In this document: positions 1 to 64,000 of the stretch, in pieces
How positions within the stretch are numbered: position 1 is the first letter of the stretch
Layout: every line of letters starts with the position of its first letter
Source of the DNA: Nitrosotalea sp.
GTDB lineage: Archaea > Thermoproteota > Nitrososphaeria > Nitrososphaerales > Nitrosopumilaceae
Length of the DNA: 64,000 nucleotides
Assembly (NCBI GenBank): GCA_036278495.1
Contig: DASUKX010000013.1
Location: 3,955-67,954 of the forward strand
Direction of reading: 5' to 3'
Made by a program: the position numbers and the translations under genes
The notes under the pieces: model-generated
Seen by the model: only the letters and a program-made list of their open reading frames with translations
Told to the model about the DNA's origin: nothing
Database searches by the model: none

Positions 1-1
1 A

Positions 2-202
2 GACATCTTGCATTCTGGCCATATTCATGTTGTTGAGCTAGACATGTACAAGGGAACATTGATTGTAAACTCTGGTGCATGGCAAAGTCAGACTCCATTT
101 CAGGCAAGTGTGGGAATTAGCCCTACCCCAGGAATTGCCATTATTGTAAACCTTGCCACAATGAAGGTCTTTACAAAAGACTTTACAGAAAATTCTAGTT
201 AA
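2..202 (+). CDS. DNA polymerase D small (proofreading) subunit DP1, C-terminal fragment (5'-truncated by window)
   Basis: HSGHIH...VNSGAWQSQTPFQ is the C-terminal calcineurin-like motif of DP1; lies next to cdc6 and near DP2. Confidence 0.9.
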   Translation, partial: DILHSGHIHVVELDMYKGTLIVNSGAWQSQTPFQASVGISPTPGIAIIVNLATMKVFTKDFTENSS

Positions 203-204
203 AA

Positions 205-1446
205 TTACAAAAGATCTTCTAATGTTAGATCTTCTTTGAATGCTTTTTTCACAGTATCTGCATTTAGTGTTAGATTGAATTTTTTGGTCCTACCGTGCAT
301 TCCCTGATGAATAATTTTTCCTGTGATCAGTCCAGTCATTTCTATCTCACTTAGCATTTGTGTAATTCTACGTTGTGTGAGTTCTTTTTGTCTTGTAATC
401 TTGCAGAGATTTTTGTAGGATTGGTATATCTCGCCAGTGGTATTTCCACTTGCTTTCATTACTGCAAGTATGAGCAGTTTTTCATGTAGTGGATATGAAT
501 TCAAGGCTGTAGTTTCCTTATCTTCTTCCATCTTCAGAGAGGCCCTTCGTATGTTATCCTCCTTTACAGTATCAGATTGTTCCCGCTCTGCAATCTCACC
601 TGCGACACGAAGAAGGTCGATTGCTCTTCTTGCGTCGCCATGTTCCTGGCCAGACATGGCAGAACAGAGGTTTACGGCTGCCTGCTCTACGGTATTTGGT
701 ACAAAGGCAACTTTGATGCGTTCTTCTAGAATTTCCTTAATCTGGCCAACGGTATAATTGGTAAAGATAACCTCTTCCTCACTAAGACTGCTTAGGACCC
801 TAGGATCTAGCCGTTCCTTGAATGTAAGATCGTTTGAAATTCCTATCAAAGTTAACGTGCCTTTTTTTAACCGCTCATTGGCCCTTGTTAACGAATAGAA
901 TACATCTTTACCTGACTTGGAAACAAGTTCTACAAGATAGTCGATTTCATCTACTACAAATACCGTATTTAGGCCATTTTTCTCAATTGTTGCAATGATA
1001 CGGTTGAACACTTCACTAATTGAAAGTCCTGTTGATGGTAGTTCTTTTTGTGATACAAGGCCTAACTGTCTACCTAATTTTACTAATAGTCCATAGAGAG
1101 TAGTCTCTTCTTTTGCATTAGCATAAAGTAATTCTATAGGAAAAGAATTTTCCTTTACTCTTTCTTGTATTTTACCCAGGACTTTTTTAACAACAAGTGT
1201 CTTTCCTGTACCTGGTTTTCCATAAACCAATAGGTTGGATGGACGTGATTTTTTTAATAATGGTAATAATGATTGAGTGACCTTTTTTTGTTCATCTTCA
1301 CGGTGTAAAATTATATCTGGAATAAACGAAAAATGTAGGACTTCACGATTTTTGAATAATGATTTGCCACTCTGTGCATCATCCAGTAATTTATCAATCG
1401 GATCTTTTGTCATTGACTCACACACCACTGTTTCGTCTCTGTCCAC
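205..1446 (-). CDS. cdc6: Orc1/Cdc6 replication initiator (start may be the downstream ATG, MTKDP)
   Basis: Walker A GKPGTGKT, Walker B VVDEID, HGDARRAIDLLR sensor motif, C-terminal wHTH. Confidence 0.97.
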   Translation of the reverse strand: MDRDETVVCESMTKDPIDKLLDDAQSGKSLFKNREVLHFSFIPDIILHREDEQKKVTQSLLPLLKKSRPSNLLVYGKPGTGKTLVVKKVLGKIQERVKENSFPIELLYANAKEETTLYGLLVKLGRQLGLVSQKELPSTGLSISEVFNRIIATIEKNGLNTVFVVDEIDYLVELVSKSGKDVFYSLTRANERLKKGTLTLIGISNDLTFKERLDPRVLSSLSEEEVIFTNYTVGQIKEILEERIKVAFVPNTVEQAAVNLCSAMSGQEHGDARRAIDLLRVAGEIAEREQSDTVKEDNIRRASLKMEEDKETTALNSYPLHEKLLILAVMKASGNTTGEIYQSYKNLCKITRQKELTQRRITQMLSEIEMTGLITGKIIHQGMHGRTKKFNLTLNADTVKKAFKEDLTLEDLL

Positions 1447-1489
1447 ATATGGATTCTACCATACTAATTAGATTAGAATAGAATAACTA

Positions 1490-1875
1490 AACCAAATTTA
1501 GTATATCATTAATTATTTTTATTTTATTTTTCATTAAAAAAATTTTTTTAATAAAGCTAGAGTGGAAGTATAGGTGTGTGGGCCTTCCTAAGATGATCTT
1601 AACAGTTAGTGAACTTTTTGTTAACTTTAGGTTCAGAAAAGCCCAAAATGACCCCTTAATTTCCAGTCTAGGCGTGAAGATAGGTCTTAACATTGTTAAT
1701 ATCCTAAAAGATACCCCTTTGTTTCCACTCCAGGCGTGGATTTTAAGGATATTTGAATATAAGGCTCGAAGGGGCTGTTAAGATGTTAAAAACACCCCTT
1801 CATGGGCTAGGCAGTGAATGTTAACAAACCCATGTGTTAACAATTCTTCTATGATCTGTTCAAGTGTTAATGGGT
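1490..1875. other. Chromosomal replication origin (oriC) with AT-rich unwinding element and ORB-like boxes
   Basis: Intergenic, directly upstream of cdc6; AT tract ~1500-1555; ORB-like ACCCCTTTGTTTCCACTCCAGG at 1713-1734 (minus strand reads GAGTGGAAACAAAGGGGT). Confidence 0.85.
1651..1737 (-). repeat. Two direct ORB-like repeats, 62 bp apart
   Basis: ACCCCTTAATTTCCAGTCTAGGCGTG (1651-1676) and ACCCCTTTGTTTCCACTCCAGGCGTG (1713-1738); a degenerate inverted copy CTAGAGTGGAAGTATAGGTGT at ~1557-1577. Confidence 0.85.
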
Positions 1876-1891
1876 TACCAGATCGATCCCA

Positions 1892-2287
1892 ATGGCCCGA
1901 AAAAGAATCAGAATAGACTTGGAAGACTCGGATGGAGCCAAGTACAACTTTAGTCTAGAGGGTAATGTTACCCGTGAAAAGATGCTAAAGATATTCGAAT
2001 TAATGAACTTGATGAATATTGAAGAACCAGAAGCGGTAGCCCAATTGGATTCTGTCGGCGCCAAGATATGGAATATTATAGACAAGAACTTTCCAATAGG
2101 CAAGTTTACCTCCTCAATGATATTGGAAAAATATGAAGACGAGTATGAGGAACCAATCAAACTGAGTGTGATATCCACATATCTCTCACGGTTTGCTGTA
2201 AAGGGGAAAGTAGCCAGGGAAAAACAGGGAAAAGAATGGTCCTATCAGATACTAAAGATAGCCCAAAGAGAAAAGAACTCGATTTAG
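1892..2287 (+). CDS. Origin-adjacent hypothetical protein with probable C-terminal winged helix
   Basis: 131 aa ORF; FTSSMILEKYEDEY..KLSVISTYLSRFAVKGKV looks like a wHTH. Confidence 0.75.
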   Translation: MARKRIRIDLEDSDGAKYNFSLEGNVTREKMLKIFELMNLMNIEEPEAVAQLDSVGAKIWNIIDKNFPIGKFTSSMILEKYEDEYEEPIKLSVISTYLSRFAVKGKVAREKQGKEWSYQILKIAQREKNSI

Positions 2288-2436
2288 GAGATTGTTACCT
2301 TTTTGACTATTAGATGATCGCCATCTATTACAATCTTCACATAATCTCCTTTCTGAAGCTCCAGAAATTTTCTAAAGTCCTTAGGAATAGAAATCGTTCC
2401 TGCAGTGGTAATTTTGATTAATTGCTCATTAGGCAT
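2284..2436 (-). CDS. AbrB/MazE/SpoVT-family DNA-binding micro-protein (50 aa; not in ORF track)
   Basis: Hand translation MPNEQLIKITTAGTISIPKDFRKFLELQKGDYVKIVIDGDHLIVKKVTIS*; G-x-I-x-IP..R..L.L..GD swapped-hairpin pattern. Confidence 0.88.
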   Translation of the reverse strand: MPNEQLIKITTAGTISIPKDFRKFLELQKGDYVKIVIDGDHLIVKKVTIS

Positions 2437-2611
2437 GTTATAATATTATAAGAACAATAATTTAAGAATTTAGTATTATCTAGGATTATTAATTTACTAT
2501 GATTTTAGATGACTTTGACAGAAAAATGAAAGAATTATGGACTAGCCTAACCAAAAAATTATCAAAAACGAAACCTGGTTTCTTGGTCTAAAATTATTAT
2601 TGTCCCAAAAA

Positions 2612-3172
2612 TTACTGGGCCGGAGCTACCTTGACAACCCCTATTCTTGTCAAGCCCTTGTCGGTTATTTTGTAGGAAAATGGCTTTGTTGACATGTCTC
2701 TTTCAACCAAACCCTCCTCAAACAACTTCTTTAACATACGTGATGTGTGTTCCCTAGTCCTTCCTATTGTGACCTGGATGTCACGTGATGTCATAGGTTT
2801 CTCTGTGATTAATCGTAATACATGATCAGTAGCATTACCAAACTGCATATTTTGCATTCTTTCCTTTGGTTTCTCTTCTTTGACCATTACAGGGGGTTCC
2901 TGTTGTATTTTTTGTTCCTTTGGCTTGGAAATTTGTGCCTGGGGAATCTCCTCTACTTCTTGTGTCATTTCTAATGAATCTAAACGAATTTTCATATCAA
3001 TTAACAAGTTTTCATAGTATTGTAGGCGTTCTGTTAAAATTTTTGCATTTTCAGCCTCTGATACTAACCGTGGTTTTACCTTCTTGTATACACTAACTGC
3101 TACAAGTCCACCAATAAACGAAGCAAAGACACCTAAAATGACACCTACATCTGGGATATCTACTAACATCAC
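2612..3172 (-). CDS. Membrane-anchored winged-helix DNA-binding protein
   Basis: N-terminal hydrophobic helix (VGVILGVFASFIGGLVAVSVY), coiled-coil, C-terminal wHTH (MTSRDIQVTIGRTREHTSRMLKKLFEEGLVER...YKITDKG). Confidence 0.8.
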   Translation of the reverse strand: MMLVDIPDVGVILGVFASFIGGLVAVSVYKKVKPRLVSEAENAKILTERLQYYENLLIDMKIRLDSLEMTQEVEEIPQAQISKPKEQKIQQEPPVMVKEEKPKERMQNMQFGNATDHVLRLITEKPMTSRDIQVTIGRTREHTSRMLKKLFEEGLVERDMSTKPFSYKITDKGLTRIGVVKVAPAQ

Positions 3173-3304
3173 GGTGTTACATTAGATGATGTGATTTATC
3201 ATATTTGAGTAAAATTATTTCACACCTTACACATCAATATCAAACATGTTTTATCACAACTAATCACAACACTTCATGAAAACATGCCTGTTTTTGAAGC
3301 CAAA

Positions 3305-3697
3305 TCATAGCTTGCAAGTTCGTTTTAGTAGTTCTCGTATCACAGACATGATTTCTTCCTCACGTTCTGGAAAAACATCACTACTTTTAATCACAGAAAC
3401 CTGCTCAGAGAGACGATTTATCACATCCATATCATCATCACTGAGCACGCCTAGACCCCTAAGCAGGATCCATGAATAGCAGAGTGCTGTCAACTTGTCT
3501 TTACACTGGGTTACTTGTCGATAAAATGCCCCTTTACTGATAGTAAACTGGGAGTCTGCAAGGTCCCTACGTTTTAAAATAATTTCAATTTGTCTTTCAG
3601 TAAATAATGATTTTTCTATAATTTGCCTTGTAATATTATTAAAATTATCACCAGGAGAGTTGCTCATAGCTATACAAATCTGTATAACTATATTCAA
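3305..3697 (-). CDS. Hypothetical protein with possible HTH-like N-terminal segment
   Basis: 130 aa ORF; SLFTERQIEIIL resembles the start of Tfx/sigma-region-4-like HTHs; true start probably MSNSP. Confidence 0.65.
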   Translation of the reverse strand: MNIVIQICIAMSNSPGDNFNNITRQIIEKSLFTERQIEIILKRRDLADSQFTISKGAFYRQVTQCKDKLTALCYSWILLRGLGVLSDDDMDVINRLSEQVSVIKSSDVFPEREEEIMSVIRELLKRTCKL

Positions 3698-3733
3698 TTA
3701 AACTTTTAATCAATAGGTATTCAACCACTTCGT

Positions 3734-4483
3734 ATGCAAAAGACAGAAAATTATCTTCATACTATTAGGAAGAAAAAAGGTACACTTCTCTTTGTACTAA
3801 TTGACTCTGAAAACTCTGCAGGACAGTCTGCCTCAACTTTAGCAAAAAATGCAGAAAAGAATGGTGCCTCTGCTATTTTGGTTGGCGGTTCATCAGCCAC
3901 GGATCAGCTCACCATGACTGAAACTGTATCTAGCATCAAAAAAGCAGTAAAGATACCGGTCATCCTCTTTCCTGGTAACGTTACAGGAGTGGTTCCAGGC
4001 GCTGATGCAATACTATTTAGCTCACTTTTGAATTCAGATAATCCATATTTTATCTCACAAGCACAAGCCCTAGGAGCACCAAGTGTTCTAAGATTTGGCC
4101 TTGAAGCCCTTCCTACAGCCTACATCATTATTGGTGAAGGAACTACCGTCTGGCATGTAGGCTCGGTAAGAACAATTCCCTTTGACAAACCTGGCCTAGC
4201 CGTCATGTATGCGCTATCTGCACAGTTCATGGGAATGAGATTTGTATATCTTGAAGCAGGTTCTGGAGCCAAATCTAATGTAAAACCTGAGATGGTTGCC
4301 GCAGTAAGGAAACTTTTCAAGGGATTTCTCATAGTGGGAGGAGGTATTCGTAGCCCAGAAACTGCTGAAGAGATAGCCAAGGCTGGCGCAGATGCCATAG
4401 TGATTGGAACCTTCATTGAGAAGGGTGGAAGTTTCAAAACGATTTCCGATATCGTAAAAACCATCCAATCTGTAAGGAAATAA
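3734..4483 (+). CDS. Geranylgeranylglyceryl phosphate synthase (PcrB-like)
   Basis: LIDSE, ILVGGS, PVILFPG, YLEAGSGA and VGGGIR motifs. Confidence 0.95.
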   Translation: MQKTENYLHTIRKKKGTLLFVLIDSENSAGQSASTLAKNAEKNGASAILVGGSSATDQLTMTETVSSIKKAVKIPVILFPGNVTGVVPGADAILFSSLLNSDNPYFISQAQALGAPSVLRFGLEALPTAYIIIGEGTTVWHVGSVRTIPFDKPGLAVMYALSAQFMGMRFVYLEAGSGAKSNVKPEMVAAVRKLFKGFLIVGGGIRSPETAEEIAKAGADAIVIGTFIEKGGSFKTISDIVKTIQSVRK

Positions 4484-4484
4484 C

Positions 4485-7400
4485 ATGTCTGAGAACCTAG
4501 CATTGAGACTTAAAGAAGTCCCAATGCCTCATGACTATTTTGACTATTACACCAAGATATCTGAGGAAGTCTTTACTATTTTTGAGCAGGCTGCATCTGC
4601 AAAAGCAACACTTGCAGACTCTTCTGGTATGGTTGAACCAAAGATTGCATTTGATCTTGCAGATCGTGTATCAAAAATGCACGACATTGACGTAACTGAC
4701 AATCTTAGATCTCTTATTCAAAATACCACCAAAGAATTAGCCGCCCTCAAGCTTGCAGAAGACATTGCACAAGGAAAATACTCTGGACCTGATACAGGAC
4801 TTCAAGAAAAACTTGATCTTGCCGTGCGTGTGGCTTTGGCCATAGTTACAGAGGGAGTCACTATTGCACCACTCCAAGGAATAAGCGAGGTTCAGATCAA
4901 GAAAAATGCAGACGGCTCTGAATATCTGTCTGTATCATTTGCCGGTCCTATCAGATCAGCAGGAGGAACAGAGGCTGCCTCTACTATGCTTATTGCAGAT
5001 CATGTACGAAAGATAGCCGGACTTGCAAAATATCAGGCCAATTCATTTGATGATGAGACTGGTAGGTTTGTAGAGGAGTTGAGGGTGTACGAAAGAGAAG
5101 TTGGGAGCTTTCAATTTCATGTTCCAGATCAAGATGTGATAAATGTCATCTCTAATCTTCCAGTTGAACTTGATGGTGTAGATACAGACCTGGTTGAGAT
5201 TGTCAGTCATCGAAACATGGTACGAATAGGCACCAATAGAGTACGAGGAGGAGCCCTTCGTGTACTAAATGACGGACTCATTGGAAGATCCCGTAAACTA
5301 CTCAAACTCATTGAATTGTACAAACTCGATGGTTGGGATTGGCTCAAGGACCTCAAAGGAGCCATCCAGACAGGCGATGCAGATGCAGCGGCTCATAGAA
5401 TGAGAGAGGTGATTACAGGAAGATCAGTACTTTCCATGCCTAAAAAACTAGGAGGATTTCGATTAAGATACGGTCGTTCATGCAATACAGGATTTGCCTC
5501 AATTGGTGTTCATCCGGTAGTTGCAGAGATACTTGACCATGCCATTGCTGTGGGTACTCAGATCAAACTTGACGTTCCTGGAAAAGCTTCCACAGTAGCC
5601 TTTGTGGACTCGATCGATACACCAATTGTCAGACTAACTAATGGCAATGTTGTAAAAATAAAAGATACTGCACATGGAATTCAGCTAAAACCACATATTG
5701 GAAAGATTCTACATCTTGGAGACATTTTGATTAGTTATGGAGATTTCTTGGAAAACAATGCCGAGCTTGTACCGACTGGATATGTAGAAGAGTTTTGGGC
5801 CCAAGAATTACAAGACAAAATAACAAAATACGAACCAAATGACACTGAACTTCTAAGTTATGTAAACAAAATACCTGATCTAGAAGAAGCATTTAGGATA
5901 TCATTGAATTTTGGCATTGGCCTTCATCCACATTATCTCTACTATTGGGATCAAATTACAATTGAGGAATTTGAAAAAATTCTCAAACCCACAAAATCTG
6001 AATCAGATCTCATTATTTATCCAATTGAGACAAAGGACATTCTAGAAAAACTGGGTGTTCCTCATGAAGTTGCAGGCAGTACCATTCTCCTAAAAGATGT
6101 AGAGGCCAAGGTTTTCTTTTATTTATTATTTAGAAAACCAATCCAACTTGAAAAAGATCTCTCTGTTCCTCAAATTATTACAAAATCATCTGGCATAAAA
6201 ATACCCAACAAATTTTCTACCTCCATTGGAGTAAGAGTTGGAAGGCCAGAAAAAGCTGCACTACGAAAAATGAAACCTCCAGTTCATACTTTGTTTCCAG
6301 TGGGAAACAAAGGTGGTGCATCTCGTGATTTACTCAAGGCTGCAAAACAACCAAACTTTTACTGTAACATATACAACAGATTCTGCAAAAATTGTAATGT
6401 ACCTTGTATTAGCATATCATGTCCAAAATGCAATACAAAAACAAGTACGATTTTCATTTGTAACAAATGTAGAGATGAGCTTGATACGGATTATTGCCCA
6501 AAGTGCAAATCACGAGCAAAGGGACACTCGTATCGCTCATTTCCCCTCAAAGATCTACTATATGCTGCCCAAGAGAGGACTGGATTTAGGGCCCAAGAGC
6601 CATTCAAGGGTGTAAAGGAACTCATAAACCAAGACCGAGTGCCAGAGCCACTTGAAAAGGGTCTGATAAGACAGAGTCTTGGACTCAATGTATTCAAGGA
6701 TGGAACAATCCGATTTGATACAACAAATGCCCCACTCTCACACTTCAAACCTTCTTGGATTGGAACGACACCGGAAAAACTAGTAGAACTTGGATACACT
6801 CATGATACAAACGGCAATCCGCTTGAAAACTCTGATCAGCTTGTTGAACTAAGAGTGCAAGATGTGATAATTCCTAAAGAATGTGGAGACAGTCTTGTTT
6901 TTGTCTGTCAGTATATTGACCGAGAGCTTGCAAAACTCTTTGGACGTCAGCCATTTTACAATGTAAAAAGCACTGATAACTTGGTAGGTCATCTTATCAT
7001 TGGTCTTGCACCACATACATCTGTTGGAATTGTAGGCAGAATAATTGGATATACCAATACCCAAGTGTGTCTTGGAACTGCAGTATGGCATTCTGCAAAA
7101 AGACGTGATGCTGATGGTGATGCAGATTCTATAATGTTGTTAATGGACAGTTTGCTTAATTTCTCAAGATTATTTTTGTCTGACAGAATAGGTGGATTGA
7201 TGGATGCACCACTACTTGTCCAACCTATTGTGATTCCTCAGGAAGTACAAAGACAAGCTCACAACTTTGAGGTTGTAAAGGCATATCCGCTTTCATTCTT
7301 TGAGTCTACTCTGAAAAAAGAAAAAGCAAGTGAGATCAAAGATGTTGAGATCCTAAAATCAAGATTAGAAACAGAAAGACAATTTCTTGGACATGATTTT

Positions 7401-7859
7401 ACACATCCTACGTCAACTCTGACCACATCAAAATCAAGAAGTGCCTACTCTACACTAGGTTCATTACTTGAGAAGCTTGACATGCAAATCAGAACTGCAG
7501 ACATCATAAATGCAGTTGACCCAAGCGAAGTGGTATCAATGGTGATGACGACTCACCTGCTTCCAGATATCATGGGTAACCTCCGAGCTTATTCCGGACA
7601 ATCTTTTAGATGTACAGCATGCGGTGCAAGTTACAGAAGAGTTCCTCTAGTGGGAAAATGTTTTGAATGTGACAATAAACTAATTCAAACCATGACCAGG
7701 CCATCTGTACAAAAATATCTCAAGCTTGCAAGAAGAATGCTAAACAAGTATACAATTACACCATATCTTAGAGGCCGTGTACTTTCTCTCTTGGATGAAC
7801 TAGAGCTAGTATTTGGTAAAGAAGAAAGTAGTCAGTCTATTCTTACAGACTTTGCCTAG
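4485..7859 (+). CDS. polC: DNA polymerase D large subunit DP2
   Basis: GPIRSAGGT, RVRGG, GFRLRYGR and AKRRDADGDADS catalytic motifs; Zn-finger Cys clusters; no intein evident. Confidence 0.97.
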   Translation: MSENLALRLKEVPMPHDYFDYYTKISEEVFTIFEQAASAKATLADSSGMVEPKIAFDLADRVSKMHDIDVTDNLRSLIQNTTKELAALKLAEDIAQGKYSGPDTGLQEKLDLAVRVALAIVTEGVTIAPLQGISEVQIKKNADGSEYLSVSFAGPIRSAGGTEAASTMLIADHVRKIAGLAKYQANSFDDETGRFVEELRVYEREVGSFQFHVPDQDVINVISNLPVELDGVDTDLVEIVSHRNMVRIGTNRVRGGALRVLNDGLIGRSRKLLKLIELYKLDGWDWLKDLKGAIQTGDADAAAHRMREVITGRSVLSMPKKLGGFRLRYGRSCNTGFASIGVHPVVAEILDHAIAVGTQIKLDVPGKASTVAFVDSIDTPIVRLTNGNVVKIKDTAHGIQLKPHIGKILHLGDILISYGDFLENNAELVPTGYVEEFWAQELQDKITKYEPNDTELLSYVNKIPDLEEAFRISLNFGIGLHPHYLYYWDQITIEEFEKILKPTKSESDLIIYPIETKDILEKLGVPHEVAGSTILLKDVEAKVFFYLLFRKPIQLEKDLSVPQIITKSSGIKIPNKFSTSIGVRVGRPEKAALRKMKPPVHTLFPVGNKGGASRDLLKAAKQPNFYCNIYNRFCKNCNVPCISISCPKCNTKTSTIFICNKCRDELDTDYCPKCKSRAKGHSYRSFPLKDLLYAAQERTGFRAQEPFKGVKELINQDRVPEPLEKGLIRQSLGLNVFKDGTIRFDTTNAPLSHFKPSWIGTTPEKLVELGYTHDTNGNPLENSDQLVELRVQDVIIPKECGDSLVFVCQYIDRELAKLFGRQPFYNVKSTDNLVGHLIIGLAPHTSVGIVGRIIGYTNTQVCLGTAVWHSAKRRDADGDADSIMLLMDSLLNFSRLFLSDRIGGLMDAPLLVQPIVIPQEVQRQAHNFEVVKAYPLSFFESTLKKEKASEIKDVEILKSRLETERQFLGHDFTHPTSTLTTSKSRSAYSTLGSLLEKLDMQIRTADIINAVDPSEVVSMVMTTHLLPDIMGNLRAYSGQSFRCTACGASYRRVPLVGKCFECDNKLIQTMTRPSVQKYLKLARRMLNKYTITPYLRGRVLSLLDELELVFGKEESSQSILTDFA

Positions 7860-9178
7860 CGGATCTTGATGTAATCATAACCGCCATGCTTGCTTTCAAA
7901 GCAATAGCGAACCTTTTGAAAGTCTTTTCTAAATTTCTTAACTTCTAGTGCCACTTTTTTCTTGTCCTTTTTGTCTACTACTACTTTTTTGATAAATTCA
8001 GCCACTTGTTTCATGTCTGATTCTTTCATGCCAAGTCGTGTGAGTTCTGCAACACCCAGTCTCATTCCACCTGGATGGAAATAGTTTCGTCCCGCCTTGA
8101 TGTCTCCTGGTATGAGCTGTCTGTTTACGATTATGTTTGCTTTTTCAAGATCTGCCTCAATTGATCCACCGTCTCCAAATGAAAGTACATTTACAACTAT
8201 CTGGTGAGATTTTGTAAATCCTCGTTTTTCACCAAGTACTGAAAAACCAAATGAGTTGAGTGCCTCTGCAAGTGCCTTTGCATTCTTTATGACTTGGACT
8301 GCATATTTTTTACCAAACTCTAACATCTCTGCGTAGGCGATTGCTTTTCCTGCCATGTGGTGCAAGTGATGATTACTGGTCATTCCAGGGAATGTGGCTC
8401 TCTTGATTCCTTCACCATATTTTTCAAATGAACAGACCATTCCACCTTGAGGACCAAACAAAGTTTTGTGTGTACTCATTGTCATGGCATCTGCACCTTC
8501 TCTTAATGGATCTTGGAATTGTCCACCTGCAATGAGGCCTGCAACATGAGCACCATCATAATTGACAAACATATTGTAACTTTTCAGAAAATCTGCAAGT
8601 TCCTTAACTGGATGCGGGAACAAGAACACTGAACCACCAAACATTGCTAGTTTGGGAATCTTTCCAGCTTTTTCAAGTTCTTTGACTTTATCTTTTGTCT
8701 TGTCAACATCAATTGTCATCTCTTCTACATCAAATGGATAGAATTCAATGTCTAATCCATGGACAAGACCTGCAGTACCCGCATGTTCTTTCTTTCCATG
8801 TGATATATGACCACCTGATGGAATGGAAGGTGCCAGCATTGTATCTCCTGGATTTGTAAATGCTGAATAGATAGCTAAATTGGCAACAACGCCAGAAATT
8901 GGCCTTACATCAACAAACTCTGCCTTGAATAATTTTTTTGCAAGTTCCATGCACTTGAACTCTACTTCATCAATGTAGATACAACCTGCATAAACTCGTT
9001 CACCAGGCCAACCTTCCGCATATCTATTGGCAAAGTCAGAAATTGTTGCCTCTCGAACTGCCGGACTTGTAACATTTTCACTTGCAATTAGAGGAATTGA
9101 ATTTGCAAACCATTGATTGTGAGTCTTGAGCATTGAAAGCACTTCATTGTAAGATGATCGTGGCGAAGAACGAGACAT
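7856..9178 (-). CDS. glyA: Serine hydroxymethyltransferase
   Basis: LIASEN, RYAEG, GGHISH and STHKT PLP-lysine motif. Confidence 0.97.
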   Translation of the reverse strand: MSRSSPRSSYNEVLSMLKTHNQWFANSIPLIASENVTSPAVREATISDFANRYAEGWPGERVYAGCIYIDEVEFKCMELAKKLFKAEFVDVRPISGVVANLAIYSAFTNPGDTMLAPSIPSGGHISHGKKEHAGTAGLVHGLDIEFYPFDVEEMTIDVDKTKDKVKELEKAGKIPKLAMFGGSVFLFPHPVKELADFLKSYNMFVNYDGAHVAGLIAGGQFQDPLREGADAMTMSTHKTLFGPQGGMVCSFEKYGEGIKRATFPGMTSNHHLHHMAGKAIAYAEMLEFGKKYAVQVIKNAKALAEALNSFGFSVLGEKRGFTKSHQIVVNVLSFGDGGSIEADLEKANIIVNRQLIPGDIKAGRNYFHPGGMRLGVAELTRLGMKESDMKQVAEFIKKVVVDKKDKKKVALEVKKFRKDFQKVRYCFESKHGGYDYIKIR

Positions 9179-9302
9179 GTCTAGTTCCGACAGTTTTCCT
9201 AATTTAAAAACATCGTTCGGCAGTGTTAAAAATTATCTATTTCAGGTGTAAAGGCTTTTGATCTCATAAGACATAATAAGGGAAAATTGACCTCTTGCAA
9301 AT

Positions 9303-11000
9303 ATGTCGATTCAGTCTTCTTCTGGCGGTATACCAGTTGTTATTCTAAAGGACGGCGCCCAACAAACCAAAGGTCGTGACGCCCAGAAAAACAATATCGC
9401 AGCAGCAAAACTGATTGCCGAAATCGTTCATTCCAGTCTTGGTCCACGCGGAATGGATAAAATGTTAGTTGATTCTCTAGGTGACGTTACAATTACAAAC
9501 GACGGTGCTACTATTCTAAAAGAAATTGATGTTCAACATCCAGCTGCAAAAATGCTAGTTGAAATTTCAAAAGCAACAGATAACGAGGTAGGCGATGGAA
9601 CAACATCAGCTGTGGTACTAGCAGGTGCATTATTGGAAAATGCCGAGTCTTTGATTTTGCAAGATGTACATCCTACAATTATTGTCGATGGTTATAGAAA
9701 AGCTGCTCAAAAGGCAGTAGAACTCTTAGAAAAGATTGCAGACAAGGTAACTGCAACTGACAAAGATGTACTTGAGAGAATTGCAAGAACATCAATGCAG
9801 ACAAAACTTGTCAGAAGAGATTCAGCAAACCTTGCTGACATGATTGTAAAATCTGTAATTGCAGTGGCTGAAAAGAAAGAAGACGGATATCTAGTTGACA
9901 TTGATGATATTAAAGTAGAAAAGAAAGCAGGTGGCTCTATCAAGGATTGCGCAATTATCAAGGGTATAGTTCTCGACAAAGAAGTTGTTCACAGTGGAAT
10001 GCCAAAGAAAATTGATAATGCAAAGATTGCTCTAGTCAACAACGCACTTGAGATTGACAAAACAGAGTTTGACGCAAAGATAAACATCACAAACCCGCAA
10101 CAAATGAAATCATTTCTTGATGAAGAACAAAGAATGATCAAAAATATGGTGGACAAGGTAATTGCTTCAGGTGCAAATATCCTATTTTGCCAGAAGGGAA
10201 TTGATGATATGGCACAACACTATCTTGCAAAAGCTGGAATACTTACAGTAAGAAGAATAAAAGAAAGTGACATGACAAAACTTGCAAAAGCAACAGGTGC
10301 AAGACTTATTAGTAATTTCGATGACTTGTTTGAAAAAGATCTTGGTTCTGCTCAACTAGTAGAAGAAAGAAAAGTAGAGACTGACAAATGGGTTTTTGTG
10401 GAAGGCTGCAAGCACCCCAAGGCAGTTACTCTTCTTTTACGAGGAGGTTCTCAAAGAGTAGTAGATGAAGTAGAAAGATCAGTTCATGATGCATTAATGG
10501 TTGTAAAGGATGTAATGGAAAAACCATTGATAGTGGCAGGTGGAGGTGCACCCGAAACTTATGCTGCAACAAAATTACGTGAATGGGCAAAAACACTTGA
10601 AGGCAGAGAACAACTTGCAGTAGAAAAATTTGCAGATTCTTTAGAAGTAATTCCAATCACACTTGCTGAGAATGCAGGAATGGATCCAATTGATACATTG
10701 GCATCATTGCGTTCAAAGCAACTCAAAGGAAACAAATGGACAGGTATTGATGTTATGGCTGGCCAAGTTGCTAGCATGCATGCTAGTGATATCTTTGAGC
10801 CACTCTCTGTCAAGATCCAAATAATCACGTGCGCAACAGAAGCAGCATCTATGATACTAAGAATCGATGATGTTATTGCCACTGCAAAATCCGCAGGACC
10901 ACCGCCAGGAGCTGAAGGCATGGGAGGTATGGGTGGAATGGGAGGAATGCCTGGAATGGGTGGCATGGGTGGAATGGGCATGCCTGGCATGGATATGTAA
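9303..11000 (+). CDS. Thermosome (group II chaperonin) subunit
   Basis: [24 protein letters not shown] motifs; GGM-rich tail. Confidence 0.97.
10914..10997 (+). repeat. Gly-Gly-Met coding repeat of chaperonin tail
   Basis: GGCATGGGAGGTATGGGTGGAATG... 9-nt periodicity encoding (GGM)n. Confidence 0.9.
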
Positions 11001-11032
11001 TAGACCAGTCCAATATTTCTCTCAAAGTTTAT

Positions 11033-11335
11033 TTGACTATTCTAGATAGAAACTCTATGCAAATAGGCGGAACCAAAATTCTAGCTAGCGCAAAATACAT
11101 CTATCTTGTAGCATTCTTTGCATTACTTTCGGGAATGTTCTATCCTGTAATTACTCACAGTAGTTGGGATCCAGTAATTTCTGGAACACTAATTCTCTTT
11201 GTTGGTCTTGCAGGAACTGTTTCCATATACAAGGCTGCCACTGCTGAAAAGCACAAAAAGGCTTATCTGATTATTGGCCTGGCAGTTACTTCACTTGCAT
11301 TGTTCCTTGTGTACGGTGCAATAGGAAGAATCTAG
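11033..11335 (+). CDS. Small membrane protein (3 TM)
   Basis: Three hydrophobic segments; likely start at MQIGG. Confidence 0.75.
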   Translation: MTILDRNSMQIGGTKILASAKYIYLVAFFALLSGMFYPVITHSSWDPVISGTLILFVGLAGTVSIYKAATAEKHKKAYLIIGLAVTSLALFLVYGAIGRI

Positions 11336-11389
11336 ATTCTTAGATTTTTCAAGAATTGTAATGCCGTAGATTTTATGCTTTGAGTATGT

Positions 11390-12850
11390 CTAGATATCAA
11401 AGTAAAGATAGAATTCGTGTGGATGAGGTCTTATTGAAATCTCATGATCGTCTGTCCTTTCTATCTCAATTATTCTGTCAATGGTTTCATTTGAAAAGAT
11501 TGGTGCAAGGAATTTCCTATCATTTTCCAATTCATCTAATGCCTCTCCCAAAGTTGCAGGTAGGTCCTTGATTCCTTTTGCAGCTCTCTGAGCTTTTGTC
11601 ATCTTGTAAATATCCTCATAAACTGGGTCGCCAGGATCCATCTTCTTTTTGATTCCGTCTAGTCCTGCTGCTTGCACAGCTGCGAACACTAGGTATGGGT
11701 TTGATGATGGATCAGGTGCTCTGAATTCAATTCTTTTAATCTTGGAATATTTTTCTCCCTTAAAGTGAGATGGAATTCTAATTATTGCTGATCTGTTACT
11801 TGGGCTCCATGCAATATACACTGGTGCCTCATAGCCTGGAACTAGTCTATGATAAGAGTTTGTGGTTGGTGCAACTATTGCAGACAATGCTCTTGCATGA
11901 TTCATGATTCCTCCACAATAGTATCTTGCAATTTGACTAACCTCTTCTTTGTCATCTTTATCATAAAATATGTTCTTGTCATCTTTCCACAAGCTGACGT
12001 TTGTGTGCATTCCAGAACCTGCATCCATTGAAATTGGTTTTGGCATCATGGTTGCAACTTTGTCGTATTTTTTGGCAATGTTTCTTATGACATACTTGTA
12101 TGTCTGTGCTCCATCTGCAGCATTTGTCAAATTGTCATATCGTATATCAATTTCACATTGTCCTGCGGTAGCTACTTCATGGTGATGATTGTCACACAAA
12201 ATTCCAAAATATTCATTCAAACATTCTACACAATCATTTCTAAATTCTGTTAGTGTATCTGCTGGTGTGCTTGGGTAGTATCCTTTCTTTAATGCCATTG
12301 GATAGCCCTTGCCCTCTTGGTTCCATGGTGCCTCCTTGGATTCTATCGAGTATGACTGTCCCTTGTATGGAGTAAGTACATCCCATGTAATTTTGTCAAA
12401 TACAAAGAATTCCACCTCTGGACCCCAATAGCTATTGTCAAATCCCTGGGTTTTTAGATACTTTTCTGCCTTTTGTGCAATACCTCTTGGGTCTGACTCT
12501 AACCTGCCTTTGTCTTTACCCCAATAAACATCACAAATCAATCTAGCAGTCTTTGCATTTCCCATCCAAGGGATTATTGCAAAAGTGCTAGGGTCTGGTT
12601 TTAAGACCATGTCCGAATCTTCTATTGATGCAAATCCCACAATTGAGGAACCATCAAGTTTTGGCAGACCATCTTGCATTTGTTGTGGAGTAAACAGATT
12701 TGCAGAGATTGTTGTGTGATGGAACCTTCCTCTAAGGCCTGTAAATTGTAAATCGATAAATTTTATCTGATCGTGCTTTATTTTTGAGAAAACATCTTCA
12801 GCAGAATAGGAAACGGGTACTGGTTCTCCACCAATCACTTTATATGGCAA
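11390..12850 (-). CDS. glnA: Glutamine synthetase type I
   Basis: DGSSI, GPEVEFF, HHEVATAGQCEI, GSGMHTN, IEFRAPDP; TTG start at 12850 chosen (ORF open from 12874). Confidence 0.96.
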   Translation of the reverse strand: MPYKVIGGEPVPVSYSAEDVFSKIKHDQIKFIDLQFTGLRGRFHHTTISANLFTPQQMQDGLPKLDGSSIVGFASIEDSDMVLKPDPSTFAIIPWMGNAKTARLICDVYWGKDKGRLESDPRGIAQKAEKYLKTQGFDNSYWGPEVEFFVFDKITWDVLTPYKGQSYSIESKEAPWNQEGKGYPMALKKGYYPSTPADTLTEFRNDCVECLNEYFGILCDNHHHEVATAGQCEIDIRYDNLTNAADGAQTYKYVIRNIAKKYDKVATMMPKPISMDAGSGMHTNVSLWKDDKNIFYDKDDKEEVSQIARYYCGGIMNHARALSAIVAPTTNSYHRLVPGYEAPVYIAWSPSNRSAIIRIPSHFKGEKYSKIKRIEFRAPDPSSNPYLVFAAVQAAGLDGIKKKMDPGDPVYEDIYKMTKAQRAAKGIKDLPATLGEALDELENDRKFLAPIFSNETIDRIIEIERTDDHEISIRPHPHEFYLYFDI

Positions 12851-12894
12851 TTTTGCACCTTGATCATAACACAAAGGGGTCTATGATTTAAGTA

Positions 12895-13467
12895 TTGTTG
12901 GATATGGAAATGTCAGAAACAAAAAAAATTGATGTAAATTCATTGTATGCCATTCTTCTTCGCGAAGTAGAAAACGATACGGTTCAAGAGGTAGACCCTA
13001 ACTTGTATCATAACATTGCAGAATTTCTTGGCAACATAAAGAATCATGATTATGATGGAGTAGAATCAAAGATTACTGAATCACTAGTAAAAATGATAAC
13101 AGAAATGACTTCAATTCTTTTGAAGATTAGAATTGAAAAGGCAACATCATTGGATGAAATTGATTATTCTAATCTACTTGATGAAGAGAGATTCATTTTG
13201 GATTCTGAAGATGAGCTGCGACAGAGAAAAGAAACTATACTTTCTGCAACACTCAATGGAAGACTAAAGCTTTTAGAGACTGTTGGAGAAAACCATCGAG
13301 CCAGATCAATAGCAGTACGATTTCTCAAGCCAATGGATCAGATAATGGGTACGGATCTTCAATCATATGGACCATTTGAGGCAGAAGATGTTGCTACACT
13401 GCCCTTTGAAAATGCACGGTCTTTGATTGGAAAGAAAATAGCAGTAAAGGTAAGCTGGGAAGACTAG
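12895..13467 (+). CDS. GINS complex subunit (A-then-B domain order, Gins51/Psf1-like)
   Basis: NLLDEER helical domain followed by VRFLKPM.QIMGTDLQSYGPFEAEDVATLP beta domain. Confidence 0.85.
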   Translation: MLDMEMSETKKIDVNSLYAILLREVENDTVQEVDPNLYHNIAEFLGNIKNHDYDGVESKITESLVKMITEMTSILLKIRIEKATSLDEIDYSNLLDEERFILDSEDELRQRKETILSATLNGRLKLLETVGENHRARSIAVRFLKPMDQIMGTDLQSYGPFEAEDVATLPFENARSLIGKKIAVKVSWED

Positions 13468-13497
13468 AAATTAGACAGCCTATACAGTGAAGATTGT

Positions 13498-13770
13498 ATG
13501 CATAACGGAATAGATCTAGATGTCTACTTTGAAATCATACTGTATCCAGTTGCCGGATTATTTATCATAGAAATGATCTGTAGAACAGCCAAGATTGCAA
13601 ACTGGATAAAACTAATGACCCAGGCCGTAATGTGTGTGGGATTTGGAATAGCCTATCTTACAATGCAGGTTGCTCATTGGCTCACAGCTGGTGTATTGCT
13701 TGCATTGGCATTTGCTCTGTTTTACCAAGCAAAGCGTTCAAAACTTGATCCACAAAAAGCCCTGTACTAA
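13498..13770 (+). CDS. Small membrane protein
   Basis: 90 aa, three hydrophobic helices. Confidence 0.7.
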   Translation: MHNGIDLDVYFEIILYPVAGLFIIEMICRTAKIANWIKLMTQAVMCVGFGIAYLTMQVAHWLTAGVLLALAFALFYQAKRSKLDPQKALY

Positions 13771-13991
13771 CCAAACTTTCCAAAAATTCTCTTGATGAAA
13801 CTTTGCCTACCTATTCCTTTTGTTCTTTGGATCTTTTTTTCTCCAAATTTCTTTGCTCTTATTTGGAATAGCTTGACACATCTATGCGATTCAGGTAACC
13901 TATGTTCTGCGCAAAACTTGTCATTGCAATAATTGCACTCAAAAGGTAAGTCTTGCGTTTCTCCACAATATGCACAGTCAAATTGTTCCAT
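13767..13991 (-). CDS. AN1-type zinc finger protein
   Basis: CxxC...PFxCxxC...FCxxHRLPExHxC. Confidence 0.9.
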   Translation of the reverse strand: MEQFDCAYCGETQDLPFECNYCNDKFCAEHRLPESHRCVKLFQIRAKKFGEKKIQRTKGIGRQSFIKRIFGKFG

Positions 13992-14100
13992 AATTTGTAA
14001 TCAGACGAGATCCTAAATTAGTGTTAGTGAACAAATGTACTTTTCATTAATTAACAAAACTTATTTACGAAGGACAGTGTGATGAAAAATAGTTTTCAGT

Positions 14101-14841
14101 ATGATAAAAGGTCAAGTAGCTGTAGTCACAGGCGCTAGTAGCGGAATAGGATATGCAACTGCCATGGCAATAGCAAAAGCTGGTGCAAAGGTTGCAGTTG
14201 GTGCAAGAAGAGTTGACAAATTAGAACAACTCAAAAAAGATATTGAAAAAATTGGCGGAGAATGTATTACGGTATCATGTGATGTAACAAAACGCAGTGA
14301 TTGTGAAAATTTAATCAATGCTGCAATAAAAAAATGGAATAAAATCGACATGCTTGTAAATAATGCAGGTCTGATGCCCCTGAGCTTTGTCAAGAATCTC
14401 AAAATAGATGAATGGGAACAAATGATTGACGTAAACATCAAAGGTGTGATGTACTGCACTGCAGCCGCAATTCCTCATATGATTCAACAAAAATCTGGTC
14501 ATATCGTAAATATTTCATCAATTGCAGGTAGGGTAGTCTTTCCTGCAGGTAGTGTTTATTGTGCAACCAAGTTTGCAGTATGGGCTTTTAGCGAAGGACT
14601 CAGACAGGAATTATCTGTTAGAAACAATATCCGAGTTACAACAATAGAGCCTGGAATCGTGGATACCGAGCTTACCAATACCATTACTGACAAATCTCTT
14701 GAAGCATTTGTAACGCATTCAAAAACAATCCAGTCTCTGAAGGCAGAAGATATTGCAAACTCGATACTTTTTGCACTTGAATCTCCACCTCACATGAATG
14801 TAAACGAAATTACAATCAGACCAACTACACAAGAAAAATAA
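14101..14841 (+). CDS. Short-chain dehydrogenase/reductase (YdfG-like)
   Basis: TGASSGIG, NNAG, YCATK. Confidence 0.93.
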   Translation: MIKGQVAVVTGASSGIGYATAMAIAKAGAKVAVGARRVDKLEQLKKDIEKIGGECITVSCDVTKRSDCENLINAAIKKWNKIDMLVNNAGLMPLSFVKNLKIDEWEQMIDVNIKGVMYCTAAAIPHMIQQKSGHIVNISSIAGRVVFPAGSVYCATKFAVWAFSEGLRQELSVRNNIRVTTIEPGIVDTELTNTITDKSLEAFVTHSKTIQSLKAEDIANSILFALESPPHMNVNEITIRPTTQEK

Positions 14842-14853
14842 TGTTTCTCTGAT

Positions 14854-15996
14854 ATGAGACCAACAAACATTGTAATTTTAGGAGGAGGTTTTGGAGGCCT
14901 TGCTGCTGCAAATGAACTCAGGGAAAATCTTACACAGGATACGCGAATCACAATAATTGATAAAAAAGACTGGTTCATGATGGACCTAGTTAAACTCTGG
15001 ATAATCAACGGAACAAGAGAGTTTGAACTTTCTAAAAGAAACTTGGAAAATGTTGCCAAAAAGGGTATTGAATTTGTAAATGAAGATGTGTTAAAAATAG
15101 ATCCTGTAAACAAATCAGTTAGAACAAAGTATAGACAATTTCATTATGATTATCTGATAATAGCACTGGGAGTAGAGCTTGCACCAGATCAAATTCCAGG
15201 TTTGAAGGAGAATGGCTTTATTCTTTATGACATCAACGATGTTCCAAAAATTAGAGACACGCTAAGACAGATGAAATCAGGCAAAATTGTAATGGCAATT
15301 ACTGGTCTTCCATACAAATGCCCTCCTGCCCCATTTGAGGCCGCACTTTTAATCCGATCTGTTCTTGAAGAAACAGGATCAAGTGATTCTATCCAAATAG
15401 ATTTCTACAGCCCAACTCCAATCACGCTTCCGGCAGGAGGTCCACAAGTAAGTGAAGAAATATTGCAGATCCTAAAATCAAAGAAAATAGAATTCCTGGG
15501 AAATCACAAAACTATTGCAGTTGAGCCAAATAAAATAAAATTTGAAAACGGGGAGGCAAGCTTTGACATTTTAATCTCTGTTCCTCCTCATAAGGTCCCG
15601 TCAGTTGTAATAGAGTCTGGTTTTGCCGAAAACGGAAAGTTTGTGGCAGTCGATAAAACTTGTAAAACAAAATATGATCGTGTATACGCAATAGGTGATG
15701 TCAACCAAATAATGGTAACAGACAAGATTGCCGTACCAAAAGCAGGAATTTTTGCAGAAGCAGAGGGAGTAACTGTTGCAAGAAACATCATTTCACAAAT
15801 AAAAAATGAACTAGAGACTGCAGCCTTTGACGGAAAGGGCGGATGTTTTCTTGAGACTGGCAAGGGAACTGCAGGATATATTCAAGTTGACATGTTTGCA
15901 ACTCCAGATCCTATAACACAACTAAAAACTACATCAACAGAACATTTTACAGAAAAAGAAAAATTTGAACAAGAAAGACTGAAAAAGTGGCTCTAG
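14854..15996 (+). CDS. FAD-dependent oxidoreductase, sulfide:quinone oxidoreductase/FccB-like
   Basis: GGGFGG, YKCPPAPFE, YAIGD, second Cys in GGCFLETG. Confidence 0.85.
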   Translation: MRPTNIVILGGGFGGLAAANELRENLTQDTRITIIDKKDWFMMDLVKLWIINGTREFELSKRNLENVAKKGIEFVNEDVLKIDPVNKSVRTKYRQFHYDYLIIALGVELAPDQIPGLKENGFILYDINDVPKIRDTLRQMKSGKIVMAITGLPYKCPPAPFEAALLIRSVLEETGSSDSIQIDFYSPTPITLPAGGPQVSEEILQILKSKKIEFLGNHKTIAVEPNKIKFENGEASFDILISVPPHKVPSVVIESGFAENGKFVAVDKTCKTKYDRVYAIGDVNQIMVTDKIAVPKAGIFAEAEGVTVARNIISQIKNELETAAFDGKGGCFLETGKGTAGYIQVDMFATPDPITQLKTTSTEHFTEKEKFEQERLKKWL

Positions 15997-16070
15997 ATTT
16001 CAAAACACAAATTTTTTGACATCAATTCAATCCTACAATTTAATAATTTCAACAATAGCCAGCACCTTGA

Positions 16071-16148
16071 GGGGCCGTAGTCTAGCTTGGTTATGATGCT
16101 AGCCTGGGGTGCTAGAGGTCGCCGGTTCAAGTCCGGCCGGCCCCACCA
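16071..16148 (+). tRNA. tRNA-Pro(GGG), intronless, CCA encoded
   Basis: Acceptor GGGGCCG/CGGCCCC-A-CCA; anticodon stem CTAGC/GCTAG around CTGGGGT; T-arm GCCGG-TTCAAGT-CCGGC. Confidence 0.97.
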
Positions 16149-16205
16149 TGTACAGGAAATAGTTAAGATTAGATTTTGTATAGATAAATCAAGACAACAA
16201 AATCT

Positions 16206-16604
16206 ATGAAAATATCATACTTGATAAATCCAGATTTGAAACCAAAAGAGGTATCCAAACTCTTTGTTAGTTCAGGGATACAAAGGCCTGCCAAAAATAT
16301 TGGTAGAATTAAACGCATGATTGAAAATGCAAATCTGATAATATGTGCAAGAGATGAAAAGAATCTAGTCGGAATACTACGCGCTGTAACTGATTTTAGT
16401 TATTGTTGCTATGTATCCGATTTAGCAGTTGATAAAAAATATCAACATCTTGGAATTGGAAAAAAACTACTCAAGACAGCACAAAAAACACTTGGAGATG
16501 AAGTAATGATACTTTTACTATCGGCACCAGAGGCAGACTCGTTTTATTCACATATTGGAATGGAAAATATACAAAACGCCTGGAAGATTGCACGAAAAAG
16601 ATAG
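16206..16604 (+). CDS. GNAT-family acetyltransferase
   Basis: VSDLAVDKKYQHLGIGKKLL acetyl-CoA binding motif. Confidence 0.92.
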   Translation: MKISYLINPDLKPKEVSKLFVSSGIQRPAKNIGRIKRMIENANLIICARDEKNLVGILRAVTDFSYCCYVSDLAVDKKYQHLGIGKKLLKTAQKTLGDEVMILLLSAPEADSFYSHIGMENIQNAWKIARKR

Positions 16605-16756
16605 AATCTTGTGATAGAATCTTGTGATATGATATAAAACCTATCTCATCTCTTCTCATGTCTCATGCAAAGCAAATTTTGTCATAATTTACAATCTACT
16701 TGCTAATGTCAAATTGTCAACCACCTTTTTTGTATAATTGTGATTGTAACAGGCCC

Positions 16757-17065
16757 ATGGGAAAACGAAAATTCACTATTGACCTTGGTAACGAGAAAAT
16801 TGAGGTAGAAGGACACATGCACAAGAATGTTGCAATCAAGTATCTCATGAAGAGGCGAAGATCCCTGCTTATGACAAGGGACAAAGAAAAGGTAGAAAAG
16901 CTCTTCGAAGACGTGCCAAAGACAATCTCAATAGTGGGTGGCCACCTGATCAAATCTTACAAAGTAAATTGGGAAAGAGAAGGAACAACTGAATTTGAGG
17001 GTTCCAGATTTGTCTTTACCTTGACTGATCTACCTGACAAATCAGTACATGCAATTACGAATTGA
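16757..17065 (+). CDS. Small basic hypothetical protein
   Basis: ORF from MGKRKFTIDLG; TATA-like TGTATAA ~25 nt upstream. Confidence 0.75.
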   Translation: MGKRKFTIDLGNEKIEVEGHMHKNVAIKYLMKRRRSLLMTRDKEKVEKLFEDVPKTISIVGGHLIKSYKVNWEREGTTEFEGSRFVFTLTDLPDKSVHAITN

Positions 17066-17103
17066 TTTCCCATATGTGCTTTTTTTAACTCAGAAAACTT
17101 TTC

Positions 17104-18810
17104 CTACGCAGTGGATTTCATACTTGATTCATAACTTGGAAATCCAAGTACATCTTGGTATGATTTTGGAATCATTGATTTTGATTGAAGCAAAAGATCA
17201 CTTGCAGCAGTATCAAGAACATACGTGACTGCCCAGTCCTCTTCACTCCTAATTGATCTACCAAAACCTTGCAGTAGCTTTGTCATAGTCTGTGATTTGT
17301 ACCACAAAGGAAACTTTTGCATCTTGTTCTTGGTTCTTTTTTCACTCAGGTTTGGATATGGAACCTTTGCTATTATCTGAAATCTTGACAAGTCATCTTT
17401 CAAGTCAACTCCTTCCCATAATGACGATGACAATAAGACACCATCTTCATCAAAAGAGTGTTCCTGCAATACCTCATCTTGAGTCATACCGTTCTCATTT
17501 CTACTGTGACATATTCTGATTCGCTGTCTATTTTTTTCAGAGAGATTATTTTTTATGTCTAAACATTTCTTCTCTGACGAAGTAAGTATCAGGCCTCGCT
17601 CTGTACCATGTTGTGACATTATATCATCAATTTTTTTTATGACCGCAAGTTCATCATCTCTACTTGAAGAATAACTTAGTTTTCTTGTATTAAGAAAATT
17701 AATTCTTCTCTTATCGGGAGGAAATGGAGATCTTGGAGTATCCACAAATCCCACTTTTGACGGATCAAGTCCTGCATTTTCACAAAAACTATCCTTATCT
17801 ATTGTTGCAGACATGAAAACTTGATTCTCAATGTCAAAAAAGGCCTTGACATATTTTGAAATGTCAAGTGGCTTGATAGAGACTGATCTGAAATTTCCTC
17901 TTTCATCTTTGAATGGATCATTTACCACAAAATTATTCTTGTTTGAATTTATTTCTACATAGGAATTTGACATCTTTTCATATCTTGATTCTAATTTTGC
18001 AAGCGTAGCATAATCTGGATTTAACATAAATGCTCTGCTTTCTTGCAAATCAAGTATCTGTTTTGCATATGATTTTGCCAAACCCTCAAGCAACTTTGCT
18101 ATTGTATCAATATCACCAAGATCATCAAACTTTTTTGCATCTATTCCACACTCTGTAAAGTATACATTGTAGATGTCTACACCTATGAACTGGATAATCT
18201 GGTCTTCTACCTTGTGTGCCTCATCAAAAATTGCTATTGGCTTTTTGACATATTCTTCATAGGCCTTTCTGTTGAACCTCATTAATTGAAAATATGCAGC
18301 ATAATTCCAGATGGAGTGAGGCGAAGTTAGAGCACGATATTTTTGTTCATAATAATGACACAGTTCCTTGGTAATGTCTTGAGGTTCTCCCAGTTTTGGT
18401 TTAAACTGGCAAATCTCCTTGACTTTCTTTCCGTCCTTCATTGTTATCTCTTCACAGAGACCTTTCTCACAAGTAAGGCCCTTCTGGACTGCACTTCTAG
18501 TATCTGATTTTTCAATTGATTCCTGTTCCATCAGTTTAAGACACGCAAAATTTGATTTTCCCTTTACTGGCATGAGAAATTTCAAGTCTTTGGAATATTG
18601 ATCCTGTAATTGTTTGGATGCAGTAACTACAAAAGAGCTACCAAAATATCTTGCAAGAGTTGCAGCAATCAGAGATTTTCCAACTCCTGTTGGTGCAGAC
18701 AAGATAATTGTCTTGTATCCTGATTTGATCTTTTCCTCTATTCCTTTCAAGATCTCTTTTTGTATTTCTCTTGGTTTGAATTCCTCTGGAAAGTGTTCAA
18801 GAATGCTCAT
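17104..18810 (-). CDS. DinG/Rad3/XPD-like SF2 helicase (Helicase_C_2)
   Basis: APTGVGKS, DEAH, MSAT, EGVD, QGFGRSIR; Cys-rich putative Fe-S region. Confidence 0.9.
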   Translation of the reverse strand: MSILEHFPEEFKPREIQKEILKGIEEKIKSGYKTIILSAPTGVGKSLIAATLARYFGSSFVVTASKQLQDQYSKDLKFLMPVKGKSNFACLKLMEQESIEKSDTRSAVQKGLTCEKGLCEEITMKDGKKVKEICQFKPKLGEPQDITKELCHYYEQKYRALTSPHSIWNYAAYFQLMRFNRKAYEEYVKKPIAIFDEAHKVEDQIIQFIGVDIYNVYFTECGIDAKKFDDLGDIDTIAKLLEGLAKSYAKQILDLQESRAFMLNPDYATLAKLESRYEKMSNSYVEINSNKNNFVVNDPFKDERGNFRSVSIKPLDISKYVKAFFDIENQVFMSATIDKDSFCENAGLDPSKVGFVDTPRSPFPPDKRRINFLNTRKLSYSSSRDDELAVIKKIDDIMSQHGTERGLILTSSEKKCLDIKNNLSEKNRQRIRICHSRNENGMTQDEVLQEHSFDEDGVLLSSSLWEGVDLKDDLSRFQIIAKVPYPNLSEKRTKNKMQKFPLWYKSQTMTKLLQGFGRSIRSEEDWAVTYVLDTAASDLLLQSKSMIPKSYQDVLGFPSYESSMKSTA

Positions 18811-18922
18811 GATAATTCAGATATAATAAAACATTCAAAGAACATTACTTAATCGCTTGTTTTGATATGTTACAATTTTAATTGTGTAGTCATGTTCTAT
18901 ATTTCTCGTACAAATAGCTAAC

Positions 18923-19528
18923 TCAAATCTTGTTGAACTGTCTCAAACTCTTCCAAAGATACCATGTTGCTACAGTTCTGTGCGGCTTCCATTTTTGACC
19001 AAGTTTTTCAGCCTCTTTTGGTTTTGGCATTTCAGGTAATGAAAATAACATCTGGACACCTTTTCTCAAAGCAAGATCACCTACAGGAAAAATATCTTGT
19101 CTTCCAAGAGAAAAAATAAGAAACATCTCTGCAGTCCATCTCCCTATTCCCTTTACCTGGGTTAGATGTTCTATCACATCTTCGTCACTCATCTTTGAAA
19201 TTGTCTTCATGTTCAATTTTCCTTCGTTGACATGTCTTGCCAAATCTTTTAGGTACTCTATCTTCATGCTAGATAGCCCAACTGCACGAAGTTTGGATTT
19301 TCTTGTAGCAAGAATCTCAGAGGCAGTAGGAAATTTTGGATACAGGCCCTTGAATCTCTTGAAAATTGCATCTGCCGCACTGGTTGCAAGCTGCTGAGAG
19401 ATTATTGATTCTACAAGTACGGCAAAATGACCACTTCTCTTCTTTAGTTCATACTTGCCGACCAAATCTATGACGCCAGCCAGTGCTGGATCCTTTCTAA
19501 GAAATATTATTGCTTTATCTTGTGTCAT
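18923..19528 (-). CDS. alkA: 3-methyladenine DNA glycosylase, AlkA family
   Basis: SIISQQL, HhH VKGIGRWTAEM, FPVGD. Confidence 0.92.
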   Translation of the reverse strand: MTQDKAIIFLRKDPALAGVIDLVGKYELKKRSGHFAVLVESIISQQLATSAADAIFKRFKGLYPKFPTASEILATRKSKLRAVGLSSMKIEYLKDLARHVNEGKLNMKTISKMSDEDVIEHLTQVKGIGRWTAEMFLIFSLGRQDIFPVGDLALRKGVQMLFSLPEMPKPKEAEKLGQKWKPHRTVATWYLWKSLRQFNKI

Positions 19529-19530
19529 TT

Positions 19531-20889
19531 TTAACTTGGCTCTGGATGTATTGTAACCAGGGCATTTTTTATCTGATTTTTTATTTTGTCTTCAATATCA
19601 GAAACAATATCGTGAACTTCTTCTATGGTGAGATCCTTTTCAAATGAACAGTCAATGTCTACCTTGAATATATCCTGCAGATGCAATGTTATCACTCTGC
19701 CAATTTTTTTCACCTTTGGATATTTCTTTATAATATTTGTGACCTGCTCCTCTATTGTTATGTCTTCTACTGGGGTGCTCTTTGGAATCGAAACATATGG
19801 TTCAAGATGAATTGTAATGTGATTTACATCTGCAATAGATTTTTTTATCTGTGATTCTATTTCATCTGATACTTGATGTGCATCTTCAAGTGACATGTTT
19901 CGGTCAACCATCACATGCAAGCTTATGAAAACACCATTCTCTGAAGAAAATGAGCTCACATTGTGGATCTCTTTTACTCCTTGTACCGAAGTTGCAACTT
20001 TGTTTATGATGTAATCCGCAGGTACATCCTTCCAAGTTGGTTCAAAGTGTACTGTTACATTGGAATTTGCAATGGCATTTTTGATGTTTCTTTCTACATT
20101 TGCACTAATTTTGTGAGCTTCTTCAAAACTTGATGCAGCACTCAATGATATTGTAATTTCTGTAAAAATATCGCTGCCTGATCTGCGTATCTGAACAGAT
20201 TCTGTCTTCATTACTCCATCAGTGTTGCTTACAATGTCTTGAACTCGTTTGACCATGTTTGCAGGAATTGCATCAGTTAATTCAAGACCGCTCTTGTGGA
20301 TTAGCTTCAAGCTCAGTGCAGCAAGCAAACCTCCAAGGATTAGTGCTGCGATATTGTCACCCTGGTAAAAGCCCATTATGACAAATACAATTCCTATCAA
20401 GGCAACTGATGTTGCACCCATGTCCATGAGAGCATGATACAGGTCTACTCGAAGTGTAGAGCCGTCTGTTTTCTCAAGGGCTCTTCTCAGGATTGCTATT
20501 CTAAAGAAGATGGACCCCAAAGTATACACTGCCGCTATTATGGCTAAAATTCCTGGCAAAACTAGGGGTTTTGGCTCTTGGAATCTTGATACTGATTCAT
20601 AAACAAAAAACAATGAAATTACAAGAATTATGATTCCTGCAACAAAACTGCCCATTGTCTCAATTTTTCCATGGCCATAGGTGTGTTCCCTGTCCGGTGG
20701 TTTTGTCGACCATTTTGCTGCAACAAGCAAGACTACAGTTACAATAGAATCCAATATTGCATGAATGCTGTCTGTAACAAGTGCAAGACTGTTCGAAGAA
20801 ATTCCAATCAAAAATTCTACTGCAAATGCAGAAAGTATTACTGCAAGTGAAATTTTTAATGCATTTGTCTTGATGTCTTGTAAGCTCAA
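19531..20889 (-). CDS. Cation diffusion facilitator with three C-terminal dimerisation domains
   Basis: DSIHAILD, HTYGHGKIE, three 'AH..S..IE...TIHxEP' repeats. Confidence 0.9.
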   Translation of the reverse strand: MSLQDIKTNALKISLAVILSAFAVEFLIGISSNSLALVTDSIHAILDSIVTVVLLVAAKWSTKPPDREHTYGHGKIETMGSFVAGIIILVISLFFVYESVSRFQEPKPLVLPGILAIIAAVYTLGSIFFRIAILRRALEKTDGSTLRVDLYHALMDMGATSVALIGIVFVIMGFYQGDNIAALILGGLLAALSLKLIHKSGLELTDAIPANMVKRVQDIVSNTDGVMKTESVQIRRSGSDIFTEITISLSAASSFEEAHKISANVERNIKNAIANSNVTVHFEPTWKDVPADYIINKVATSVQGVKEIHNVSSFSSENGVFISLHVMVDRNMSLEDAHQVSDEIESQIKKSIADVNHITIHLEPYVSIPKSTPVEDITIEEQVTNIIKKYPKVKKIGRVITLHLQDIFKVDIDCSFEKDLTIEEVHDIVSDIEDKIKNQIKNALVTIHPEPS

Positions 20890-21653
20890 CTCTTGTCCAA
20901 CCCCAACATCTTTAGGATGTCATCAAAGTTTTCCCTTGACTGATCATGCTTGTATTTTTTGAGAGGACCTATCATTTTTTTCTTGCTTGGTATTTTTATG
21001 ATATTTTTGACAATACTTGAAAGAGCAGAGCCTATGAATATTGATTGGGTTGCAGACGTGACATTCGAAGTTCTTCTATTTGTGCTGGCACTTTCAAAAT
21101 CAATTATGCATGGAGATTTTCCTACAAGCACATGCTTGTGGATGTAGCTCAGCTCGCCATGATCAAGATGAATCGTATCAAGTCTGTGACAATCTTCCAA
21201 CACCTGTCTTACAACAGACTTGAGTTTTGCAGCACTTCCTCTGCCCTTTAGATCTCTTACCCAGTCAGTTATTTTTTTGCCCTCGACATATTCCATTATC
21301 AAAAAATTCTTGCTGCTGTTTACAAGCTTTGGACCAACACCTGCATTATTTGCAATTTTTAGAAGTTTTGCCTCACTTTTCATCTCTTGTCTACTTGAAT
21401 CTATCCTGCGAATCTTAAGAGCTACATCTTTTTTGCCAAGTCGCGACAGTACCACAACTCCCACATAGCCTTTTCCAAGTACATGGATGTTGTTCAGGAT
21501 TGTCTCCCCCTGGAATGAGACACCTGTAATTCCAAGTTTTTTCATCTCGGCGTGTCTTTTTACAAGTTCGCCTTTTGTTGCCTTGGGATATCCTAGTATG
21601 AGAGAATATGGTTCTTTGACAAGCTTACTTGCTGGAACCAAAGATGAGTTCAT
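20886..21653 (-). CDS. Atypical Ser/Thr protein kinase (RIO/Bud32-like fold)
   Basis: LGKGYVGVV, VALK, DHGELS, IIDFESAS. Confidence 0.88.
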   Translation of the reverse strand: MNSSLVPASKLVKEPYSLILGYPKATKGELVKRHAEMKKLGITGVSFQGETILNNIHVLGKGYVGVVVLSRLGKKDVALKIRRIDSSRQEMKSEAKLLKIANNAGVGPKLVNSSKNFLIMEYVEGKKITDWVRDLKGRGSAAKLKSVVRQVLEDCHRLDTIHLDHGELSYIHKHVLVGKSPCIIDFESASTNRRTSNVTSATQSIFIGSALSSIVKNIIKIPSKKKMIGPLKKYKHDQSRENFDDILKMLGLDKS

Positions 21654-22959
21654 TGGTAGAGGTTAACTCAGCCAGAGCCTTTTTAATGGATTTGCTTGTC
21701 ACCTGATGTCCCCCAAGCACCCTAAAACTACGCTTCATGTCAGGAATTATTCCACTTGGGATGCCTGCCTTTGACAAATTTTTCTTCAAAAGCGACTGTA
21801 AGAATTTTTTTGCATCATAAAACTCCCTTTGTTGTACCGATAGGATTCTTCCTTCATCGTCTACCCAAGTTAGCTTGTTCTTGGAATTTCGCAAAATAAA
21901 GCTCTCAGACTCTAATTTTCTAAATACGTCCGGACCATTTTTGACCATGGTCTTTTCAATTGTTGTAGAATGCAAAAGAAAAAGCATTGCAGCCTCTGAT
22001 TTTTCATCTACTATGGTACCCTTGCGCAATACATGAAATCCGCCAAGTTCAAATTGGCCTGACAGTGCAGTTGCTCCTCTTTTTGCCTGGCCCCAAATTA
22101 TGTCCGGACTACGATGTTTGTAACTGAACTTTACCACCAGGACATTTTGCAGATTCTTTACATCTGTTACTGGATTTTTTCCATTGAAAAATACCAATGA
22201 TGGTTTTTTCAGGTATGCTCTTGCCGCAAGTATGAACTTGCCAAAATTTTGTGCAGAGATTGCAGTGCCAAGGTTTCTGTTGCTGTCTACAGGATCTATT
22301 AACACAAATACAGTCTCAAATTTTTTCGTGGGACTGCCAATCACTTGTCCCTGGACAAAGTTTGCCGCAGCCTCTAAAACTTTCATAAAACTACCATAAT
22401 GGTAAATCAAAACTTCAGAAACATATCCCCCAAATCCCTCCTTTGCTATCTCTGCACCATAAATGTCAACTCCCCTTAGAAACTTTTTGAGCAATCGTAC
22501 CTCGTTCTTTTTTTGCTCATCTAGTTGTTCCAGTATGAATCTAGTATGAAATGATGACCTGTCTGCTGCACTCTTCCACTGTCCAATTTCTACATCATAG
22601 CAAGGAACGACATTTACTTTGGTGCCTTCAACTACTGCCTCAACATATGGATGCTCAGAGTACCTTACATACGGACCAAACTTTTTCATCGATACCTTGC
22701 CAATCTTGTTGCCAATTTCTTCAAATCGCTTTTCATCTGTCTCTTTTTTGATCTTGACAAAAATGTCCAAGTCTAACTTGCCCTTGAGCCAAGTTCCTTT
22801 TGCAAAAGATCCGCCAATCTCTATAGATACAACCTCTTGATAATTTACAGCCTCTTTTTTTACCAAGCCAAGCAACTTTTCTGCAAGTGCCCCTATCTTT
22901 TCCTGTTCCTGTTTTTCAGGAATTGCTATCTTTCTTGCCTGTTCCAAAACGTTACTCAT
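21625..22959 (-). CDS. cca: Class I CCA-adding enzyme
   Basis: GSFAKGTWL..DLDIF, YSEHPY, SAADRS.FH, DPVD..RN. Confidence 0.96.
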   Translation of the reverse strand: MSNVLEQARKIAIPEKQEQEKIGALAEKLLGLVKKEAVNYQEVVSIEIGGSFAKGTWLKGKLDLDIFVKIKKETDEKRFEEIGNKIGKVSMKKFGPYVRYSEHPYVEAVVEGTKVNVVPCYDVEIGQWKSAADRSSFHTRFILEQLDEQKKNEVRLLKKFLRGVDIYGAEIAKEGFGGYVSEVLIYHYGSFMKVLEAAANFVQGQVIGSPTKKFETVFVLIDPVDSNRNLGTAISAQNFGKFILAARAYLKKPSLVFFNGKNPVTDVKNLQNVLVVKFSYKHRSPDIIWGQAKRGATALSGQFELGGFHVLRKGTIVDEKSEAAMLFLLHSTTIEKTMVKNGPDVFRKLESESFILRNSKNKLTWVDDEGRILSVQQREFYDAKKFLQSLLKKNLSKAGIPSGIIPDMKRSFRVLGGHQVTSKSIKKALAELTSTNELIFGSSK

Positions 22960-23495
22960 TGAGCTAAAACCACCTGTAAATCAGAGTATATCGGTCCATT
23001 AGGAGTTAAGATGCTTTGCTTGAACTTTAACTCTGTCATGGTATACTTGTCAAGATCAATTTTCTTGAATTTTTCTATCGTATGTGAAATATCATCTGTC
23101 CTGTTTTTGATTCTAAATATTGTAAGGTGTGCCTTGAAAGGCTTGTCTGACTTGAATCCAAGCGGTTCAAGTTTTTTTTCTACCTGTGATGCAAGCTCTA
23201 CTAGTTGTCTTGATGATGTTTCATCTACTCCAATCCATATCACTCGGGGGGATCTTGGATTTGGAAATGCACCAACATGTGTAAACTTGACCTCAATTGG
23301 CTTGAATGAAACAGTAGACAAGGCTTGTTTCACGCTTGATGCAACATCCTCTGGTATCTCTCCCAAAAACAACAATGTAAAGTGCATATTTTTTTTGTTG
23401 ACAGCAGTTGCCTTTATCTTAAATTCAGATTGAACCTTGGCAATTGCATCCAGTATTTTATCATCTGAAATCTCTACTGCAACAAAGGTGCGCAT
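22956..23495 (-). CDS. thpR: RNA 2',3'-cyclic phosphodiesterase (2H family)
   Basis: MRTFVAV start; two HxT motifs (HFTL, HLTI). Confidence 0.93.
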   Translation of the reverse strand: MRTFVAVEISDDKILDAIAKVQSEFKIKATAVNKKNMHFTLLFLGEIPEDVASSVKQALSTVSFKPIEVKFTHVGAFPNPRSPRVIWIGVDETSSRQLVELASQVEKKLEPLGFKSDKPFKAHLTIFRIKNRTDDISHTIEKFKKIDLDKYTMTELKFKQSILTPNGPIYSDLQVVLAQ

Positions 23496-23553
23496 TAGTA
23501 AAATTCGGATTATGGCATCTATAATGATTTCCGGTAGCTTCATAGACTAGGGG

Positions 23554-24114
23554 ATGAAATTTGTGAGTGTGAAACTAATCATATGTCTTACGGGAATGCC
23601 TGGTGCAGGAAAGACCACAATAGCTGAGGGCCTAAAATCAAAAGGGTTTGACAAAATTACAATGGGTGATGCAGTGAGGGCAGAGGCAACAAAAAGAAAG
23701 ATAGATCCAACAGGGGCAAATCTTGGACAACTCATGATTGAGCTTCGAGAAAAAAATGGTCCAGGTGCAGTTGCTGAGCTCATAAAAGATGGCATCCAAA
23801 ATTCCAAGTCTGATGTTGTACTTGTAGATGGCGTACGATCACTTGCCGAAGTTAATGTATTAAAAAAAATTGGCACAGTCAAAGTTCTTGCAATTCATGC
23901 ATCTGGTGATATAAGATACAAATTTCTAACAGAGCGCGGCAGATCTGATGCCCCCTCTGATCGTGAAGATTTTACAAAAAGAGATTCAAGGGAGATTGGA
24001 GTTGGCATGAGCGAATCAATTGCACTTGCAGACGAAACAATCTCAAACAACAACATGACAATAGAAGAACTGGTTGGCACTGCATACAACGTCATAAAAG
24101 GCTGGATGACTTGA
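23554..24114 (+). CDS. P-loop nucleotide kinase (dephospho-CoA-kinase-like, UPF0200-type)
   Basis: TGMPGAGKTT, MGDAVR, VDGVRS, RGRSD. Confidence 0.85.
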   Translation: MKFVSVKLIICLTGMPGAGKTTIAEGLKSKGFDKITMGDAVRAEATKRKIDPTGANLGQLMIELREKNGPGAVAELIKDGIQNSKSDVVLVDGVRSLAEVNVLKKIGTVKVLAIHASGDIRYKFLTERGRSDAPSDREDFTKRDSREIGVGMSESIALADETISNNNMTIEELVGTAYNVIKGWMT

Positions 24115-24515
24115 AGACTCCAAAAGTTGCCTGCAAAATTGAAGCCTATGCTGCAGTAAACCCATCTGAAGATCCAGACAAGGTAAGGCTTGCAGTATCC
24201 AAAGTCATACTTGAAACAGATTACCAGTACAAGGAAGGCAGCATCAAGGCAATATCGCATGAACTAGAATCAATCTCCAAGATCCAGGAAACAATTGCAA
24301 AGCATCGAAGCAGCAGGGTTTACCGGAGGCAGATGCGATACAACACCAAGGGAGACACCACCTGGTTTTACCTCAACAAGCAGGCAGCATTTGTTGATGT
24401 CATTGCAGTATGCGAGGAGGCAGAAGAGTCTGCCATGGGCCCAATCAAGGTGATACTTCATTCCAAGGATCTTGACAAAGTAATAGACTGGCTTGCCCCC
24501 GAGTCAACAGAATAG
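24111..24515 (+). CDS. DUF54/UPF0201 putative RNA-binding protein
   Basis: PSEDPDKV..A, LNKQAAF, GPI motifs. Confidence 0.85.
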   Translation: MKTPKVACKIEAYAAVNPSEDPDKVRLAVSKVILETDYQYKEGSIKAISHELESISKIQETIAKHRSSRVYRRQMRYNTKGDTTWFYLNKQAAFVDVIAVCEEAEESAMGPIKVILHSKDLDKVIDWLAPESTE

Positions 24516-24591
24516 ATGATAAATTTTATCACACTTGCTCAACTAGTGTGCATTTGCACTTTTTTATGAAGACCTCAAGACATGTAATTAC

Positions 24592-25452
24592 TTGATAGGA
24601 AAATTAATCATAATTGGAATTATTATAGCCACATTAGTCATACTGGTTCCAAATTCATCAAAATTATTCCAGAATGTTCCATCACTTGATACAGTAAAAG
24701 ACAAAATTGACCAGGCAACAAGTGACAAAGGAGTCATCAATGCTTCCAAGTCTGTCATCAAGGAAATAAGCATGGGAGGAAAACTAGATGCAAATTCAAA
24801 TCAAACAAATATTGTTTCAAGCAACGCTCCAACTTCTGTTTACCAACTTGCACCACAATATGTAACACAACAAAACTTTACTGGACAAGTTTTTGAAAAA
24901 TCTGGTAACACATGTCAGATCTCTGTTCCAGATTTGGCCCAGACAATAAATGGAAAAAAGCAACTGACCGGAATAGTTCAACTTGATCAATGTCCAGAAA
25001 AAGTAGGCGATCCAGTCCAAGTGGTTCAACTAACAGCAAAACCAAACTCTCCACCAGTCAACGTCACAAGCGGTCTTGTCATCTCTCCTTATTCTAGTGA
25101 TGGTACAACATCAAACACTGAACCAAACACACAGGCCCTTCCAACTTTGCCATCTTATTACAATACAGTCCAGCTGACTACGACAAACCAAGGAAATAAC
25201 GCCATGCTAAATTTTGATGACTCGTCTGGCCAGACAAAGTCAGTTACAGTTACAATGAAAAACAGCGACACGGTATTATTCACTGGAACGTTTTACTCTT
25301 CCAAGTTTACAGCTGAAGTAAAGGATGTTCCAAACACCCCGCATATCATAGAAATGACAATAGACAATACAGTTTATGGAATATTGCATGCATCTGCATA
25401 TGCCCCATCTAACATGCAAAACTCTACCATAACCGGAATATTGTCAAAATAA
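24592..25452 (+). CDS. Secreted/membrane-anchored hypothetical protein, Ser/Thr/Asn-rich
   Basis: N-terminal hydrophobic segment, beta-rich composition, one Cys pair. Confidence 0.75.
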   Translation: MIGKLIIIGIIIATLVILVPNSSKLFQNVPSLDTVKDKIDQATSDKGVINASKSVIKEISMGGKLDANSNQTNIVSSNAPTSVYQLAPQYVTQQNFTGQVFEKSGNTCQISVPDLAQTINGKKQLTGIVQLDQCPEKVGDPVQVVQLTAKPNSPPVNVTSGLVISPYSSDGTTSNTEPNTQALPTLPSYYNTVQLTTTNQGNNAMLNFDDSSGQTKSVTVTMKNSDTVLFTGTFYSSKFTAEVKDVPNTPHIIEMTIDNTVYGILHASAYAPSNMQNSTITGILSK

Positions 25453-25500
25453 GACCTGCACACATTTGATTTAGAATTTTATAAAAACATGAAAGGGTGT

Positions 25501-25626
25501 AATGGCGTGACCCTGTATAGGCAAAAGCATTCTCTTGCCATTCGTACAAACACATTGTACTTGACTATGTACCGTTTTTCGCAGGGTCACGCAAATTCAT
25601 TTGTCATAATTTGCATCTTTCCGCAT
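25501..25626 (-). ncRNA. Candidate structured RNA with leaderless 9-codon ORF (element A)
   Basis: ORF MRKDANYDK* 25626-25597; 11-bp stem GCGTGACCCTG/CAGGGTCACGC (25592-25505) enclosing two hairpins; TTAAATA 22 nt upstream of ATG; paralogous to 33979-34104. Confidence 0.7.
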
Positions 25627-25771
25627 TGTTTCTTATACGATCTCATCTTATTTAATAATTAGTATGATTTATTGCATAAAATAATTTTAATTTGTATAAA
25701 TTATTGTTATTGTACTTATAAAATTTAGATTTTGTCTCACACTTTATGGAATTATCTGAAAAAACAACCAA

Positions 25772-26497
25772 CTAGGCATGCGATGATACCAAATCAACAA
25801 GTCCTGGAAGGGATTTTGCAGCACTTGTCCTCAAGGTCAGGTCCATTTCTTGTGACATGTGGGTCTGTTCCACATTTACCTCAACCAAAATGGCTCCATT
25901 TTGCTTGGCATATACAGGCAACAAATTTGCAGGAGATACTGCAAGCGAGGTTCCAACAACTATCATGACATCGCATGAACTTGCCTGTACCATTGCAGCC
26001 TCCCACACATCCTGTGGAAGAGCTTCTCCAAACCATACAACATCAGGTCGCAGTATGTTGCCACATTTGCAAAGAGGAGGAAGCTGCAAAAATCCAGATG
26101 TTATTTTATTTTTAAAATCACAAACAGTACACTTGATTGTAATTATGCTTCCATGCAATTCGTATACATTAGAGCTTCCGGCTCTCTGGTGAAGACCGTC
26201 AATGTTTTGTGTAAGAACTGAAACTGTCTTGTATTTTTCAAGCTCTGCAATGGATAAATGCCCAGGATTTGGACTAGCATTAAAAATATTTTGCCTTCTT
26301 TCCTCATACCATTCCCATACAAGTTTTGGATCTTCATAGAATGCATCTATTGTTGCCAATTTCATCGGATCATATTTTCTCCACAATCCATCTTTTCCGC
26401 GAAACGTTGGAATCCCACTCTCCTGGGAAATTCCAGCCCCTGTCACAAAAACAATCTTTTCTGAATTTTTCAAATCATCAGATATGGTATCCCACAT
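25772..26497 (-). CDS. cobB: Sir2-family NAD-dependent deacylase
   Basis: GAGISQESGIPTFRG, TQNIDGLH, ELHGS, RPDVVWFGE. Confidence 0.96.
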   Translation of the reverse strand: MWDTISDDLKNSEKIVFVTGAGISQESGIPTFRGKDGLWRKYDPMKLATIDAFYEDPKLVWEWYEERRQNIFNASPNPGHLSIAELEKYKTVSVLTQNIDGLHQRAGSSNVYELHGSIITIKCTVCDFKNKITSGFLQLPPLCKCGNILRPDVVWFGEALPQDVWEAAMVQASSCDVMIVVGTSLAVSPANLLPVYAKQNGAILVEVNVEQTHMSQEMDLTLRTSAAKSLPGLVDLVSSHA

Positions 26498-26501
26498 TTT
26501 T

Positions 26502-27401
26502 TCACTTGATCTCTATCTCTAAAAGATCCCTTGCAGCAGTGACGGAATCATGAACTGTCTTTGCTTCATTTACAAGCTCGTCTGTCTCTTCATATCTTGC
26601 AGAAAAGTGTGTCAAGATTAAATTCAAGACGCCTGCCTTTTTGGCAAGCTCTGCAGCTTCTTTTGCAGTGGAATGAAAATTCTCCTTTGCCTTGTCCCGT
26701 AATACATCAGAATATGTAGAATCAAATGTCATGTAATCGCATCCACTGAAAAACGCCTCAAGTTTTCCAGTAGGCCTTGTGTCCCCTGATATGCCAACCT
26801 TGATGCCTCTGCGTTTTTCTCCCATCACATCAGACGGCTTGACAACCTTACCGTTTACTATAATCTCCTTGTTACTTTGAAGCTCACTCCAGAGTTTTCC
26901 CTCTGGGATTCCGAGGGCTTTGGCTTTTTCTGGGTAAAACCTGCCTGGCCTGTCTTTTTCAGTAAAACGATACGAATAGGCTGGAATGGAATGCTCTGCC
27001 TCGCATACATGCACGTTGTATCCAGAATCGTCAAGGACCAGTCCCTCCTTTATTCTTGTTATCCTTACAGGAAACGTTAATCCAAAATTTAGTATCTTCA
27101 AGTTTGCCGCAATAAATTCCTCAATCCCTGTTGGGCCATAGATGTCAACTGATTCTGTCCTGTTCTGTAATGACATGGTCTGCAACAACCCTAGTATTCC
27201 TACACAATGGTCCCCATGCAAATGGGTCACAAAGATCTTGATCTTTTTGTTCCATCCAAGCTTTGCCTTTTGGAATGCAATCTGTGCGCCCTCTCCTGCA
27301 TCAAACATCAAAATTTCCCTGTCCAATACAAGACAGATGCATGTCATACCACGCTCTGCAGTTGGCTGCGCCGCAGATGTTCCCAAAAATACTAGTTTCA
27401 T
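26502..27401 (-). CDS. rnz: Ribonuclease Z
   Basis: [30 protein letters not shown]. Confidence 0.96.
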
Positions 27402-28324
27402 GATATCGCAATCACCCTTGTCAAGCTCTTGTGTCTGTAAATCTCGTATTTCTTTGCTTTGCTCATTTCATCCACTTCAAGACCTTTCTTGTATACCATT
27501 ACAAGTTTTTTTCTTTTTGGTACAATAGATACAAAGTCTCGGACTAGATTCTTTGGCAAGACAGATGACCTTGATGATATGCCATATGGCAAGTCAGTGA
27601 CAATTGCATCTGATTTTATGTTACACATCTCTTCAAAACCGGAATTTATCACCCTGGAATAAAACCCATTTGCATCAAGATTCTTTTTTGTTATTTTACA
27701 CATCATACCATCAAAATCAATTCCAACAGACTTGATTCCCATGGACTCGGCCTCTAGCAAAATCGTTCCAGTGCCACAAAAAGGATCACACAATGTCTTT
27801 CCCTCCTTTAACCCTGACAGGTTCACAAGACACCTGCTAAGCTTCATGTCAAGCTCATGCGGGTGTTTGATTATCTTTATTGGAAGTTTTGGCCTAACTT
27901 GGCGGTCTGAATATCCAAGATATTTTTTCGAATCTGTAATGATGAGGTATACAGTAACCTGCGGGTCTGCAAGTGAAACCTTTGAACCCCATTTTCTTGA
28001 GAGTATCCCGCCGGCTTGTCTTTCAAGTGCAGACGAGCCAATATTTTTTGATGACAGGTTTATCGTTCTGCAAACAAATGACGCAGGTTTTGGTATGGAA
28101 AAATCAATTTTTGTTATATCATCAAATGTTGTTACAATCTTTCCCGAGTATCTTGCAAATGTTGCCCTGTTTGCAATTTTGTACCATGGAATTTTGGATG
28201 ACACCATGACAAGTCTTGGCTCTGATGATATGGTACACCTGGAATCATAACTTTTTGATATTGAAATTATCTCGTCTCTTGCAAGGTCTTCGTATTGGCT
28301 TTGCAATACAAAAAAGCTTGACAT
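27398..28324 (-). CDS. THUMP-containing tRNA m2G10 methyltransferase-like (Trm11/TrmG10)
   Basis: [16 protein letters not shown]; THUMP-like N-terminal half. Confidence 0.85.
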
Positions 28325-29224
28325 TCAGGTTATTGCCTTTGCAATTATTGACGATACATCAACTGCAGATGTCTTGCCAGGAATGGTATTTGCACTGATT
28401 ATTTTTGTAACTCCAGCCTTTAGGATATTTTTTTCTGCATCACCAATCAAGAGTGCGTGTGTACAGCAGGCATAGACCTTGCCGCTTTTTTGTTTCTTTA
28501 AAAATTCTGCAGCTTTTACAATGCTGCCACCCGTGCTTATCATGTCATCAACTAGTATGATATCTCTTCCTTTGACTCCATCTAGCCCCTTTGATTTTAT
28601 CTGGACATTTCCAGTCTTTCTATCTCTCTGTTTTTCTAGTGCAGTATAATCCACGCCTAGAAATTCTGCAAAGTTTCTTGCCCTCTCAACTCCACCCTTG
28701 TCAGGTGATACAACAAGAGGATCTTGTAGAGACATTTTCTTGAAATGCTTTGCAAGCTCTTCTACCGCACTGATATTTTTTACAGGAAATGTAAAGTGTT
28801 CTAATGCAGTAATGCTGTGTATATCAATTACAAATACCTTTGATGCACCAGCAGACTTGAACATCTTGGCAACAAGTTTCATTGTAATTATCTCACCAGG
28901 AAGAAACTGCCTGTCTTGTCTTGCGTATCCCATGTATGGTATTATTATATACACTTGAGAGGAAAATGTCCTAGCTTGCGATGTAATGGATAAACAGCGA
29001 ATCAGGTTTGAGTCAACTGGAGGATAGATTGATTGTACAACAAGTATCTTTCCGCTTGGTTTTCCCTTGAGTGTAATCTTGCTTTCCCCGTCTGGAAATA
29101 CACGCAGATCGCATCCAATAAATTTTGATTTTAATTTAGAGGCAATCTTTTTTGCCAGTTGTTCTGAAGACGGGCCCCCGATAACTGTAAACTCTGTCAT
29201 CAACCAAATCGAGCCGTGGGTCAT
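28325..29224 (-). CDS. prs: Ribose-phosphate pyrophosphokinase (start probably MTEF)
   Basis: FPDGE, PYMGYARQD, VDDMISTGGS. Confidence 0.96.
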   Translation of the reverse strand: MTHGSIWLMTEFTVIGGPSSEQLAKKIASKLKSKFIGCDLRVFPDGESKITLKGKPSGKILVVQSIYPPVDSNLIRCLSITSQARTFSSQVYIIIPYMGYARQDRQFLPGEIITMKLVAKMFKSAGASKVFVIDIHSITALEHFTFPVKNISAVEELAKHFKKMSLQDPLVVSPDKGGVERARNFAEFLGVDYTALEKQRDRKTGNVQIKSKGLDGVKGRDIILVDDMISTGGSIVKAAEFLKKQKSGKVYACCTHALLIGDAEKNILKAGVTKIISANTIPGKTSAVDVSSIIAKAIT

Positions 29225-29305
29225 TCTTAAGTTTTAAGGGATGAAATTTCAAATAATATTAAACTTGAATACATGTTTAAACTGTATATTGTTAGTTGAT
29301 TCTAT

Positions 29306-30223
29306 ATGAGACTAGTCTCATTTCTTCCAAGTGCCACTGAAATATTGTATGAACTAGGGATGGGAGACAATGTATTTGCAGTGACACATGAATGCAATTA
29401 TCCTGCAGATGCTAAAACAAAACCAAAAGTTATTCATTCTTCATTTGATCCACAAAAGATGTCAAGCCAAGAAATTGACAATAAAGTGATAGAACTTGTA
29501 ACTTCAGGAAAAGATATCTACATACTAGATGAACAAGTTCTCAAAAAAGCAAATCCAGACCTTATCATATCTCAAGGAATATGTGAAGTGTGTTCCCCAT
29601 ATACAAGAGAAATAGACAAAGCAGTGTCATTACTTGGAGGCAAACCACAAGTTCTTGTTTTGGATCCCAAAAATCTTGACGATATATTACAAAATATAAC
29701 TGAAGTAGGAAACAGGGTGGAAAAGCAGGAAGAAGCAAAAGACTTTGTCGCAAGATTGCAGAAAAGAATTGATCACATCAAAGACATTCCAAAAATTTCA
29801 CAACCAAAAACATTATGCATAGAATGGCTTGATCCGTTGTTCTCTGCAGGCCATTGGGTTCCACAGATGGTGCAAATTGCAGGAGGTATAAACGGAATAA
29901 GCTCAACTGGGGACAAGTCAAGAAAAATGCAGATTAATGAAATTGTATCATTTGATCCTGATGTTATAGTATTGATGCCATGCGGATTTGACATAAACAG
30001 GACAATTATTGAATATGAAAAATTGCTTGAAAATGACAACTGGAGAAAAATCAAGGCAGTAAATACGGGTCAAGTCTATGCAGTAAATGCAAACGAGTAT
30101 TTTAGCAAGCCCGGCCCAAGAACCGTAACAGGTCTTGAAATTCTAGCCAAGATAATTCATCCAGATACATTTAGAGATCTTCAAGTTCCAAAACAATCCA
30201 TACAAAAAATAGATCCTGAATAG
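29306..30223 (+). CDS. BtuF-like (class III substrate-binding) protein without signal peptide
   Basis: MRLVSFLPSATEILYELG, VTHECNYP, PDLII, PGPR. Confidence 0.85.
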   Translation: MRLVSFLPSATEILYELGMGDNVFAVTHECNYPADAKTKPKVIHSSFDPQKMSSQEIDNKVIELVTSGKDIYILDEQVLKKANPDLIISQGICEVCSPYTREIDKAVSLLGGKPQVLVLDPKNLDDILQNITEVGNRVEKQEEAKDFVARLQKRIDHIKDIPKISQPKTLCIEWLDPLFSAGHWVPQMVQIAGGINGISSTGDKSRKMQINEIVSFDPDVIVLMPCGFDINRTIIEYEKLLENDNWRKIKAVNTGQVYAVNANEYFSKPGPRTVTGLEILAKIIHPDTFRDLQVPKQSIQKIDPE

Positions 30224-30233
30224 TAAATTGGCC

Positions 30234-30265
30234 GCATCCTCAAAGGGTAGCGATAATGAGGATGC
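30234..30265. terminator. GC-rich hairpin downstream of the BtuF-like gene (terminator/stabiliser or small RNA)
   Basis: GCATCCTCA-14 nt-TGAGGATGC perfect 9-bp inverted repeat. Confidence 0.45.
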
Positions 30266-30438
30266 AAGCTAATTGATATGTTGAAAGATCTGATTTATTT
30301 AATTGAGATCTAACTTTTACTTTCTTATTCTAAAATCCTAGAATAACCTTTCTGGAACAGTCCAACAAAGTCATAGCACATACAAAACCATCCGATAACA
30401 CAAAAAATTTCAAATTAGGCCAAAAAATCACTAGTCTA

Positions 30439-31278
30439 GTGGACCTAGTTTTTTCTGATATTCATGCAGATCTGAATGCACTTGACTTGATAATCAAGAC
30501 TGCATCAAGTGATGAATTTGTAAAAAAATATGGTTCATTTTCACGAATCATAAATCTGGGTGACCTGCTTGAACGTGGCATCTATCCAAAACAAGTAATA
30601 TCAAAACTTAGATCCCTTGAAAAAAACTACCCGATATTCTCTGTGATGGGTAATCATGATGAAGGATTTTTGAGTGGAAAAAAAGTGAGCGCGAGCTCAC
30701 TTGAAAGCATGGATGCACACGAAAGTCTTGATGATGAAGACCTGTCATTTTTCAATCATAACAAGGATGGGACGTTTGGCAACCAGGAGTTTATCGACAC
30801 GAAAAATGGGCTATTTTGTGTTCACGGCGGTCCATTGGATCCAAAGAAAATAACCCCAAAGAATGCGGATGGTGAAGCCTGGCTATATCAACGAAATTGG
30901 CAGCGACTCACAGATGAGGGCTTTGAGTTCTTTAGCTATCATGGATATCATTACAAGGCATCATCTGCTTTTGGTGAGGTAGGAAGACACATCGACAATC
31001 ACATTATTTTATGTGGGCACCAACACATGGAGGCTGCATTAGTTCATCAAGAGGGTAAAATTCGCGAAATCTATTCTAAACTTGAATCAAAAAAAGAAAA
31101 AATTTCAGGTCACGTATTGGAAAGAAAAGAAATAGACATACATCCGGCAAGTGATTATCTGATAAGATTAGGTCTTGGCGGGCCTGCTGGATATTATGGT
31201 GTAGGGTCATCTGTACCACATTTTGCCATAATACAATATGATCCAAAAAAAGTAATACTATTTACAGTAAACCCATAA
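30439..31278 (+). CDS. Calcineurin-like metallophosphoesterase
   Basis: SDIHA, LGDL, GNHD, HGG, GHQH motifs. Confidence 0.9.
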   Translation: MDLVFSDIHADLNALDLIIKTASSDEFVKKYGSFSRIINLGDLLERGIYPKQVISKLRSLEKNYPIFSVMGNHDEGFLSGKKVSASSLESMDAHESLDDEDLSFFNHNKDGTFGNQEFIDTKNGLFCVHGGPLDPKKITPKNADGEAWLYQRNWQRLTDEGFEFFSYHGYHYKASSAFGEVGRHIDNHIILCGHQHMEAALVHQEGKIREIYSKLESKKEKISGHVLERKEIDIHPASDYLIRLGLGGPAGYYGVGSSVPHFAIIQYDPKKVILFTVNP

Positions 31279-31291
31279 AGCTAGACAGAAT

Positions 31292-31840
31292 ATGGATATG
31301 AGCGGAACTGAGACATTAAGAAACGACCACAAACAAATACGTAGGCTAGAAAAAATAGTTGTCAGGTGTTATACCAAACTCAATGATGGCTATGGTATTC
31401 CATTTTCTGACATTGACATGATGGTTTCAATCATGTCTGAATTTTTGGATGCGATACACTATGCAAGAGAAGAGGACCAATATTTTCCATGTGTTGCAAG
31501 TTATGATTCACTAAAGCAAGAGATCCGAATGTTCATGATTGAGCATGAATTTGGAAGGAGAATTGCATTAAACATTTCAAAACATCTACAAAAGTGGAAG
31601 TTAGGAGAAAACCAACGGGAACCTGTTGCAAGATTTCTCAAGGCATATGCAGTATATCTTAACGATCACCTAACTAAAGAAGACAAGTTCTTTGATGTCG
31701 CAGAAGATCAAGTTCTATCACAAGATGAGGAAAAAATGATGTATGAAGAATTTCGAGCAGTAACTGCAGTTGCGACAAAGCTTGATGATATGATAAAATC
31801 CCTAAATTATCTCGAATCTACACAATGGATGAAAGACTAG
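31292..31840 (+). CDS. Hemerythrin/HHE cation-binding protein
   Basis: DH...HxxxEE..YFP...EH...HxxKE..F pattern. Confidence 0.88.
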   Translation: MDMSGTETLRNDHKQIRRLEKIVVRCYTKLNDGYGIPFSDIDMMVSIMSEFLDAIHYAREEDQYFPCVASYDSLKQEIRMFMIEHEFGRRIALNISKHLQKWKLGENQREPVARFLKAYAVYLNDHLTKEDKFFDVAEDQVLSQDEEKMMYEEFRAVTAVATKLDDMIKSLNYLESTQWMKD

Positions 31841-31976
31841 TTTTCAAAAACTGATCTTACTCTAGGATAAACTGATACTTCATTTTGCTCTGTTGTGAGT
31901 TTTTGTTGCATATTCTTACATAGTAATCACAATTATTATATATGATCACCATAGTATGATAACTATACATAATAAC

Positions 31977-32720
31977 ATGAGTAAAATAGTTAACCTGCGT
32001 ATACATGTAGCCCCTGTAGGTTTTGAAATTGACCGGATTGCAATTCCTGCAAAACAGATGAAAGCAGATAGGGTGTGGCTGTTAATGCATGCAGAGCCAT
32101 CAAAGGATCAAGCTCAGGGATACATGGAAAAAATTCGAGCTCAGCTAAAAAAAGAAAAGATCGAAGTGCAAATCGCACATTCTAACAGATTTGATCTCTT
32201 CAAGATTTTGAGGGCATTGCGAGAAATTGTACAAAAAGAAGATGGCAATGACATTTTTGTTAACTGTTCATCTGGATCAAAGATCCAAGCAATTGCATGC
32301 ATGATGGCATGCATGATGTTTCAAGGAAAAACAAAACTTACTCCATATTATGCAGAACCAGAAAGCTATTCTAGTGTAAAAGGAGAACAGCTTTCATCAG
32401 GTCTTAAATCCGTTGTCAAGTTGCCAGCCTATGAAATTCATACCCCCAAGCCTATCTTGGTACAGGCTTTAAAAATAATACAGGAAAATGGTGGTAAAAT
32501 AACTAAAAAAGAAATGGCAAAAATCGCTCATGAAAAAAAACTTATCATGGTAAATGCAAGAGAAGAGAATTTTCAACAAGCAAGATTTGCAAGTCTTGAT
32601 AAAAATATCATACAACCACTTCTAAATGAATGGAGATTCATTGAAGTTGAAAGGGTTGGAAGAACTAGGTGGATTAAGACGACCCCGGAAGGGCTTGGAG
32701 CGGTAGAATTTCTTGGCTAA
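31977..32720 (+). CDS. CARF-like Rossmann + wHTH regulator (DUF6293/HFX_2341-like)
   Basis: RIHVAPVGFE.DRI, VNxSSGSK, YYAEPE, C-terminal wHTH; ATG 31977 preferred to 31956. Confidence 0.8.
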   Translation: MSKIVNLRIHVAPVGFEIDRIAIPAKQMKADRVWLLMHAEPSKDQAQGYMEKIRAQLKKEKIEVQIAHSNRFDLFKILRALREIVQKEDGNDIFVNCSSGSKIQAIACMMACMMFQGKTKLTPYYAEPESYSSVKGEQLSSGLKSVVKLPAYEIHTPKPILVQALKIIQENGGKITKKEMAKIAHEKKLIMVNAREENFQQARFASLDKNIIQPLLNEWRFIEVERVGRTRWIKTTPEGLGAVEFLG

Positions 32721-32935
32721 CCGCGTGTGGTAAGCTCAGGCTTGAGTGTCCAGGCAACTGCCATTGCAATAAATGGTACTGAGATCAAGGCAGCTATTTC
32801 GAGATAGGTTCGAAATTGTTCAGACTGCTGTGGGCTTGGATTTGACCATATGAAAGGTACAGGCAACGCAGAAGCAAACCAAATGATAGAAAGCATGATG
32901 ATTACCTTAAGTGCACTCTTCTTTTTTGGGGTCAC
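32717..32935 (-). CDS. Small two-TM membrane protein
   Basis: 72 aa with two hydrophobic helices. Confidence 0.65.
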   Translation of the reverse strand: MTPKKKSALKVIIMLSIIWFASALPVPFIWSNPSPQQSEQFRTYLEIAALISVPFIAMAVAWTLKPELTTRG

Positions 32936-33033
32936 GATATAACCTTAGGATTAGGTTCTATTAATTTTATTAGTATAATTATAAGGCTTTTCCCACATTT
33001 TCACGCCCATAATGTCCGATTAGGAGATGATAA

Positions 33034-33777
33034 TTATTTAGTAATGACACCGCCGTCTACAGGTAAAATCGCGCCTGTAATCCAGGATGAATCATCTGAA
33101 ACAAGATAAAGTATTGCCTTTGCAACATCTTCTGGCATTCCTATTCTTCCAATTGGATGTTCTGCTATTGCCATTGCTCTATCAACTTCATTTTCAAGAT
33201 ATGGCTTTGTCATGTCGGTTTCCACAATTCCGGGACAGACACAATTTACACGTATTTTATACTTGGCATATTCTATTGCCCATGCCTTTGTGAGCATAAT
33301 CAGTGCTGCCTTTGAAGCAGTATATCCGTCTGCTTCAAAATTTTCAAATGATTTCAGACCAGCATCTGATGACACATTTACGATGCAACCATTTGTTTTC
33401 ATCAAATGAGGTATTGCAGCCTTTGTAAAACGAAACTGTCCAGTTAAATTTATGTCAATTATGTCATTCCATTCTTCTTCAGAAATCTCATGCAGAGGTT
33501 TTACTTTGGGAAAAATACCTGCATTATTTACAAGGATATCAATTTTGCCAAAAATCTCTAAAGTATTTTTTACAACATTTTCTACATCTGTATTCTTTCT
33601 AATGTCACCAGAAATTGCTATTGTGTTTTTTATTTCCCTTGCAGTATTATCAAGACTTGCCTTGTCCTTTGATGTAATCACTACATTTGCTCCATGCTGT
33701 GCAAGTAGTATTGCTGTAGATTTTCCAATTCCTCTGCTGCCTCCTGTGACAATTGCAACCTTACCTGAAAGTTTCAT
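33034..33777 (-). CDS. Short-chain dehydrogenase/reductase (FabG-like)
   Basis: TGGSRGIG, NNAG, YTASK, VDGG. Confidence 0.93.
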   Translation of the reverse strand: MKLSGKVAIVTGGSRGIGKSTAILLAQHGANVVITSKDKASLDNTAREIKNTIAISGDIRKNTDVENVVKNTLEIFGKIDILVNNAGIFPKVKPLHEISEEEWNDIIDINLTGQFRFTKAAIPHLMKTNGCIVNVSSDAGLKSFENFEADGYTASKAALIMLTKAWAIEYAKYKIRVNCVCPGIVETDMTKPYLENEVDRAMAIAEHPIGRIGMPEDVAKAILYLVSDDSSWITGAILPVDGGVITK

Positions 33778-33978
33778 CCATTTCTGATTTAATCATGTGC
33801 CAGATTAGTTTGTCGAAGATCAAAAACTGAATTTATCAAAATCTTCAAAAAAACATGTTATGATGATCTGATGATCATAGTTTCTGCCTGTTTTTATTGA
33901 AATATTTTATTAAAATATTTTATAAACATGAAAAAATATGTATAAAATAATAAATACAATGATGTATTATAATTAATA

Positions 33979-34104
33979 ATGCAGAAAGATGTAAAATCTA
34001 CTGCTTAAGAGAGCGTGGCTCCGTAGACGTAAATTGTGAATCCCACTTGGGTGGGATTGGAAGAGGTAATCTCTGTTTGTCTACGAACAAGGGCCACGCC
34101 ATTA
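33979..34104 (+). ncRNA. Candidate structured RNA with leaderless 9-codon ORF (element B)
   Basis: ORF MQKDVKSTA* 33979-34008; stems GCGTGGCTC/GGGCCACGC and CGTAGAC/GTCTACG enclosing two hairpins; ATAAATA 22 nt upstream of ATG; paralogous to 25501-25626. Confidence 0.7.
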
Positions 34105-34144
34105 ATTTCAAAATACTGAAAAGTAAAATTAATTTTTTAAAAAT

Positions 34145-35059
34145 TTAAAGCTTGAGGGATTCCTTCAATCCCTTGTATCTATTTCTAATTGTGACCTCAG
34201 TTACTCCTGCAGCTTGGGCAACATCTTTTTGCGTCTTGTTTTCTCCATTCATAACACACGACAAGTATAGCGCAGCAGCCGCAAGTCCCATTGGATCCTT
34301 TCCAGCAGAAATCTCAATTTCAGCTGCATCTTTTAGAATCTGTAAAGCTCTTCTCTTTGTCTTCTCACTCAAGCCTGCTTTACTTGCAATTCTTGCAACA
34401 CATTTTATCGGATCAACAACTGGCATTTTTAAATCAAGTTCTCGTAACAACAATCTGTAACATCTGGCTACATCCTTTCGTTTGATGTTAATTCCATTTG
34501 CAACATCAGTAAGTGTTCTTGGAGTTTCAGTATCTCTACATGCTGCATATAGTGCAGCAGCAACAAGTCCTGGAATTGATCTGCCCCTAACAAGACCCTT
34601 GTCAAGTGCTTTTCTGTAAATGTAAGCGGTTTTTTCAATTACTGCATCCGATAATGCAAGTTTGTCTTTTAATCTGTCAAGTTCACTGAAAGCCTGTCTA
34701 AAGTTTCTGTCTACTGGTTCATGAACTTGACTTCTACTATCCCAAGTTCTCAGTCTTTCTATTGTGCTTTTCATTGACGCAGAAAGTGGTTTTCCTGATG
34801 CATCTTTGTCAGCAGGGCCAATTATTGTTGCAAGTCCCATATCGTGCATTGCAAGTGAAGTAGGAGTTCCGGTTCTACTTCGATCCTCATGCTCTTCTTT
34901 AGAAAATGATCTCCATTCTGGACCAGATTCTTCTACACGTTCAGTAAGTACAAAACCGCAACCACCACAAAACATTTCTCCTGTAGTGTTATCAGTTACC
35001 ATTGGACCTTTTCCACAACGAGGACAGCGTCCACCAGAACCAAAAGATTCACGAGTCAT
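34145..35059 (-). CDS. tfb: Transcription initiation factor IIB
   Basis: CPRC/CGGC Zn ribbon, GPEWRSF, two cyclin repeats, GVTEVTIRNRYK. Confidence 0.97.
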   Translation of the reverse strand: MTRESFGSGGRCPRCGKGPMVTDNTTGEMFCGGCGFVLTERVEESGPEWRSFSKEEHEDRSRTGTPTSLAMHDMGLATIIGPADKDASGKPLSASMKSTIERLRTWDSRSQVHEPVDRNFRQAFSELDRLKDKLALSDAVIEKTAYIYRKALDKGLVRGRSIPGLVAAALYAACRDTETPRTLTDVANGINIKRKDVARCYRLLLRELDLKMPVVDPIKCVARIASKAGLSEKTKRRALQILKDAAEIEISAGKDPMGLAAAALYLSCVMNGENKTQKDVAQAAGVTEVTIRNRYKGLKESLKL

Positions 35060-35402
35060 ATAATATCTTATAAGAATTTCGATTAACATAAATAAAAAGG
35101 TTTAACTATAAGTATTTGTTCAATGAAATTGTTATTTTATAGCTATATTGTATAGAAATTATTCATTATACTCATTTAATATCAAAATATTACAATTTGT
35201 ATATTGTAATCTGACAAAGCAATTTATTTTTTTTGGGATAGTAACTATGAGACAAGATCAAATTTGATCTTCTGAAATGATATTTTTTAAATAATTTTTT
35301 AATTTTTTAAATAATTATTTTTCAAAATTTTTTCAGAATTGTTTTTGTGGACTTAAGCAAAACCTTAAATACATTTGTTTTGAAGAACCCGCATTAAATA
35401 AA

Positions 35403-35513
35403 ATGGAACAATGTCCACTTTGTTGTGAATCCCAGCAGTCGAATCAGGCACTGGCTATTCACCTAAAGAAAATCCACCCACAGAGAAACACTGCTATTCA
35501 AATAATGCAATAA
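35403..35513 (+). CDS. Stand-alone C2H2 zinc-finger micro-protein (36 aa; not in ORF track)
   Basis: Hand translation MEQCPLCCESQQSNQALAIHLKKIHPQRNTAIQIMQ*; exact C-x2-C-x12-H-x4-H spacing; TTAAATA box upstream (~35365). Confidence 0.75.
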   Translation: MEQCPLCCESQQSNQALAIHLKKIHPQRNTAIQIMQ

Positions 35514-35700
35514 ATCTCTGAGGGGAGGATTAGTCGTAGGATGTATCCAATCAAGGTTATCCACGAATTTTTAGTTTTTATTAAAAATGAGAACTGAGCG
35601 TGCGCTGAATTTTGTTTGTTATGTCTTGTCAGCTAAATTTAGTATACTGTTAACCGTATTTCACACCTGAAATTAAAAACCAACTTTATCAGTGGTATCC

Positions 35701-36339
35701 ATGACAACATTTACAAACAATTGGCAAAAGCCGCAAACACCAAGTCTTGGTGAAAAATTTAATGATGTAATAAAACCAAAAGGTGCGCTAAAACCACGAT
35801 TAGAAACTGGAATAAAAAGACTCCAGACTCAAATTGGAAAACTTGACGGAATGATTACAAAGCTAAAACAAAGAGATGAAAAATTATTCAAAAGAATTGT
35901 GGTTGCAACACAGAACCATGATATTACCACTAGCAAAGTTCTATCAAAAGAATTATCTGAAGTTAGAAAAGTAACAAAGCTATTAGGAAATGCTAGAATT
36001 GCTCTAGAACAAATTGAGCTTAGACTAAGCACATTCCACGATCTAGGAGACACAGTTGTAACAATCATGCCAACAATTGGCTTGATGAAGAACCTGAAGT
36101 CCTCTCTAGTCAAATTCATGCCAGAAGCAGACCGTGAGTTAACTGGAATGACTGAGATGCTCGGTGGTCTTATGACTGACACATTCCACAGTGGTGACTT
36201 TGGAATTGACTCCAGTGCTACAAGCGAAGAATCGGAAAAGATTCTCCAAGAGGCTTCAGCAGTTGCAGAGGCAGCAATCAACGACAAGCTGCCCTCTATG
36301 CCTGTAGGTCAATCTTCCTCCTCCGCTCGTTACGTCTAG
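35701..36339 (+). CDS. cdvB: ESCRT-III/Snf7-family CdvB paralogue
   Basis: Helical Snf7 pattern (ELSEVRK...ALEQIELRL.T..DLGD...EKILQEA..VAE...LP). Confidence 0.88.
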   Translation: MTTFTNNWQKPQTPSLGEKFNDVIKPKGALKPRLETGIKRLQTQIGKLDGMITKLKQRDEKLFKRIVVATQNHDITTSKVLSKELSEVRKVTKLLGNARIALEQIELRLSTFHDLGDTVVTIMPTIGLMKNLKSSLVKFMPEADRELTGMTEMLGGLMTDTFHSGDFGIDSSATSEESEKILQEASAVAEAAINDKLPSMPVGQSSSSARYV

Positions 36340-37604
36340 ATCAAACTATTATGCGATAGTTTGTAGCGGAAGTATGCTTGGTATAAGATTAAAGATACCA
36401 CTAGTATGGCTGAGGCAGAAAGAAACATAACAGCATATCCAAGAAACTTTGTCAGCTCTCCTGTAACTAGTGAACCTGCAAATATTCCAACTCCTGTTAT
36501 TGCACTATTTACTCCAAGATATTTTCCTTCAAATCCTTGTGGAATACTCTTGAAAAATATCACAGAGCTAGATGTGCTAAAAATTGAGAATGCAATTACC
36601 ATCAAACAAGATGAGGTAATTGTCACTGGAAAACCCAAAGTTCCTACCATAGAAAGTAAAGAAATCGCAGGAATCATTACAGCCAAAATTCTAGGTATGT
36701 GTGCTAGAATGGTTGATCGCTCTTCCCCAAATCTTGATATTATTTTTGGAGCAATGAAGAACACTAGTAACATAGTTATCATTTGAATGGTATAATTCAA
36801 AAAGACATCAGCATTTGAAAAATTCTGATTTTTTAAAAATGGTGTCCATGCAGTAAAATACATGTTGCTTCCAAAATAGAAGAAGAAAGATGCCAGATAG
36901 AATATGCCTATTTCATTGCTTATCCTTCCTTTGAATAGTGTAATTATGTGTCTAAAATCATATGCCTCAAGAATTTTTGGGAAAACAAAATGATGATGAC
37001 TAATTGAGTAGCGTAAACCGTGTAAAGAGTGTGCAATGCTACTTCTTTCAAGATGAATACCGTCTCCTCTTACAGCTGTACTCAAAACCATAGCAATACC
37101 ACTTGATGCTGCACATACCAAAAAATATGGTCTTAGATCAAAATAAAAACTCCCAACTGTTCCAATTATCATAGATATTAGCATCCCAAGAGTGCTGATA
37201 ATTGATGTACGTGCAAATAACCAACTCCAGAGATTCTTTTGCACTGATTCCATTACAAGAAGTTGTGTAACTGGACTTCTTGCAACCATAAAAAAACCAA
37301 GCATTATCACCAGTCCATAGAGAACATAAACTGAATTAGTAAAATACATTCCAAGACTGCAAAGTAACACAAAAAAGAATGAAAGAAAAAGTATTGGTCT
37401 TTTAGAATGGAATCTATCAATTATTCTTCCCCATGCTAATGAGCCAATGGCTATTGCTCCATTTTGTAGAGCAGAAATTATTGCTACTTCTTCTATGTCG
37501 CCACCAAGAAATATGACATACAATGGAATTACAGTGCTTAGTCCTTGTGCAGTAATCTGAGCTGGTAGTAAATACCACATCCATCGCTTATTTTGAAGCT
37601 GCAT
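36336..37604 (-). CDS. MFS transporter
   Basis: About 12 TM helices; motif A WGRIIDRFHSKR. Confidence 0.9.
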   Translation of the reverse strand: MQLQNKRWMWYLLPAQITAQGLSTVIPLYVIFLGGDIEEVAIISALQNGAIAIGSLAWGRIIDRFHSKRPILFLSFFFVLLCSLGMYFTNSVYVLYGLVIMLGFFMVARSPVTQLLVMESVQKNLWSWLFARTSIISTLGMLISMIIGTVGSFYFDLRPYFLVCAASSGIAMVLSTAVRGDGIHLERSSIAHSLHGLRYSISHHHFVFPKILEAYDFRHIITLFKGRISNEIGIFYLASFFFYFGSNMYFTAWTPFLKNQNFSNADVFLNYTIQMITMLLVFFIAPKIISRFGEERSTILAHIPRILAVMIPAISLLSMVGTLGFPVTITSSCLMVIAFSIFSTSSSVIFFKSIPQGFEGKYLGVNSAITGVGIFAGSLVTGELTKFLGYAVMFLSASAILVVSLILYQAYFRYKLSHNSLI

Positions 37605-37697
37605 TGTTCGAGGTAATCAGAGATTAGACATTATTGTATAATGCATTTGAAAAATTTCCATAGTTTTGTCTATTCTTTGCTATTTATGGAAAAATTC

Positions 37698-37872
37698 TAT
37701 CATGCAGAAGTGTGGAAACCACACATCATGTCTGAGTGTGACACACTCATAGCCTGCTGACCTTTGTCATCATTTCCTTCGGGGGTACCTTGGGATGCTA
37801 TATGTGCAGATTTAGCCCTGCACATCACACTTGTCTGCATGATACCTATCTGGGAGGATGTCCTTTGATAGG
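37698..37872 (+). ncRNA. Candidate multi-branch structured RNA
   Basis: Closing stem TATCATGCAGA/TCTGCATGATA, several internal hairpins including CC-TTCG-GG, plus a downstream hairpin CCTATC/GATAGG. Confidence 0.6.
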
Positions 37873-38026
37873 GAGTATTAGTACGTGAATAAAATATTTA
37901 AGGTTTGTGCATTATTTCTACTTAAAATTTTGAATTTTATCTATTACACAAAGTTGTTACATGATTTTTAGAATATTCTAAAATTTTCATATGAAAGCTT
38001 TTATGATACGATGTCGTAATTTAGTC

Positions 38027-38365
38027 ATGAAAAAGGGTGGGGATGTGTATCAGCTTATTTATGAATCAAATCTGGACAGTAAGCTAGAACAGATTCTAAT
38101 TGGATTGGTAAAAGACAATCCTTCTCCAAAGATTGAATCCATAATTAGGAAATTCCTTCTGTATGTTCAACACTCTACAGAAAATTTCTGGACTACTTAC
38201 TATAGTGCAAAAACATACGAAGAAAAGCTAGATTGCTACTATCAATACTCAAAGAACCAATGTCTTGCAACTGAAGTGTTAGTAAGAGATCTAGGCTCAT
38301 TATCCTCAGATGATGAAATAAAGGAAAACTTGGATGCTCTAGTAAAAGAAAGTTTCACTTTCTAA
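38027..38365 (+). CDS. Hypothetical protein
   Basis: ORF from MKKGGDVYQ; no family recognised. Confidence 0.7.
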   Translation: MKKGGDVYQLIYESNLDSKLEQILIGLVKDNPSPKIESIIRKFLLYVQHSTENFWTTYYSAKTYEEKLDCYYQYSKNQCLATEVLVRDLGSLSSDDEIKENLDALVKESFTF

Positions 38366-38955
38366 GTTAGAGAAGATTCTGACTTTGGTCTAGTCTCTTT
38401 GAATTTCGCTATCTTTGTGCCTTCCTCGTTTACCACTTGATCAATACTGATTAGTCTTTCTCGTAGGTTGGTGATCATTACAGCAACATCATCTGCTTCT
38501 TTTTCAACCTCGCCTCTTTTCTGTTGCAATGTCTTAATACCTTGTTTTTCTTCTTCTATGTATTGGCCTACTTTGACAAGTTTCTCTTTTAGATTCTTGA
38601 TATCTACTGATTCATCCTCAATATTTTTTTCTAGGTTGGTTCGTTTGTCTTTGAGATCCTTGATCATAAGACCTACATAGTCTATGGCTTCTTCTAACTT
38701 GGTTCTCTTATCCATTAGTGCCTTAATTCCTATATCTTCTCCTGATGTGCTCATACGAGTTTGTTGAATAGGTTCGGGTATTTTTACTTGTTCTGAAGGG
38801 CGAAAATGTGACTCTTCCATGACTTCTGATGTTTTTGTACCATTTGTCTCCTTTGGGTCATATTGGAAAATCTTACCTGATTGATCGATTTTACCCTCTA
38901 CTCCTGAAGAAATAGAGTCAAATTCATCCTTTTTCTTTCGGAATTTATCGAACAT
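38362..38955 (-). CDS. Coiled-coil hypothetical protein
   Basis: Long heptad-rich C-terminal half. Confidence 0.75.
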   Translation of the reverse strand: MFDKFRKKKDEFDSISSGVEGKIDQSGKIFQYDPKETNGTKTSEVMEESHFRPSEQVKIPEPIQQTRMSTSGEDIGIKALMDKRTKLEEAIDYVGLMIKDLKDKRTNLEKNIEDESVDIKNLKEKLVKVGQYIEEEKQGIKTLQQKRGEVEKEADDVAVMITNLRERLISIDQVVNEEGTKIAKFKETRPKSESSLT

Positions 38956-39065
38956 ATTGCCTTACGGGTTATTGTTATTTTTAATATATAAAAAGTTAAT
39001 AAGTAAAAATCTGGTCACGCGGAATTCAATGTTGGTCAAAATGGGATTGAGATATATTTAGAGAC

Positions 39066-39461
39066 TTGAATCTTTGGTTCGAGTTGAAGAATAACAAAGT
39101 AAACTTGCTCCCAATAGTGGAAGATATAATTGGATTAGATCCAATGATGAGGTTTGCAGCAATAATAGATCTAAAGGGGAACATATCTGAAGCAATAATG
39201 AAGGAAGGCAAGACTTCATTAAAATCGCAAAAAGAAGAGGAACATTTCTGTAGACAAGTAGCCATGAGAAGAAAAATTAGACAACAGTTTGACAAAAGTC
39301 TTGGACCTGTAAATTATGTACACATTGAACGGCTAAAGATCACTCAGATTGTAGTTTATCCTAAACGCAAGACTGTTTATGTTACAATGGAACCAAATAT
39401 GGACATAAAACGAAAACTGGAAATTGTAGAATCAATCAAAAAGAAAACCGCAAAATTATAA
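39066..39461 (+). CDS. DUF6659-like (profilin/roadblock-like) protein
   Basis: MRFAAIIDLKG...FDKSLGPVNY...R pattern typical of this thaumarchaeal family; start uncertain. Confidence 0.75.
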   Translation: MNLWFELKNNKVNLLPIVEDIIGLDPMMRFAAIIDLKGNISEAIMKEGKTSLKSQKEEEHFCRQVAMRRKIRQQFDKSLGPVNYVHIERLKITQIVVYPKRKTVYVTMEPNMDIKRKLEIVESIKKKTAKL

Positions 39462-39497
39462 AAAATTAAGGAGAAAAATTTCTCCAGATGATCAGAT

Positions 39498-39848
39498 TTA
39501 CTCTGTTGCTGGCCCTTCAGGAGTTCCTTCGCCTACTACATCAGCAGTAGCAAAGCGTCCGCCTACCTGTGTAATCTTTATTTTTGTGTTTTGACCTACT
39601 TGCCCGCCTTTGACAAATATCACAAAGCCTTCTATTCTTGCAATACCGTCTCCTTTTCTACTGATCTCAGTTATGGATACATCGTATTCCTTGCCAGTTT
39701 CTACTGGTTTTGGTCTATTATCTTCGAATCTTCGACCGCCTCCATATCTTCTATCTCTGCCGTATTCTCGGCTTGGGCTTTCACCAAAACCGCTGTCGTT
39801 AAAGCTCACCGTTGCACCTCCTTCTTTGTCCATTACTCTTTTTACCAT
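39498..39848 (-). CDS. Single TRAM-domain RNA chaperone
   Basis: PKPVETGKEYDVSI.EISRKGDGIARIEGFVIFV; Arg/Gly-rich N-terminus. Confidence 0.92.
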   Translation of the reverse strand: MVKRVMDKEGGATVSFNDSGFGESPSREYGRDRRYGGGRRFEDNRPKPVETGKEYDVSITEISRKGDGIARIEGFVIFVKGGQVGQNTKIKITQVGGRFATADVVGEGTPEGPATE

Positions 39849-39993
39849 ATAAAATCCCTACTTGATTTTCCTTCCCCCGCTTCACAATAATTGAAAAATG
39901 GACCGTTTCAAGGCATGAAACTGCTGTTCCGCTAGGCGTTCCGCTATGAAATTTCATGCCGTCCCTGATAAAACATCGATTCTATAATACCTC

Positions 39994-40281
39994 ATGTCAA
40001 AACAACAATACAGGTCCGAAATGGGCATCATAGCCGATATCCTTGGTGTAACCATGGATGGAGGAACACAAGGGGTTATTGTCTCTGCCATATCAAGAAG
40101 AGCAAATCTATCACATTATGCAGTACTAGAAAAATGCCAGAAACTGATAGATGCAGGGTTGGTAGAATCCATGAAAGCCGATAGAAATAGGCTCTTTAGA
40201 GTTACGGAGAAGGGCATAAGATTCTTCCAAGAATTCCAAAGGTTCCAGGGCGTAATGCAGGGACTTAATCTAAGATATTAG
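39994..40281 (+). CDS. Small winged-helix transcriptional regulator (COG3432-like)
   Basis: YRS..IIADIL...ANLS......L...GL.....VTEKG. Confidence 0.88.
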   Translation: MSKQQYRSEMGIIADILGVTMDGGTQGVIVSAISRRANLSHYAVLEKCQKLIDAGLVESMKADRNRLFRVTEKGIRFFQEFQRFQGVMQGLNLRY

Positions 40282-40283
40282 AT

Positions 40284-41507
40284 ATGTACCAAGAATACCC
40301 AATGCATGAGGTACAAGAGGTATTACCGGAAGGAATGATTTTTGTAAGGATAAATTCTATCCTCACAACAATGGTTCGGGCTCCAGTTGTAGCTGCATGC
40401 TTTCTTTTGATTACTCTTTCTTCATTTGTCCAGTACGCTATAGGCAGTCCAAAAGTTCTTGATTTTACAATTTATGCAGATGGCACAACTCATGTTTTCT
40501 ACCAAACTGATGTAGATCCACAATCCCCAGATTTCATTTTTAATGCATATGGTAATAGTGTTGAAAACCTAGTTGTACAAGACGAAAATGGAACATTACT
40601 TTCAAGCAAAATAAATGCAAATACTGTAACGGTAGCAACTTTGGGAGCTTCTGCTATAAAAGTGGATTATGATACTCCTGACTTGATATCAAAAAATGGG
40701 AAAACATGGACTTTTCATGTAAATTCTCTTACTGATTATTCTATTCTGTTACCAAAGAATACTGTGATTGTAGGAATGAGCGCATCTCCATTAAACATGC
40801 AAATATCTGATGATCAATCGCTCATATCGTTGCCAAGTGGTCAATCTGATATTAATTATATTTTTGGAGTTTTGGGTACAAGTCAGACTGCTACTTTGGC
40901 AATTCAAAAAGCTCAAGATTTTATTAATACTTTGAATTCTACAGGTGTAAAAACTCCTATGGCTTTGGCAAAACTTGAAGAAGCCAGATCAGATTTTGAT
41001 CAAGGTAAATATTCTGATGCAGAATCTCTTGCCAATACTGCAAAAAATATTGCACTTCAAGAACAACAAATTATTATTTCAAAACCATCCACTAATTCAT
41101 CTGAGGATCATGCGACAATTAATTCGTCTAATGATCTATCTGCCTATATTTTGACTGGCGGCATTATCGCCGCAGCCATGGCAGGAATCATAATAGTGAG
41201 AAAAACAAGAAGATCCAATAGTGTCATAACTTCAAATGAAATTTTAAACAACAATTACATCCCACCAGAAAAAGAAACAATTTACAGACTAAAACCAGAA
41301 TTACGACAAGATGACAAGGAAATTATTGCATTTATTTCTGAAAAAGGAGGTCAAGTATATGAGAGTGAACTACGTAAGAAATTTTTAATGCCACGAACAA
41401 CAATGTGGCGCGCTGTTAAACGACTAGAAAGAGAGGATGTTGTTGAAATTGAGAAAGTTGACCAACAAAATCTCATTAGACTTCGAAAAATGGAGGATCA
41501 AAAATGA
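40284..41507 (+). CDS. Membrane-spanning regulator: extracellular domain, TM helix, cytoplasmic wHTH (COG2512-like)
   Basis: Signal-like segment after MVRAP (probable start ~40370), TM YILTGGIIAAAMAGIIIV, ESELRKKFLMPRTTMWRAVKRLER HTH. Confidence 0.82.
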   Translation: MYQEYPMHEVQEVLPEGMIFVRINSILTTMVRAPVVAACFLLITLSSFVQYAIGSPKVLDFTIYADGTTHVFYQTDVDPQSPDFIFNAYGNSVENLVVQDENGTLLSSKINANTVTVATLGASAIKVDYDTPDLISKNGKTWTFHVNSLTDYSILLPKNTVIVGMSASPLNMQISDDQSLISLPSGQSDINYIFGVLGTSQTATLAIQKAQDFINTLNSTGVKTPMALAKLEEARSDFDQGKYSDAESLANTAKNIALQEQQIIISKPSTNSSEDHATINSSNDLSAYILTGGIIAAAMAGIIIVRKTRRSNSVITSNEILNNNYIPPEKETIYRLKPELRQDDKEIIAFISEKGGQVYESELRKKFLMPRTTMWRAVKRLEREDVVEIEKVDQQNLIRLRKMEDQK

Positions 41508-42844
41508 AAAGTCTGACAATCATTATTGCCGCATTAGTTGGGACGCTGATCTTGAACGGCCCAATTCAATCTTATGCAGATCCTCAACTTGATACATTGG
41601 TAAATATTGCTACGCAAGCAAGAAACAGTCTAAACATAAGCATATCGCAAATTCCTAACGTTTCTGACAAGATTACTTCTTTATACGAACAAGGGTCATC
41701 TGAAACAGATGCCCTAACCCAGGCAGCAAATAAACAAGATATAGCATCAGCTAAACAACATTTCCTTTCCGCAATGAATTTCTTCAAGACCACCAATGAT
41801 GAGATAAATTCTCTTAATGCTACAGAAGTAAATGATCAGCAACGTGTCAATATTATACAATTACAAAGCGAAATCACAAGATTGGAAAAAATTACTGAAA
41901 CACTTCAAACTATAGCAATAACTAACCATATTGATTTTAACTTTACACAACTTGATACATCAATTCAGAAAGCAAAACAAGATCTTGATGCTGGTAATAT
42001 TGGAGATGCATCAAAATTAATTGATTCTGCAAATCAATTGATTGTTGATGCCCATCACTCCCTTTCAGAAACTGCCCAACAAATGACTACTGATAGAGCC
42101 AAAGATTTTACTGAAAAACAAATTGAAAGATATGATAAGATTGGTGATCTAAATACTACAAATTCTACAATGCTTACTTCAAATGTCACCGTGGCTAAAA
42201 CTGGCTCTAATCTGACATCTGCAGAAAATCCAGGAGAAATGATTGCCAAGTTGAGAAAACTTGTATCAGAAGGTAATGTTGATGAAGCTTTGAAAATAAT
42301 AAAATCCCTTGATGCATATCAAAAAGAGACATTAAAAAATAATGAAAGTCAGACAGAATCTCAATCTAGTATCAATATACAAAATAATACGGTAGTGAGT
42401 CCGAATTCTAATTCTACTACAATTTCATCTAATGTTACAACAATAAACTCTCCAATTAACAATACATCAAACACCACAACAGCTAGCTCCGTCAAGATGA
42501 ATTCATTTCATCGAGAAAATTCTAATTCCTCGTTTACAAATCCATCCAACATCACAAAAACTATTCCTCTGATTACACCTCATCCAAATATTGCCAGAGA
42601 TAATTTTGTTAAAACAAATTCCTCTAATAACAATAATTCTACTCAATCAAATAATGATAGAAAAACCGATAAAACAAGTTCATTTCATGGTAATCTTAAT
42701 CAACAAAATAAAGACAATAACACTACATCTCAAATGATATCGCCCAAAAGTCTTGATTCCGGGCAACAAGATAAAACACACGAACAACAAAATCATGAAA
42801 AAATACTAAATAAACAAAATAAAGAAAAACGAAATCACAATTAA
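41504..42844 (+). CDS. Secreted helical protein with N/S/T-rich low-complexity tail
   Basis: Signal peptide MKSLTIIIAALVG...SYA; many NxS/T sequons; ATGA overlap with upstream gene. Confidence 0.78.
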   Translation: MKSLTIIIAALVGTLILNGPIQSYADPQLDTLVNIATQARNSLNISISQIPNVSDKITSLYEQGSSETDALTQAANKQDIASAKQHFLSAMNFFKTTNDEINSLNATEVNDQQRVNIIQLQSEITRLEKITETLQTIAITNHIDFNFTQLDTSIQKAKQDLDAGNIGDASKLIDSANQLIVDAHHSLSETAQQMTTDRAKDFTEKQIERYDKIGDLNTTNSTMLTSNVTVAKTGSNLTSAENPGEMIAKLRKLVSEGNVDEALKIIKSLDAYQKETLKNNESQTESQSSINIQNNTVVSPNSNSTTISSNVTTINSPINNTSNTTTASSVKMNSFHRENSNSSFTNPSNITKTIPLITPHPNIARDNFVKTNSSNNNNSTQSNNDRKTDKTSSFHGNLNQQNKDNNTTSQMISPKSLDSGQQDKTHEQQNHEKILNKQNKEKRNHN

Positions 42845-42976
42845 TTCTTAATCCTAGTAATGATCAAGTTGTTAGATTTAGTATCATTTTGTCTGTTTGT
42901 AGATTAAAAACAATAGGAATTAACAACTTACAGGATTGCATAAAATTCATATAGATTTTTATCAGAACCAAGGGAT

Positions 42977-43174
42977 ATGGCTTCAAAGCAAATTTCTGTA
43001 GGTATAGGAATTCCAATGATAATAGTCGGAGTTATACTTGCTTTCATTTTAGCACCATTGCAAGCCGATCTAAAAGATACTATAGAATTTGTAGGCAGTC
43101 TCATAGGAATTCTTGGGGTATTGATCTTCATAGCAGGATTCCTTTCAAGAAAAGTAACACCAATTACATCTTAA
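42977..43174 (+). CDS. Small two-TM membrane protein
   Basis: 65 aa with two hydrophobic helices. Confidence 0.7.
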   Translation: MASKQISVGIGIPMIIVGVILAFILAPLQADLKDTIEFVGSLIGILGVLIFIAGFLSRKVTPITS

Positions 43175-45525
43175 ATTTTCATAACCCCAATTGAAATGAG
43201 GTGTTGAATAGATGCCCAAAAAGTATTGTCATCAATTTGACCCGAAGACCATTGTCTTACATTTATCTTCAACCAATTTGGAATTTTTACAGTACCATCT
43301 TGACTCATTGATGGTGTTTTGATTAGACCTTGGTTTATCATGTATTTTGTTGCTTGTGAGAAATCATTCTTATCTAAAGCTCCCTCAGCCCACCAAATGA
43401 TTGTATTTTTTATCCAACTAGGTGCATTCTTGTTTGTTTTGTTGTATAGTGAAAATTTTTGTATGTTGTTATTTTTGTCTACAACATAGATATTATCTGT
43501 AGCATCAATTGCAAGTCCTACGGGTTGTTCGAATTGACCTTGCCCATTTCCTTCTGTACCCCAACTCAAAAGAAAGTTTCCATTAGAGTCAAACTTTTGT
43601 ATTCTATGATTACCCGTATCTGCTACATAGATATTGTCTTTAGAATCAACTACAATTGCTGATGGATTGGTAAATCTACCTTCTTCTGTTCCTATTGAAC
43701 CATAAGAGTTTAGGAATTTTCCAATATTGGAATATTTCAATATTTTATTGTCTGTAGAAATGGCATACAGATTATCTTGTGAATCAAATGCCAATGCTTT
43801 GATACCTGAGAAACTAGCTCCCTCTGTAAGTGATGAATCTATCTCATCTCTGTAGTTACCCTTGGTATCGAACAGTTGAATGGCTTGTCGTTCTATATCT
43901 CCCACAAAAAGTTCGTTATTGTGATCAGAGTTTATTGATACTGGTATTTGGAACATACCTGGATTCTTACCATATGTGCCCCATGAATAAACAAAATTTC
44001 CAGTTTTGTCAAACATGATTATTCTTGAATTTCCGGTATCTGTTACATACACATATTTTTCATTTACAAATATGCCTGATGGGTTTTTGAATTGGCCATT
44101 TAGAGAACCAGCATCACCCCATGAAAGAATCATGTTACCCTTTATGTTGAATTTCTCTATTTTTGAATTCCCCGTATCTGCTACATAGATATTGTTGTCA
44201 TTGTCAATTGCAATATTAGTTGGAGACTTGAATGTGGTAGAATTGATTGCTGAAATAAAAGTGGGAGTACTATATTGTACACTATCAAACATTTTTCCAC
44301 TATCAATGGGAGAACCATCTACGTAAAAAGATGAATATTTTATAATTCCATCATAATTAATGTACATCTTCCACTGCCCCTTGATATCGTTTTGGGCAAT
44401 TTTATGGGGGATGACAATTTCAGTTGTATATACTGGCAATAATATTTCCTGACTATTTTTACCATCCGGACTTGTAACCCATGTTGTTATTGAATTTGTA
44501 GTAATGTTTGATGTATGAATTTTGAAGTTAGCCATTTCTCCTGGTCTATAATTCAATTTGTTTGGAAACATGTCTAACTGGATATTGGGTAACTCGTGAG
44601 AATTCTGTACTACTTTGAAGGAACCTGTTTCCATCACACCTGCATAATCGACTTCAAACTCATAAGTGCCAATTATTTTTGGCAAATTTTTGAGTACGAT
44701 GGTATCATGTACAGATTGTGGATGAAATTGAGTACTAGTTGTGTTTCCTAACGGATCTGTTACTTTTATTGTACCTGTTGATTCTGTTAATTTGGTAAAT
44801 ATTAGATCAAGTGTTACATCATTTCCTGGATAATAGGTAGCTGCATGTTTTATTGATAACTCGATTAGTTTGTTTATATCTCCTAAAAGAAAGGGTATCT
44901 CGCTTACAGAATTAAAGTACTGAACTTTTAACTTGTATAATCCCGGTGGATTGTATTTAGCAAGTTGTAACATTGGAAAATGGTATAATATACTAGGTCG
45001 ATCTGCTTTTACTTCGATCTCTGTTACACCAACTACGCTATTTCCATCTTGATCATAAAAATCTAGAAAATAAGAATGTGCAAATTTGGCATATGGAGTA
45101 TAGTATGATGAAGTAATGTTGATGTTCATTATATCTGGCTCATAGTAGGTTATCTTGTCTGTTATTACAGTCAAATCAAGAGGTTTGACAGTAAAGTGGG
45201 CTGTTTGGTTAATACCTCCATATTGATAATTAATAGACCATGGACCAAATTCATTATCATTAGCATCTCGTATGATTTGATGTGTTATTTTTTCTGATTT
45301 TATTTGCTGTTCAATTATTCCTGATATTACCGAATTATCGGGTCTGTGGGCAATCCAATTTATCTGACCCCCATTGTATCCTTGAATTGCAATATCCACC
45401 TTTATCCAATCATTTGCACTAAATTCTTGTTTTTGAGGAACAGCATTTATTGTTAAAGCACTTGCATTCTGGCAAGTTACAAATATCAAGGCTGCAAACA
45501 GAAACAAAAGAACTAATTTGTTCAC
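43171..45525 (-). CDS. Secreted NHL-repeat beta-propeller protein with Ig-like N-terminal domains and thaumarchaeal PxW(I/L)K C-terminal repeats
   Basis: Signal peptide; repeated F..P.GIA.D...IYVADTGN.RIQKF; C-terminal APSWIKN..WW / IPNWLK..W. Confidence 0.87.
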   Translation of the reverse strand: MNKLVLLFLFAALIFVTCQNASALTINAVPQKQEFSANDWIKVDIAIQGYNGGQINWIAHRPDNSVISGIIEQQIKSEKITHQIIRDANDNEFGPWSINYQYGGINQTAHFTVKPLDLTVITDKITYYEPDIMNINITSSYYTPYAKFAHSYFLDFYDQDGNSVVGVTEIEVKADRPSILYHFPMLQLAKYNPPGLYKLKVQYFNSVSEIPFLLGDINKLIELSIKHAATYYPGNDVTLDLIFTKLTESTGTIKVTDPLGNTTSTQFHPQSVHDTIVLKNLPKIIGTYEFEVDYAGVMETGSFKVVQNSHELPNIQLDMFPNKLNYRPGEMANFKIHTSNITTNSITTWVTSPDGKNSQEILLPVYTTEIVIPHKIAQNDIKGQWKMYINYDGIIKYSSFYVDGSPIDSGKMFDSVQYSTPTFISAINSTTFKSPTNIAIDNDNNIYVADTGNSKIEKFNIKGNMILSWGDAGSLNGQFKNPSGIFVNEKYVYVTDTGNSRIIMFDKTGNFVYSWGTYGKNPGMFQIPVSINSDHNNELFVGDIERQAIQLFDTKGNYRDEIDSSLTEGASFSGIKALAFDSQDNLYAISTDNKILKYSNIGKFLNSYGSIGTEEGRFTNPSAIVVDSKDNIYVADTGNHRIQKFDSNGNFLLSWGTEGNGQGQFEQPVGLAIDATDNIYVVDKNNNIQKFSLYNKTNKNAPSWIKNTIIWWAEGALDKNDFSQATKYMINQGLIKTPSMSQDGTVKIPNWLKINVRQWSSGQIDDNTFWASIQHLISIGVMKI

Positions 45526-45622
45526 TGCTGATTATTGTATTTACTATTATATCCACTTTGGCGAAAAATCATTCATAAGAAGATCCAATTAAATAAATAA
45601 TGAACAAGCACAGAATGAATAC

Positions 45623-46336
45623 TTGAATGTAAGACTTTATGAGATATTTACATCTGTTGAGGGCGAAGGAATCTTGTACGGCACCAAGACTCTTTTTGTA
45701 CGATTGGCAGGTTGCCCCTTCAAGTGCTTTTACTGTGATACCAAAGATGCACTTCCTATGAATTCTGGAAAAGAATATTCAATTAGTGAGGCAAAAGGGA
45801 TAATCAAAAAAAATCTTAAGAAAAATACATACAAGGTAAATTTTACTGGTGGGGATCCACTTGCTCAATCAAAAGCTGTGGCAGAACTAGCAAAGTTTGT
45901 CCAAGGAAAAAAAATCTCTACTTACTTGGAATCCTCTTGCTATGATTCGTCAAAGTTTTCCGAAGTTCTTCCTTTTATTGATTTTATAAAAATTGAATTC
46001 AAGACTCTAGAGTCTGGTTTTGTTGATTCAAAACATTATTCTAAACTTTTAGAAAACGAACTTGAATGTTTACGACTAGCTAAAAAATCTAAAAAAACAA
46101 CATATGTAAAAATAGTAATAAGTTCTAAAACTCAATTGAATCCATTTAAGAAACTTCTTAGGCAAATATTCAAAATAATATCAAAAACAGAGCTTGCAGG
46201 ATTTATAATACAGCCTACATATGGTATTTCAGAGCCTAGTTTGGAACAACTATTCAGCTTTTATGATTCAGTTTATGCTTATGATGATCAGGTTAGAATA
46301 GTACCACAGCTTCATAAATTCATAGGTGCACCTTGA
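45623..46336 (+). CDS. queE: 7-carboxy-7-deazaguanine synthase (radical SAM)
   Basis: EIFTSVEGEG, CPFKCFYCDT, TGGDP, PQLHK. Confidence 0.94.
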   Translation: MNVRLYEIFTSVEGEGILYGTKTLFVRLAGCPFKCFYCDTKDALPMNSGKEYSISEAKGIIKKNLKKNTYKVNFTGGDPLAQSKAVAELAKFVQGKKISTYLESSCYDSSKFSEVLPFIDFIKIEFKTLESGFVDSKHYSKLLENELECLRLAKKSKKTTYVKIVISSKTQLNPFKKLLRQIFKIISKTELAGFIIQPTYGISEPSLEQLFSFYDSVYAYDDQVRIVPQLHKFIGAP

Positions 46337-46896
46337 TGAATAAAGAAAGAGTAAAGCGATTAATTCGTGAAATAATTGCAGAGATAGGTGAAGATCCAAC
46401 AAGAGAAGGTCTAGTAGATACTCCAAACAGAATAGCAGACATGTATGAAGAAATCTTCAAAGGATATGAAGGAGAATCAGAACTATCAGTAAAGTTTTCT
46501 GAGGATTCTGATATTGTAATTGCAAAAGACATTCAATTTTATTCCATGTGTGAGCATCACATGTTGCCATTCTATGGAAAAATAAGTGTAGCATATGCAC
46601 CAGATGGAAAGGTGTTTGGAATATCTAAATTGGTTCGTCTCGTAGAAAAATATTCTGCTAGATTACAAATACAAGAACGAATTACAAAAAATATAGCTGA
46701 TGAGCTATATTCAGAGGGAGTAAAGGGTGTAATTGTCATTGCAGAAGGTGAGCATCTTTGTATGAAAATGCGAGGAGTACGAAATGATGCTATAGTAACA
46801 ACAATAGCATCAAGAGGAGTTTATGATAAAAAAGAAGCAAGATCAGATGTTTTGAATTTGATATACAGTGGAAAATCTAAACCAAGCATTAGCTAA
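46333..46896 (+). CDS. folE: GTP cyclohydrolase I
   Basis: REGLVDTP.R, CEHHMLPF, LQIQER, HLCM.MRG. Confidence 0.96.
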   Translation: MMNKERVKRLIREIIAEIGEDPTREGLVDTPNRIADMYEEIFKGYEGESELSVKFSEDSDIVIAKDIQFYSMCEHHMLPFYGKISVAYAPDGKVFGISKLVRLVEKYSARLQIQERITKNIADELYSEGVKGVIVIAEGEHLCMKMRGVRNDAIVTTIASRGVYDKKEARSDVLNLIYSGKSKPSIS

Positions 46897-46935
46897 CCTA
46901 AAAAATTAAATAATAACATCTAATGCTATATCGTT

Positions 46936-47190
46936 GTGGGGGTACACAATAACATACATGTTCCAAAAGAATCTTGGCCTTCCTTCATGTGGTATGCTAT
47001 AGAATTTTTTATTACGCTTGGGGCAGGATTAGGAATTTCACTAATTTCCATGGATTATTTCAAGAAGATGGGTTTTAGTGATGCAATGACAACATGGTTG
47101 TTTTGGGGAATTGATGGTGCAGTATTACTAGTCTATTATCTAATTGTCAGACCAATAATATTAAGACGACCAATCTTATCCAAAATCTAA
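46936..47190 (+). CDS. Small two-TM membrane protein
   Basis: 84 aa with two hydrophobic helices. Confidence 0.65.
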   Translation: MGVHNNIHVPKESWPSFMWYAIEFFITLGAGLGISLISMDYFKKMGFSDAMTTWLFWGIDGAVLLVYYLIVRPIILRRPILSKI

Positions 47191-47853
47191 ATATCTAGTT
47201 TTGTCAAAGATTTTAGATTTGAGAAATGCTATTTTTCTATTATTGCATGATTCACATTTTCCACAATGAATTTTGCCATTTCCGTAGCAACTCCAACTTT
47301 TGAAAATTTGTTTACCTAACTTTCGATGTCCCTTCTTTAGAAGGTCACTCTTTGAAAGATTGTCCATGAATGGACTCCAGATCTTTATCTTCTTTCTGAG
47401 ACCCAAGTTTATTCCATCAATTTCTCCCTCATTCAAGGCCTTTGTAAATAATTTTGTGAATACCGGTCTACAATCTGGATACTTTATATCTCCAGTATGC
47501 GCTCCATATGCAACAATTTCAGCTTCCTTTGAAAATGCCCATGCCGAAGCTATGCTCAGAAAAATAGCATTTCTTATTGGAGCTACTATAGTGTAATCAA
47601 ATTTTGAAGGAATTGCTATCTTGGAATTAGTTAATGCATTTGTATTTTCGTATAGATCTTTCATAAATCCTATGTCGACTATCTTATGTTCCTTGAATTT
47701 TAATAATTTTGAAAATTCTTTTGCAATTTTTACTTCTTTGTCTGCTTTTTGACCATAGGAAAAAGTTATTCCGTAAAGATCATATTGTTTTTGGAAATAG
47801 GTAGCAGTACATACTGAATCCAAACCTCCGCTAAATACTATGACAGCTTTCAA
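47176..47853 (-). CDS. queC: 7-cyano-7-deazaguanine synthase
   Basis: SGGLDS, YGQ, YPDC, SCY..HCGKCESC. Confidence 0.96.
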   Translation of the reverse strand: MKAVIVFSGGLDSVCTATYFQKQYDLYGITFSYGQKADKEVKIAKEFSKLLKFKEHKIVDIGFMKDLYENTNALTNSKIAIPSKFDYTIVAPIRNAIFLSIASAWAFSKEAEIVAYGAHTGDIKYPDCRPVFTKLFTKALNEGEIDGINLGLRKKIKIWSPFMDNLSKSDLLKKGHRKLGKQIFKSWSCYGNGKIHCGKCESCNNRKIAFLKSKIFDKTRYLDFG

Positions 47854-47891
47854 TTTGAAAATAGTTTGATTAGACCAAATAAAATGCTTGA

Positions 47892-48731
47892 CTAGGCAAT
47901 AGAGAGTAATATTGCTCCGGATAAAATCATGACAGAACCAATGACAACTCTAAGTATATTGCGTTTTTGTGCTATTTCCTTGAAATACAAAACTCCCCAA
48001 GACACTGCAAAAAGTGTAGCAGTTTGAGAAATTGGGTAGGCTACAGTGATTCCTATTGATACTATGGCTGTCAAAACAAATAGGCTGCCTGTATTGAATA
48101 AACTTCCTGAAATTATTCCTGCCGCAATTTCTTTTCTAATCCATCTACGTGATAAAATTAGTAGTGGTATTCCTATTGCAAAAATCGATAAACTAGATGA
48201 AAAAAATCCAGATTGAAGAGTGTGTGTTGCTTGCATTGGTATGACATAGGAACCTCCAATGATACCTGATGCTGCAGCTATAAGATACCCCTTTCGTTGC
48301 ACAGTCGAAGTCTTTGTAGCACCTGTAACAAATGGCAAACCAGCTAACAGTAATCCAATTGCCCCAATTGCTAATATCATATAACTAAATTTTTCTTCAA
48401 AAAACAAAATTCCCCAGAGAAACGAAACTAGAATGCTAAAACCTGCAAGAAATGGAGAAGTTCTTGAAAGTCCTATCATCTTGACTGAATACAGTGCAAG
48501 TATATTTCCTACTGTCCATATGACTCCACTGAAAAGTCCACTAGGTAAAATTCCAAATCCCCAGAAAAAACCTACTGGTATTGCAAAAAGCAGAACTCCT
48601 ATTCCGGTAGATCCCTGAAGTTGCCAAATGCTTGCAACGTTGACCTTTCTAACTGGCACAAAGAAAGTGCCCCAACAAACTGCCGAACCAACAGATGACA
48701 TTAACCCAAATGGATTCAATGATGGGTTCAC
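47892..48731 (-). CDS. DMT-superfamily transporter (GRP/sugar-uptake-like)
   Basis: About 10 TM in two repeats; WG...VP, G..W..GN, WG.L.F.E. Confidence 0.82.
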   Translation of the reverse strand: MNPSLNPFGLMSSVGSAVCWGTFFVPVRKVNVASIWQLQGSTGIGVLLFAIPVGFFWGFGILPSGLFSGVIWTVGNILALYSVKMIGLSRTSPFLAGFSILVSFLWGILFFEEKFSYMILAIGAIGLLLAGLPFVTGATKTSTVQRKGYLIAAASGIIGGSYVIPMQATHTLQSGFFSSSLSIFAIGIPLLILSRRWIRKEIAAGIISGSLFNTGSLFVLTAIVSIGITVAYPISQTATLFAVSWGVLYFKEIAQKRNILRVVIGSVMILSGAILLSIA

Positions 48732-48809
48732 AACAAGAGTGACAATATAACTCGTTTCTATCTAAAGTGTACCTCTAAAGTTTAATTTCGACTAGAATAT
48801 TTTTCTTGT

Positions 48810-49562
48810 ATGACATATCTGAAAGTTGAACGAGATGAAGATGTGGTGCAAATTACGATCAATAGGCAAGATAAACTAAATGCAATGAATTTGGATGTTA
48901 TGGATGAATTTATCTCGCTACTTGATAGTCTGGAGAAAGATTCTTCACGCGTTATAATTATCACTGGTGATGGTCCAAAAGCTTTCTCTGCTGGTGCAGA
49001 TATTGAATATATGAGCAGTATCGGTCCAACAGAAGCCGAAAAATATGCACTTCGGGGACACGAAGTTTTGAATAAAATTGAAAAATTAGAAAAACCAGTT
49101 ATTGCTGCAGTAAATGGATACGCCTTGGGAGGAGGATGTGAGCTTGCACTTTCATGTGATATCAGATTTGCATCACCTAATGCACAGCTAGGCCAACCTG
49201 AAGTTACACTAGGAATTTGTCCGGGCTGGGGTGGCACACAGAGATTATTACGAATTATTGGTCCAGCTAGAGCCAAGGATCTAATATTTTCTGGTAGAAA
49301 AATTACTGCAGAAGAGGCATTTTCAATGGGATTGATCAATAAAATATTTCCTTCTGAAAATTTACTTTTTGAAACTAGAGCATATGCAAAAGCAATATCT
49401 AAAAACAGTAATTTTGCAATAGGAGTTTCCAAGATGCTTGTAAACCGAGGAAATGATGCTAATCTTGATACTGGATTGAAACTTGAAATATATTCTTGGG
49501 CAGTATGTTTTTCAACAAAAGATCGAGAAGAACGAATGCGTAAATTTGTTGAAAAGAAATAG
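48810..49562 (+). CDS. Enoyl-CoA hydratase/crotonase (3-hydroxypropionyl-CoA dehydratase-like)
   Basis: AFSAGADI, GGGCEL, GQPEV (two catalytic Glu), GWGGTQRL. Confidence 0.92.
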   Translation: MTYLKVERDEDVVQITINRQDKLNAMNLDVMDEFISLLDSLEKDSSRVIIITGDGPKAFSAGADIEYMSSIGPTEAEKYALRGHEVLNKIEKLEKPVIAAVNGYALGGGCELALSCDIRFASPNAQLGQPEVTLGICPGWGGTQRLLRIIGPARAKDLIFSGRKITAEEAFSMGLINKIFPSENLLFETRAYAKAISKNSNFAIGVSKMLVNRGNDANLDTGLKLEIYSWAVCFSTKDREERMRKFVEKK

Positions 49563-50477
49563 CTATAGCACAAAAGCGCCTTTACTTGGCCTGCAGATTA
49601 TTGTAGTGCATTTTGTATCAGCTGTAGCAAATCCTTCTTCCATTGCTTTACAGATCTTTTTGTGATCTGCAGATTTCGATGTGAATGAAATTACTGATGG
49701 ACCTGCACCGCTTATTGTTACACCTAATGCACCAGCTTTTAGTGCACCTGATTTAACTTTGTCAAAACCTGGAATCAGGTGCTTTCTTGCAGGTTCAACA
49801 ATTATGTCTTTTATTGAATGACCTATCAATCCAACATCTTTTTTGATAAATCCTGTAGTTATTGCAGATGCATTAGCAAGATTCTTCACATAATCTGATA
49901 ATTTCACTTGTTTGGGAAGTACTCCTCTGGATACCTCGGTTTTTTTTTTCGGAACACTAATTTTTGGTATGGCAACACATAACACCAAATCCTTTGGAGG
50001 ATCAATTCTTATCACATCTAATGGATCGGTTCGTACTATTACAAATCCGCCTAGAACTGATGCACTTACATTGTCGTAATGAATAGATCCTGCACTAGCT
50101 TTTTCCCCAACTCCTGCAAATTTTACTAAAGCATTATGATCAAGGTCAAGATCAAATAATGCGTTGAACGCAACTGCAGCAGACGCAGCAGACGCAGCAC
50201 TACTGCCCATCCCAAATCCTGCCGGAACTCCCTTCTTAATTTTAATCAAAAGCCCGGATTTTATCTTGAATTCTTTTGCCATTTCTTTAATTACAAGCCC
50301 AGCTGAATTTTTTTCCGGTTCTAGAGGAATAGAATCTGAACTCTCGATGATGATTTTACTTCCTTTTATTATTATTTGGACTTCATCATAATATGCGTCA
50401 AGGGCTAGTCCAAACACATCAAAGCCAGGACCCAAATTAGCAGTAGAGCTAGGTGCTCTTGCAATTACGCTTTTCAT
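49563..50477 (-). CDS. thrB: Homoserine kinase
   Basis: ANLGPGFD, GMGSSAA, HYDN, ISGAGPS. Confidence 0.96.
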   Translation of the reverse strand: MKSVIARAPSSTANLGPGFDVFGLALDAYYDEVQIIIKGSKIIIESSDSIPLEPEKNSAGLVIKEMAKEFKIKSGLLIKIKKGVPAGFGMGSSAASAASAAVAFNALFDLDLDHNALVKFAGVGEKASAGSIHYDNVSASVLGGFVIVRTDPLDVIRIDPPKDLVLCVAIPKISVPKKKTEVSRGVLPKQVKLSDYVKNLANASAITTGFIKKDVGLIGHSIKDIIVEPARKHLIPGFDKVKSGALKAGALGVTISGAGPSVISFTSKSADHKKICKAMEEGFATADTKCTTIICRPSKGAFVL

Positions 50478-51235
50478 TAATCTTCTACCTCTTCGCCCAA
50501 ATTAAGTACGCGACTCAGTGCAGCTTGTAGGTTTGCCATGCCTTCCCCTGTAACATTGGAAATTGGAATCATTCCTTGAGCGAACCCGCCCAAATTCAAA
50601 CTTCTAAGAATGTTGATTGCAAGAGTATAATTTTCACCGTCAGCACTTTTCGCAAGAGCATCCTCCAGACTTGTCATATTTGTTGACCATTTTAGTACGT
50701 CTTTAATCTTATCTTCAATAAGATCTATCTTTGTCAAGACGTTTATCTGAGATAAACCAAGTCTTAATTTTATTGAGGTTGCAAGTAATGCAATTGAGAC
50801 AAAATTACTGGGCGATGTCATAAGTGATCCATCATGAAGAAATATGGAAGATTTTTCTTCTATGTTCAAATTTTGTATGATAAATGGCCCGCTTGCTCTA
50901 TATGCAAATAATTCCACCTGACCAGGTGTATCTATGATAAGGTAATCTGGATTTACATTATCTATTTCATTTTGCAACTCGTCTATTTTTGATGCAATAA
51001 GATCATTTGCCATTATCATTGATCCATTAGGACCAAGATCATATTGTTTCATAATTTGTACAACATCGACATAATCTCTAACATCTATATCGCATGTATA
51101 TGGTAAATTCTCAACACCTGGATCCAAATTCAGCATTCCTACAAAAGCGCCATTTCTGGAATAATAATCCAGAATTTTGGAAGCTAGCAACGATTTTCCG
51201 GCTCCCGCGGTTCCGACTAAGAATATTGCCTTCAT
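50477..51235 (-). CDS. GPN-loop GTPase
   Basis: GTAGAGKS, NLDP, LGPNG, DTPGQ.E, TKID. Confidence 0.93.
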   Translation of the reverse strand: MKAIFLVGTAGAGKSLLASKILDYYSRNGAFVGMLNLDPGVENLPYTCDIDVRDYVDVVQIMKQYDLGPNGSMIMANDLIASKIDELQNEIDNVNPDYLIIDTPGQVELFAYRASGPFIIQNLNIEEKSSIFLHDGSLMTSPSNFVSIALLATSIKLRLGLSQINVLTKIDLIEDKIKDVLKWSTNMTSLEDALAKSADGENYTLAINILRSLNLGGFAQGMIPISNVTGEGMANLQAALSRVLNLGEEVED

Positions 51236-51293
51236 TTTTCTAATAATTTATTTTATGTTGAGCTTATATTTCCATCCATGAGTAAGGCAGGCA

Positions 51294-52310
51294 ATGAATT
51301 GGAAACTTCTTGCAATTCCTGTTAGCATAATTCCATTTCTTATCATTGCTGCTACGTTTAATGTTAGTTTTGAGAATCTTCTCGCAATTGGTATTCTGCC
51401 CTTCATAGGAGCTTCAATAGCCATGGCTGGTAAATTATTCACTCAAGGACTAAAATTCAATTATCTTGTAAAGAAATTCTTAGGTCCTGTAGATGTAAAC
51501 TGGAGGACAATCTCTGTACGAATAGGCAGTGAATTTGTAACATCAACCACTCCTTCCTTTGTAGGAGGTGAATTGGTTAGAATAATGTGGTTGGGCAAAA
51601 AAGGTGTTCCCATAGGAAAGGCATCTTGGGTAACAATAATAGAAATTGTAACCGAAGTGCTAGTTTCTGGAATATTTGCAATTGCTGCTGCAGTAATTTC
51701 ATTTGCAAATGGATCCTATGCTATTGGAATAACAATTCTTGCAATTAGTGTTCCTATAACGGGACTCTGGTCCACCTTATTCTTTATGTCATCAAAAAGA
51801 ACATTCCAAATACCTGGGTGGGCATCACGAATTGCTACTAGAGTAGGAAAAGAACGTTCGCTAAAATATATTGATAAAACTAATCTCTGGATGAAAGAAA
51901 TCTGTGACATGAGTAGACAGACTCTTCATACAAAAGAAATCAAAAAAGCATTTACAGTTTCAATAATAATTTCTATATTTACATGGTCACTTTACGGTCT
52001 TTCATTTATGATAATTGCAAATGGTGCAGGTTATGTGATAAACTTTTTCCACTCTCTTATGGCTACAATGGCATCAATTGCAGTTGGTAACCTGCCAATC
52101 ACTATTGGTGGTTCTGGTCTAACTGAATTTTCAATTTGGGCATACTTGGGACACCTGAATAGCTTGACATTTGAAGCTGCAAAGAATAGTCTTCAATGGA
52201 ATATTGTGATTGGATGGAGAATAGCTACCTATCACGTTGGTCTTGTGATAAGCTGGCTCTTCCTTATGAGAGTAGTTTATCCTAGCATAAAGAAAGCAAA
52301 AACTGTATAG
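51294..52310 (+). CDS. UPF0104/LPG-synthase TM-domain (flippase-like) membrane protein
   Basis: TP..VGGE..R, P.T.GGSG..E, WR...Y. Confidence 0.85.
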   Translation: MNWKLLAIPVSIIPFLIIAATFNVSFENLLAIGILPFIGASIAMAGKLFTQGLKFNYLVKKFLGPVDVNWRTISVRIGSEFVTSTTPSFVGGELVRIMWLGKKGVPIGKASWVTIIEIVTEVLVSGIFAIAAAVISFANGSYAIGITILAISVPITGLWSTLFFMSSKRTFQIPGWASRIATRVGKERSLKYIDKTNLWMKEICDMSRQTLHTKEIKKAFTVSIIISIFTWSLYGLSFMIIANGAGYVINFFHSLMATMASIAVGNLPITIGGSGLTEFSIWAYLGHLNSLTFEAAKNSLQWNIVIGWRIATYHVGLVISWLFLMRVVYPSIKKAKTV

Positions 52311-52346
52311 AAAGCACTTTATTTTCAGGCCTTTAATTTTTAATTA

Positions 52347-53138
52347 TTGGATTATGCTGGTAAAGTAGTTGTTATTACAGGTGCATCAAGCGGGATTGGA
52401 GAACAATCAGCTGAGGAATTTGCAAAGTTGCACGCTAATGTGATACTTGTATCTAGAAATGAAGCGCAACTACAAAAAATAGCTACAAGATTATCAAAAT
52501 ATCAAATCAAGACTTTTGCTTATGCATGTGATGTGTCTGATAAGAATCAAGTAGACAAAATGGGAAAAATTATAATTGAAAAATTTGGTACTATTGATGT
52601 ACTTGTAAATAATGCAGGTTTTGGAATATACAATACTGTGGAAAAAACAAAAATAGATGAACTAGAGTCACAAATGTCTACAAATTTTCTTGGAATGATG
52701 TATTGTACAAAGGCATTTCTACCACAACTGCTCAAACAAGGATCTGGGCATATTGTTAATGTGGCATCTGTGGCAGGAAGCATTGGCATTCCTGGGATGG
52801 CAGCTTATTGCGCATCAAAATTTGCTATGCTGGGATTCTCTGAATCTTTATCTCATGAGCTAAAGGGAACAGGTGTAGGAGTTACTGTAGTAAGTCCAAT
52901 AATGGTAAGAACCAATTTCTTTAACCATGAGTCTTTTAGCAAAATGCCACGATATTCAACTACATCACTTGATCCAAAAACAGTAGCAAGTGCTGTTGTC
53001 AAAGCTGCATCATCACACAGACTTGAGATTGTTGTTCCACAACTTGTACGAATTGCAATATGGATGAAACAAACTTTTCCATATCTGATAAATCCCATTG
53101 TAGGCAGAATCTTTAGAAAATCAATGAAACCTAGCTAG
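52347..53138 (+). CDS. Short-chain dehydrogenase/reductase
   Basis: TGASSGIG, NNAG, YCASK. Confidence 0.92.
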   Translation: MDYAGKVVVITGASSGIGEQSAEEFAKLHANVILVSRNEAQLQKIATRLSKYQIKTFAYACDVSDKNQVDKMGKIIIEKFGTIDVLVNNAGFGIYNTVEKTKIDELESQMSTNFLGMMYCTKAFLPQLLKQGSGHIVNVASVAGSIGIPGMAAYCASKFAMLGFSESLSHELKGTGVGVTVVSPIMVRTNFFNHESFSKMPRYSTTSLDPKTVASAVVKAASSHRLEIVVPQLVRIAIWMKQTFPYLINPIVGRIFRKSMKPS

Positions 53139-53145
53139 ACTAGGC

Positions 53146-53544
53146 TTATTCTTCTGACTCTTCTTCTCCTGAAGAATCCGAGTCCACATCCATTAACTCC
53201 AGATTTGTCAGTTCGAATTGATAAATTGCATCCATGTCAATTTCCATTTCCTTCTTCAAAAATTCTATAACTTTTTTACTTAATGGTGCCTTGAGTGAAT
53301 TTATTGTAAATTCATAAACAACCCCTTTCATGAGGCTTGATGGCTTTACTTTTTTTGGTAAATTCATTCCTTCTATTATCTTTCTTCCATCTTCAATGGC
53401 CTCATAAAGTTGAGAATCTATCTTCATGTCTTTTTCATAAATCTCAAGTATGTAGCCGGTTCTTGTAATGGATTCTGGCTTGCCAAATTTGGCATCTTTT
53501 ATTTCGTCTTGTACCCACTTTGGAATTTCTTTTTCTTTTCCCAT
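53146..53544 (-). CDS. Hypothetical protein with acidic tail
   Basis: 132 aa ORF co-oriented with its neighbours. Confidence 0.75.
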   Translation of the reverse strand: MGKEKEIPKWVQDEIKDAKFGKPESITRTGYILEIYEKDMKIDSQLYEAIEDGRKIIEGMNLPKKVKPSSLMKGVVYEFTINSLKAPLSKKVIEFLKKEMEIDMDAIYQFELTNLELMDVDSDSSGEEESEE

Positions 53545-53560
53545 TATAACTCACTGTAGT

Positions 53561-53782
53561 TTAGCCTTGTTTGTCTTTTTTACTTGTTGTCCACCAATCA
53601 CGATATTCATCATGCTTGTCTTCACGTGTTTTCTCTCGCTTGTTTAATCTGTATCTTATGTCACTTACTTGTTCTCTAGTAGCAAACAAACCGCATTTCT
53701 TACAAATGAAGTGTTTTGTATTAGCATCAAATTTCATTTCTATGACTACTTCTTTAGCTGCACATTCGGGGCACTCAGTCAA
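53561..53782 (-). CDS. Small Zn-ribbon protein
   Basis: CPEC...CKKCG. Confidence 0.8.
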   Translation of the reverse strand: MTECPECAAKEVVIEMKFDANTKHFICKKCGLFATREQVSDIRYRLNKREKTREDKHDEYRDWWTTSKKDKQG

Positions 53783-53824
53783 CGACGGCGATCATCAAAG
53801 TTATCCATAAAAGCTTTTGGTCAG

Positions 53825-53895
53825 TTTCTGGTACGCGGTCTATGTCTTCATCCCTAAAAGGTCAGTTCGCCCATCTAAGTGCCGCGTACCAGGAG
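53825..53895. ncRNA. Candidate small RNA hairpin with K-turn-like boxes
   Basis: 11-bp GC stem CTGGTACGCGG/CCGCGTACCAG; minus strand contains CTGA-CC-TTTTA-GG-GATGA. Confidence 0.55.
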
Positions 53896-53927
53896 ATTAT
53901 GTCCAATTTAAAAAATTATAATTCTTT

Positions 53928-55160
53928 CTAGTTTTCTAACATCTCGGAGATTATCTTTACTGTATTTTTTGTACCTCCAGTATTGTAGTTTCTTGAAAAC
54001 TCTGAAAGATTCTCCTGATACTTGTTGTAGTCATTGTGTATCCGAGAAACTGCTTTAACAGTCTGTTTCACAGTTGTAGCTAGAATTCCGAGGTTCTTGT
54101 CCTGTGCCCATTTTATCTGATTTGTATGTTCATCGTAGACTGGTATTCCTATGACTGGCTTTGCTTTTCCTCCTAAAATCTCACCCATTGCAGTATGGGA
54201 GCCGTTTATCACGGCATATTTACACAAATCCAGAACCGTGTCCTTTTCTTGTTCTGATAAGAATCCTACATCTATCTGGATCCAATCTATTTTTTTTTCA
54301 ACAGCTTCAGCAAATGAATATGTCTTTCCATCCTTTCCTAGAACTTTGTCTAGGGAAGGATCTGAACTTGCATGTGAAATTAATCTTCTTTCTTTGGTCA
54401 TCTCAGAACTATTGAAGGATGTTTTATAATTTTCCAAAGTTATCTTCTTTGTTGATTTATTTCCTGTTATCATCCAATACCCAAAGCTATCTGCATTTTC
54501 AATTAGTTTTTCCACATTGGACTTGGGTTTTGAGTGTACTATTCCGCCATTTGAAAAATGACCTACATACACAACTTTTTCTTTTATCTTGTCAGTAAAA
54601 TTCAGATTGTATTCACAAATGGTATAGGGTGGAGGAGAGTCTGCAACTATTATCTTCATTGCTTTCTCAATATTTTTTGATACGTATATCACACCAGGAT
54701 AAAGATAAAATCTAGAAGCCCAAAGCTTTGGTCTGAATTGGTTTGTGATAAAAATACACTTGATATTTCTCCTCTGCGCAATTGCATTTGAGCCTACATC
54801 TCCATCATTTATGACCAGATCAAATTTCTGATTATTGTAAAGATTACCTTCCTTTCTTAGATAGTTAGTCACAACTGAAAGTAGAGGGGGCCTTCCAGAC
54901 ACTGGCAAGAGAAAATTAAGTGAAGACAAGGTAATACTAGGACCCTTCTTGCCGTCTATTGGTGTGGGCATCTCAATATTGTGGATCCTGTCTTTATTTT
55001 GAGGAAATTTTTGTAATAGTTTTTGATAAATTTCACCACTGCTTGTATAATGCATTTGAACGTCATCCTTCATTGTATCTTTAATTGCTTCATCTAGATG
55101 CATCATTCTTGTAAAATGGCCATTTCCCCAAGGATAGATAAATCCGCCAATCTTTTTCAT
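53928..55160 (-). CDS. GT-B glycosyltransferase (GT28/MurG-like)
   Basis: WGNGHFTR, DLVIND, C-terminal GSHT..E...KP...P...E..N. Confidence 0.85.
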   Translation of the reverse strand: MKKIGGFIYPWGNGHFTRMMHLDEAIKDTMKDDVQMHYTSSGEIYQKLLQKFPQNKDRIHNIEMPTPIDGKKGPSITLSSLNFLLPVSGRPPLLSVVTNYLRKEGNLYNNQKFDLVINDGDVGSNAIAQRRNIKCIFITNQFRPKLWASRFYLYPGVIYVSKNIEKAMKIIVADSPPPYTICEYNLNFTDKIKEKVVYVGHFSNGGIVHSKPKSNVEKLIENADSFGYWMITGNKSTKKITLENYKTSFNSSEMTKERRLISHASSDPSLDKVLGKDGKTYSFAEAVEKKIDWIQIDVGFLSEQEKDTVLDLCKYAVINGSHTAMGEILGGKAKPVIGIPVYDEHTNQIKWAQDKNLGILATTVKQTVKAVSRIHNDYNKYQENLSEFSRNYNTGGTKNTVKIISEMLEN

Positions 55161-55191
55161 ACATGAAAGTAAATTTGACCTGTTTAAATTC

Positions 55192-56316
55192 TCAATGATT
55201 TGATTTTAATGAATCAATTATGTCATGTATATTTTTTGGACCGATGGTAACTGGGATGTGTTTGAGAGTCTTTAGCGTGTCCTTTGCATACTTTGTTACT
55301 TCGGACATGGAAACTCTCTTGTAATTGAGATGTTTTTTACAAAGATCTTCTAAATTTGTAATGTATTTTTCAAGCCCTATCTCTCTTGCATTTTCAAAAA
55401 TTTCAGAATCTATGCCGGAAAGGGGAATCCATGGGGTGATCTTATTCTGTAATGCCAAGTTTAAATTGAATTCACAGAATGATGCGGGAAAGATCATGGG
55501 CGATATTCCCAAGGAAATCCTCTCAATTTTTTCCTTTAATGATATTGATATCATAACTTGGGTTATTGCAGTGATTGTGGTCAATATTCCAGATGACCAG
55601 TTTATCTTGCAGGTGTAAAGAATGATGTTTTCTTCAATAATCCGTGGCAATATTTTATTTAAGATCTTGACTAACTTGAGCAAGTCCGATTCACTACGGT
55701 AGCAAACCAGTATCTTTACCTCAAAACCCATCTTCATGGTTTGAAGACAAGATATTGCAGAGAGTTCATCATGAATACAACATAGGATCTCTTCTTTTTG
55801 CGAATAATACGGAAGACCGTTCAATCCTTTGTCTACAAAAATACAAACATAGACATGAGAATCTGTCAAATATGCATAGACTAGTCTGTCGTGATTTGAC
55901 TCTGAGCCAGGCCTTACCTCAAGGGTTACACTCTTGTCTACCAATGTAGTAGTTACTGCCATCTCCAAATCTTTTGCTAGAAATTTTCTTGTCTTGCCAT
56001 CAACCTTGACATAAAATTTTTCTCCTTTTACGAATAAACTCAGAGTAGTATTTGTGATAACTGATAATGCCGAGTCAAAATCAGTATCTATTTCCCGTGC
56101 AATTGCAATCTTGTCTATCCCAAATAATAAATTCACTGCAGATGAGGCAAGCACTGGATCAGTTGCCTCTACTATAATCAATGATTCATTCTTTCTTATG
56201 TTTTCATATGGTTGATTTTTTATCTTGAGAATTTTTGATATGTTTGTTGTAAGGTTATTTATTTTATTCAATGAATAGATAGAAGGAAAAACAACAAGCA
56301 CTGTTTTCTCTGACAT
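55192..56316 (-). CDS. ThiI-like THUMP-domain protein with degenerate PP-loop
   Basis: LFGI..IAIA, THUMP region, GLNGLP; the SGGxDS motif is replaced by IHDELS. Confidence 0.75.
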   Translation of the reverse strand: MSEKTVLVVFPSIYSLNKINNLTTNISKILKIKNQPYENIRKNESLIIVEATDPVLASSAVNLLFGIDKIAIAREIDTDFDSALSVITNTTLSLFVKGEKFYVKVDGKTRKFLAKDLEMAVTTTLVDKSVTLEVRPGSESNHDRLVYAYLTDSHVYVCIFVDKGLNGLPYYSQKEEILCCIHDELSAISCLQTMKMGFEVKILVCYRSESDLLKLVKILNKILPRIIEENIILYTCKINWSSGILTTITAITQVMISISLKEKIERISLGISPMIFPASFCEFNLNLALQNKITPWIPLSGIDSEIFENAREIGLEKYITNLEDLCKKHLNYKRVSMSEVTKYAKDTLKTLKHIPVTIGPKNIHDIIDSLKSNH

Positions 56317-56402
56317 TATGTTTTCATTGTTTGGCTCATTTATAACTCTAGAATGAATGTTTTACCTAAATAATTATATGACGAATGATGACAATTTTCA
56401 TC

Positions 56403-57122
56403 ATGCCAAAGTTTACTGCTGAGCAAGTACAGCAATTAAATGCAAATCTAAAAACTCCTCAAGAAGTTCTCAAGTGGTCATTTGATAATCTTCATCCAAA
56501 GTTAGCCATGGCATCAAGTTTTGGTGCAGAGGATGTAGTTGTAATTGATATGATGATGAAAATAAACCCTAAAGCAAGAATCTTTACTCTTGATACGGGC
56601 AGACTCAATCAAGAAACATACGATGTAATGGATGAAATACGCAAGAAATACAATACAAGCATAGAAGTAATGTTTCCAGATCAGAATGAAGTAGAACAGA
56701 TGGTTCGTGTAAATGGCTTGAATTTATTTTATCATAGTGTTGGCAACAGGAAACTTTGTTGTGGCATAAGAAAGGTTCATCCACTCAACAGGATTCTTTC
56801 TACACTGGATGGGTGGATCACCGGGTTGAGAGCAGATCAAACTGAGGTGCGATCAAATGCAAACAAGCTAGAACTTGATGAACAACATAACGGTATAATT
56901 AAGATAAATCCTATAATAGAATGGACTTGGGATCAAACTTGGGATTACATCAAGAAAAACAACATTCCGTACAACAAACTGCATGACAATGGATTTCCTA
57001 GCATTGGATGCGAACCATGTACACGTGCAATCAAACCCGGAGAATCATTACGAGCTGGACGATGGTGGTGGGAATCTGATTCTCAAAAAGAATGTGGATT
57101 GCACGCCGACCACGGAAAGTGA
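56403..57122 (+). CDS. cysH: APS/PAPS reductase (CC...CxxC Fe-S type)
   Basis: SFGAED, LDTG, CCGIRKV.PL, SIGCEPCT, RAGRW, ECGLH. Confidence 0.95.
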   Translation: MPKFTAEQVQQLNANLKTPQEVLKWSFDNLHPKLAMASSFGAEDVVVIDMMMKINPKARIFTLDTGRLNQETYDVMDEIRKKYNTSIEVMFPDQNEVEQMVRVNGLNLFYHSVGNRKLCCGIRKVHPLNRILSTLDGWITGLRADQTEVRSNANKLELDEQHNGIIKINPIIEWTWDQTWDYIKKNNIPYNKLHDNGFPSIGCEPCTRAIKPGESLRAGRWWWESDSQKECGLHADHGK

Positions 57123-57127
57123 TATAA

Positions 57128-58267
57128 TTGGGAGGTACTGGTGTAGCAAAACCACATGGTGGTAAATTAGTAAGTAGAATTACAGAAAAAGATCCAGGAG
57201 AATTATTTTCTATTTCTGTTAGTGCTGATCTTGCAAATGACATTGAAAACATTGCTGATGGAATTTTTAGTCCGCTTGAAGGATTTCTAATTCAAGATGA
57301 TTTCGAGAATGTAGTTTCTCAAGGTAGACTGGCAAATGATTTGCCATGGACAGTTCCAATCATACTTGATGTAGACAAAGATACTGCCGCAAAGATGAAA
57401 GATGCAGGAGATGTTGCTCTAAGTGTAGGGGGCAAAAATTTTGCCATTCTACATGTAGATGATGTTTATAATTTTGATAGAAATATCGTCTCAACCAAAA
57501 TCTATGGAACATCTGATCTAAAACACCCGGGTGTTGCAAAAACCATGAACATGAAAGAATTTCTTGTTGGTGGAAAAATTGACTATGTAAAAAGACCTGA
57601 TGAAACTCAAATCAGAAGATACCGAAAAACCCCTACTGAAACAAGAGATTTTTTTCAAAAGGCCGGATGGAAAACAATTGTAGCCTTTCAAACAAGAAAT
57701 GTACCACATATAGCGCATGAGATGCTTCAAAAAGCATCCCTTAACACAAATGATGGGTTATTTGTTAATCCTCTAATTGGAAAGAAAAAATCTGGAGATT
57801 ATACAGACGAGGCAATTGTTACCGCTTATGAAACTCTCATGGAGCACTATTATCCTCTAAACAGATGTTATCTTGGTACATTACATACAGAGATGAGATA
57901 TGCAGGACCAAAAGAAGCAATACATCATTCTATAATGAGAAAAAACTTTGGATGTACTAATATCATAATAGGACGAGATCATGCAGGTGTAGGTACATAC
58001 TATGATCCCTTTGCTTCACAAAAAATATTTGATTCATATCCTGATATTGGCATAGAACCAATTTTCTTTCCAGCATTTTTCTATTGTAGAAAGTGCTTAT
58101 CATTTGCAAGTGAACGAAATTGTCCTCATGGCACAGAATACCAAGAAAGTCTAAGCGGAACTAAACTTAGAGCCATGATTCTTGATAAGCAAAATCCATC
58201 TGAGTATTTGATGAGGCCAGAGGTATTCAAAATACTAACAAAATTAGATAACCCCTTTGTGGACTAG
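57128..58267 (+). CDS. sat: Sulfate adenylyltransferase
   Basis: [26 protein letters not shown]. Confidence 0.96.
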
Positions 58268-58297
58268 ATTTTTATTGAAATGATATCATTCTAGATC

Positions 58298-59002
58298 ATG
58301 CGTCTCTTGCTCGTTATACTTTTGCTAGCGGGTTCATTTTTACCTGTATATGCTCAGGAATCAACCATGAACAAGTCAGAGCGTTATGATTCTGTTCTAG
58401 TTCCATATAGCGCATTTAATGTATATGCCAAAAATGCAACAGTTTTCAAACTTGATCATGAACATGTAACTAACTGGGAGCTTGAAATGCAAAACAAACT
58501 CCAGTATACAAATCAAGAGGGAAATGCAGTAGTGCGATTATATGAAGATCTTAACACGCCCAAGTTTATAGAAATTGGAATGGGTGGTCCACCTGACTAT
58601 AGATTCTGGGTAGCGGTAAATACTCCTGAAGATGGATATTTTATAATTCATGATGAGAAAAAAATAGGCTGGACTCCTGACAAACTCATAACTGCAACTC
58701 ATTCAAGTAGTGGTGGTCTTACTGTTAGTGTTGGATCCAAGGATGCAGTATCTAACTTGGATGTTGCAGGGTTCACAATGAGGGAATTTACTGTTTCTGG
58801 AATGAATTCTGCTTCTGACTCTCCTCCAGTAAATTCTGGAGCATTAACTTTTAGTGTTATTTCTGGAGATCCTTCTGGAAATCCAATATTTTACATGCCA
58901 TTTATGGTACTTGCAGTAACGTTGGTCTTGATTGTAGTACTGTTGAAAACTAAAAAGAGATCAGCAGAATCAAAAAAGATACCTGAGAATAAATCATCCT
59001 AG
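58298..59002 (+). CDS. Cell-surface protein with signal peptide and C-terminal TM anchor
   Basis: Hydrophobic N-terminus ending VYA; C-terminal TM followed by basic tail. Confidence 0.78.
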   Translation: MRLLLVILLLAGSFLPVYAQESTMNKSERYDSVLVPYSAFNVYAKNATVFKLDHEHVTNWELEMQNKLQYTNQEGNAVVRLYEDLNTPKFIEIGMGGPPDYRFWVAVNTPEDGYFIIHDEKKIGWTPDKLITATHSSSGGLTVSVGSKDAVSNLDVAGFTMREFTVSGMNSASDSPPVNSGALTFSVISGDPSGNPIFYMPFMVLAVTLVLIVVLLKTKKRSAESKKIPENKSS

Positions 59003-59655
59003 TTTGCAGTCTTGTAATACTTGCAATCTTTTTTTATTTTACAAACAGAACACATCGGTGAAATTGGTTTGCAAATATTCTGTCCATACATGACAAATGT
59101 ATCATTTATCCTAATCCACTGTTCTTTTGGAATTATTTTCATTAATTCAATCTCTGTTTCTTCTGGAATTTTTGTCTGCACCAATCCAAGTCGATTGGAA
59201 ATCCTGTGCACGTGTGTATCTACAGGTATTGCTGGTTCATCAAATGCATAAACTAGAACACAATTTGCGGTCTTTCTTCCTACTCCTGGTAAACTCAATA
59301 ATTCCTCCATGGTTTTAGGGACCTTGCCTGAATATTTTGAATTTATAATTGAGGCAACTTCGATTATTCTTTTTGCTTTTACATGATAGAAGCCTGTCCT
59401 TTTGATTATTTTTTCTACATCTGATAATTTTGCACCTGCAAGCGAGCTTGCTGTTTTGTATTTTGAGAATAATATTTTAACTACAGATGCAGTGCTTTCA
59501 TCTCTTGTTCTGGCAGATAGTATTGTTCCTATTAAAATACTCAATGGGCTTCCATTTTCGGCCTCGCGTAATTCTCTGAGTGCGGTCATGCGTGGTGGCT
59601 TTACGGAATTCATTGTTGAGATCATACCATCTAAAATTTTTTTAATTTTTTCCAA
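58999..59655 (-). CDS. nth: Endonuclease III
   Basis: LPGVGRKTA, VDTHV, C-x6-C-x2-C-x5-C. Confidence 0.95.
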   Translation of the reverse strand: MEKIKKILDGMISTMNSVKPPRMTALRELREAENGSPLSILIGTILSARTRDESTASVVKILFSKYKTASSLAGAKLSDVEKIIKRTGFYHVKAKRIIEVASIINSKYSGKVPKTMEELLSLPGVGRKTANCVLVYAFDEPAIPVDTHVHRISNRLGLVQTKIPEETEIELMKIIPKEQWIRINDTFVMYGQNICKPISPMCSVCKIKKDCKYYKTAN

Positions 59656-59708
59656 TTGATTTTATGTTAACCACACAAGTATTATATCTGTTATAACAAA
59701 GCAGATCA

Positions 59709-60863
59709 TTGGAATTAACAAAAGAAGAAGAGGATGCACTAAATGGAAAACAAGGTGAGACACTTGCACTTGCATATCGAACTCTTGTGGCAATTGGAGA
59801 AGCATCAGGTGCTGATAGATTAATTCCAATAGAATGGGCTCATCTGTCTGGAGTTAATTATAATACAATAGGTGATGCAGGAAAGGAATTTCTTTCACAT
59901 CTAAGTCACGATGCTACATTCAAAGTAAAAACAACAGTCAATCCAATGGGATTTGATTTTGATTCAGTTTCACGCTATAATCTGGATGACAATTTTATTG
60001 AGAGCCAACGCAGCATAAAAAATTCATATGAAAAGATGGGGGCGATCCCGTCATACTCTTGCATTCCATATGAAATCTTTGACATTCCAAAGCAGGGTAC
60101 TCATGTGTCCTTTGCAGAAAGCAATGCTGCAATATTTGCAAATTCATTTTCTGGACTCAAGACAAACAAAGAGGGCGCGTTTAGCGCGCTTGCAAGTGCA
60201 ATAACTGGCAAAAGTCCATGTTCTGATTTAAGAGATGATGATATCAGAAAGCCAAACCTGACAATTCGTATGAAAGTAGAGTCGCGTGATGAGTTGACAT
60301 ATGGAATGCTTGGATACTTTGCAGGAAAAGTTGCAGGCAGCTCAGTTGCCTTGTCTGGTGTAAATGATCTTGATAAGCGCAGCTGCAAGTCTTTGTGTGC
60401 AGGTATGGGAACTTCTGGAGCCTGTGGCATGTTTACATTTGGAGAGGAAGAAGGCGAAAAAATTGATTTTGATAAAAATGAGATGCAAAAAATTCATGAT
60501 GAACTCAATACTTCTGAGAGCGGAGATTTGATTACACTTGGTAGTCCTCAACTTGGTCTTGAAGAGATTGGCGACTTGGCTTCAATGCTAAAAGGAAGAT
60601 CATTTCAAAAACGCTGCATGATCTTCTGTCCTAGTGCAATCAAGGGACAGATACGAAATATGGGTTATGCAAATGAGATAGAACGAGCTGGGGGAGAGTT
60701 ATTGTTTGACTGTTGCACCTGTCTTTCCCCTCTTGTTGACAACAAGGAAGTAGATTCTGTTGTCACAAATAGTGTAAAGGGTGCATATTATTTGAAAACT
60801 TCTAATCAGGTTGATGTGAATTTGAAGAGTTTGAAAAGAATAGTGCAAGAGGAAACAAGATGA
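59709..60863 (+). CDS. Aconitase X catalytic subunit (phosphomevalonate dehydratase large subunit-like)
   Basis: AHLSGVNY, SCIPY, AESNA..FANS, TNS.K.A.Y; paired with DUF126 gene. Confidence 0.88.
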   Translation: MELTKEEEDALNGKQGETLALAYRTLVAIGEASGADRLIPIEWAHLSGVNYNTIGDAGKEFLSHLSHDATFKVKTTVNPMGFDFDSVSRYNLDDNFIESQRSIKNSYEKMGAIPSYSCIPYEIFDIPKQGTHVSFAESNAAIFANSFSGLKTNKEGAFSALASAITGKSPCSDLRDDDIRKPNLTIRMKVESRDELTYGMLGYFAGKVAGSSVALSGVNDLDKRSCKSLCAGMGTSGACGMFTFGEEEGEKIDFDKNEMQKIHDELNTSESGDLITLGSPQLGLEEIGDLASMLKGRSFQKRCMIFCPSAIKGQIRNMGYANEIERAGGELLFDCCTCLSPLVDNKEVDSVVTNSVKGAYYLKTSNQVDVNLKSLKRIVQEETR

Positions 60864-61243
60864 ATGTCAAAGTAATAGTGCGGGGAAAAGCACAAGGCTC
60901 TTTGCTTGTAGCTAAAAATCCGATAAACTTTCTTGGTGGAATTGACAAGAAAACAGGAATAGTGCATGATAAAAAACATGATCTTTATGGAAAATCAATA
61001 GGCGGTAAAATCCTTGCATTTCCTTTTGGGGTAGGCAGCAGTGTGGGGGCGTATACTCTGTACTCTTTAAAATATAATCACTGTGCGCCGCTGGCCATTA
61101 TCTGTCTAAAAGCTGATCTGACAACTGCATCTGGATGTGCAATATCAAACATTCCTCTGGTCATTGCAAGCAAGAGTGATTATGATATATTGCAAGAAGA
61201 TAAGGACATAACGCTTGATGCAGTTGAAGGTATCATTCTATAA
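60860..61243 (+). CDS. Aconitase X swivelling subunit (DUF126; PMDh small subunit-like)
   Basis: FLGGID..TG, GKIL.FP...GSSVG. Confidence 0.88.
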   Translation: MNVKVIVRGKAQGSLLVAKNPINFLGGIDKKTGIVHDKKHDLYGKSIGGKILAFPFGVGSSVGAYTLYSLKYNHCAPLAIICLKADLTTASGCAISNIPLVIASKSDYDILQEDKDITLDAVEGIIL

Positions 61244-61834
61244 TTCCAGTCTCTTGATTTTTCCATTTGGTTCTATCTCTTTGAATATGATTCCCTCAAA
61301 TTTTAGAATCTTTGTACTTTTTTGTTTCCAGTGATTCAAAGGGGCTCCTGCTTTTTCACATGTGTGATTGAGAAACTCTTCTTCATTCCATCCATATTCT
61401 ACGGGAACCTGGGGAAGAAGCAAGCCTGTCCCAAACTCCCATTTTAGGATTAGTCCGTCCCTGCCTATCTTTATCATTCTAAGATATTCTGATGGATCCT
61501 TGACTTTGATCTCAACAGGTGGAGTGAGAACAGTTACTTCAAACGTGATCTCATCCAATTCTTCAACCCTCACAGGCGGAAAACGTGGATCCTCTGTTGC
61601 AGATGCTATTGCAGCATCTACAAGAGACTGGTGCAGTATTCTGTCAGGAGTGGGGAATCCTATGCATCCCCTTAGGTTTTCTTTTTTGTTTAGCGTAACA
61701 AATACTCCGGATTTGAATGAAAACCTGGATTTGATCTCTTTTGGCAATTCTGTTTTTTCACCTTTGAGATATTCTGTAACAACTTGGCGTGCAGTCTTCA
61801 CCAATACCTGACCATCATCATCTGATAAAATCAA
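61238..61834 (-). CDS. AMMECR1-domain protein
   Basis: GVFVTL, LRGCIG, DPRF, GLLLPQV. Confidence 0.94.
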   Translation of the reverse strand: MILSDDDGQVLVKTARQVVTEYLKGEKTELPKEIKSRFSFKSGVFVTLNKKENLRGCIGFPTPDRILHQSLVDAAIASATEDPRFPPVRVEELDEITFEVTVLTPPVEIKVKDPSEYLRMIKIGRDGLILKWEFGTGLLLPQVPVEYGWNEEEFLNHTCEKAGAPLNHWKQKSTKILKFEGIIFKEIEPNGKIKRLEL

Positions 61835-62319
61835 TTCATCATGTCATTTAGATTGGTTGCAAATTCTTGAAGTTTTTCAAAGTGGGTACCTTCCCAGTAA
61901 ATTTTTTTACAAGAATCACACATCCAAAACTTTTTCTCTCGTTCTAGTATCCCCTCTGGAATTTTTCCTATGATCCTATACTTTTCAACTGGCTGCAAGA
62001 TTCCATTGCAAAAGATGCATCGAGAATTATTTGTATCTACAACAAACCTATCCAGCTTGATTCTTGCATTTATCTGCATAATCTGTTCGGATTCATCGCT
62101 TCCCCTGATTAGAACAAAACCGATCTCCTGTTTTGCTGCCTTTTTTGTAAGTTGTTCATCCTTTGTCAAAATTATCCGTTTTTCATTTTTTGCTATCAAA
62201 ATTAGTTTGTCATCCTCAATTGAGGAAAAGTATTTTGAATCATATCCAAGAATCCTTAATTTCTTTGCTAAATTACCCAACATTGCATCTACTACAAAAA
62301 TCGGTTTGTTTGTGCTCAA
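61831..62319 (-). CDS. Mut7-C RNase (PIN-fold) domain protein
   Basis: DAMLG.LA..LR.LG.D, LTKD, RC..CN, C..C.KIYW.GTH. Confidence 0.92.
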   Translation of the reverse strand: MSTNKPIFVVDAMLGNLAKKLRILGYDSKYFSSIEDDKLILIAKNEKRIILTKDEQLTKKAAKQEIGFVLIRGSDESEQIMQINARIKLDRFVVDTNNSRCIFCNGILQPVEKYRIIGKIPEGILEREKKFWMCDSCKKIYWEGTHFEKLQEFATNLNDMMN

Positions 62320-64000
62320 TCGTATGCCTCTCCATGACCTGATTCCACTATGTGGCTATCCCCTGCAGGAAGCATCCTGATAAAATCGTCAAGGGAAATT
62401 GCTTTGACTATTTCTTCCTTCTCTTTGAATTTCATGAATTCTAATTTTACTTTTCTTGCCATCTCTGTCATGTCAATTCCAGATGGTTCTATTGTTACAT
62501 AATAGATGCAGCGTTTTTTAATTGGTGCTGGCGGCCCGCACATCAAGAGATAACTCTCATCTTTTTCATACAGACCGATTGTCAGCTGTAATGCGGTTAC
62601 CTGCACAAAATTTCTAGAACCTTCTATTACAAACGATCCTTTTGCAATAAACTGTCCGCTTGGAGCGGCGGTCTTGACCTGATCCGGTTTTATCCAATAT
62701 GCGTTTAATCCGTATACTCCTGCTCTCCATGCCCTGCTGAAACATACCGTTGCTTGTGCTACCTCCTTTGCACTGGAAAGATCTTCTTCTGTACTCTCTC
62801 GTAAAAGAAAAAATGGTGATCCTACTATTTCTGCATGGAACACCATGTCATTTTTGTTAAGATGTTTTCTTATTACGGCTGAATTTGAGGAGGCATCACG
62901 TCCTCCTATTGCTAGATGACCGTCAGAAGTGATAAACCACCTATATCTTTCAAACCATTCCTTCTTTTTCTGGACTGCAAATACTATAGAATCCTGTGCA
63001 ATGCTTGCTTGTTTTTTGACAAGTTCCAAACTCTTTTCCGTTTTTTTCTTTTCCAGATTGATTGTGTCAGTAGCCCTCATCTGTTTTTTTGATTCGTTAA
63101 ACAACGTTGAGGCAATTGCCTGCATTGATGACTGGGGGTCAAGCTTTATTTTTTCTCCATTGACATTTATCAGAAAGATGCCGCTCTCTCTTGCAGTGTG
63201 TGAGTTGTACTTGTTCAATAATGGATTTATGGCTGGGTCTTCAATAGATGTAATACCAGTGTATGATATTTCCAGAAGGGCTTTTGCTACGCCAGAAATA
63301 GAACTTGATCTCTCCTTGACAAGCAAGATTGCTTTGTTTTGTTCCTCAAGTTTGTGCTCAAGCTCGGTGATCTTCTGATTTGCAGTGGTAGACTGGGATG
63401 ACTTGCCATGCTCTAGGAGATTCTCTGAAAAAAGTGAATCAAGTCCTTCCATGAAACTAGATACCTTTACTGTATTGGTTCTTGTACTCATGTCCCCAAG
63501 AGATATGGGAATGACATCTGAATTTTTTACATCGCGTATTATGTATGCGTCATGGTTTCCTGTAATTATTTTGTCAATTAGTCCCTTTGTTGACTGGAAA
63601 ACATCCTCAATTTCTTTGTCGGATAATGTATTTCCCAACTTGTTCGGATCCAAGTTGCTTGTCCTGATGATCTCTTCTGCATATTTTCCTGGCAACCCAA
63701 GTGTTCTTCCTATCCATCTTACAACTGGGGTGGAACTTGTTTTGATCTCTTCGATATTTTCTTTTGTTACATCAAAGATGTTTAATCCGGAAGAGGGAGG
63801 TGGAATGTAATTCAGGCCAACTGCAAGCTTTCTATGTCTTACATCAATTGAATGCAAGAGGGAGAGAATCTTCATTTCTTTGTTGCATAATATGATGTTG
63901 CCATCTCCGAAAAACTCTCCAACCAAGATAAATTCTTGGTCAAATCCTGAAAATGTTACATAAACAATCCGTTCGCTTCCAAGCTGCTTGATCTCTGTTA
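62316..64000 (-). CDS. rqcH: RqcH/NEMF (NFACT) ribosome quality-control factor, 5'-truncated by window
   Basis: ER, E.FGDGN.IL, WFERYRWF, GGRDA..N, FHA...GSP, KGSF.I.G. Confidence 0.93.
   Translation of the reverse strand, partial: TEIKQLGSERIVYVTFSGFDQEFILVGEFFGDGNIILCNKEMKILSLLHSIDVRHRKLAVGLNYIPPPSSGLNIFDVTKENIEEIKTSSTPVVRWIGRTLGLPGKYAEEIIRTSNLDPNKLGNTLSDKEIEDVFQSTKGLIDKIITGNHDAYIIRDVKNSDVIPISLGDMSTRTNTVKVSSFMEGLDSLFSENLLEHGKSSQSTTANQKITELEHKLEEQNKAILLVKERSSSISGVAKALLEISYTGITSIEDPAINPLLNKYNSHTARESGIFLINVNGEKIKLDPQSSMQAIASTLFNESKKQMRATDTINLEKKKTEKSLELVKKQASIAQDSIVFAVQKKKEWFERYRWFITSDGHLAIGGRDASSNSAVIRKHLNKNDMVFHAEIVGSPFFLLRESTEEDLSSAKEVAQATVCFSRAWRAGVYGLNAYWIKPDQVKTAAPSGQFIAKGSFVIEGSRNFVQVTALQLTIGLYEKDESYLLMCGPPAPIKKRCIYYVTIEPSGIDMTEMARKVKLEFMKFKEKEEIVKAISLDDFIRMLPAGDSHIVESGHGEAYD

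What the first reader, a model, noticed from the sequence alone, without database searches (positions are those of the whole stretch)
34013..34104. Element B: acceptor-stem mimic (7 bp + G + CCA) without a T-arm
Seen: GTGGCTC/GGGCCAC forms exactly 7 bp before a bulge and is followed by G-C-C-A; copy A reads GTGACCC/GGGTCAC-G-CCA likewise. The upstream GC can pair with and mask the GC of GCCA. Inner helix CGTAGAC/GTCTACG; hairpins AATCCCAC-TTGG-GTGGGATT and AGAG-GTAAT-CTCT. No TTCRA loop is present, so it is not a tRNA. Speculative inference: processing could expose an aminoacylatable end on an RNA that also carries a mini-ORF, loosely recalling tmRNA, which archaea are not known to have.
Basis: inference. 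Interest (0 to 1): 0.7.

Follow-up and report, generated by a model that had tools for sequence, protein, structure and literature searches.

The report
Archaeal micro-ORF RNA, not tRNA mimic
This is a conserved, uncatalogued small-RNA gene of one family of ammonia-oxidising archaea, in which a nine-codon reading frame runs into a predicted rod-shaped fold that likely acts on the ribosome reading it; the tRNA-like CCA end first noticed is not conserved.

Summary
The helices are real (fold z -4.2, covariation in homologues), but they are the 3' domain of a larger stand-alone gene, 33979-34100(+): TATA box, predicted leaderless 9-codon ORF, stop codon, 4 nt, then a three-way-junction stem ending in GCC and a U-rich tail. 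A covariance model finds it in 78 of 79 genomes of the family (Nitrosopumilaceae; 1-4 copies) and in 0 of 70 other genomes of the class. Frame and stop position are conserved (171 of 175 copies; all three stops), the peptide is not (pN/pS about 1.2). The acceptor-mimic idea largely fails: CCA in 43 of 175, unbroken 7-bp stem in 102 of 171, no T-arm, no SmpB, no G3-U70. It is not fully excluded, because this genome's tRNAs mostly get CCA after transcription and the C after the stem is nearly invariant. Best reading (inferred, about 0.4): the frame brings a ribosome against the stem, which sits at the mRNA entry port when the stop codon is read, and holds or slows it. No Rfam match; not found in my literature searches. 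The scan reported this family before on other genomes.

The parts
33979..34100 (+). Whole predicted RNA, copy B (start codon to the conserved unpaired C)
   Evidence: Covariance model match 123.5 bits; homologues in 78 of 79 family genomes; G-U pairs in the closing stem fix the + strand
33950..33956 (+). TATA box, 29 nt before the ATG; implies a leaderless transcript (inferred)
   Evidence: TATA-to-start distance 28-29 nt in 164 of 171 copies; RNA-run contigs X12 and X13 begin at 33975 with no loose end (one study, weak)
33979..34008 (+). Nine-codon ORF MQKDVKSTA plus TAA
   Evidence: ORF of 8-10 codons in 171 of 175 copies, 9 codons in 160; 62 of 62 against a shuffle mean of 3.7
33981..34004 (+). 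Predicted hairpin P0 formed by the ORF itself
   Evidence: ORFs fold better than synonymous recodings in 96% of 91 distinct sequences
34009..34012 (+). 4-nt spacer between stop codon and stem
   Evidence: 3-5 nt in 169 of 171 ORF-bearing copies
34013..34099 (+). Structured domain closed by 9-bp P1a (34013-34021 with 34091-34099)
   Evidence: 99.5% of cells paired, 7 of 9 pairs with two-sided changes in 61 distinct rows
34022..34090 (+). P1b (34022-34028 with 34079-34085) and 3' bulge (34086-34090)
34039..34058 (+). P2, hairpin of variable sequence and length
34062..34074 (+). P3, conserved short hairpin with a G-N-R-W-U loop (AAUG loop in A-type copies)
   Evidence: Loop counts; pairs
34100..34108 (+). 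Nearly invariant unpaired C (34100), variable next base, U-rich tail (likely terminator)
   Evidence: C in 62 of 62 and 174 of 175; T fraction 0.6-0.8 at most of +2 to +11
25504..25626 (-). Paralogue, copy A: ORF MRKDANYDK plus TGA (25626-25597), 11-bp closing stem from 25592, TATA at 25655-25649
   Evidence: (75.6 bits)
33034..33777 (-). Divergent upstream neighbour, short-chain dehydrogenase (context only)
   Evidence: Pfam adh_short_C2
34145..35089 (-). Convergent downstream neighbour, transcription factor B (context only)
   Evidence: Pfam TFIIB and zinc ribbon

Best explanation
Element B is the predicted three-way-junction 3' domain of a stand-alone small-RNA gene conserved across its archaeal family, whose predicted leaderless nine-codon frame likely exists to bring a ribosome up against the stem, which would then hold or slow that ribosome at or just before the stop codon. 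Shown by comparison: own TATA box, fixed start codon, open frame, stop codon 3-5 nt before the stem, covarying helices, U-rich tail, no fixed neighbour on the same strand. Inferred: transcription from the AUG; translation; that the peptide is a by-product; that the 21-23 bp stack ending in the P3 loop contacts the ribosome near the mRNA entry port; that the purpose is to park or tune ribosomes. The ORF's own hairpin (P0) would set how often a ribosome loads. About 0.9 that it is a transcribed, translated RNA gene; about 0.4 for this mechanism.
For: Frame kept, peptide not: 171 of 175 copies have an 8-10 codon ORF, stops TAA 117, TAG 29, TGA 25, 91 different peptides; no internal in-frame stop in 57 of 57 against 37 and 22 in the other frames (the in-frame count follows from the ORF rule, its shuffle null is); pN/pS about 1.2, and 27 copies of MPKDIIPID share one nucleotide sequence while their promoter spacers come in 22 versions. 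Geometry: with the stop in the A site the stem starts at +10 (49), +11 (87) or +12 (24) of 160; the bacterial mRNA channel holds 11 nt downstream of +1 and stem-loops 11-12 nt downstream hinder A-site binding (PMC7282821, passages); length and structure rather than stability matter (PMC8861025, abstract). Predicted stack from stem base to P3 loop is 21-23 bp in 151 of 171 although A and B types build it differently. Neighbours vary and mostly lie on the other strand.
Against: No direct evidence of translation or ribosome binding. The geometry is from E. coli ribosomes; mammalian channels cover 15-17 nt (PMC13517186, passages), so an archaeal ribosome may simply unwind the stem and terminate normally. 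Most mRNA structures do not slow ribosomes (PMC7282821). No complementarity to rRNA above chance (9.45 vs 9.36 nt). No partner protein identified; two eRF1_3-domain genes of release-factor and pelota size are present in 5 of 5 genomes, so ordinary rescue seems in place. The copies in genus g6 (L088, L089) keep the fold but have no stop before the stem. Expression evidence is weak.
Confidence: 0.4

Rival explanations
1. Translation-coupled switch: the ribosome passes through, melts P0 and the first pairs of P1, and so sets the stability or fold of the RNA; the RNA reports translation capacity and acts on some other protein or RNA.
For: Same frame and spacing data; ORF held in a hairpin; terminal GCG/CGC pairs and the next C nearly invariant, as a recognition site would be; A-type copies show possible alternative pairings (by inspection).
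Against: No target found: no antisense match above 13 nt in the own genome; no Ro60/TROVE (0 of 5); does not by itself explain the constant 21-23 bp stack.
Confidence: 0.25
2. Micro-mRNA for a functional 9-residue peptide, with a 3' fold that only protects the message.
For: Length fixed at 9 codons in 160 of 175; some peptides recur within a paralogue group (MPKDIIPID 27 times).
Against: pN/pS about 1.2; no synonymous variation among the 27 identical peptides; no residue after Met is conserved; the 3' domain is more elaborate than a protective hairpin.
Confidence: 0.1
3. One reading: a tRNA-like 3' end is processed, completed to CCA and aminoacylated, either as 7 bp + G + CC(A) after the outer GC is unzipped (a terminating ribosome could unzip 1-3 nt) or as 9 bp + C discriminator.
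For: G-C-C end nearly invariant; stem + one unpaired base + U-rich tail resembles local tRNA genes, only 4 of 30 of which encode CCA; first pair G-C and G before CC are constant in the 7-bp register.
Against: A76 in 43 of 175; 7-bp stem broken in 69 of 171; TTCRA in 12 of 175 and no D/T elbow; 21-23 bp rather than 12 bp from loop to end; no G3-U70; His identity needs G-1, present in 7 of 171, Thg1 in 0 of 5; C discriminator is disfavoured by an archaeal class I CCA enzyme (PMC4477674, section 22); RNA-run contigs run 29 and 58 nt past 34110 (unstranded, may be the convergent tfb tail).
Confidence: 0.07
4. Cis element (terminator or antisense regulator) for the convergent neighbour gene.
For: Most copies abut the 3' end of a gene on the other strand, some overlapping it by a few bases.
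Against: Neighbours are unrelated between lineages (tfb, aroA, a 145-aa membrane protein, others); G-U pairs favour the strand with its own promoter; the ORF would have no role.
Confidence: 0.05

Closest known systems
tmRNA (SsrA) with SmpB
   Same: One RNA with a short ORF and a terminal stem; peptide of about ten residues.
   Different: ORF comes first and has its own start codon; no T-arm, no G3-U70, CCA not conserved, SmpB in 0 of 5 genomes, no ARAGORN or Rfam match.
Ribosome-pausing mRNA stem-loops (E. coli dnaX and HIV frameshift stem-loops; stop-codon readthrough elements)
   Same: Stem placed about at the mRNA entry port when the last codon or stop is decoded (PMC7282821 passages, PMC13517186 passages).
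   Different: Here there is no downstream frame to shift or read into; all three stop codons occur; it is a free-standing gene.
Archaeal ribosome-associated ncRNAs (Haloferax rancRNA_s194, Hts4)
   Same: Intergenic archaeal small RNAs that act on ribosomes (PMC8938821, passages; PMC12482152, abstract).
   Different: No sequence or structure link shown; those are not described in the passages read as loading ribosomes through a conserved ORF of their own.
Leader-peptide attenuators (trpL/hisL/ermC type; recalled)
   Same: Short ORF directly followed by a structure; translation matters more than the peptide.
   Different: No regulated gene downstream on the same strand in most loci; no run of regulatory codons.
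Dual-function sRNAs (SgrS/SgrT, SR1/SR1P; recalled)
   Same: Small RNA with a small ORF.
   Different: Their peptides are conserved and functional; here pN/pS is about 1.2 and no antisense target was found.

Membership tests
tRNA / tRNA-like acceptor mimic | Unbroken 7-bp acceptor stem | tested here: not met
   102 of 171 copies; met in copy B itself
tRNA / tRNA-like acceptor mimic | Encoded or added 3' CCA | tested here: inconclusive
   Encoded in 43 of 175; local tRNA genes mostly lack it too (4 of 30); addition after transcription cannot be seen in DNA
tRNA / tRNA-like acceptor mimic | T-arm and 12-bp acceptor/T stack | tested here: not met
   TTCRA anywhere in 12 of 175; predicted stack 21-23 bp
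tRNA / tRNA-like acceptor mimic | Aminoacylation | not testable with these tools
   Needs periodate or acid-urea assay
tmRNA | G3-U70 alanine identity | tested here: not met
   9-bp register G-C 171, G-U 3 of 175; 7-bp register G-U 19 of 175
tmRNA | SmpB partner | tested here: not met
   0 of 5 genomes, 10 of 14 controls ring
tmRNA | Internal resume codon without start codon | tested here: not met
   ATG 164, GTG 6, TTG 1 at a fixed distance from TATA
SRP RNA Alu domain (split) | Host SRP RNA lacking its Alu part | tested here: not met
   Full-length RF01857 match in 5 of 5 genomes
Y RNA | Ro60/TROVE partner | tested here: not met
   0 of 5 genomes
Leader-peptide attenuator / riboswitch | Regulated gene downstream on the same strand | tested here: not met
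   Downstream gene convergent in most of 64 loci and of several unrelated families
H/ACA or C/D guide RNA | ACA or C/D boxes, K-turn, rRNA complementarity | tested here: not met
   No such boxes in alignments (by inspection); rRNA complementarity at chance level; no Rfam hit
Ribosome-associated ncRNA | Co-sediments with ribosomes and alters translation | not testable with these tools
   Needs gradients and ribosome profiling
Dual-function sRNA | Peptide under purifying selection | tested here: not met
   pN/pS about 1.2 on 112 single-base codon changes

The most novel reading that the evidence does not exclude
A new class of ribosome-parking RNA: a dedicated micro-mRNA that loads a ribosome through a throw-away nine-codon frame and locks it at the stop codon with a two-turn RNA rod, giving these slow-growing ammonia oxidisers an RNA-based way to store or ration ribosomes. 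In its boldest form (about 0.05) the terminating ribosome unzips the outer GC and exposes a G-C-C end that is completed to CCA and charged, an archaeal counterpart of tmRNA.
Probability: 0.3. Interest if true: 0.92.

Novelty: categorically new. Interest (0 to 1): 0.72.

Why it matters
Nitrosopumilaceae are abundant nitrifiers in oceans, fresh water and soil (own knowledge), and an RNA kept in 78 of 79 searched genomes, often in three paralogues, in genomes of 1-2 Mb is likely part of their core regulation. Its design (frame conserved, peptide free, stem at a fixed distance from the stop) fits no family I tested. If it acts on ribosomes it would be a new way for an RNA to control translation in archaea, and the fixed geometry makes it directly testable by toeprinting and cryo-EM. 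The result also retires the CCA-mimic headline for this locus.

Tried and rejected
Rfam: no match at gathering score in the window, only chance hits at E up to 10, 0 hits in 6 named homologue loci. Other families: model R1 0 of 126 non-family genomes of the order; R2 no hit better than E 0.3 in 38 non-family genomes and 0 of 70 in the class sample; the promoter-ORF pattern hit 70 of 73 family genomes and 28 of 227 others, of which the 18 hits examined (7, 11) lacked the fold; aroC neighbourhoods of 5 non-family genomes hold no copy. Viruses: 0 hits for two patterns, 2 hits for a third that lie in coding regions and do not score. Partners not found: SmpB, TROVE, Thg1, HPF/RaiA, each 0 of 5. rRNA and genome-wide antisense searches at chance level. 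Pairwise covariation inside the ORF gave no single register across paralogues. Expression: of 4 RNA runs laid, 3 gave one contig each, 1 none; contigs cannot show strand, level or ends; 21 runs listed, none holding half of the words. The sigma-70 scan is not apt for archaea and was not used. Papers not held: Walker 2010 genome paper and one metatranscriptome paper. PMC3840354 and PMC5069720 passages and PMC5737381 main-text search gave nothing on this RNA.

Full report
Observation. The predicted fold of 34005-34112 is a 9-bp closing stem (34013-34021 with 34091-34099), a 5-nt 3' bulge, a 7-bp helix and a three-way junction with two hairpins; -39.7 kcal/mol, z -4.24. ARAGORN and Rfam find only tRNA-Pro elsewhere in the window. 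Copy A lies at 25626-25504 on the minus strand; a model search finds these two copies and no more in the own genome, which is 75% complete.

Setting. Element B lies between a divergent short-chain dehydrogenase gene and a convergent tfb gene. Named records that carry the same element are mostly Nitrosopumilus, Nitrosarchaeum and Nitrosotenuis (80 of 120 rows were shown with titles), so I take the window's family to be Nitrosopumilaceae.

Distribution. BLAST-type searches gave the first homologues. Model R1 matched 22 of 23 family genomes and 0 of 126 others in the order. Model R2 matched 78 of 79 family genomes, 1-4 copies each, and 0 of 70 others in the class sample; the missing genome G058 has a weak, degenerate copy (E 6e-4). 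An independent pattern (TATA, start, 8 codons, stop, GCG) hit 70 of 73 family genomes; the 18 hits outside the family that I folded were chance. Of 120 loci from the all-species scan, 116 scored with R2; the three with bacterial or Asgard titles did not. No viral carrier was found.

Structure. On 61 distinct rows, 90% of cells pair, 23 of 27 pairs show two-sided changes, no shuffle of 500 reaches this and slid controls fall to 32-54%; the alignment was fitted to the model, so it leans that way, and kin are not independent. A second set of 96 rows, selected by a pattern that fixes P1b and P3, agrees for P1a and P2. G-U pairs place the RNA on the strand that carries the promoter. The predicted stack from the base of P1 to the P3 loop is 21-23 bp in 151 of 171 copies; A-type copies reach 18-21 bp with a different internal build.

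The ORF. From 191 model hits, 4 were skipped as too near a locus end and duplicates removed, leaving 175. In 171 there is an ORF of 8-10 codons (9 in 160) whose stop lies 3-5 nt before the stem in 169; starts are ATG 164, GTG 6, TTG 1; stops TAA 117, TAG 29, TGA 25. Of the four failures, L082 and L083 were mis-anchored by my script and do have the ORF, L164 was mis-parsed and not resolved, and L088 has no stop; these four were dropped. The same rule found an ORF in 62 of 62 real leaders against a mean of 3.7 (maximum 11) in 2000 shuffles; the model includes this region, which biases towards it. The TATA box is 28-29 nt before the start in 164 of 171, also the two largest bins for 610 long ORFs of the genome; leaderless messages, some with GUG, are common in some archaea (PMC4983044, passages). 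The peptide is not under selection: 91 different peptides, pN/pS about 1.2 on a spanning-tree count, and 27 copies of one peptide share a single nucleotide sequence. The ORF folds into a hairpin more stably than synonymous recodings in 96% of 91 sequences. So the constraints are frame, length and RNA fold.

The acceptor-mimic test. The 7-bp stem is unbroken in 102 of 171, with CCA in 41. There is no T-arm, no constant 3:70 pair, no SmpB and no tmRNA call. Against a clean rejection: only 4 of 30 parsed tRNA genes encode CCA (5 more predictions were not parsed and a few rows are off by one base), and the C after the stem is present in 174 of 175 and predicted unpaired (0.83). Read as a discriminator it would resemble tRNA-His, which here has C73 and an encoded G-1, but the element has G at -1 in 7 of 171, Thg1 was not found, and C73 is disfavoured by the A. 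fulgidus CCA enzyme (PMC4477674, abstract and section 22). The invariant C remains unexplained.

Expression. In two RNA runs of one study, short contigs (195 and 166 nt) begin at 33975, 4 nt before the ATG, and run 58 and 29 nt past 34110; a third run's contig extends 200 nt upstream; the fourth gave nothing. This is a weak hint of a transcript starting near the AUG, no more; a longer stretch with flanking genes could not be compared.

Context. In 64 loci the neighbours fall into many unrelated groups and mostly lie on the other strand on both sides (mechanical ORF calls, some spurious). It is therefore not a leader. SRP RNA is full length, TROVE and HPF/RaiA were not found, two eRF1_3-domain genes are present, and complementarity to rRNA or to the genome is at chance level.

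Mechanism. With the stop codon in the A site the stem begins at +10 to +12. In E. coli the channel holds 11 nt downstream of +1, and stem-loops at 11-12 nt can hinder A-site binding (PMC7282821, passages), depending on length and structure (PMC8861025, abstract); mammalian channels are longer (PMC13517186, passages). Either way the ribosome meets the rod in the last one to three codons. I therefore think it most likely (0.4) that the RNA loads a ribosome and holds or slows it; next, that translation switches the RNA's stability or fold (0.25); then peptide message (0.1), charged tRNA-like end (0.07), cis element (0.05). Every step after 'conserved gene with a conserved frame' is inference.

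Novelty. No Rfam 15 family matches. Seven topical paper searches (listings and abstract starts seen) and three on mechanism showed no description; PMC5737381 has no mention of these archaea in its main text (supplements not read). The N. maritimus genome paper and marine small-RNA surveys (recalled) could not be read and their supplements may list it as a candidate. The scan's earlier notes describe the same family on other genomes; I had reached that reading before seeing them (note) and they are not counted as support. What this report adds is the direct test of the CCA idea, the absence of peptide selection, and the stop-to-stem and rod-length geometry.

Noticed in passing
L088:1501-1635, L089:1501-1635 (G058, G318, genus g6): GC-rich, degenerate copies keep the ORF hairpin and the domain but have no stop codon before the stem and no GCC end; the only lineage seen to lose these traits.
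   Followed up: partly
L044:1490-1623 and related loci L036-L043, L085-L087: A-type copies sit antisense between aroA and aroC-like genes; in 5 non-family genomes the aroC neighbourhood has no copy. Gene names are read from the protein sequences, not from a family search.
   Followed up: partly
window 25504-25626 (-): In A-type copies a GAAAA stretch after P1 could pair with the 3' strand of P3, and the ORF end could pair with the first bases of P1: possible alternative folds (by inspection).
   Followed up: no
L165 (record titled Bathyarchaeota), L160 and L212 (titled Nitrososphaeraceae): Strong copies in records whose titles name other groups; L165 and L160 are nearly identical to each other and of the family's type, so likely binning or labelling issues.
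   Followed up: no
G000 genome: Only 4 of 30 parsed tRNA genes encode CCA; tRNA-His has an encoded G-1; tRNA-Lys and tRNA-Ser(GCT) each appear twice with the same sequence on different contigs (C1/C95, C16/C68), perhaps assembly duplication.
   Followed up: partly
window 34153-34175: A 9-pair hairpin at the very end of tfb, next to the element's tail.
   Followed up: no
G027:C1:577667-577888: A third, weak eRF1_3-like match below the Pfam cut-off in one Nitrosopumilaceae genome.
   Followed up: no
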